DNA of 32,000 nt, from NCBI RefSeq assembly GCF_003231495.1, contig NZ_PQWO01000004.1:1-32000 (forward strand). Direction: 5' to 3'. Position numbers and translations under genes: made by a program. The notes beneath the pieces are model-generated. The model did not search any database, was not told the DNA's origin, and saw only the letters and a program-made list of their open reading frames with translations. Within the stretch, counting starts at the first letter, position 1, and the number at the start of each line of letters is the position of its first letter. This DNA comes from Acaryochloris thomasi RCC1774. Its GTDB lineage: Bacteria; Cyanobacteriota; Cyanobacteriia; Thermosynechococcales; Thermosynechococcaceae. Of the stretch, positions 1 through 32,000 are shown in pieces.

Positions 1-500
1 ACACGCTGGTAGAGCAGAAGACACGGAAAACGATGGATGACGACGAGTCAACACTCGCATAAGCATAGGAGAACATACATCCCCTTATCGATAGAATATC
101 CTTACCCGTTTAGGACTACCGAATGATTCATGCAACAAAGCCGTTCAATACTCATTTCTTAGCTGGCTTGACGAGCGAATTCAGGTTATTTGACGGGGCA
201 AATTCAAGGGCAGAATTGCTATGGTCCCGAAAAAGTGAGGCGGCTGCAAGCGCTACTCGGAAATTTAAAGCAGTACTGTCTCTACGCCTATGGAGACAGC
301 CAGGGCGTTCGGGAATTGTTGGCTGCAGCAAATGTTCCGTACTATCGGAAATTTCATGATCCTGCGACTGGATTGCATGCGTCAGAGCCATTAATGACGT
401 AATGTCTGCTCCTGGGTCAGCTTGATAGCTCTGCGGGAGCATGTGGAGTTTGTGGCGCTCAGCCTCCCAGATGTTGATATCCTAAAGGTCTGGATAATAC

Positions 501-2552
501 ATGCTTTCCCCTATGCCCGTTGCTGCTCCTGCCCAAATTACGACCTTCCCGCTCGCTGCTGTTGTCGGTCAACAGGCAATCAAAATGGCGCTGCTGTTGG
601 CGGCGGTGGATCCGGGACTGGGAGGGGTTGCGATCGCAGGTCGACGCGGCACTGCTAAATCGGTTATGGCAAGGGCGCTCCACGCTTTGCTACCGCCCAT
701 CGAAGTGATCAAAGACTCGATCTGTAACGCTGACCCCGAAACTCAAGGTAATTGGGACGACTTCCTGCTGGCAGAGCTTAAAGACGGTACACTCCCCCAA
801 AAAGACGGACAGCCGGAAACCGAAATCATTCCTAGTCCCTACGTGCAGGTACCGCTAGGCGTCACGGAGGATCGGCTGCTTGGCTCTGTTGATGTCAGCC
901 AGTCGGTGAAGCGGGGCGAAACCGTATTTCAGCCGGGACTGTTAGCGGAGGCCCATCGCGGTGTTTTATACGTCGATGAAATTAATCTTTTAGACGAGCA
1001 AATCTCTAACCTCTTGCTCACGGTTCTCACTGAAGGCCGCAACCAAATCGAACGGGAAGGTCTCAGCTTTCAGCATCCCTGTTCGCCGCTGTTTATTGCC
1101 ACCTACAACCCTGAAGAAGGAGAGCTGCGCGAGCATTTGCTAGACCGGATTGCCATCTCACTCTCGGCCGATGCCGTGCTGGGCCTAGAAGAACGGGTAC
1201 AGGCCGTAGAGCAGGTGAACGCCTATTCTGATGCGCCGCAGGCTTTTATCGATCAGTATGCTGAAGAGATTGAAGATCTCAAGACCCAGATTATTCTGGC
1301 CCGTGCATGGCTCAAAGATGTGCAAATCCAGTCTTCTCAGATTATGTATCTTGTGGAGGAATCTCTGCGAGGGGGCGTTCAGGGGCATCGGGCCGAGCTA
1401 TTCGCGGTACGTGTTGCCAAAGCCCATGCGGCTCTTAACGGTCGTTCAGAAGTGAATGCCGAAGATTTGCGCTGTGCTGTAGAGCTGGTGATTATCCCTC
1501 GGGCCACGGTGATTCAGTCGCCGCCGGAGGAACAGCAGCCACCGCCACCACCGCCGCCGCCCCAGGACGATTCTTCCAATCAAGACGACCAGGAAGAGGA
1601 TCAGGACGAAGACGATCAGGAAGACGAGGACGATCAGCCTGAACCCGAAGAGCCACCTAATATTCCCGAGGAGTTTGTATTTGACCCTGACGGTGTGGTC
1701 TTAGATCCTGAAGTATTGCTCTTCGCTCAGAAGGCCAATAAGCAAGGTAAATCAGGGAGCCGCAGCATTATCTTCTCTGAAGATCGCGGCCGCTATATTA
1801 AACCGATGCTGCCCAAAGGTCCGGTGCGCCGCATTGCTGTGGATGCCACGCTTCGCTCGGCTGCGCCCTATCAAAAGGCTCGGCGTCTGCGTCATCCTGA
1901 TCGCAACGTGATTGTGGAGCAGAGCGATGTCCGTATTAAGCGTCTGGCTCGTAAGGCTGGAGCCTTGGTGGTGTTCATTGTCGATGCTTCTGGTTCAATG
2001 GCGCTCAACCGAATGCAGTCGGCAAAAGGCGCGGTCATGCGGCTACTGACGGAAGCCTATCAGAACCGCGATCAGGTCTCGCTGATCCCATTTCGGGGTG
2101 AATCTGCAGAGGTCCTGCTGCCGCCGACGCGCTCAATTGAAGCGGCGCGCCGCCGTTTAGATACGCTGCCCTGCGGGGGGGGGTCGCCCTTGGCCCACGG
2201 CCTAACGCAAGCAGTACGCGTCGGCATGAATGCGCTGTCTTCAGGTGATATTGGTCAGGTCGTGCTTGTTGCGATTACCGATGGTCGCGGCAATATTCCC
2301 TTGGCGACTTCGCTGGGTGAAACTATTGAAAGCGAGGAAAAGCCAAATATTAAGGAAGAACTGCTGGAGATTGCGGGTCGGATTCGGGCCTTAAATCTGA
2401 AGCTACTGGTGATCGACACCGAGAATAAGTTCATTTCTACGGGCTTTGCCAAGGAGCTAGCGCAGGCAGCGGCGGGGAATTACTATCATTTGCCCAAGGC
2501 CACCGATCAGGCCATTGCAGAAGTGGCTCAAAGTGCGATCGCAGCTCTCTAA
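501..2552 (+). CDS. chlD: Magnesium chelatase subunit D (AAA+ module, Pro/acidic linker, vWA/MIDAS domain)
   Basis: 683-aa ORF. The N-terminus [46 protein letters not shown] is the ChlI/ChlD AAA+ signature. A P8 run and a D/E-rich linker follow. The C-terminal vWA block reads [11 protein letters not shown]...[13 protein letters not shown]...[11 protein letters not shown] (MIDAS-type residues). Confidence 0.93.
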
Positions 2553-2747
2553 CTCAAACGAGCCTTACTTATGTTCTAGATGAAAATCCTTTGACTGATG
2601 CCTATCTGCTCCATTTCTTTTATGTGGATGAGGATGCTACCTATAACTCAATGAATCTTACGTGGGATAACCAACGCAATAACACCGGAAATTGTGATTG
2701 AATACGGCTCTACCCTCTATCTTCCACAGCCTGAAGGCCACTAATGG

Positions 2748-2906
2748 CCCCCTAAATCCCCAACCAGTGGGGGACTTGCCTGATCGTCTGATCGTCCTGC
2801 ACAAGTTCTGCAACAGAGCTGTGCCTCAGCAGCCCCAGGGATTTCAATTTCTATATTCAGCTTAGATATCGTATCAAAGCCCCCCAGGATGCGGAATTTG
2901 GGGCGC
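2748..2906. repeat. Imperfect inverted pair of C-run/G-run ~27-nt motifs, possibly MITE or dispersed-repeat debris
   Basis: CCCCCTAAATCCCCAACCAGTGGGGG (2748-2773) and CCCCCCAGGATGCGGAATTTGGGGCGC (2880-2906) are approximate reverse complements. By hand alignment roughly three quarters of positions match, with one 2-nt gap. Each motif is itself a C-run/G-run hairpin. A tandem TGATCGTC x2 lies between them (2781-2796). Confidence 0.35.
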
Positions 2907-2980
2907 AAGTGCAAACGCTAATGGTTGTTAAAATTAATCCCTGGCTTGGAGACGGTTAGCAAGAAAGCAAAGAAACAACC

Positions 2981-3078
2981 ATGCCTCCGTAGTAGAGCTC
3001 TACTATTGACGGATTAATGTAGTAAGACTATATTTATTGTAGTAGTAGAGCTGCAGTAGAGCTCTACTACGGAGGCAT
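2981..3078. repeat. 98-bp inverted-repeat structure: two perfect 24-bp arms around a 50-bp AT-rich spacer
   Basis: The left arm ATGCCTCCGTAGTAGAGCTCTACT (2981-3004) is the exact reverse complement of the right arm AGTAGAGCTCTACTACGGAGGCAT (3055-3078). Each arm contains the 14-bp perfect palindrome AGTAGAGCTCTACT (2991-3004 and 3055-3068). A third direct copy of GTAGTAGAGCT lies at 3042-3052 (compare 2989-2999). Confidence 0.9.
3006..3034 (+). promoter_or_regulatory. Putative sigma70-type promoter inside the inverted-repeat spacer
   Basis: TTGACG (3006-3011), a 17-nt spacer, then TATATT (3029-3034). It points toward the operon that starts at 3097. The predicted 5' UTR carries the right repeat arm and GGAGG (3082-3086). 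Confidence 0.4.
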
Positions 3079-3096
3079 CATGGAGGTAGTTATGAA

Positions 3097-3333
3097 ATGA
3101 ATCATCAGAATCAACGTTCTGGGCCAGTTCCTCGTGAGTCAGTTGTGGTTGCTTCCTTTTCGAGGTCACCGATAGTCTATATTGCTCTGATTTTCGGTGG
3201 GGCATGGCTTTTGCTTTATACGGTTGTGCGTAGTGATTTTCCTGGGTCTTTTGAGTTTTTTCTTGCTCCTGATGATGGCATGCATATCAAGATTGATGGA
3301 GTGCAAAAAGATGTAGCTGAGGGGATGCAGTGA
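3097..3333 (+). CDS. Small single-pass membrane protein, family not recognised
   Basis: ATG at 3097 lies 10 nt downstream of GGAGG (3082-3086). 78 aa with one hydrophobic helix (IVYIALIFGGAWLLLYTVV), an R-containing N-side and an acidic C-tail. Its TGA (3331-3333) overlaps the GTG start (3330-3332) of the next gene. Composition matches the downstream hsd genes. Confidence 0.5.
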   Translation: MNHQNQRSGPVPRESVVVASFSRSPIVYIALIFGGAWLLLYTVVRSDFPGSFEFFLAPDDGMHIKIDGVQKDVAEGMQ

Positions 3334-3920
3334 AGACCACGGTCTTAAAAAATCTAGCTTTCATGTGGGTGGGGTATCCTTTTCGGACTCGGATTGAGCC
3401 GGATAAAAACGGAAGCATCACGGTAGTTCAGCTACGGAATCTTAAGGAAAATGGCGGTCTAGATTTATCTGAGGCAATAACTGTCAATCTGGATGATGTT
3501 GCGCCGCAGCTTTGGTTAATGCCAGGGGATGTGGTTTTTTACTCTCGGGGTTCATCGATGTTGGCAGCGTTGATACCTGAAGGAATTGGCAAGGCAATAG
3601 CGGCTGCGCCCCTATTGCTGATTCGAGTTAAGGATAAGAAAGAGCTGAATTCAGGGTATTTGGTTTGGTTTCTAAACCATCATCAGTTTGGTCAACGTCG
3701 ACTTTGGGCGAGGCGAGAAGGTTCCAATATCAAGATGATAAGCAAGGCAGGTTTATCTACTATCCAAATTGATATTCCATCGCTAGCTGATCAGTTGAAA
3801 ATTGCTGATCTGGCCGAACTACGGCGGCGAGAGAACGCATTAGTCCTGCGATTACAGGAGAAACGCAACTCATATATGGATGCTGTATTGATGAGATGTA
3901 TGCAAGGGGCGTCAGATTAA
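3330..3920 (+). CDS. hsdS: Type I restriction-modification specificity subunit-like protein, half-size (single target-recognition domain)
   Basis: 196 aa, about half a canonical two-TRD HsdS. It ends with an HsdS conserved-region pattern, IQIDIPSLADQLKIADLAELRRRENALVLRLQEK (compare the PLPPLxEQxxI motif plus coiled coil). It lies immediately upstream of hsdM. The start is GTG at 3330, coupled to the upstream stop; an internal ATG 11 codons in is an alternative. Confidence 0.72.
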   Translation: MKTTVLKNLAFMWVGYPFRTRIEPDKNGSITVVQLRNLKENGGLDLSEAITVNLDDVAPQLWLMPGDVVFYSRGSSMLAALIPEGIGKAIAAAPLLLIRVKDKKELNSGYLVWFLNHHQFGQRRLWARREGSNIKMISKAGLSTIQIDIPSLADQLKIADLAELRRRENALVLRLQEKRNSYMDAVLMRCMQGASD

Positions 3921-5461
3921 CTATGGGCGGATTACTTCAAGTTACTGCATCTGATATTAATCGCGCGCTTTGGAGAGCCTGTGATGTATTTCGAGGGGAG
4001 CTTGACCCTTCTAAGTATCGAAACTATGTCCAAGTGATGTTTTTTTGGAAGTATGTCAGCGATGTGTGGCGTGACCGCTGTGCTCAATATCAGAAGGAAC
4101 TTGGTGATAATCCAGACCAGATTAGATGCGAGATGTCTCACGAGTGGTTGGTATTGCCTGAGGGAAGTAGTTTTTACGATATTTATGAGCAGCGAGATGA
4201 GCCGTGCCTTGGCAATTTAATCCATGCTGCTCTAAGGACGCTTGAGGAGACATTAGCTCCAAGTATTCATTTACAGCATATTGACTTTGATTCTCAAGCA
4301 AATCTAGGTCAATCACAGAACCAGAAATTAAGAGAACTGTTAGAAGTTTTTAGCCGACCAGAGTTAGACCTACGTCCTTCACGAGTAGGTAGCGACATCG
4401 TTGGTAGCTGCTATGTAACTTTACTAGAGCGGTTTGCTGCTGAGGCAGGTAAGGGTATTGGTGGAGGTGAATTTCTTACTCCAGTACAGGTCTCTAAATT
4501 AGTGGCAAGGCTAGCCCAACCGAAAGAAGGAGATTTAATTTACGATCCGGCCTGTGGTTCAGGAACGTTATTAATTCAGGTGGCTAAGGAAGTTGAAGGG
4601 ACACATTATTCTCTCTATGGTCAAGAGAAAAACTTTAGTGCCTGGACCTTAGCACAAATGAATATGTTTTTAAATAACGAGCATAGGGCCAGGATGGAGT
4701 GGGGCGATACGCTGAGTTATCCAAAGTTTTTCCAATCCGAGTCTTCTCAATCCGCGCCCCTTCCTAAGGCTCTTATGCGGTTTGATGTTGTGGTAGCGAA
4801 TCCTCCATTTTCTCTAAGCCATTGGGGGGCAGACAATGCTAGGCATGATCCCTATGATCGTTTTCTGCGTGGGGTGCCGCCTAAAACGAAAGGGGATTAT
4901 GCGTTTATCAGCCACATGATTGAGTCCGCGCTGCCCTGTGAGGGACGGGTAGTAGTAGTGGTTCCTCATGGAGTTTTGTTTCGTGCGTCGAGTGAAGGCA
5001 AGATTCGACGCAAGTTGATTGACGAAAATCTTTTGGATGCGGTGATTGGTCTACCACCAAATTTATTGCCAAGTACTACTATTCCAGTAGCGATTTTGGT
5101 GTTTGACCGATCTCGTGAGAAGGGTGGCACCAATGATAATTACCAAGATGTCATCTTTATCGATGCCAGTCGTGATTTTCAGGTAGGAAAAACTAAAAAT
5201 TCCTTATTGGATGAGCATATTGAAAAAATTATTCAGACCTATAAGTCACGAGAAACTGTTGATAGATATGCCTCTGTAGCAACGTTGGAGGAAATTGAAG
5301 ATAACGATTTTAATCTCAATATCCCTCGCTATGTAGATACGTTTGAAATGCCTGAAGAGGTCGATATTGATGAGGTTAAAAGTGAGATTAAGAAATTAGA
5401 GGCAGAATTGACTGAGGTAAGAGTCAAGATAGCTGGATACTTAAAAGAGCTAGGTGTTTAA
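3896..5461 (+). CDS. hsdM: Type I restriction-modification N6-adenine DNA methyltransferase subunit M
   Basis: HsdM N-terminal pattern LWRACDVFRGELDPSKYRNYVQVMFFWKYVSD. SAM-binding motif I IYDPACGSGTLLIQ. Catalytic motif IV VVANPPFS. C-terminal NDFNLNIPRYVD. An alternative start is ATG 3923, 2 nt after the hsdS stop. Confidence 0.92.
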   Translation: MYARGVRLTMGGLLQVTASDINRALWRACDVFRGELDPSKYRNYVQVMFFWKYVSDVWRDRCAQYQKELGDNPDQIRCEMSHEWLVLPEGSSFYDIYEQRDEPCLGNLIHAALRTLEETLAPSIHLQHIDFDSQANLGQSQNQKLRELLEVFSRPELDLRPSRVGSDIVGSCYVTLLERFAAEAGKGIGGGEFLTPVQVSKLVARLAQPKEGDLIYDPACGSGTLLIQVAKEVEGTHYSLYGQEKNFSAWTLAQMNMFLNNEHRARMEWGDTLSYPKFFQSESSQSAPLPKALMRFDVVVANPPFSLSHWGADNARHDPYDRFLRGVPPKTKGDYAFISHMIESALPCEGRVVVVVPHGVLFRASSEGKIRRKLIDENLLDAVIGLPPNLLPSTTIPVAILVFDRSREKGGTNDNYQDVIFIDASRDFQVGKTKNSLLDEHIEKIIQTYKSRETVDRYASVATLEEIEDNDFNLNIPRYVDTFEMPEEVDIDEVKSEIKKLEAELTEVRVKIAGYLKELGV

Positions 5462-5705
5462 GACTTGCGTCATCGTGAAGCTGGGAAACTGCGATCGCAT
5501 GGCAACAGTCAGACACCACCACCAACCGTCGTGACGGAATGGATCTCAGGGCCTGGGTCAACTCCCCACCCAACAGGGCCGTACTCGCCACAATATTGTT
5601 CGCCGCCGCATCATAGCCCACATCCACCGGCAGCAAATATTCCCCGGCGCCTGCCCCGGCCTCAATCCGCTCCCCATGACAAGGAACATACCTCTCTTTT
5701 GTCAC
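5424..5705 (-). pseudogene. Remnant of a caspase-family (peptidase C14, metacaspase/orthocaspase-like) gene, truncated at both ends
   Basis: The 93-aa ORF contains YVPCHGERI...EYLLPVD...RRLVVVSDCCHA. That is a His...Cys dyad about 57 aa apart with the DCCH context typical of cyanobacterial C14 domains. An in-frame TAA sits just upstream and about 60+ aa of the N-terminal domain are missing. Similarity ends at DCCH(A), after which the frame runs into the hsdM 3' end (38-nt overlap). Confidence 0.45.
5491..5498. repeat. HIP1 octamer GCGATCGC at the right edge of the low-GC island
   Basis: Exact GCGATCGC. It is one of about 20 copies seen in the window (for example 630-637, 2535-2542, 6433-6440, 6596-6603). 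None was seen between 2543 and 5490. Confidence 0.9.
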
Positions 5706-5970
5706 TTTAGGTAGATGAAATTTGAAACGATGGCCTAACGTTTAGAGCTTGAACGCTAGAGCTACCAACAGCAGTAGGTCACAGGTGCCTTGTCATCCCT
5801 AAAGGGCATGACGTTGAAGCAGATTAGCGTTCCCGAACGGGTTCGGGGATTTCTATGTCTCTAAGCAACGGAGAAAAATGGGGGGCGATTATCCATACGG
5901 CAAAGATGGCGCTGAGAACGGAGAGAATTGTCTGCAGAATAAAGAGCATCCGTTGACGAGCCAGCCGCGA

Positions 5971-6459
5971 TTAGGGGCGTCGTCTCAAGATTATCCGTAG
6001 CAGATCATTGCGGGCGCGCTCTACTGCTATCCAGAAGCCGATCCAGAAGGCCACAATAATAAAGGGAGGCAAACCCCAAAACGCCAGGGCCAAGTGACTG
6101 CTCATACTCCCTGAAGACCACATCAATAGGGTGAGGCTATACCAAAGGAACATCCAGCATCCCACAAAGATCAAGACCGCAGGGTGTAATTTTAGGGTAA
6201 TGTGAACAACCGTGCCCCCAGGGGGTGTTTCAAAACGACCTTCAATTCTGGGTTCAACAGCGTTTGGACGACCGATGGGAATGCGGTTCATCTTGAAGCC
6301 AGAGGCTGAAATAGTCCCTTCAAATGGGGCGTGATTGAGGTCAAAAGTCGATCTGATACATTTAGAAGGTTCCATGTGAACCTCTAATCTTTCTATGACA
6401 GTTTGCAAGGCTTCAGGTGTCTGAATGATGAAGCGATCGCGCGGTAATAGCTGAACCAT
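5971..6459 (-). CDS. Hypothetical membrane protein
   Basis: 162-aa ORF with a soluble N-terminal half. The C-terminal half has hydrophobic helices (VLIFVGCWMFLWYSLTLLMW; LALAFWGLPPFIIVAFWIGFWIAV). No family recognised. Confidence 0.6.
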   Translation of the reverse strand: MVQLLPRDRFIIQTPEALQTVIERLEVHMEPSKCIRSTFDLNHAPFEGTISASGFKMNRIPIGRPNAVEPRIEGRFETPPGGTVVHITLKLHPAVLIFVGCWMFLWYSLTLLMWSSGSMSSHLALAFWGLPPFIIVAFWIGFWIAVERARNDLLRIILRRRP

Positions 6460-6627
6460 AGGTGATCACTCACTGGCGATTTAGAGCAACAACAATATGT
6501 TGCAATGCCAGTTGCTTCAGTTCCGTGATCGGTATCATGGTGTGGGTGTAATTCGGTTCAGTCGTGATTTTCTATCTGTGAGGCGATCAACCATCGCGAT
6601 CGCAACCCTCCAACTCAGTTCCTAACC

Positions 6628-8502
6628 ATGCTCAATTGGCGCTTAGCAGTTCTCGGTTTTTGCCTTAGTTTTTTGCTGGCGCTCCCGGCAACCTCTCAGA
6701 GCCTCGTGGGGAACCGTTCCGATCAGGCTGCAATTATGCTAGATGGGCGGGAACTCTTTCAGGTCAGTCGGCTTGATGATTATAGTGCCGCCGATCGAGT
6801 CGCGCAGCCCAATAAGCAACTGGCCGGAGCCGTCGAGGCACCTGAACTTCCGCAGGTGGAGGTGCAATTGAAACCCAACTTCGTCACGCTTCGCTTAGCC
6901 GATCAGCATTTGCTGACCGTGACTGAACGGGATCGTCGCTTTGGGATGGCGGCGACAGAACAGGCTAAAGTCTGGCAGCGCCAGCTCAATCGAGCCTTAA
7001 AAACCGCGCAGCTTGAGCGAACATCGGCCTATCGTTATCAGGCTCTTTTTGAATCAGTTGGTATCTTGCTCGCGGTTGTAGTGCTGCATTTTGGGGTGCA
7101 GTGGCAGCGGCGACGGCTACGAGTGGGAAAGAAGAAAAATTTCATTTTGCTGGGACTTACGGCACTGCAGTTGAGTCTGTGGCTAGGAGGAGCCTACTAC
7201 ATTTGTGAACGCTTCCCTCGGTTGCGTTTAGCTCGATATGCCGTTGCCAAAACCTTTAGCCAGCCTCTCTTTGAGCTGAGAAGCGGCGCAGCCTACGGTC
7301 TGATTGATCTAATGCTTTTCTTGGCTTCAGCTGTGGGTCTGTGGGTCGTTGTGCGTGGGTTTACGCTGCTGCTCAAAACCCGAATCTTGAAAATGACTGG
7401 GGTTGAGCGGGGCGTGCAAGATGCGATCGCAATTCTCACCCAATATGCCCTCACTCTTTTGGGCCTCCTCGTCATCCTGCAGCTTGCGGGGGTCGATGTT
7501 AGCTCGCTACTCATTCTAGGGAGCGCCCTTGGTGTTGGTATTGGCTTCGGCCTTCAGAACATCGTCAACAACTTTTTCAGCGGCATCATTATTCTGCTAG
7601 AGCGCCCCATCGAAGTGGGCGATTTTATCCATGTGGGCGATCTCGTGGGCACCGTGGAGCGCATCAGCCCCCGCAGCACTGAAATTCGCACCTTAGATCA
7701 GGTCACTATCATTGTCCCTAACGCTCACTTCACTGAGAAAGAAGTCGTTAACTGGAGTCACGGCAATCCGGTGGCTCGGATTCATTTGCCGGTGGGAGTG
7801 GCCTACGGCTCCAATATTGCGACGGTTCAGATTGCTTTATTAGAAGCTGTTAAGGATCACCCTGATGTGCTGGCCTATCCGCAGCCTCAGATCAACTTTC
7901 AAGGGTTTGGGGAGAGTTCGCTCGATTTCGATATTTTGGTGTGGCTCTGCGAACCGCGTCAGCAATACCGAATCAAAAGCGACCTGTATTACCGTATTGA
8001 AGCCAGTCTGCAGCAGTATAATCTTGAGATTCCGTTTCCCCAGCGGGATTTGCATGTGCGATCGCAACCGCTCGATCAGCTTCTAGCGCTCATGATTCAG
8101 AAGCAGCAGCCAGAGCAGCCCCACCTTTACTACCCCGGTCACCCACAGGACTCAGAGATCAGCCGTCAGCCCACAATAGAGGCGCATAACCTGCAGCCCC
8201 TCCAGAGTATACCCAAGTTTAATCTGGACCTAGAGACTTTAGCCACGCAAATGCGAGCGGGGTTAACGATTGCCGATCGCCGCTATCGTCTCAACCTATA
8301 TCCGCAGTGCTTTGTCGGCTCAGAAGCCGTTGACTGGCTCATGGAAACCCAAAAAGCGACCAAAGAAGAAGCCATTCGCCTCGGCCAAGCCCTCATGAGC
8401 AAAGGCGTCATTCACCACGTTTTAGATAAACACCCCTTCGCTGATGCCTATCTGTTCTATCGATTCTCTAGCGATGAAGCGTCAGATACGGGCAAGCCAT
8501 AA
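6628..8502 (+). CDS. Mechanosensitive ion channel (MscS family) with a C-terminal DEP-like domain
   Basis: 624 aa with a signal-like N-terminus and several TM helices. MscS core: GIGFGLQNIVNNFFSGIIILLERPIEVGDFIHVGDLVGTVERISPRSTEIRTLD. The C-terminal ~70 aa match the DEP consensus. Confidence 0.9.
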   Translation: MLNWRLAVLGFCLSFLLALPATSQSLVGNRSDQAAIMLDGRELFQVSRLDDYSAADRVAQPNKQLAGAVEAPELPQVEVQLKPNFVTLRLADQHLLTVTERDRRFGMAATEQAKVWQRQLNRALKTAQLERTSAYRYQALFESVGILLAVVVLHFGVQWQRRRLRVGKKKNFILLGLTALQLSLWLGGAYYICERFPRLRLARYAVAKTFSQPLFELRSGAAYGLIDLMLFLASAVGLWVVVRGFTLLLKTRILKMTGVERGVQDAIAILTQYALTLLGLLVILQLAGVDVSSLLILGSALGVGIGFGLQNIVNNFFSGIIILLERPIEVGDFIHVGDLVGTVERISPRSTEIRTLDQVTIIVPNAHFTEKEVVNWSHGNPVARIHLPVGVAYGSNIATVQIALLEAVKDHPDVLAYPQPQINFQGFGESSLDFDILVWLCEPRQQYRIKSDLYYRIEASLQQYNLEIPFPQRDLHVRSQPLDQLLALMIQKQQPEQPHLYYPGHPQDSEISRQPTIEAHNLQPLQSIPKFNLDLETLATQMRAGLTIADRRYRLNLYPQCFVGSEAVDWLMETQKATKEEAIRLGQALMSKGVIHHVLDKHPFADAYLFYRFSSDEASDTGKP

Positions 8503-10028
8503 GTTTGCTGTTGTAGAGGTTTTAGAGCTTCCGCTGGCTCTGCTGGCTCCGACTGGTGACGGATGCCTTCATAGATTTCGACATACTCTGTGGCCGGGTT
8601 GCGCCAAGAATAGTCATACTCCATGCCCTGCATCGCTAGCTTGCGAAATTCTTTGGGGTAGTCGTACCACAGACCCACGCCCCTTGCGATCGCACTTTCC
8701 ATCGCTGGGAGGTCACTTTGGTAGAACACATAGCCATTGCGCTCTTCGGGCTTTTTGTCGGCGTCATAATCGCGATCAAATACGGTGTTCACTAACCCAC
8801 CCACGCCCCGGACAACCGGCACCGTACCGTACTTCAATCCGATGATTTGGGTGAGTCCACAGGGTTCATAGTTGCTGGGCACCAGCACCATATCGGCAGC
8901 CGCATAGATGAGATGAGCCAGCTCCTCGTTGAAGCTGATTTCTAAATGGCAATCGGGGTTGCCGCTGAGAAAGTTCTTTTCATGCCAAAACTGGGCGTTA
9001 ATGGCCGCTTCCGTCGCAGACCCCAGCAGGACAAACTGCGCCCTATGGTGGAGCGAATAATAAATGGCGTGGTGCACCAGATGCACCCCTTTTTGCTGAT
9101 CGAGACGACCAATAAAGGCAATGATCGGCTTATCCTCTTCGTCCTGGAGGCCCAGTTGCTTGCGAAGTGCTTTCTTGTTGCGAGCCTTACTCTTGAAGTC
9201 GTCATGGGAATAAGGGAAAGGAATGTAGCAATCGCCTTCAGGGTCCCAAAAGCCATAGTCAATTCCGTTCAGCACACCGGAGAACTTGTGCTGGTGCATA
9301 TGGAGCGTATGACCGAGGCCGCAGCCGATCTCTGTGTGTCTGGCTTCCCAAGCGTGGTGAGGTGAAACCGTCGTCACGTAGTTAGAGTAGACAATCCCGC
9401 CCTTCATGAGATTAAGCGCAAAGGGATTGAACGGATCCTGCAATCGGTCTGGGTGGAAGTAGTAGTCGGGGCGATTGAGGCCGATGGCTTCTAAAACGTT
9501 ATAGCCGGTTTGTCCCTGGTGCTTGAAGTTGTGAATGGTGTAGCAAACTCTCTGAAATTCAAGCCCATGATACTGATACATTTCGTAGAGCATGACGGGA
9601 ATTAACCCGGTTTGCCAATCATGACAGTGAAGTACGTCAGGGCATTTGTTGCTCTGCTGCAAAAATTCCAGCGCCGCCTTGCTAAAGAAGGCAAACCGCA
9701 TAGGGTCATCAGGTGCTCCGTAGTACACCCCCCGATGGAAGTAGTTTTCGCTGGAGTGTGGCTCAATAAAAAAGCACAGCCGCCCGTGAACCCAGCCGCA
9801 GTGAACCGTACAGTAAATGACGCTGCCGTACCAGGGCACTTTGAGGTCGGCGTAGGCTTCATGAAGTCCCCAAATATGGTCATAGCGCATGCAGTCGTAC
9901 TTGGGCAAAATCAGTTCGACACAGTGGCCCTGAATTTCGAGTTCTCGGCTCAGCCCATATACAACGTCGCCCAAACCACCGGCCTTAATGACGGGGGCAC
10001 ATTCAGACGCGATTTGAACGATGTACAT
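8457..10028 (-). CDS. glgA: Glycogen (starch) synthase, GlgA2-type
   Basis: 523 aa. The N-terminus MYIVQIASECAPVIKAGGLGDVVYGLSRELEIQGHCVELILPKYD carries the KxGGL ADP-glucose motif and is GT5/GT1 fold-like throughout. The 3' end overlaps the convergent MscS gene by 46 nt. Confidence 0.95.
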   Translation of the reverse strand: MYIVQIASECAPVIKAGGLGDVVYGLSRELEIQGHCVELILPKYDCMRYDHIWGLHEAYADLKVPWYGSVIYCTVHCGWVHGRLCFFIEPHSSENYFHRGVYYGAPDDPMRFAFFSKAALEFLQQSNKCPDVLHCHDWQTGLIPVMLYEMYQYHGLEFQRVCYTIHNFKHQGQTGYNVLEAIGLNRPDYYFHPDRLQDPFNPFALNLMKGGIVYSNYVTTVSPHHAWEARHTEIGCGLGHTLHMHQHKFSGVLNGIDYGFWDPEGDCYIPFPYSHDDFKSKARNKKALRKQLGLQDEEDKPIIAFIGRLDQQKGVHLVHHAIYYSLHHRAQFVLLGSATEAAINAQFWHEKNFLSGNPDCHLEISFNEELAHLIYAAADMVLVPSNYEPCGLTQIIGLKYGTVPVVRGVGGLVNTVFDRDYDADKKPEERNGYVFYQSDLPAMESAIARGVGLWYDYPKEFRKLAMQGMEYDYSWRNPATEYVEIYEGIRHQSEPAEPAEALKPLQQQTYGLPVSDASSLENR

Positions 10029-10363
10029 AGAAATTCCTCTAGCAACCTGCTTATAGAAGCCCAGAAGTATCAGACTCCCTCTGGAAAAGTATAGATTCCC
10101 AGCGGCCCCTTTTTAGACCTGTTTCTAGTCTCCGATCTCTCAGAGATTTTTCCCATTCCTCTCTATTTTCTGAAACACCCTACCCATAGGAAGCAATAGA
10201 GGTGAGTCTGATTAGCCCCCTACAGATCCTTCAGAACTGATTGTTCCGACACAGTGGGTTGAAGGTGATCACCGATGGATGTCTAGGGAGACTTTGTGCC
10301 ATCACGACGCTTTCGATTCAGTTGCTAGACTCAACATGGCCACAACCACATTAGGAGACAGCT

Positions 10364-10933
10364 GTGATGGAGATTGGCGGCGCAGAATGTTTAGGGGCTA
10401 AGGTTATTGCCGTGAGTCGGAATCAAGCCCATACGTTCCATAAGTCTAATCAGAAGAGTGTTCAACTGCTCGCGGGCCTTGGAGTTCAAGGAGATGCCCA
10501 TATGGGGCAAACTGTAAAACATCGATCACGAGTGGCGTCTGACCCTAGTCAACCCAATCTGCGTCAAGTTCATCTCATTCATACTGAACTACACGCTGAA
10601 CTGCGGGCTTCTGGTTTCAATATTGCCCCAGGCCAAATGGGAGAAAATATTACGACGCAAGGTATCAAGCTTCTTGATTTACCGAGGGGGACACGGCTCC
10701 ATATTGGAGAGACAGCCGTCATTGAAGTAACGGGTTTACGCAACCCCTGTTCGCAACTGGATCAGTTCCAGCCGGGTTTAATGGCTGCTGTTTTAGACCA
10801 CGATGCTCAGGGCAAGCTGATTCGCAAGGCTGGCATTATGGCGATCGTGTTGGTGGATGGTACAGTCAGCCCCCAGGATCCGATTTGTACTGAGCTGCCT
10901 CCACAGCCTTATCAAGCGCTTGAGAGAGTTTGA
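10364..10933 (+). CDS. MOSC domain-containing protein
   Basis: 189 aa. GENITTQGIKLLDLPRGTRLHIGETAVIEVTGLRNPCSQLD is the MOSC beta-barrel with the conserved Cys. Start is GTG 10364 or ATG 10367. Confidence 0.85.
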   Translation: MMEIGGAECLGAKVIAVSRNQAHTFHKSNQKSVQLLAGLGVQGDAHMGQTVKHRSRVASDPSQPNLRQVHLIHTELHAELRASGFNIAPGQMGENITTQGIKLLDLPRGTRLHIGETAVIEVTGLRNPCSQLDQFQPGLMAAVLDHDAQGKLIRKAGIMAIVLVDGTVSPQDPICTELPPQPYQALERV

Positions 10934-10983
10934 GAGGGTAGCTAGCGTAATCTGTATTGAAGGCCAAGATTTGAGGAAGAGAG

Positions 10984-11859
10984 ATGAAGCTGCATAACAG
11001 GCACAAACGCAAAAAAAGACGAAAACTTTGGCGAAAATTCGTTCCTGTCTTGAGCTTACTGCTGTTGTTTGCGATCGCACTCCCTATCTACGGCTTTAAG
11101 ATCGAACCCTATTGGCTACAGGTCAAAACCGTACCGCTTACCCTGCCCCATCTTGCCTCAGAGTTTGATGGCTACCGAATAGTTCAGCTCAGCGACCTGC
11201 ATATCGTTGATGAGATGCCCCAGCGCTATTTAGAACGTGTGATTCGAGTGACGAACCGCCAACAGCCTGACCTAATTGCGATCACAGGAGATATCGTCAC
11301 GGACGAGCCGCAGCGCTACGCCTCCAGAATAGAAGCAGCTTTGCAGAAGCTAGAAGCGCCCACCGTTTCCGTCATGGGCAATCACGATCACTGGTCAGAC
11401 CCCACGGCCGTACGTCAGATTCTAAAAAACAGCCGGGTGATTGATATCAGCAATGGTGTATACGATGTATATCGAAAATCAGCCCAGCTCCATATTGCGG
11501 GTGTTGATGATGTGTGGGCAGGGGCTGCCGATCTCGATCTCGTAATGGCGCAGTTGCCTGACGAAGGTGCAGCTATTCTGTTAGCCCACGAGCCAGATTT
11601 TGCCGATACGGCGGTTAAAACCCATCGGTTTGATCTAGAGCTGTCAGGCCATGCCCACGGAGGACAGGTGACGATTCCCTTTGTCGGTCCCCCAGTTCTG
11701 CCTCCCTACGGTAAGCGCTACCCAGTGGGACAGTATCAGATTGAAGATTTAATTCAGTACACCAATCGAGGGATTGGAATGGTTTCCCCTCGTGCTCGTT
11801 TCGGCAGTCGGCCCGAAATTACGGTGTTTCAGCTCTCTTCTGCACAAGCTGCAGAGTAA
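10984..11859 (+). CDS. Metallophosphoesterase (calcineurin-like) with an N-terminal membrane anchor
   Basis: Motifs DLHIVD, GDIVTD, GNHD and GHAHGGQ in canonical order. The N-terminal basic stretch plus hydrophobic helix is VPVLSLLLLFAIALPIYGF. Confidence 0.9.
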   Translation: MKLHNRHKRKKRRKLWRKFVPVLSLLLLFAIALPIYGFKIEPYWLQVKTVPLTLPHLASEFDGYRIVQLSDLHIVDEMPQRYLERVIRVTNRQQPDLIAITGDIVTDEPQRYASRIEAALQKLEAPTVSVMGNHDHWSDPTAVRQILKNSRVIDISNGVYDVYRKSAQLHIAGVDDVWAGAADLDLVMAQLPDEGAAILLAHEPDFADTAVKTHRFDLELSGHAHGGQVTIPFVGPPVLPPYGKRYPVGQYQIEDLIQYTNRGIGMVSPRARFGSRPEITVFQLSSAQAAE

Positions 11860-11927
11860 AGATCTTCAATTGCCGTCGTCATCCCGCTTTGATATCGTAG
11901 CCTCAGCGCTGAATGAGAGTGCACCCT

Positions 11928-12842
11928 TTATTTCAACTGCTTTAGCCAAATCCTTAAATTCTCAATCTGCTCGAAATCAAGCAGCGCTTCACCTAACAGC
12001 TCAGTTTGCTCGAAAGAGAGAGAGGAGATCGCAGCTTCCTCAGCTGCAGACAGTGCTCCTACTTTGCGGATCAGTTGACGGATCACCAGCGATCGTTCAC
12101 GCTCAAGTCCCTGCTCAAGTCCCTGCTCAAGTCCCTGTTGCTGTGTGGTTTGCTCCCACTCCAGGAATGCTTGTGAAAGCGCCATGACGGCCTCCTGCTC
12201 TTCAATCTCTATTCCACTTAATTCTATCGTAAGCTTCCAACTGCTCAGGATTCTCAGCATCAGAGATCGTTCGGGCTGATCTGCTGAGAGAGCAAATACG
12301 TCGGCTACAGCTTCCGCCTGAACTGTTCCGCTTCCTAATACTCTCAAGATCAGCGTCTCACGGGTTCGGGGCAGTTCATTAATTGAGACGAAAGCTGTCT
12401 TCAGCCCTGGGACCGTGAAGTATATGCCGTCGCCCCAGTCAGCATTACCTCTTGCACCAAATTCCTGTAGTACAGGCTTAGAAATAGAGGTTGCCAGAAT
12501 CCAGAGGAACGGTAGTGTTTCTTCTACGATTGACTGTTCCTGTCTTCCAGCCTTGCGCCTCAATTCTTCTTGGACCCACAGTAGCTTCAGCAAGCAACTA
12601 CGAACCTCAAAGCGGCTAGGTGGATTGCGGTAGGGTTCTAGTAAGCACGGTGTTTGAGCAATCTTGCTGAGGACATCAGGGGTTGAGGGCGCGATAGGTT
12701 TAGTCTTGAGATGAGGAACAAACCATAAATCAACCCACTTTGCTTCACCGGGGATTTCTAAACTCCGCTGAACGGTTCCGAAGGGGGCGAGTAATTCTTC
12801 TAGCAGTTGTTTGGACAGCTGGTCATGGGGGTGCTGAGTCAT
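11928..12842 (-). CDS. DUF4351-domain protein of a cyanobacterial multi-copy family (putative PD-(D/E)XK nuclease-like)
   Basis: 304 aa. The C-terminus SLVIRQLIRKVGALSAAEEAAISSLSFEQTELLGEALLDFEQIENLRIWLKQ fits the DUF4351 pattern as I recall it. It shares that pattern with the gene at 15715-16539. It contains a QGLE x3 repeat. Confidence 0.75.
   Translation of the reverse strand: MTQHPHDQLSKQLLEELLAPFGTVQRSLEIPGEAKWVDLWFVPHLKTKPIAPSTPDVLSKIAQTPCLLEPYRNPPSRFEVRSCLLKLLWVQEELRRKAGRQEQSIVEETLPFLWILATSISKPVLQEFGARGNADWGDGIYFTVPGLKTAFVSINELPRTRETLILRVLGSGTVQAEAVADVFALSADQPERSLMLRILSSWKLTIELSGIEIEEQEAVMALSQAFLEWEQTTQQQGLEQGLEQGLERERSLVIRQLIRKVGALSAAEEAAISSLSFEQTELLGEALLDFEQIENLRIWLKQLK
12101..12136. 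repeat. Perfect 12-bp tandem repeat x3 (GCTCAAGTCCCT) inside a CDS
   Basis: Units at 12101-12112, 12113-12124 and 12125-12136. On the minus strand they encode QGLEQGLEQGLE. Confidence 0.9.
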
Positions 12843-12900
12843 CGAGGAGCCAAGAAAACTCTACTCATTTTTAAGCTATGTGCGTCCCAGGTAAAGGTTA

Positions 12901-13359
12901 TCAGTCGTCACCATCATCAACCATTTTGAGGGGGTTGGCGCGGTCTTCAACGGGCCACTCAGGATTCTCTCCTCCGATGATCAGCTCCTGAATCTGAACG
13001 AAGTCTTGGCTGAATCTTTTTAGGGTATTGATCAGAACATCAAGTGCGATCGCATCACTGGTTCCCAGATCAATCCAAATCCGACACCAGTAGCCCTCAT
13101 ACTCAAACTCCCCCATGTTGTGCATCAGTGCCATCAGGGGTGTATCAGAGGTGGTCTCGCTATAGGGCATATAGCTGAGATCAACCCCCGCGTCCTGCAC
13201 CTGGAGATTCTCCGCGTCAAAGCCTCCTAGCTTCCCAAGAAAAAACCAGGAATTAAACACCTCTTCTAGATATTGCTTTTCCTGCTCTGACGGAGCCGTC
13301 TCAAACTCTACCCAAATCCATAGATCAAAGGCGTTGAATTCCCGGAAAGATACGTTCAT
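12901..13359 (-). CDS. Conserved cyanobacterial/plant-type protein of unknown function (DUF3531-like, from memory)
   Basis: 152 aa. FREFNAFDLWIWVEFETAPSEQEKQYLEEVFNSWFFLGKLGGFDAENLQVQ resembles the DUF3531 family. The ATG lies 7 nt after the upstream TPR gene stop. Confidence 0.7.
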   Translation of the reverse strand: MNVSFREFNAFDLWIWVEFETAPSEQEKQYLEEVFNSWFFLGKLGGFDAENLQVQDAGVDLSYMPYSETTSDTPLMALMHNMGEFEYEGYWCRIWIDLGTSDAIALDVLINTLKRFSQDFVQIQELIIGGENPEWPVEDRANPLKMVDDGDD

Positions 13360-13366
13360 AGAGCAG

Positions 13367-14257
13367 CTACAGTTTGCTACGTTCCTTAGTAATTTGCTTC
13401 ACCAAACCCGCAGGCAACCGATCCTTTTGGGCCAGAGCGCCGTCAAAAAACTGGCGACTGGCTGCTAGCTTACCCTGCTTTCGCAGGATTTGCGCCTTAA
13501 GATAAAACAGCTCTGGGTTCGTGGGAGCCTGTTCAAGCGCCCGATTGACGGCCTCCAATGCCTGCTCTTGGGAACCGTGATCGCGATAGGCCAAGGCAAC
13601 CCCCCGCAAAGACAGATAGCCGGGGGCCGCATAATTTTGGAGTTTGTTAATCGCCTGCTTCGGACTCACGAGCGCCACTTCATTAGCGAGCAACAGTTCA
13701 ATATATCCCGTGATCAAATTGAGTTCTGGATCTTCCGGATTGATATCCGTGGCCTTCTCTAAATGACTAAATACTTTCTGGACATTATCCAGTGCTGCTG
13801 GCAGCCCCCCCGGCAAACCGTCACCTGCATCTGAAACCACGTAGGCCGCCTCTAGAAAGTAACCCACCGCCTGATAGAGGTTGCCCCGCAGCGGATCGGT
13901 GCCGCTGGTGTTGAGTTCAGTGGCTACCTGTCGCGTGCGCGTGCCATAGGTTTTGAACGTACTCCAATCTTCGTCGAGGTAGGCAAAGGTGGCCAACATC
14001 GCATAGGTGAGCGGATCGGGCTGAGTGGTGGTGTTGCGGGCCTGCTGTAGCATCAGCCGCGCTTTCGGATAGTCTCCAGTTTTAAAGAGCATTTCAAAAG
14101 CTTCTGCGGTGCCTGTGTCTAAAGTCCTGGCCGCTTGCCCAGAGCGAAAGGGATCGGCGGCGAAGGCCGACTCCACAAGACCGATAGCTGGTGCAGCCAG
14201 CAGGAGAGTTGCGCTTAAACTATGCGCCAGCCATCGGGTGTATCGCCGGGTGTTCAT
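13367..14257 (-). CDS. Secreted TPR-repeat protein (Sll0314/Alr1548-like, from memory)
   Basis: Signal peptide ending AFA-ADPFR, with TPR-like helical repeats throughout. I prefer ATG 14257 because AGGAG lies 7 nt upstream; the maximal ORF extends to a TTG at 14278. Confidence 0.82.
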   Translation of the reverse strand: MNTRRYTRWLAHSLSATLLLAAPAIGLVESAFAADPFRSGQAARTLDTGTAEAFEMLFKTGDYPKARLMLQQARNTTTQPDPLTYAMLATFAYLDEDWSTFKTYGTRTRQVATELNTSGTDPLRGNLYQAVGYFLEAAYVVSDAGDGLPGGLPAALDNVQKVFSHLEKATDINPEDPELNLITGYIELLLANEVALVSPKQAINKLQNYAAPGYLSLRGVALAYRDHGSQEQALEAVNRALEQAPTNPELFYLKAQILRKQGKLAASRQFFDGALAQKDRLPAGLVKQITKERSKL

Positions 14258-14321
14258 ATCTTTACTCCTAATCATCAAACACAGTAAAACAGGTCAGCCA
14301 GACTTGGACTACGCTAGAGGC

Positions 14322-14975
14322 ATGCTCTACTTGAAAGACTTGGCCTATCATCCGACAGCCGCCGCGAGTCCGATCTTGCAACAGGTTCATTTAAAGCTTG
14401 CCCCCCAGGAGTTAGGACTGGTCATTGGTCCCAGTGGTTCCGGCAAAAGTACGCTGCTCGAAATTTTGGCGGGGTTGGCTTCCCCTACATCGGGGCAGGT
14501 CTATTGGCGCGATCAAGAGCTAAAAGCCAATCAGCTTCAACAGCTTGCAGGGCTTGTGTTTCAGTTTCCAGAGCGACACTTCTGTGGCGGCACGATTCTC
14601 GAAGAACTGCGCCTCGGCCACCCTGAACTCGGGTCAGAACAGGTCCACAATGCGCTTCAAGAGGTAGGGTTATCCGATCTGTCGCTGTACAATTCACCTC
14701 AGGCACTCAGCGGCGGTCAACAGCGACGGCTGGCGCTAGCGGTGCAGCTCATTCGGCAGCCTTCTATTTTGTTAATGGATGAGCCAACGGCGGGTTTAGA
14801 CTGGTCGATGCGGCGTCAGTTGGTGAATTTGCTAGCTAAGCTCAAGCAACACTGGAGTTTGCTGATTGTCACCCACGACCCGGAAGAGCTGATCGCCCTC
14901 GCAGACCGCAGTTGGACCCTTGATCATGGAAATCTCGTCACGATGTCCCAAGCTGCCTCAGCAGGACTGGCTTAA
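14322..14975 (+). CDS. ABC transporter ATP-binding protein (ECF/cobalt-type), with no permease gene adjacent
   Basis: Walker A GPSGSGKSTL, signature LSGGQQRRLALA, Walker B ILLMDEPTAGLD. The ATG at 14322 gives a normal 217-aa ATPase. The longer track ORF starting at 14109 overlaps the divergent TPR gene. Confidence 0.9.
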   Translation: MLYLKDLAYHPTAAASPILQQVHLKLAPQELGLVIGPSGSGKSTLLEILAGLASPTSGQVYWRDQELKANQLQQLAGLVFQFPERHFCGGTILEELRLGHPELGSEQVHNALQEVGLSDLSLYNSPQALSGGQQRRLALAVQLIRQPSILLMDEPTAGLDWSMRRQLVNLLAKLKQHWSLLIVTHDPEELIALADRSWTLDHGNLVTMSQAASAGLA

Positions 14976-15684
14976 AATACTGGACTGGCAACCGAGTCCG
15001 CAGCAGCTAGAGCAGTTTCAAAACCTTTACGCTCAGATTCTGCAGGGGAACCAGCAGCTCAATCTAACGCGGATCACAGAGGCTCCAGATTTTTGGGAAA
15101 AGCATCTGTGGGATTCTTTGGCGGGGGTGCGGCCCTGGCTTGTTGAAGAATCGAGTCTTCCTGTCGTTTTGCCTGATGATTGCCGGGTGATTGATATCGG
15201 TTCGGGGGGCGGGTTCCCTGGGTTGCCGGTTGCGATTGCTTGCTCGGCATGGCAGGTGTCTCTGCTGGATGCGACGCGCAAAAAGATGGCGTTTCTAGAG
15301 ACGGTGGCGCAGGCGTTGGGGTTGGCGAACGTGAAGGTGATTTGCGATCGCGCTGAGTCTCTCGGTCAAGACCCGGCCCATCGTCAGCAGTACGATCTGG
15401 CTTTGATTCGAGCGGTGGGTCCAGCTTCGGTGTGTGCCGAGTATGCGCTGCCGTTGTTGAAGCTGCGGGGCATTGCGGTTCTCTATCGCGGTCAGTGGTC
15501 TGAGGATGAGGCGGGGGCGTTACGGGCGGCACTGGAGCAGTTGGGCGGTGAGATTGTTGAGACCAGACGCTTTAAGCTTCCGGTAAGCGGCGGCGAGAGG
15601 CACTATCTCTATCTACAGAAGCAGCAGGAGACATCACAGAAGTTCCCGAGGCGGGTAGGTCTGCCTGTGAAAAGACCCCTGTAG
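14926..15684 (+). CDS. rsmG: 16S rRNA (guanine527-N7)-methyltransferase
   Basis: LNLTRITEAPDFWEKHLWDSL and the SAM motif VIDIGSGGGFPGLPVAIA. Start is ATG 14926 (or TTG 14920), overlapping the ABC gene 3' end by about 50 nt. Confidence 0.9.
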   Translation: MEISSRCPKLPQQDWLKILDWQPSPQQLEQFQNLYAQILQGNQQLNLTRITEAPDFWEKHLWDSLAGVRPWLVEESSLPVVLPDDCRVIDIGSGGGFPGLPVAIACSAWQVSLLDATRKKMAFLETVAQALGLANVKVICDRAESLGQDPAHRQQYDLALIRAVGPASVCAEYALPLLKLRGIAVLYRGQWSEDEAGALRAALEQLGGEIVETRRFKLPVSGGERHYLYLQKQQETSQKFPRRVGLPVKRPL

Positions 15685-15714
15685 AGATCGTCTAGAACTC
15701 TGTATATTTGATGC

Positions 15715-16539
15715 CTACAGACGTTCTTGCAGCCATGTCTCTAGCGCACTCAAATCGGTGATGTCTAGCAGTGCGATGCTGAGGTCTTCGGTTTGCTGTA
15801 GTGAGAGTGACTTGATTCTCTGATGCACTACAGAGGGTAACTTACCAAAGCGATGTGCGAGCTGACGCAGAACAAGCGATTGTCCTTCTTCTTGACGGCC
15901 TTTTTCGCGGCCTACACCTTCAATATCTTGGTAGATTACCGACTGCTTCATGGTCTCTTGCCTCAGAACCCGATAAATAAAGTTGCTCTCTAATGATAGC
16001 CCTGCCAGTATTGCCGCAGAGGCCAAGACATTATTTTGCGTCTGTGGGTCGTTGATTGCGCCGGCTCGCAAGGCCACCTGCTTCAGGGCTTGAGTTTTGT
16101 CTGGGTTTTTGGTCAAAACCGCTAGCGGCAAAAGACCTGGTGATGCTAGAAAAATCTCAGTGGGTTGCTCCTAGAGGCGAATCACTTCAAATTCGTGACG
16201 GGTGCCTGGGATTTCGAAAATCGTTTGCTGAACAAGTTCAGATGTTGAGTGCATTAGGTAAATGACAACCTGCTTCATCTGTTTATCGGGGAAGCGACGA
16301 AAGGCTCGGGTTCGATAATCGAGCATTCTAAAGGGCATAGATGGATCTGGCTCTGTCTGAAACTCGATGTGAAGAACGATCTCATCGGATTCGAGCAAAA
16401 TCAGGGCATCGGCGCGGATGGGTTCAACGGCTAGTTCGGTGGGGCTGAGGGTTGTGAGGGTAATGGGTTGGCCCAGTAGCCAAGCGGCGAAGTCGCTGGA
16501 AAATGACTCAGCGAGAAACTTGCAGGTATTGTCATACAT
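15715..16539 (-). pseudogene. DUF4351/PD-(D/E)XK-like (Rpn-like putative nuclease) gene interrupted by one in-frame TAG
   Basis: Track ORFs 16171-16539 and 15715-16131 are in the same frame (16539-16131=408). The only interruption is TAG at 16171-16173. Read-through gives ...EFEVIRL*EQPTEIFLASPGLLPLAVLT..., one continuous family-typical sequence. The C-terminus has the DUF4351 pattern SLVLRQLAHRFGKLP...LSLQQTEDLSIALLD...LETWL. Confidence 0.72.
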
Positions 16540-16587
16540 GGAGACATCCTCGCAGACTGTCCTCGTGAGATATTTCCAGCTCTTGAC

Positions 16588-17346
16588 CTACAACAAACCT
16601 TCCATTTCTAACTCTTCGATGACCTGTAGCCCTCGCGTGTCGCCTAGCTTCAGCAGGGAATTTTTGGCATCTTCCTGTACCCCTAATTCTCCATCTTGCA
16701 GAGCCTTGATCAGTGCATCAACGGCCTGTGTATAGAATTCTCTCTTCTCAATCGCCTGACAGAGCTGTCCCAGAGACCAAGCGCTGTTGCTGCGTACAGC
16801 AGGCATTGAATCATGGGCCAATGACTCAACCAAGGGCGCTATCGCTGCCCGTGCAGATTCCTCGTCAACCTCAGCCATCTGTCCTAAAGAGCTCGCGGCC
16901 CACAGACGCACAGCAGAGATCTCAGTTTTTAGAGCCTCGATTAAGGGGGAAAGAGACTTGCGATCGCGACAGTTCCCTAGTGCCCACACAACACCCTTAC
17001 GCACATAGCCGTTCCAATCTAGCTCTAGCTGTTGAATCAAAGGCTCAACAGCAGTGACGCTGGGATTATGGCCGAGGGCATAGGCCGCACTTACCCGCAC
17101 CAGCGGACAGCTATCGGTCAACAGCTCAATCAGATGCGGGACCGCTCGCGGCTCCTGAATCTCGCAAAATGCCCGGGTGGCCAGCATCCGCTGTGGCGCT
17201 TCTGGGGCACGCATTAGCTGCAGCATATCCTCGACATCTGGCTGGGCTGCGACAACACTGGGGTCATCAACAGCCGCCATCTGATCAAGGGGACTTTCTG
17301 GGGTGTCGTCTACATCTAGCAGACTGAGGTCGTCTTCATCGTACAT
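16588..17346 (-). CDS. HEAT-repeat protein (PBS-lyase HEAT-like repeats)
   Basis: 252 aa with an acidic N-terminus. Repeated units have the form D..p.VR..AA.ALG (LVRVSAAYALG, YVRKGVVWALG, AVRLWAASSLG, AVRSNSAWSLG). Confidence 0.85.
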   Translation of the reverse strand: MYDEDDLSLLDVDDTPESPLDQMAAVDDPSVVAAQPDVEDMLQLMRAPEAPQRMLATRAFCEIQEPRAVPHLIELLTDSCPLVRVSAAYALGHNPSVTAVEPLIQQLELDWNGYVRKGVVWALGNCRDRKSLSPLIEALKTEISAVRLWAASSLGQMAEVDEESARAAIAPLVESLAHDSMPAVRSNSAWSLGQLCQAIEKREFYTQAVDALIKALQDGELGVQEDAKNSLLKLGDTRGLQVIEELEMEGLL

Positions 17347-17512
17347 ATTTGTAACTTTACAGCAACCAGGTCCCTTGCTGACTGGGTTCCAACCCCGTAG
17401 CGAATGCGATCTTACCGGCAGGCTGTTCTTTCATGCATCGGTTAGGGAATCATAGGTCTATCCGCTTGAACCTTTTTGCAACGCCTCAGTCTTTTCACTC
17501 TCTGCTACTGCT

Positions 17513-18238
17513 ATGCCTACCTCACGGCCTGAACCCACCGAACATCATATGCTGATCATCCAGGATGGCAATGGCCGTCGGGTGGTTCAACTCGAAGATG
17601 TTGCCTATTCAGTGGGACGCGATACGTCAAATGCCATTGTTTTAGATGGCGAATCCATTTCACGTCAGCATGCTTTACTGGTCAGATTGCCCGTGCCTCA
17701 GAAGGGCTATCGCTATCGCATCCTGGATGGGAACTCTGAGGGTAAGCCCAGTGCCAATGGTGTATATATCAATGGCGATCGACGGTCTATGCATGAACTC
17801 AGCAAGAGCGATATTATTCGCTTTGGAAATGAGATCAAAGCAACCTATATGACCGTAGCGATGGAGCAGGTGGAGTTTCTACACTATCTAGAGTCACTGT
17901 CCTATCAAAGCCTTAAGTCCGATGTGGTTGATTCTAAGGCTACGATGGTCAGCCCCGAATTTATGGGAGGTAGCCCACCCGTGACGACCCTGGAGGCTCA
18001 GCCCCGGTCTGCATACCCTAGTCAAAACCCTCAGGAACCTAAGTTTACGAAGGCCACAGTGCGCATGCCGCGCCCCAAAAGCCTGCAGCCTCGAGTCTTT
18101 TCGTTGCGCCTGTGGATGGTGGGAATAGGTGCGATCGCAACCCTCTCTGCGGGTTCAATTTGGTTCTTCACCCAAGGCCGCACTGGCACACCGACACCGG
18201 CGGGAGCCGTCACAGCCCCATCCTCACCCGAACTTTAG
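17513..18238 (+). CDS. FHA domain protein with a C-terminal TM helix
   Basis: YSVGRDTSNAIVLDGESISRQHALLVRL...NGVYINGDR...DIIRFG is the FHA core. The C-terminal hydrophobic segment is LWMVGIGAIATLSAGSIWFF. Confidence 0.85.
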   Translation: MPTSRPEPTEHHMLIIQDGNGRRVVQLEDVAYSVGRDTSNAIVLDGESISRQHALLVRLPVPQKGYRYRILDGNSEGKPSANGVYINGDRRSMHELSKSDIIRFGNEIKATYMTVAMEQVEFLHYLESLSYQSLKSDVVDSKATMVSPEFMGGSPPVTTLEAQPRSAYPSQNPQEPKFTKATVRMPRPKSLQPRVFSLRLWMVGIGAIATLSAGSIWFFTQGRTGTPTPAGAVTAPSSPEL

Positions 18239-18338
18239 AGAGGCACCGCAAGAATTCGCCCAACAACCCAAGATTCAAAAGTCGAACGGCTCTAATCGTT
18301 TAGACTATTAAATCGGTAACTCAGTTGGACGAGCAACA

Positions 18339-20141
18339 ATGCGGCTTTCTCAATCGCTCTTTGTCACGCTACGGGAAGACCCCGCAGAAGCAGAAATTCC
18401 CAGCCATAAGCTGCTCCTGCGAGCCGGGTATATTCGTCGGATTGGCAGCGGCATCTATGCCTATCTCCCTTTGATGTGGCGAGTGTTGCAAAAGGTCTCT
18501 CGCATCGTCCGCGAAGAAATGGACGCCACCGGAGCGCAGGAATGTCTGCTGCCTCAAATTCAGCCCGCCGAGCTGTGGCAAGAGTCGGGACGCTGGGACA
18601 CCTACACCGAAGCTGAAGGGATCATGTTCTCGCTCCAGGACCGTCAGGGGCGAGAGGTGGGTCTAGGGCCAACCCACGAAGAAGTGATCACGGCGGTGGC
18701 CCGCGACATGATTCGTTCTTACCGGCAGCTACCCCTACACCTTTATCAGCTTCAGACCAAGTTCCGGGACGAGATTCGGCCTCGCTTTGGTCTCATGCGG
18801 GGGCGAGAATTCATCATGAAAGATGGCTATTCCTTCCATGTCGATGCCGACAGCCTGAAGGAAACCTATCAAGCAATGGATGGGGCCTACCGCAATATGC
18901 TGCAGCGCTGCGGTCTCCGGTTTCGAGCAGTGGAAGCTGACTCCGGCGCGATTGGCGGCTCTGGCTCTCAAGAGTTCATGGTGCTTGCTGAAGCCGGGGA
19001 AGACGAAATTTTATACACCGATGACGGCAGCTATGCAGCCAATGTCGAAAAAGCGGTCTCACAGCCTCCAGAGGCTCAGCCATCCGGCTTCAAGACCTAC
19101 GAAAAACGAGAAACGCCGAAGACCGACACGATTGAAAAGCTTCGCCAGCATCTCGACTGTTCCGCCACTCAGATTGTTAAGAACGTCCTCTACCAAGTGA
19201 CCTACGACAGCGGCACGACGGTCCTGGTCCTTGTGAGTCTGCGCGGTGACCAAGATGTTAATGAAGTGAAGCTGCAAAATGAGCTGACGCAGCAGGCTGA
19301 GAACTACGAAAGCAAGACCGTTCTCTCGCTTGAAGTTCCCGATGCAGCAGCGCAGGCTAAGTGGGCATCCAAGACGCTGCCGCTGGGATATCTGGGACCA
19401 GACCTAGCCGACGACTGCATTCAGTCAGCGAAGACGATTGCGCCGAAGTTCCTACGGCTGGTTGATCCAACAGCAGTGGATCTCAAAGACTTCGTGACTG
19501 GAGCTAATGAGAGTGGTTTCCACGTCGTTGGGGCTAACTGGGGTGAGCAGTTGACGCTTCCGAAGAATGTTGTGGATCTGCGTAAAGCGACTGCGGGGGA
19601 CCAATCCCTTCACGACTCGAAGCAGATACTACAGACGGCCCGAGGGATTGAAATCGGACATATTTTTCAACTCGGTACCAAGTACTCACAGGCAATGGGA
19701 GCTACCTATACCAACGAACAAGGGGAAGAAATGCCGCTGGTGATGGGCTGCTACGGCGTCGGAGTCTCGCGCCTTGCCCAGTCAGCGGTAGAGCAGTCCT
19801 ACGATAAAGATGGGATTATTTGGCCAGTTGCGATCGCACCCTATCACGCGATTGTCGTCATCCCTAACCTCAACGACGAAGCACAGGTTGAAGCCGCAGA
19901 AAAACTCTATCAGCAGCTAAATCAGGCCGGCATTGAAACGATCCTAGACGATCGCAAAGAGCGGGCTGGCGTCAAATTCAAAGACGCTGACCTGATCGGC
20001 ATTCCCTATCGAATTGTGACGGGCCGCGCCCTCAAACAAGGCAAAGTAGAAGTCGTACAGCGGGCTACCCACGACTCTCAGGAACTCGATCTTGACCAGG
20101 TCGTACCCACCCTCCAGCAGTGGCTTGAAGCTAGCACCTGA
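18339..20141 (+). CDS. proS: Proline--tRNA ligase (bacterial type with editing insertion domain)
   Basis: 600 aa. [49 protein letters not shown], the class II motifs [21 protein letters not shown] and GCYGVGVSR, and a C-terminal anticodon-binding domain. Confidence 0.96.
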
Positions 20142-20257
20142 AGCCAGTTCCCGTTTGCTAAGCTAGAGACGAATTCGGAACATCCTCCGTGGCGGCATCG
20201 TCACAGAATTGTGCTGAAATAGGACTGCTACGGTATCGCAAGGGAATTCGGGAAGCA

Positions 20258-20896
20258 ATGGCAAAACGACAGCGTTCACATGATCTGCAAAAGCTCATGG
20301 CGGCGATGCTCACCGTGGGCCTGCTTGCCTGTACTCCACAGGTTTCAGATAACCCAGCCCCTGATGCGCCAGCCTCAAATCCCACATCTCCGGCTCCCGG
20401 TACTGATTTACCCGTAACTCCAACTCCTGCGCCACCTGTAACACCGGAAGAAGATCCTGCCGAGACCGCGCAGCTTTCGGTCTATTGGCTCCAATCCGCC
20501 GACGAGAGGCTGGCTCTCACCCCCTCAAAAATCACGCCGAAACAGCCGACAGATGCCCCAGAGGAACAGTTGCAAGCGGCTTTAGAGCGACTGCTTCAGG
20601 GACCTGCCAATGCTGATGTTGCCAGCGGCATCCCCGAAGGGACCAAGCTCAATACCCTAACCGTCAAAGATGATGGGGTTCACATCGATATCAGCAAAGA
20701 ATTTACGGTGGGTGGCGGCAGTGCAGCCATGCAGGGACGTCTCGGTCAACTCATCTATACCGTCAGCAGCCTCAACCCCAAAGAATCCGTATGGATCTCA
20801 GTGGATGGTGAACCGCTCACTGTTTTGGGTGGGGAAGGTTTAGTCGTCTCACAGCCGATGACGCGCAAAGAGTTTCAAACAGAATTTTCACTCTAG
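20258..20896 (+). CDS. GerMN domain lipoprotein
   Basis: ATG 20258 gives MAKRQRSHDLQKLMAAMLTVGLLAC (lipobox LLAC). A Pro/Thr-rich linker follows, then the GerMN-like C-terminus LNTLTVKDDGVHIDISKEF...GRLGQLIYTV...VWISVDGEPL. The track ORF starts upstream at GTG 20189. Confidence 0.8.
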   Translation: MAKRQRSHDLQKLMAAMLTVGLLACTPQVSDNPAPDAPASNPTSPAPGTDLPVTPTPAPPVTPEEDPAETAQLSVYWLQSADERLALTPSKITPKQPTDAPEEQLQAALERLLQGPANADVASGIPEGTKLNTLTVKDDGVHIDISKEFTVGGGSAAMQGRLGQLIYTVSSLNPKESVWISVDGEPLTVLGGEGLVVSQPMTRKEFQTEFSL

Positions 20897-20945
20897 ACCC
20901 TCCCTAGATCGCAGCTGATACTCACCCGTCAAAAAATTGCGTGTC

Positions 20946-21314
20946 TTACTTCGAGGTCAAACAGGCATTGATTGGCGCGGCCACGCTGGGTGGAATTGGT
21001 GATTCTTCAGCGGGTAGATCTAAGTCTTCATAAACAGGCGTTAGAGACTGATTTGTCAGAAGTTCCTGCACCGCACAATCGCAGTACTTTTGAGAGGATT
21101 CCTTGAGGCAATTCTCCATCAAATCTCTGGCGAACTCAGTTTCTGCCTGCGCCTTTTCGGACGTTGGCAAAGTTTGTGAGGGCACTGCCCCAGAAGACTG
21201 TTGCTGAGCGGGATAGATCGGATTCGTCTGATGCCAATCTTTCCCATTCTGTGCCAGAGAACTAGTGGGAAAGAGGGAATTGCAAAGAGCTGCGCCAATG
21301 ACAATGAGTCGCAT
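20946..21314 (-). CDS. Small secreted protein, unknown function
   Basis: 122 aa with a signal peptide (MRLIVIGAALCNSLFPTSSLA-QN) and cysteines in the mature part. No family recognised. Confidence 0.55.
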   Translation of the reverse strand: MRLIVIGAALCNSLFPTSSLAQNGKDWHQTNPIYPAQQQSSGAVPSQTLPTSEKAQAETEFARDLMENCLKESSQKYCDCAVQELLTNQSLTPVYEDLDLPAEESPIPPSVAAPINACLTSK

Positions 21315-21994
21315 CGGTTAGGTTGATCCTAGCCATATTGACTTAGAGTGCCCTTTCAACATGAGTAATTTTGTGGCATAGATAAACAGTTTTGACGCAG
21401 GGATCTCGATGCGCTCCCTGTCGTCATTGTTTAGCATCGAACTCACGTTATTTATTGGTCATGCCTTGTTCTGATTAAGGATTGGCGATGATTCTTGACT
21501 GGTCTCTTACCATCGCAAACCTGTCAACGGAAAGTAACCCGATAAGCACTGACGCGCCATATTTGAGCAAGGTGCGCATTACCCCAGACATAGCAAAAGG
21601 GCCCAGCGACGACGCTAGACCCTAATAATGACAAATAATTTTCGAAGTAATTTTACTCAGAACTGAAAGCAGATAGAGTTAGCAAAAACTAAAACTAGAG
21701 TGAACAAATATCGATCAAACTAACGATGGCTCGACACTTATTTACCTTTGTCGAACAGAGTTTTGGAATTGCAAGCCCCTCCTTGGACTCAATTCCACCT
21801 AAAGCAATCACAGAGACACTTTAGAAAGATCGAAATGACAGAGCTAGGAGGTACAAACCCTGTCTTTTTTTGGGTTGATTTCATGCGTTTTGTACCTGCT
21901 ATTAACCTAGCATTAAGGTTCAAAACAGAAAATTGCTTTCACCAAAGTTTATGCTTGTTTAAGGTAGGTAACAATCAGCAAACCTCTGTAAACA

Positions 21995-22951
21995 TCATTG
22001 CTGTACAAGGTCTCGCAACGTCTCCTGAATTGATCGAGGATTCCAATCTAGCTGTTTCCGAGCCTTATCTGCGCTGACCCGGACACAGCGATCGTAGAGA
22101 TAGTGAACGCGCTCTCGACTTAAAGGTGGCTGCCAGCCCAGGAGCCGTCCAATGGGGTCTAGAATGCCCCCTGCTACGCGAACAATCGGCTCAGGAATTT
22201 CAGTCGGAACAGCAATACCCGTCTCGTTGCTGAAGACTTGAAACATTTCTTGGGTAGTTAATTCTCCGGTGGAGATGATGTAATGTTCCCCCGGTTGGCT
22301 GCGTTCGACGGCCAAAAGCATCGCGTCCACTAGGTCGTCTACATGCACAATGCCGGTGACGCGGTCGGCTCCCGCCCACACCTTGAGGCCGCCCTTCAAG
22401 AAAAGCTGAACAACTTTACCGAAATGAGGGTCGCCGGGGCCAAAAATACCGGAGGGCATGACGCTAACGACATGAAAGCCCGATTGGGCCGCAGCATCAA
22501 CGGCTTGCTGTGCCAAATACTTGGTGCGATCGTAAGCAGAAGAGAATCCAGCTTGCTGACGGGCAAAGGTTTCGTCAATGAGTTTGCCTTGGGTATCGCC
22601 ATAGACGCCAATGGTGCTGCAGTAGACCATTCTGGAGACGCCTGCTGCTTGGGCTGCGGACAGAACAGCTTTAGTCCCTCCAACATTGACGCGCTCCATC
22701 AGGGCGGCATCTACGAGACCTAACTCGACATAGGCAGCGGTGTGGAAGACGGTGTTGACACCCTGCATCGCACTTTCTAGGGATGCTTGATCCGTGATCT
22801 CGCCGTAGGCAAATTCGACATCCAGTTCTTTTAGACGAGATAAGTCGCTGGTTTGACGGACGTAGGCGATGACCTGATCGCCTCGCTGCAGCAGGTATTG
22901 ACAGAGATGAGAACCCGTGAAGCCATTCGCTCCGGTGACGAGTGCTTTCAT
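21995..22951 (-). CDS. NAD-dependent epimerase/dehydratase (extended SDR)
   Basis: MKALVTGANGFTGSHL Rossmann motif and a YxxxK catalytic pair (SAYDRTKYLA). The ATG overlaps the stop of the upstream gene (ATGA, 22948-22951). Confidence 0.9.
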   Translation of the reverse strand: MKALVTGANGFTGSHLCQYLLQRGDQVIAYVRQTSDLSRLKELDVEFAYGEITDQASLESAMQGVNTVFHTAAYVELGLVDAALMERVNVGGTKAVLSAAQAAGVSRMVYCSTIGVYGDTQGKLIDETFARQQAGFSSAYDRTKYLAQQAVDAAAQSGFHVVSVMPSGIFGPGDPHFGKVVQLFLKGGLKVWAGADRVTGIVHVDDLVDAMLLAVERSQPGEHYIISTGELTTQEMFQVFSNETGIAVPTEIPEPIVRVAGGILDPIGRLLGWQPPLSRERVHYLYDRCVRVSADKARKQLDWNPRSIQETLRDLVQQ

Positions 22952-24138
22952 AGCGCTTTTTCGTAGATGCGATAGGTCTTGTAAATCTTACCGCCCGAGG
23001 CTTCAGTTATTTTGCGAGAGGGCATGTTGTCTTCATAGATCCAGGATAGCTCTGCGCGCTCATAGCGTTTCGATGGCCCCGTCCCATTTTGATGAACCAG
23101 ATAGACTAGGGCCGGAGCGACCATTTTGCGCTGATGTTCTGGGAGGGCACAAAGCGCGATCATCCGAGCCTCGTTGATTGTGCGGCGGTACCAAAGAAAC
23201 TTTAAGATCCCGAGCCAGTTGAGTTTGCCGTTGAGGTGCTTGAAGACTTGGTTGTAGTTGGGTAATCCCATGAAAAAACCCACCATTTCGCCTTCATACT
23301 CGGCAATGGGAAAGATGTCTGGATCTACAATCATCTTCAAGTCCTGTGCTTCTTCTAGAAACTCGTCTTCAGTGCGGGGGGTCGAACTCCAGTTGTTGCT
23401 GAAGGCTTGGGTGAACAGACGATAGAGATCACGACAGTCTTGTTCAAAGGCTTCGCCCTTGGTGGCAACGGGGCGAAAGGTGATGCCAGATTTGAGGGCA
23501 ATTTGATAGGCTTTCTCAAATTTTTGCAATAGGGATGGAGACAGCTCGAAGCTGTAGGCATAGGCATCTTTGGCCTTGTGAAAGCCTGCTTTTTCAATGC
23601 ATTGCGAATAGTACGGAGGGTTGTAGGGCATCATCATGTACGGCGGGGAGTCGAACCCGTCCACTAGCCATAGGCAGTTGTTATGGGTGGAGAGATCGAT
23701 GGGACCACGAATAGTGCTCATACCTTGCTCTTTCAGCCATTGGCTAGCAGCTTCAAAGAGGTGGGGTGCAACAGCCGGATCTTCTGTTGCGAGATTCTCG
23801 ACACATTCAAAGAATCCAAACAAACCAATATTTTTGCCTTCCCGCTCAATCAATCGATCATTGACGGCTGCGACGATCCGACCAACGGGCTGCTGATCTT
23901 GGTAAGCGACAAACTGCTGCAGTCTGCCGTACTCAAAAAAAGGATTGCTGGGCTGAAACTGCTTTGCAACATCGGCACGAATTGGGGGAACCCAGTTGGG
24001 ATCATCGGCGTAGACGCGAGCAGGCACATCTAAAAACTGCTCGAATTCAGCTGCTGTTGAAATAGGTTTCACGGAAATGCGAGGGGCTGATATCACCACC
24101 GGGGTCACCTTATTGTTCTGTCTACGCTCAGGATACAA
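22948..24138 (-). CDS. GNAT-fold acyltransferase-like protein of ~390 aa (assignment tentative)
   Basis: 396-aa ORF with strong coding character and two lobes, each resembling an acetyltransferase fold (..IGLFGFFECVEN.., ..MVGFFMGLPNY.., ..AELSWIYEDN..). Translationally coupled to the epimerase. Confidence 0.65.
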   Translation of the reverse strand: MYPERRQNNKVTPVVISAPRISVKPISTAAEFEQFLDVPARVYADDPNWVPPIRADVAKQFQPSNPFFEYGRLQQFVAYQDQQPVGRIVAAVNDRLIEREGKNIGLFGFFECVENLATEDPAVAPHLFEAASQWLKEQGMSTIRGPIDLSTHNNCLWLVDGFDSPPYMMMPYNPPYYSQCIEKAGFHKAKDAYAYSFELSPSLLQKFEKAYQIALKSGITFRPVATKGEAFEQDCRDLYRLFTQAFSNNWSSTPRTEDEFLEEAQDLKMIVDPDIFPIAEYEGEMVGFFMGLPNYNQVFKHLNGKLNWLGILKFLWYRRTINEARMIALCALPEHQRKMVAPALVYLVHQNGTGPSKRYERAELSWIYEDNMPSRKITEASGGKIYKTYRIYEKAL

Positions 24139-24249
24139 GAAAGCTTTGAGCCAGTATCAGTTCCGCTGCCGCGTTACAGTTCACAACTAAAGTCCTTAAA
24201 AGCGCCACGGGGACTTTATATTGGCGGATATAGTCCCTATGAAAACGTC

Positions 24250-25575
24250 ATGCGTCCTTATTCTCTGCTGTCGGCATTCTTACTAGGGGGAGCCGTCTTG
24301 ATCACCCAGCCTACTGAGTTAGTCGCACGAGAAGAACGGGGTCCGCTAGAAGGCTCGGAGGTCAATCAAATTGCTAAAGCCTCTACTATTTTGTTGGAGG
24401 GGCAAAATCCTGGTTCTGGTGTGGTCGTGGGGCAAGAAGGGAGTACCTACTATGTGCTAACGGCTCAGCATGTGGTAGCTACAGAGGATGAATATGCGAT
24501 CGTGACACCAGATGGTCAAACCTATCCCCTTGACTATGGAGCCATTCAAAAAATACCGGATGTTGATCTGGCTATTGTCCCATTCACGAGCGGCAAAGCC
24601 TATTCGGTGGCGAAATTAGGGAATTCAGACGACGTAACGGAGGGCGATCGCATCTTTATTGCCGGATGGCCTGCAGCAGGGCGAGCGATTCCCCATATCT
24701 ATCAGCTCACCAGCGGTGAAGTTTCAGGCATTTCTCGGCGGCCCATTGCGGGTGGCTATGGGCTGGTATACACCAACGTCACCCGTGCGGGCATGAGTGG
24801 CGGTCCCGTTTTTAACAGTAGCGGTCAAGTCATTGGCATTCATGGACTGGCTGAAGGACGTCAAGTGGTACTACCGGGCTACGATGGCGACTCCAGCGTT
24901 ATTAAAGCAGGATTTAATTTAGGCATTCCCATCAACACTTTTGTCCGGTTGGCGCAGCAGACCCGGTTAGCCCCTGCAGCAGGTTCCTCTTCGACTGCCC
25001 CTGTCGCTAGCCCATCCCCCGTACCGACGAGACCCACGCCATTGCCCACAGCGTCGCTCACTGAAACGACACCGCTTACGCAGGTGATTCAGGCTCCGGT
25101 TTTGCCTGCCAAGAAGCCGTCTAGGGTTGCCTTTGTGCAGCCCCCAAGACTCCTTAAGGCCACTACTAGCGATCGCATTGCCAGGAACTTAGGAGCAACC
25201 TATTCCCTAGTTATTGATTTACCGGCCACAGCCGCAGCACCGCTGCAGCAGGTTGATCTGATCCTGAAGCAGGGCGTCCAGTACCCACGGTTCAAGGCAA
25301 AGGGTATTGCCGCCTATGAAGGCTCCAAGCGACGTGGGCCAAAGCTGCCCTTAGGTTTGATCGTGAACGATCCACCCAGCCGTACCGTGACGATTGCTTT
25401 TGATCCGCCCGTCCAGCCAGGACGACAGTTCACGTTGGCCGTGCGCCCTGTGCGTAACCCCAGTGTCGGCACCTACCTGTTTGAGGTCAGAGGATTCCCA
25501 GAAGGTGAAGTGAAGGACAGCACGTATTTGGGGCTGGCTCGCCTTGATTTTGTGCGCAGTTCACCTGGGAAATAG
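24250..25575 (+). CDS. Secreted trypsin-like serine protease (S1 family) with a Pro-rich linker and a C-terminal DUF2808-like domain
   Basis: Signal-like N-terminus. Catalytic triad contexts are LTAQHVV (His), DLAIV (Asp) and GMSGGPVF (Ser). The linker is SSSTAPVASPSPVPTRPTPLPT. The C-terminal ~150 aa (ATYSLVIDLP...YLFEVRGFPEG...YLGLARLDF) resemble DUF2808 as I recall it. Confidence 0.85.
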   Translation: MRPYSLLSAFLLGGAVLITQPTELVAREERGPLEGSEVNQIAKASTILLEGQNPGSGVVVGQEGSTYYVLTAQHVVATEDEYAIVTPDGQTYPLDYGAIQKIPDVDLAIVPFTSGKAYSVAKLGNSDDVTEGDRIFIAGWPAAGRAIPHIYQLTSGEVSGISRRPIAGGYGLVYTNVTRAGMSGGPVFNSSGQVIGIHGLAEGRQVVLPGYDGDSSVIKAGFNLGIPINTFVRLAQQTRLAPAAGSSSTAPVASPSPVPTRPTPLPTASLTETTPLTQVIQAPVLPAKKPSRVAFVQPPRLLKATTSDRIARNLGATYSLVIDLPATAAAPLQQVDLILKQGVQYPRFKAKGIAAYEGSKRRGPKLPLGLIVNDPPSRTVTIAFDPPVQPGRQFTLAVRPVRNPSVGTYLFEVRGFPEGEVKDSTYLGLARLDFVRSSPGK

Positions 25576-25772
25576 TGCTGGCCCCTGATCGGGAAAGCTC
25601 AAAAAAGACATTAGGACTACAGAATGTACCCAATGAGTCCGATAACCTCGAGGCAAGTAATTAATTGTCAGTAAAAAATATCCTCTGATATCAAGGATGA
25701 GGATGCAATGTAAAGAACTCTCAGCCAGGTATGACTGATGTGTTCATAAAGCCATGACGATGTATATCGCCC

Positions 25773-26534
25773 ATGTTTTTGCTAACCGATAAAATTGCTG
25801 TGGTCACAGGCGGGGCTTCTGGCATCGGAGAAGCGGTGGTACAGCGATTCCTGGCAGCAGGCGCGACTGTTTACTCCATCGATCGGGTCGATGCCGCTGT
25901 TGATGGCGCTAAGGCGCTGGTGGGCGATGTTTCTCAAGAAGCAGACATTGTGCGACTGCTAGAGACTGTGGCAGCGGCCTCTGGTCGCATCGACATCTTG
26001 ATCAATAATGCAGGCGTACAGCCTCTGGGGATTCCGTTCTCTGAACTCACTGAGCAAACACTTCGTCTCACCTTTGAGGTCAACGTCAATGGCGTCGCTT
26101 TTGGTGTCAAACACGCGCCTAACTTTATGCCCGAAACCGGTGGTCGGATTATCAATACCTCATCCTTTGTTGGCCTAATTGGTATACCACTGGGTTCTGC
26201 CTACGCCGTCTCGAAGGCTGCGGTGGTGCAGATTACGAAATGTGCCGCTATTGAATTGGCGGTGAAAGGTATTACGGTAAATGCGATCGCACCTGGCACC
26301 GTCCTCACCCCAGCCGTGACCAATATCCCCGATAACCCCGAGATTCCGTTCGTCTCCCGCCGAACCCCCTTAGGGCGGCTGGCAAAGTCTGAAGAAATCG
26401 CTGCTGCTTTCCATTTTCTCGCCTCAGATGAAGCCGCCTATATTACCGGCGCAATTCTGCCCGTCGATGGTGGCATCACCGCCGGTTGGGAGAGCTATGA
26501 CTTACCGCCTCCCGATCCACGGTTCACAACGTGA
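25773..26534 (+). CDS. Short-chain dehydrogenase/reductase (classical SDR)
   Basis: TGGASGIG cofactor motif, NNAG, and the catalytic YAVSKAA. Confidence 0.92.
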   Translation: MFLLTDKIAVVTGGASGIGEAVVQRFLAAGATVYSIDRVDAAVDGAKALVGDVSQEADIVRLLETVAAASGRIDILINNAGVQPLGIPFSELTEQTLRLTFEVNVNGVAFGVKHAPNFMPETGGRIINTSSFVGLIGIPLGSAYAVSKAAVVQITKCAAIELAVKGITVNAIAPGTVLTPAVTNIPDNPEIPFVSRRTPLGRLAKSEEIAAAFHFLASDEAAYITGAILPVDGGITAGWESYDLPPPDPRFTT

Positions 26535-26573
26535 CCTGCACTGCTGCAATCGCCAACAAGGAACGAGACAATT

Positions 26574-27815
26574 ATGGTCAGTCGTATTCAACCTAAGCTG
26601 CACAGCATCGAAGCCATCAACGCCGCCATTCTTGAATCTGCGTCAACCGGCTTAGAAAACGCCTTTACGCTGCCCGCTAGCGCCTACACCTCGGCAGAAT
26701 ACTTTGAGTACGAACTCGAAACGATCTTTAAACAGGAATGGCTCTGCATCGCCCATGTTTCCCAGATCCCAAAACTGGGAAATTATCTCAGCCTTGATGT
26801 GCTCGGTGAGCCAGTGATGGTCGTGCGGGCTAAAGATAACGTAGTTCGTGTCCTGTCTCGCGTCTGCCCCCATCGAGCTATGGACATTATGCCGCAGGGG
26901 TTTGGCTACGACGAGCGAGGTAAGGTCCGAGGCTTCATGTGCCCCTACCATAGCTGGACCTTTGACCTGAGCGGACAGCTCAAGGGCGCACCCGCGATGC
27001 AGAAGACCTGTGATTTCAGCCTCAAAGATCACAGCCTGATTGAGTTTCGCAGCGAAATCTGGGAAGGCTTTATCTTCATGACCTTCAACTCTGAGGCTGA
27101 ACCCGTTGCCACTCAGCTTGCCGACTTGCACACCCAGATTTCCCCCTGGAACATGGCGAGCATGGACATTGTCGCCGAGCTGGAATGGGACCTCGACGTG
27201 AACTGGAAGAACATGATCGAGAACTGGATGGAGCCTTACCATCACATGGGAATTCATGTCAAAACGCTGCAGACTATGATGCCCGCTACTGGCTGCTGGA
27301 CCGATGAGTATCATCCCCACTACACAAGGGCACATCTGCCCTATCGGCAAAGCCTCATCGACTCAATCAAGGAAGCTGAGGCCAAGGGAGAACACTACGG
27401 CACCTTCCCTCCGATTCCAAACCTGCCAGAGGCGTACAGGTACGAGTGGACTGTGCACGTGGGTTATCCAGACTACCTGATGCTCACAGGGCCGAACTGC
27501 GCACTCTGGTATCGTATGCTGCCGATCAGCGCCGAGAAAATTCATCTCGTCACCACAATTTTGGTCACGAAGGAGGCCCAGGCCCACCCCGATTTCGAGC
27601 AGCATCTGGCTGAAGAGACGCAGGCTCTGAAGGACTTTCATTGCGAAGATATTGAGGTTTGCACTGCGGTTCAGCGAGGGTTTAACTCCATCGCCTTCCA
27701 GCATGGGCGGATGAGCTACCTAGAAAAGCCGGTCTACCAAATTCAGTGCTATCTCGCCGACCGCATCCGGGCCACCGGAAACGTTCCCGCCGTATTTCTG
27801 GAGGCTTTAGCGTGA
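26574..27815 (+). CDS. Rieske [2Fe-2S] non-heme iron oxygenase, alpha-subunit type
   Basis: Rieske motif CPHRAMDI...(17 aa)...CPYHSWTF. Mononuclear iron region ENWMEPYHHMGIHV. 413 aa, typical of ring-hydroxylating or N/O-demethylating oxygenase alpha subunits. Confidence 0.92.
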   Translation: MVSRIQPKLHSIEAINAAILESASTGLENAFTLPASAYTSAEYFEYELETIFKQEWLCIAHVSQIPKLGNYLSLDVLGEPVMVVRAKDNVVRVLSRVCPHRAMDIMPQGFGYDERGKVRGFMCPYHSWTFDLSGQLKGAPAMQKTCDFSLKDHSLIEFRSEIWEGFIFMTFNSEAEPVATQLADLHTQISPWNMASMDIVAELEWDLDVNWKNMIENWMEPYHHMGIHVKTLQTMMPATGCWTDEYHPHYTRAHLPYRQSLIDSIKEAEAKGEHYGTFPPIPNLPEAYRYEWTVHVGYPDYLMLTGPNCALWYRMLPISAEKIHLVTTILVTKEAQAHPDFEQHLAEETQALKDFHCEDIEVCTAVQRGFNSIAFQHGRMSYLEKPVYQIQCYLADRIRATGNVPAVFLEALA

Positions 27816-28741
27816 GCAAACGGACGGTTGTATACGTCATGCCACTACCACCCGGCTTGCATCCGGGCATGGATACGGTCGCCCACGGAATTGCTCATGG
27901 GTTGGAAGGGACTGACACCGTACTGCGTATTCTCCCGGCAGATCTACGCAATCCACACTATGCGGTTGAACAAAGTCAGGCAATCATTGCTGCGACGGAG
28001 GCTAAGGTTGATGGTATTTGCCTCTTCACTCTCGACGAACAGGAGCCAGCGCCCGCAGTTTGGCGAGCGATTGGGAAGAATATTCCGGTGATTGCACTGC
28101 ACAAACCCGCCTTTCCGGTGACTGCAACTGTCGCTGTTCCAAATTTCTATCATGGATTGTTTCTCACCCAGTTTCTCGCCCGGAGCGTTCACGAAAATGC
28201 TCGTGTCGCTATTATTGGTGGTCCTCCGATCTTGGATGATCAGGAATTGGTTGAAGGACTCATCGAAGGGGCCCAGCGCTGCAAATTCGAGCTTTTGAAC
28301 AATCCCCACGATCTCGCTTGTCGAAATGTATCTGACGTTGCGGGTGCTGGTGCGGGTACCGCTCGCCATGTTCTTGATACTTACGCCGATCTTGAGGCCT
28401 TAATTGTTTTCAATGACGAGACGCTACTGGATGTGTTGCCAGTCCTCAAAGAACGAGGGCTGTTGGGCAAACTCCCGGTCATTTCGCGCAATGGCAGTCC
28501 AGCGGCGGTCGAAGCGGTGCGGCGGGGGGATTCGCTCGCGACATATGACTATGGACTCACTGAAATGGGCATTGCAGCGGGCGAGATTTTTACGGATATT
28601 TTTCTGAAGGATGTTGATCCAGAAGATATCGTCGTGTGTCCCACCTATGGGCGAATCATTAACGAAGAGACTGCAGAAACTTATATCCCCTGGAGTGAGA
28701 GAGCTCCTGAGATCGCACTCGTGACTGGTCTAGGCTCATAG
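27812..28741 (+). CDS. Periplasmic-binding-protein type I fold (sugar-binding/LacI-ligand-domain-like) protein lacking both signal peptide and HTH
   Basis: The GTG at 27812 overlaps the Rieske gene stop (GTGA), with GGAGG at 27800-27804. PBP-I pattern: VDGICLF, NIPVIALH, VAVPNFYHG, ARVAIIGG, EALIVFNDETLLDVLPVLKERG, ISRNGSPAAVEAV..G.SLATYDY. The longer track ORF (27746) overlaps the Rieske gene. Confidence 0.78.
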   Translation: MSKRTVVYVMPLPPGLHPGMDTVAHGIAHGLEGTDTVLRILPADLRNPHYAVEQSQAIIAATEAKVDGICLFTLDEQEPAPAVWRAIGKNIPVIALHKPAFPVTATVAVPNFYHGLFLTQFLARSVHENARVAIIGGPPILDDQELVEGLIEGAQRCKFELLNNPHDLACRNVSDVAGAGAGTARHVLDTYADLEALIVFNDETLLDVLPVLKERGLLGKLPVISRNGSPAAVEAVRRGDSLATYDYGLTEMGIAAGEIFTDIFLKDVDPEDIVVCPTYGRIINEETAETYIPWSERAPEIALVTGLGS

Positions 28742-28806
28742 AGATAAGCCTTGCCCAGACCGTCAAGTCTTCGCTGGGTTTGGCAACGAGGGCTGCAGTC
28801 CGAGCG

Positions 28807-29235
28807 CTAGAACAGTCTTGCTTTCTCTTTGTCGAGTACCCACAGCGTATCCCAATCATGGAGATAGTAGAGGGCAAAACAGGCGGCAAGCATGGGCCAA
28901 GCGGCAAAGAAGAGTAGGTTGGTGTCTTCGTAGGGAGCTAAGTACTTCTTGTAGGCTGATAGCGTCGAAACCGCATGGAGGAATAAAACAATGGGATAGG
29001 TAATCCGTTTTCTAAAGCCAAGAACAAATCCAACAATGATGACAAGTTGCAGCACGCCGATAATATAAACCGGAATATTACCGAGACCACTAATAAAGTA
29101 AAAAGTCTCGAAAACGGCTGCTGCGTGAGTGGGGTTGATGAATTTGTCTAGGGTCCACATCAGCATGACGAGAAAGACGCTCAGGCGTAGAAGCAAGAGC
29201 GCGAGTGGAATTCTCCGGTGGGTGGATCTCAGCAT
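28807..29235 (-). CDS. DoxX-like small integral membrane protein (tentative)
   Basis: 142 aa with four hydrophobic helices. The N-terminal IPLALLLLRLSVFLVML pattern resembles the DoxX family. Confidence 0.6.
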   Translation of the reverse strand: MLRSTHRRIPLALLLLRLSVFLVMLMWTLDKFINPTHAAAVFETFYFISGLGNIPVYIIGVLQLVIIVGFVLGFRKRITYPIVLFLHAVSTLSAYKKYLAPYEDTNLLFFAAWPMLAACFALYYLHDWDTLWVLDKEKARLF

Positions 29236-29344
29236 GTTGTCCTTTGCTCGGGGCGGATACCATTATCGATGCTCAGGGGGCCAGCTCCCAATCAATCGTC
29301 ACTAATAGGCCACCCGTTCATCCTAAATTATTCCTATCTAATAA

Positions 29345-29803
29345 CTAGGGGCAAAGCTGAGTTCCCCATTTTAGCTCTCCAGGATTGGATACACAGATGA
29401 ATCTAGAGATGGACCCCTCTTGCTTTTTGCCGAAGCTTGCAGACTGATCGGTCTGACTCATCTTAAAGGCAACAGAGCCAATGGACGGACAGCGCGTTAA
29501 TATCTCCGTCGCGATGTTGTTCATCAACACTGGAGAGGCCAGCAAATTTTTCCCTCCATTGCCTTTCAGCACGAATTCGTAGGCGTGGGTATATTGCTTG
29601 GGTCTTTCTGTTGCTGCAGAAGTATATTTACTGGCACCCAACTCAAAAATTCGTAGAGATTTGATCCCTAAAAGTCGCCGCTTTGAGGTGTCAAGCTGTG
29701 TATAACAGGCCTTTGATTCCCCAATAATCGGATCTCTCGTCGTTGCTGAGCTTTTTAGCGGCACTAGGGTCATGATCATAAGCGTGGTCAACAAATATTT
29801 CAC
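29345..29803 (-). CDS. Secreted hypothetical protein
   Basis: 152 aa with a signal peptide (MKYLLTTLMIMTLVPLKSSA) and four Cys in the mature part. No family recognised. Lower GC than the core genes. Confidence 0.5.
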   Translation of the reverse strand: MKYLLTTLMIMTLVPLKSSATTRDPIIGESKACYTQLDTSKRRLLGIKSLRIFELGASKYTSAATERPKQYTHAYEFVLKGNGGKNLLASPVLMNNIATEILTRCPSIGSVAFKMSQTDQSASFGKKQEGSISRFICVSNPGELKWGTQLCP

Positions 29804-30092
29804 GCAGTTACACTCCTCGGGTTCAGATTGTGGTGGCGGCTTCTGTCGCCCAAGCCAAGGCTCACCATAGCAATGCTAAAAGTTACGGCAGACTATATAT
29901 TCAATCTTGTCTGAATTTGGTGAGATCTGCAGCGCGCTCGCTCAGATCGCTCTAAGTATTTTGGGGTCTCCCGAAAACTTCAGTGGATGGGCAGATGCTC
30001 ATTCGAAGCGCTCCTGACAAAGAAACCAGCGAATGAGGTCCAGAGGTTCCAAACAATCACTAGGATGAGTTCATACCTTTATCGCGAGCATT

Positions 30093-32000
30093 ATGAAGTT
30101 TCCCTTCAAGCGCCGGTCTCAACCGCAAGAAGCGACGGTCCCTGCTCAAGCGTCAGGCTTAGGAACGTTTGGTGGCGTCTATACGCCATCAACCTTAACC
30201 ATCCTGGGCGTGATTATGTATTTGCGGTTTGGCTGGGTGGTGGGCAATGTGGGCCTGCTGGGTACGCTGATTATTGTCACGCTGGCGACGGCTATTACGC
30301 TACTGACGGCGCTTTCTGCCTGTGCGATCGCAACTGATCGAGAGGTGCGCGTGGGCGGAGCCTACTACATGATTAGCCGCTCTTTGGGGATTGAAACCGG
30401 CGGAGCTGTCGGGATTCCGCTCTATTTTGCCCAAGCTTTTTCAGTGGCTCTATACACCATTGGCTTTGCCGAAAGCGTGGTCCGCAACTTTAGTCAGTTC
30501 AATCAGCTTTACGTGGCTCTGATTACCACGATTGCCGTTGCCGTACTCGCTATTACCTCGGCCCAGTTTGCGATCAAGGCCCAGTACGTGATTATGGTTG
30601 CGATCGCACTGTCCCTGGTCTCCTTAATTTTTGGTAAACCCCTAGAGCCGACCGATATTGAGATGTGGGGGGCTGCTGACGGAGAAGCCTTTTGGCAAGT
30701 CTTTGCCGTTTTCTTTCCTGCCGTTACCGGCATCATGGCTGGGGTTAATATGTCTGGCGATCTACGTGACCCCATCAAATCAATCCCCACCGGTACCCTG
30801 GCCGCCGTGGGGACCGGCTACGTCATCTATATGGGCCTGCCGTTTATCCTCGCCACCCGAGCCGATGCCAGTACGCTGATTGAAAACCCGCTGGTGATGC
30901 AGCAGATGGCCCTCTGGGGACCGGCTATTTTGATGGGCATTTGGGGGGCCACACTCTCCAGCGCCATCGGCAGTATTCTAGGCGCACCTCGGGTACTGCA
31001 GGCCCTGGCAAGGGATGGAGTCCTGCCCCGCTGGATGTCTTTTTTGGGTAAGGGGAGCGGTCCTGACGACGAACCCCGGATCGGCACCGCCGTCACGCTA
31101 GGCGTCGTTGTGGCTGCCGTCAGCATTGGTGACCTCAACTTGATTGCGCCAATCTTGACCATGTTTTTCTTGACCACCTATTTGGTCCTCAACGTCTCGG
31201 CGGGGGTGGAGAGCTTTTTGCAGAGTCCCTCCTTTCGGCCGTTGTTTAGGGTCCACTGGTCGCTCTCGCTGCTGGGTGCTGCTGGGTGCATTGGGGTGAT
31301 GTTTTTAATTAATCCCCAGGCGACCATTGCCGCAGCCGTGATCGTCGCTGTTATTTACCTATGGCTACAGCGCCGGGGCCTTAAAACCACCTGGGGCGAT
31401 GTTCGCAGCGGAGTTTGGATGATGCTGGTCCGCATTGGACTCTTTCAGGTGGGGCACCAGCAAGATGCTAAAAACTGGCGGCCCCATATCCTGGTTCTGT
31501 CCGGATCGCCCACACGACGATGGCCTCTGATTGAACTTGCGAATAACTTCACCCAAAATCGAGGATTAATTACCGTGTCGAGTGTGCTCCCGAGTGGTTC
31601 ACGGGACGTGGCCCAGCAGGAAGAACTAGAGGAGACCCTCACCGACTACTTGGCAGAGCGTGGCGTGCAGGCGTTGGTGCGCACCTTGACGGCCCCTGAT
31701 CCCTTTGAAGGCGCGCAGCGACTGGTGGAAATCTATGGATTAGGTCCGCTGGTGCCCAACACAATTCTGATGGGAGACAGTGAAGAGCCTAAAAATCGCG
31801 ATCGCTACTGCAATCTAATCGCCCATCTTCACCAGGCTAAACGCAACATTCTAATTTTGCGCAATAGTCAAGAGGAAAGCTTTGGCGTCTATCGCCGCAT
31901 TGATGTGTGGTGGGGCGGAATGAATGCGAATGTTGGCCTGCTGCTGCTACTGGCCTATCTGCTGAGCTCCAGCATTGACTGGAATAACGTCCGCATTACG
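30093..32000 (+). CDS. SLC12-type cation-chloride cotransporter homolog (APC superfamily), partial: continues past the window end
   Basis: This ORF is absent from the track because no stop is reached. I checked by hand, line by line, that the frame from ATG 30093 stays open to 32000. It begins MKFPFKRRSQ...GLGTFGGVYTPSTLTILGVIMYLRFGWVVG...GGAYYMISRSLG, which matches the APC/CCC TM1-TM3 signatures. After the TM domain comes KNWRPHILVLSG plus a cytosolic domain, as in CCC C-termini. Confidence 0.85.
   Translation, partial: MKFPFKRRSQPQEATVPAQASGLGTFGGVYTPSTLTILGVIMYLRFGWVVGNVGLLGTLIIVTLATAITLLTALSACAIATDREVRVGGAYYMISRSLGIETGGAVGIPLYFAQAFSVALYTIGFAESVVRNFSQFNQLYVALITTIAVAVLAITSAQFAIKAQYVIMVAIALSLVSLIFGKPLEPTDIEMWGAADGEAFWQVFAVFFPAVTGIMAGVNMSGDLRDPIKSIPTGTLAAVGTGYVIYMGLPFILATRADASTLIENPLVMQQMALWGPAILMGIWGATLSSAIGSILGAPRVLQALARDGVLPRWMSFLGKGSGPDDEPRIGTAVTLGVVVAAVSIGDLNLIAPILTMFFLTTYLVLNVSAGVESFLQSPSFRPLFRVHWSLSLLGAAGCIGVMFLINPQATIAAAVIVAVIYLWLQRRGLKTTWGDVRSGVWMMLVRIGLFQVGHQQDAKNWRPHILVLSGSPTRRWPLIELANNFTQNRGLITVSSVLPSGSRDVAQQEELEETLTDYLAERGVQALVRTLTAPDPFEGAQRLVEIYGLGPLVPNTILMGDSEEPKNRDRYCNLIAHLHQAKRNILILRNSQEESFGVYRRIDVWWGGMNANVGLLLLLAYLLSSSIDWNNVRIT

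Follow-up and report, generated by a model that had tools for sequence, protein, structure and literature searches.

An HsdR-less, hsdS_short-type Type I module in Acaryochloris thomasi, headed by a small membrane protein and preceded by paired palindromes

Genes of the locus

In Acaryochloris thomasi RCC1774, three genes arranged head to tail encode a 78-aa membrane protein, a half-size HsdS-like protein (S_short) and the methyltransferase subunit HsdM. Their coordinates within the 32-kb window, which denotes the whole stretch of DNA analyzed here, are listed in Table 1 together with those of the control region. The tight packing described in an earlier reading of this DNA from the sequence alone (hereafter the sequence-only reading) was confirmed, as the TGA of the small ORF (3331–3333) overlaps the GTG start of S_short (3330–3332) in a GTGA at 3330–3333, while the TAA of S_short (3918–3920) is located 2 nt before the ATG of hsdM at 3923, or 25 nt inside hsdM if the alternative ATG at 3896 is used.

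Table 1. Features of the A. thomasi locus, numbered as positions of the window.
Feature	Position	Strand	Remarks
Recurring cassette, 2.76 kb	2925–5683	+	leader region, three genes and 220 bp 3' remnant
Operator-like box 1, TAGTAGAGCTCTACTA (TAGTA-N6-TACTA)	2990–3005		perfect 16-bp palindrome; abuts -35 hexamer
Sigma-70-like promoter, TTGACG, 17 nt, TATATT	3006–3034	+	10/12 consensus matches; only + strand site upstream of the genes
Partial third box copy, GTAGTAGAGCT	3042–3052		
Operator-like box 2, CAGTAGAGCTCTACTA	3054–3069		spans about +13 to +28 of the transcript as predicted; 64 bp between the centres of boxes 1 and 2
Shine-Dalgarno site GGAGG of the small ORF	3082–3086	+	read from the sequence; 10 nt upstream of ATG
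Single-pass membrane protein, 78 aa	3097–3333	+	N-terminal tail, TM helix about 25–45, C-terminal beta-hairpin 50–68
S_short, 196-aa half-size HsdS-like protein	3330–3920	+	one TRD and one coiled-coil C-terminal helix
HsdM, N6-adenine DNA methyltransferase subunit	3923–5461	+	alternative start 3896; catalytic motifs intact
Caspase-like (Peptidase_C14) gene fragment	5424–5705	-	Pfam Peptidase_C14 E = 0.0077, below the cut-off for a match

S_short passes the Pfam Methylase_S threshold with a single match (24.4 bits, cut-off 22), in line with the half-size, single-TRD protein previously proposed, and matches the PADLOC model for Type I specificity proteins over nearly all of its 208 positions (2.8e-27). 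The 196-aa protein does not reach the two-TRD, two-helix architecture of an HsdS, and the window holds no second S gene. Profile comparison matched it to the solved S subunits 5YBB, 3OKG, 1YF2 and 2Y7C over residues 14–187 and to the half-S homodimer Esub1 (8VSQ/8VSR) over residues 33–157 (5e-6), while its C-terminal 45 residues align with the conserved S helix. By profile match, S_short thus displays the Esub1-like layout of a TRD-like head followed by a single dimerization helix.

HsdM (512 or 521 aa, depending on the start) was recognized by the N6_Mtase (8e-91), HsdM_N (1e-15) and TIGR00497 profiles (244 bits, cut-off 242.75) and retains both DPACGSG and NPPF, as had been read from the sequence. 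Its C-terminus is not truncated compared to intact relatives, and the start at 3923 is favored by homologues as well as by the gene calls of relatives. An exact look-up of the 521-aa version found nothing on record; hsdM is probably called from the ATG at 3923.

The 78-aa protein, which contains one strongly hydrophobic stretch, IVYIALIFGGAWLLLYTVV, is 100 % identical to A. thomasi C1752_01494. Homologous small ORFs are preceded by equivalent GGAGG, AGAGG or AGGA sites, and a homologue is encoded at the matching position in every close relative of the window's S gene. Both the ribosome binding site and the conserved position of the homologues show that this is a genuine gene rather than a reading frame arisen by chance. 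The homologues share 78–82 % identity within the window's subclade and 31–45 % outside of it, featuring the TM segment and an F-P-G-S-I-E...G..(I/L)KIDG motif. The sequence-only reading had named a cognate hsdR elsewhere in the genome, combined with a lack of conservation of the small ORF beside homologous S/M pairs, as a finding that would speak for an ordinary split or orphan system; the small protein proved to be conserved beside this S/M subtype, so this combination does not hold.

With 23 members among 5.8 billion proteins, the family is rare and unannotated, since Pfam, NCBIfam, PADLOC and PHROGs returned no match to it, including none to a known defence-effector family, and no family emerged when the Pfam search was extended to E values up to 10 on 22 members. 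The C-terminal motif bears what we take to be a resemblance to the PEGA domain, but this assignment was dropped as it found no Pfam support. AlphaFold2 modelled the protein with a pLDDT of 76, placing a helix at residues 25–45 and strands at 50–57 and 61–68, and a Foldseek search of this model against the PDB gave only noise (every E > 1). The predicted topology has the N-terminus inside, one TM helix and an extracytoplasmic beta-hairpin. Conservation is concentrated in the outer TM end and the short hairpin, whereas the cytoplasmic tail is poorly conserved, and with the conserved part predicted to lie there, a cytoplasmic M/S complex is less likely to control the protein directly. Two conserved cysteines characterize a paralogous subfamily, which is encoded away from any R-M genes. 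Translational coupling of the small gene to S_short is seen in the window clade but is absent in L004, L028, L046 and L064, where a gap of about 48 nt separates the two genes.

Recurring cassette and intact relatives

Positions 2925–5683 of the window correspond to positions 52–2809 of a second locus, L001, at 88.6 % nucleotide identity, and blastn found both flanks to be unrelated. The GC content amounts to 43–46 % in this cassette versus 50–56 % outside. Comparison of the two copies revealed no HsdR in the recurring unit, and the statement that the 32-kb window lacks HsdR also held when ORF lists and tblastn with sister-locus proteins were used. Neither a full-length HsdS nor a YgjP-like gene was found in the window by the same means, the best match to the HsdR, S_long and YgjP-like proteins of sister loci reaching E = 0.015 over 33 residues. 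Where intact relatives carry S_long and HsdR, we found the caspase-like fragment, which is located mostly inside the shared cassette and whose DNA is also present in L001, there frame-broken by indels.

No tRNA or known RNA element was found at the cassette ends, no target-site duplication is visible at 2925 and 5683, and a metagenome scan returned no further window-type copies at an identity of at least 88 %. A phage origin was rejected, as S_short gave no tblastn match to 50,697 phage records. The cassette is best explained as a horizontally moving 2.76-kb unit that has been reduced to the control region and the three genes following it. Compared to L005, from which it differs by about 6–11 % at the nucleotide level, the window copy shows dN/dS values of 0.41 (membrane protein), 0.29 (S) and 0.26 (M), which indicate that it is under purifying selection. 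The L001 copy encodes NPPL instead of NPPF and shows a dN/dS of 0.84 for the membrane protein; these signs of decay suggest that the three-gene state may be a slow road to loss.

Longer contigs provided the complete operon headed by the membrane protein, in which TM, S_short, M, S_long, HsdR and a YgjP-like peptidase are encoded in this order (L046–48, L062, L033–36 and L063); a TrwC relaxase adjoins L046. The S_short of the window is 48–55 % identical to that of the full six-gene operons, and its HsdM is 63–65 % identical to those of the full operons L046 and L033. S_long and HsdR are absent downstream of hsdM in three separate R-less, three-gene versions, namely the window together with L001, L002 (located beside a Tn3 transposase and integrases) and L064, where a tyrosine recombinase-like ORF, as judged from its sequence, follows hsdM after 80 nt. 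The HsdM proteins of the window and L002 are 56 % identical, and each shares 63–69 % identity with the core clade, within which identities range from 84 to 89 %. The long HsdM branch of the window clade (63–65 % versus 84–89 % in the core) suggests that partner constraints have changed or been relaxed. The window locus is best explained as the promoter-proximal half of a cyanobacterial hsdS_short-type Type I operon that lost its cutting enzyme, and the membrane protein is best read as a conserved, co-transcribed accessory inherited from the ancestral operon rather than as a substitute for HsdR.

The order of S before M, previously regarded as unusual, turned out to be the rule, with a short conserved S of about 190 aa (185–200) directly upstream of hsdM in 22/22 genome loci, in the plasmid loci L029 and L030, which were examined in full, in 10 further plasmid loci and in Staphylococcus xylosus. 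Judged by gene order, this arrangement is the already known hsdS_short Type I variant. It was reported in 2023 as hsdRSMS from S. xylosus and other staphylococci, where it is found on mobile elements and where S_short, a protein of about 190 aa with a single TRD and no variable region, is the first gene of an S-M(-S) unit (PMC10030836). The window shares with it the short S directly upstream of hsdM and the paired palindromes at the promoter described below, as well as 37 % HsdM identity (E = 3e-107), while the two S_short proteins show weak similarity by BLASTP (21 % identity, E = 1e-4 over 146 residues). Unlike the S. xylosus system, the window lacks hsdS_long and hsdR and carries the additional membrane-protein gene in front. 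S_short-type loci were found across many phyla, and in most of them a full-length S and HsdR come after the S_short-M pair. In seven genera of Burkholderiales, such pairs are kept without an S_long immediately downstream, and in several Burkholderiales loci the pair adjoins a second, complete M-S-R system.

Paired palindromes around the promoter

The promoter of the window follows a pattern, TTGAC(G/A/T)-17-TA(G/C/T)ATT, that also precedes the module in L001, L002, L004, L006/L033, L028, L046 and L064. Within the 32-kb window, the box core GTAGAGCTCTAC occurs only in boxes 1 and 2, even if two mismatches are allowed, and box 1 is conserved in L001. New in this analysis are the two bipartite palindromes that bracket the promoter of S_short-M operons. 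They are found around the conserved promoter in every cyanobacterial clade member for which upstream sequence is available, as well as in Bacteroidota and Alpha-, Gamma- and Deltaproteobacteria, and the region upstream of the S. xylosus hsdS_short contains TGTAG-N10-CTACA twice, around a promoter-like -35/-10 pair. Applying a strict box criterion, 8/40 upstream regions were positive compared to 120/11,892 control windows (1 %; binomial P about 6e-9). Looser criteria gave control rates of 9.6 % and 30 % and proved too permissive in AT-rich DNA, so the strict criterion alone was used.

The spacer measures N6 in the window clade and mostly N7 in its relatives, compared to N10 in S. xylosus. In L028, L046, L064 and L002, the arms are conserved from one box of the locus to the other, while the spacers are not. 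The half-site variants CAGTA, CTGTA, CATCA, CACCA and CATGA all end in A beside the spacer; CAGTA is combined with an N7 spacer in L028, as are CATCA in L008 and CACCA in L030. N7 boxes hold two candidate target adenines 8 bp apart, which is likewise the distance between the target adenines of EcoR124I. S_short and HsdM are the only proteins common to all box-bearing loci, and the promoter-flanking palindromes are probably the boxes that the half-size S_short binds. Extension of the boxes into an RNA or DNA hairpin was also considered, as the boxes of the window are flanked on either side by nine further complementary bases; this reading was rejected because L001 shows no compensatory change that would keep the complementarity of the box flanks.

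Proposed mechanism and alternative readings

We assign a probability of roughly 0.5 to the reading that the window encodes a solitary methyltransferase of composition M2(S_short)2, which acts on its own operator by binding or methylation, with the membrane protein as a co-transcribed accessory. The remaining genes would act as a solitary adenine methyltransferase, in which two HsdM subunits assemble on an S_short homodimer. As two identical TRD heads would be joined by a coiled coil, the complex would read a symmetric bipartite site, predicted to be (T/C)AGTA-N6-TACTA for the window copy, and binding to the promoter boxes, or their methylation state, may in turn regulate how the whole three-gene unit is transcribed. 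The paired boxes, ranging from cyanobacteria to staphylococci, link the observations on hsdS_short with those on the half-S homodimer Esub1 and lead to the testable hypothesis that the short S is the operon's own operator-binding subunit. An orphan methyltransferase, as suggested by the sequence-only reading, best describes the gene content of M and half-size S with no HsdR in window or cassette; the Type I-derived, R-less M/S module is retained, while neither its idiosyncratic gene order nor the effector role of the membrane protein is.

Truncated half-S versions of EcoDXXI, EcoR124I and NgoAV are cited as dimerizing and recognizing symmetric bipartite sequences (cited in PMC10030836). Similar to such orphan or half-HsdS enzymes, the window combines M with a half-size S without R, and by analogy a dimer would be expected. 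Those half-S proteins are truncated two-TRD subunits with variable TRDs, whereas S_short represents a conserved lineage of its own and occurs alongside a normal S in intact operons. Such feedback on the promoter would make the locus a Type I analogue of C-protein or RptR circuits. RptR, a 79-aa soluble bZIP-like dimer binding TAGCTA, is the first gene product of a Type I, YgjP/M48-peptidase-type island and controls its own promoter via repeated short palindromes (PMC12255303). The layout of this island (regulator, M, S, inserted genes, R, peptidase) is also that of the window's intact relatives, but the window lacks an RptR-like protein, its 78-aa protein being a membrane protein, and the candidate binder would be the S_short TRD dimer.

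Several points count against the solitary methyltransferase. The difference between the N6 spacers of the window clade and the N7 spacers of most relatives is not accompanied by an obvious matching change in coiled-coil length, and S_long and HsdR could be encoded elsewhere in the A. thomasi genome. The failure of the Esub1 authors to show HsdM binding, the taxonomic pattern of the box half-sites and the decay of the L001 copy also weigh against it. Expression of S. xylosus S_short-M-S_long in E. coli yielded the S_long motif only and no palindromic motif (PMC10030836), an outcome that a site for S_short of about 10 bp, and hence a rare one, would produce as well.

Among the alternatives, we consider it possible, with markedly less confidence, that S_short is a TRD-built transcription factor whose homodimer, possibly with HsdM as co-repressor or methyl-sensor, binds the two palindromes around its promoter and so autoregulates hsdS_short operons across phyla. 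The three-gene cassette would then be an autonomous mobile unit in which this DNA- or methylation-sensing switch controls the exported-hairpin membrane protein, whose own function might be, for example, exclusion or addiction. A half-S precedent, for this reading as for the M2(S_short)2 model, is Esub1 of Streptococcus pyogenes, reported in 2024, a half-S protein crystallized as a symmetric homodimer (PDB 8VSQ/8VSR), to which its authors ascribed a transcription-factor architecture and a proposed role as DNA binder, while binding to HsdM could not be shown (PMC11754733). S_short shares its TRD-like head and dimerization helix; in contrast, the Esub1 gene has no Type I genes beside it and its product carries an insertion helix, while S_short shares its operon with HsdM.

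Equally tentative is the view that the locus is non-functional, being what the deletion of a Type I operon left of its 5' end and now drifting to loss, with the boxes as relics of the ancestral control region. The disappearance of S_long, HsdR and YgjP with a caspase-like fragment in their place is consistent with this, as are the NPPL motif and the near-neutral small ORF of L001. Speaking against it, the three window ORFs are intact with canonical motifs, the dN/dS values against L005 amount to 0.26–0.41, promoter and boxes are perfectly kept, and three lineages have acquired or maintained the three-gene state, in two cases next to recombinases.

Somewhat more doubtful is a split Type I system, in which other parts of the A. 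thomasi genome would supply S_short-M with a full-length HsdS and an HsdR, so that restriction is retained in trans. The same S_short-M pair shares an operon with S_long and HsdR in intact relatives, HsdM is of full length, and several Burkholderiales pairs adjoin a complete M-S-R system. However, the 2.76-kb unit is found in a second genomic context, again lacking R, two further derivatives without R are of separate origin, the long HsdM branch suggests changed or relaxed partner constraints, and R, S_long and the YgjP-like gene are all absent within 32 kb.

A host-encoded regulator, LexA-like or other, that binds the boxes in place of S_short or HsdM appears unlikely. The half-site variants track host taxonomy, so that on sequence grounds a host factor could be the binder, and in the relatives L059 and L061 clear boxes are missing while an HTH gene is located upstream. 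On the other hand, the boxes enter different genomes as part of the mobile cassette, they precede S_short-M operons in many sampled phyla but are seen in just 1 % of control windows, and symmetric half-sites with a non-conserved spacer of 6–8 bp are a signature of Type I specificity subunits. The spacing and core bases of published LexA boxes presumably do not fit the paired boxes either.

The sequence-only reading had also offered M/S as a DNA sensor with the small membrane protein as a toxic or abortive-infection effector replacing HsdR. Defence systems often employ small membrane effectors, and the gene is conserved at the operon head, is coupled to S_short in the window clade and recurs in R-less three-gene versions. 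Overexpression of S. xylosus hsdS_short is toxic, so the module can harm cells (PMC10030836). Nevertheless, this tempting idea is the least probable of all and is corrected for the window locus, as membrane protein and HsdR occur together in the intact operons (L046–48, L062, L033–36 and L063), the conserved part is predicted to be extracytoplasmic with a poorly conserved cytoplasmic tail, the two-cysteine paralogues lie away from R-M genes, no PADLOC or PHROG family matches and coupling is lost in L004, L028, L046 and L064. What the analysis identifies instead is a Type I operon headed by a small family of membrane proteins that lacks annotation.

The module in the window and its relatives

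The locus in the window is a new variant, truncated and led by a membrane protein, of the recently described hsdS_short Type I systems. The ORF coordinates bear out the three-gene layout with its overlaps as first described, the 196-aa ORF (S_short) stopping 2 nt before the ATG of hsdM at 3923 or 25 nt inside an alternative ATG at 3896. The 78-aa membrane protein corresponds to A. thomasi C1752_01494 (100% identity). The S_short protein matches Pfam Methylase_S (24.4 bits, cut-off 22) and PADLOC Specificity_I PDLC03199 (2.8e-27, nearly the whole 208-position model covered), which agrees with the half-size S subunit and single target-recognition domain (TRD) of the sequence-only reading. HsdM (N6_Mtase 8e-91, HsdM_N 1e-15, TIGR00497 just over cut-off) is intact, carrying both DPACGSG and NPPF as previously noted. 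Neither HsdR, whose absence had been claimed and is confirmed by ORF lists and a search of the window, nor a full-length HsdS (S_long) or YgjP-like gene was found within the 32 kb. Typical cyanobacterial housekeeping genes flank the module, and its GC content is 43-46% against 50-56% on either side.

The order S before M, initially regarded as unusual, turned out to be a family trait. When genomes were scanned, one for each species, 22 loci with an S relative of 183-206 aa came up; in 20 of these an HsdM gene of matching orientation comes next, or next after a single short inserted ORF, and the contig ends first in the other two. Most continue with an HsdS of ~400 aa and an HsdR of 1050-1250 aa, often with further defence genes inserted between them. 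Annotated plasmids repeat the order in Methylocystis (S, M, (RhuM), S, (Shedu), R) and Komagataeibacter (S, M, S, R, SprT-like peptidase), and the published hsdRSMS of Staphylococcus xylosus likewise has a short S ahead of M, with proteins distantly related to those of the window (S 21% identity, E = 1e-4; M 37%). That hsdS_short, of 191 aa, is conserved and lacks variable regions; correct methylation depends on it, and its overexpression is toxic (PMC10030836).

Burkholderiales loci (L020-L027, around 9,800-13,200 of each) carry a triad of S_short, HsdM (487 aa) and an Abi_2-family protein, the last assigned from L020 (E = 9e-9). According to the neighbouring ORF sequences the triad adjoins dnaN and gyrB in several genera, and some loci continue with a second complete M-S-R system.

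Features of the module, its relatives and their boxes (operator-like bipartite palindromes; positions refer to the window unless a homologous locus is named)
Feature	Position	Strand	Description
Small membrane protein gene	3097-3333	+	78 aa; TGA overlaps GTG start of the 196-aa ORF
HsdS-like gene (S_short)	3330-3920	+	196 aa, GTG start; single TRD
hsdM	3923 (alternative ATG 3896) to 5461	+	512/521 aa
Caspase-like fragment	5424-5705; L001 2590-2810	- (window)	SDCCHA and CHG motifs; Peptidase_C14 (Pfam) E = 0.0077, score below cut-off
Boxes, window	2990-3005 and 3054-3069		TAGTAGAGCTCTACTA twice; centres 64 bp apart
Promoter-like site, window	between boxes		TTGACG, 17 nt, TATATT; 10/12 consensus matches
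Boxes, L001			identical to those of the window
Boxes, L028			GCAGTA-N7-TACTGC, twice
Boxes, L004			ACAGTA-N7-TACTGT, twice
Boxes, L046			GCAGTA-N7-TACTGC, twice
Boxes, L006/L033			GTA-N7-TAC, twice
Boxes, L002			CTGTA-N7-TACAG and TAGTA-N7-TACAG
Boxes, L064			GTAG-N5-CTAC, twice
Boxes, Bacteroidota			TTGTA-N7-TAC
Boxes, Methylocystis, Mesorhizobium, Novosphingobium			CTGTA-N7/8-TACAG
Boxes, Gamma- and Deltaproteobacteria			CATCA-N7-TGATG
Boxes, Komagataeibacter			CACCA-N7-TGGTG
Boxes, Gluconobacter			CATGA-N7
Boxes, Burkholderiales			inverted CAGTAGAG pair around promoter
Boxes, S. xylosus TMW 2.1324 plasmid	L032 12,270-12,350	-	TGTAG-N10-CTACA twice, ahead of hsdS_short
Operon, L046-48 and L062			membrane protein (82 aa), S_short (201), M (508), S_long (398), HsdR (1074), YgjP-like peptidase (237)

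Complete operons and a recurring R-less cassette

The speculation that the membrane protein replaces HsdR as effector is contradicted by longer contigs (L046-48, L062, L033-36, L063), in which the small protein heads complete operons and coexists with HsdR. The HsdR of the L046-48/L062 operon has HSDR_N, ResIII and SWI2_SNF2 domains; in L046 the operon adjoins a TrwC relaxase, and L033-36 and L063 add an upstream 54-aa paralogue of the small protein to the same layout. The plainer reading as an orphan Type I methyltransferase is supported, M and S standing without S_long or R in the window and in the cassette shared with L001, a Logan contig.

Both S_long and R are missing in the window, L001, L002 and L064. 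The neighbours in L002 are a Tn3 transposase, integrases and ParA, and an ORF 80 nt 3' of hsdM in L064 reads as a tyrosine recombinase. HsdM identity to the core clade is 63-69% both for the window clade and for L002, and 56% between these two, against 84-89% within the core clade; the R-less state therefore arose more than once, on long branches.

L001 matches 2925-5683 of the window at 88.6% identity with unrelated flanks on both sides, and this abrupt ending defines a unit of 2.76 kb, which comprises a leader of ~170 bp, the three genes and 220 bp holding, on the opposite strand, a fragment of a caspase-like gene. The unit is also present in L005 and in another short contig. Comparison of the window with L005 gave dN/dS values of 0.41 (small gene), 0.29 (S) and 0.26 (M), which suggest that the three-gene state is under selection. 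The L001 copy looks degraded and may be inactive: dN/dS for the small gene is 0.84, catalytic motif IV of HsdM in this otherwise 83%-identical copy reads NPPL, not NPPF (L001 about 1,925-1,945), and its small protein bears G-to-C, A-to-P and W-to-C substitutions within the transmembrane helix. Judged from this copy, slow decay of the three-gene state is suggested. The caspase-like fragment, common to the window and L001 and frame-disrupted by indels in the latter, lies directly 3' of hsdM, overlapping its end by 38 nt, and is apparently left over from whatever took the place of S_long and HsdR.

The left 65 bp of the cassette (window 2925-2989, CCCTGGCTTGGAGACGGTTAGCAAGAAAGCAAAG...) are kept in L001 despite lying upstream of boxes and promoter; neither a terminal repeat nor a target duplication was visible.

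Paired boxes around the module promoter

Two boxes bracket the promoter-like site in the window, and their core sequence does not occur elsewhere in the 32 kb. The order box, -35, 17 nt, -10, box, ribosome-binding site is found in the other clade members too, the two boxes of one locus having conserved arms and differing spacers. The spacer is N6 in the window clade and N7 in most relatives. Non-cyanobacterial loci without the small protein also show the pattern, and in S. xylosus the boxes flank a promoter-like TTGTTT, 17 nt, TATATT. Under a stringent criterion (arms of 5 bp containing two or more G/C, no more than one mismatch among the four half-sites, equal spacers of 6-8 bp, centres 45-80 bp apart), 8 of 40 upstream regions were positive compared with 120 of 11,892 control windows drawn from these loci (P about 6e-9 by a binomial test; the loci are not fully independent). 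The window's own boxes miss this criterion solely on the G/C filter.

In S. xylosus the first box also serves as what looks like the hsdR terminator hairpin; the second directly adjoins the ribosome-binding site. The promoter of the Burkholderiales triad lies between the two members of an inverted AACTCTACTG ... CAGTAGAGTT pair. Two asymmetric boxes upstream of S_short in a Vibrio penaeicida plasmid (L053; GCATCA-N7-ACTGCA/ACTGTA) seem to combine a gammaproteobacterial-type CATCA with a cyanobacterial-type CAGT-like half-site.

S_short and HsdM are the sole proteins common to all box loci, which makes one or both of them the likely box reader. Symmetric half-sites around a non-specific spacer of 6-8 bp would be the expected target of a two-fold TRD pair on a coiled coil, and among solved structures the S_short profile hits S subunits as well as Esub1, a crystallised half-S homodimer whose architecture its authors liken to a transcription factor (PMC11754733). 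An A adjoins the spacer in every half-site variant, which in N7 boxes separates the two candidate target adenines by 8 bp. The target adenines of EcoR124I have the same separation. The first-gene position held here by S_short belongs to RptR, a proven autorepressor, in Type I plus peptidase islands that are alike in other respects (PMC12255303). Going beyond the observed gene content, recurrence, coexistence with HsdR and box excess, we propose from the shared proteins, symmetric box form, Esub1 match, adenine beside the spacer and RptR-like position that M2(S_short)2, or S_short2 alone, would bind or methylate both boxes and thereby feed back on the module promoter. In the R-less cassette, M2(S_short)2 would be the only possible methyltransferase, with a palindromic, long and rare site. 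We consider the conserved paired-operator architecture the most interesting product of this analysis, suggesting that the short S protein regulates its own operon.

The small membrane protein and further observations

The small ORF is a genuine gene, and a rare one. A homologue, preceded in each case by a Shine-Dalgarno site, sits directly upstream of every S homologue with at least 40% identity; outside the window's own subclade the small proteins are 31-45% identical and have in common a transmembrane segment and an F-P-G-S-I-E...G..(I/L)KIDG motif. A profile run exhaustively against 1.84 billion representatives returned 11 proteins with E no higher than 0.001, of which six are short members of the family, and a profile search of 5.8 billion proteins found 23; all named ones are cyanobacterial. 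There was no match among Pfam, NCBIfam, PADLOC and PHROG families, and Foldseek found nothing with the AlphaFold2 model (pLDDT 76; helix 25-45, then beta-hairpin 50-68). The charge distribution places the N terminus inside, and two conserved cysteines in the hairpin of a paralogous subfamily (51-75 aa) fit an extracytoplasmic hairpin.

This subfamily (MKLGFT..., YPGLIELQC..DGC.VVIDGR) occurs in L040-L045 (P0022 and relatives) among unannotated small genes with no restriction-modification genes nearby, and one member (L033 6001-6165) is the additional gene that precedes the promoter of the L033/L063 operon.

Elsewhere in the window, a 304-aa ORF (11928-12842, minus strand) presumably resembles the Rpn/YhgA-like PD-(D/E)XK 'putative transposase' proteins that have DUF4351-like C termini and abound in cyanobacteria. 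Two adjacent shorter ORFs (15715-16131 and 16171-16539, both minus strand), which we take to share this resemblance, look like a split copy.
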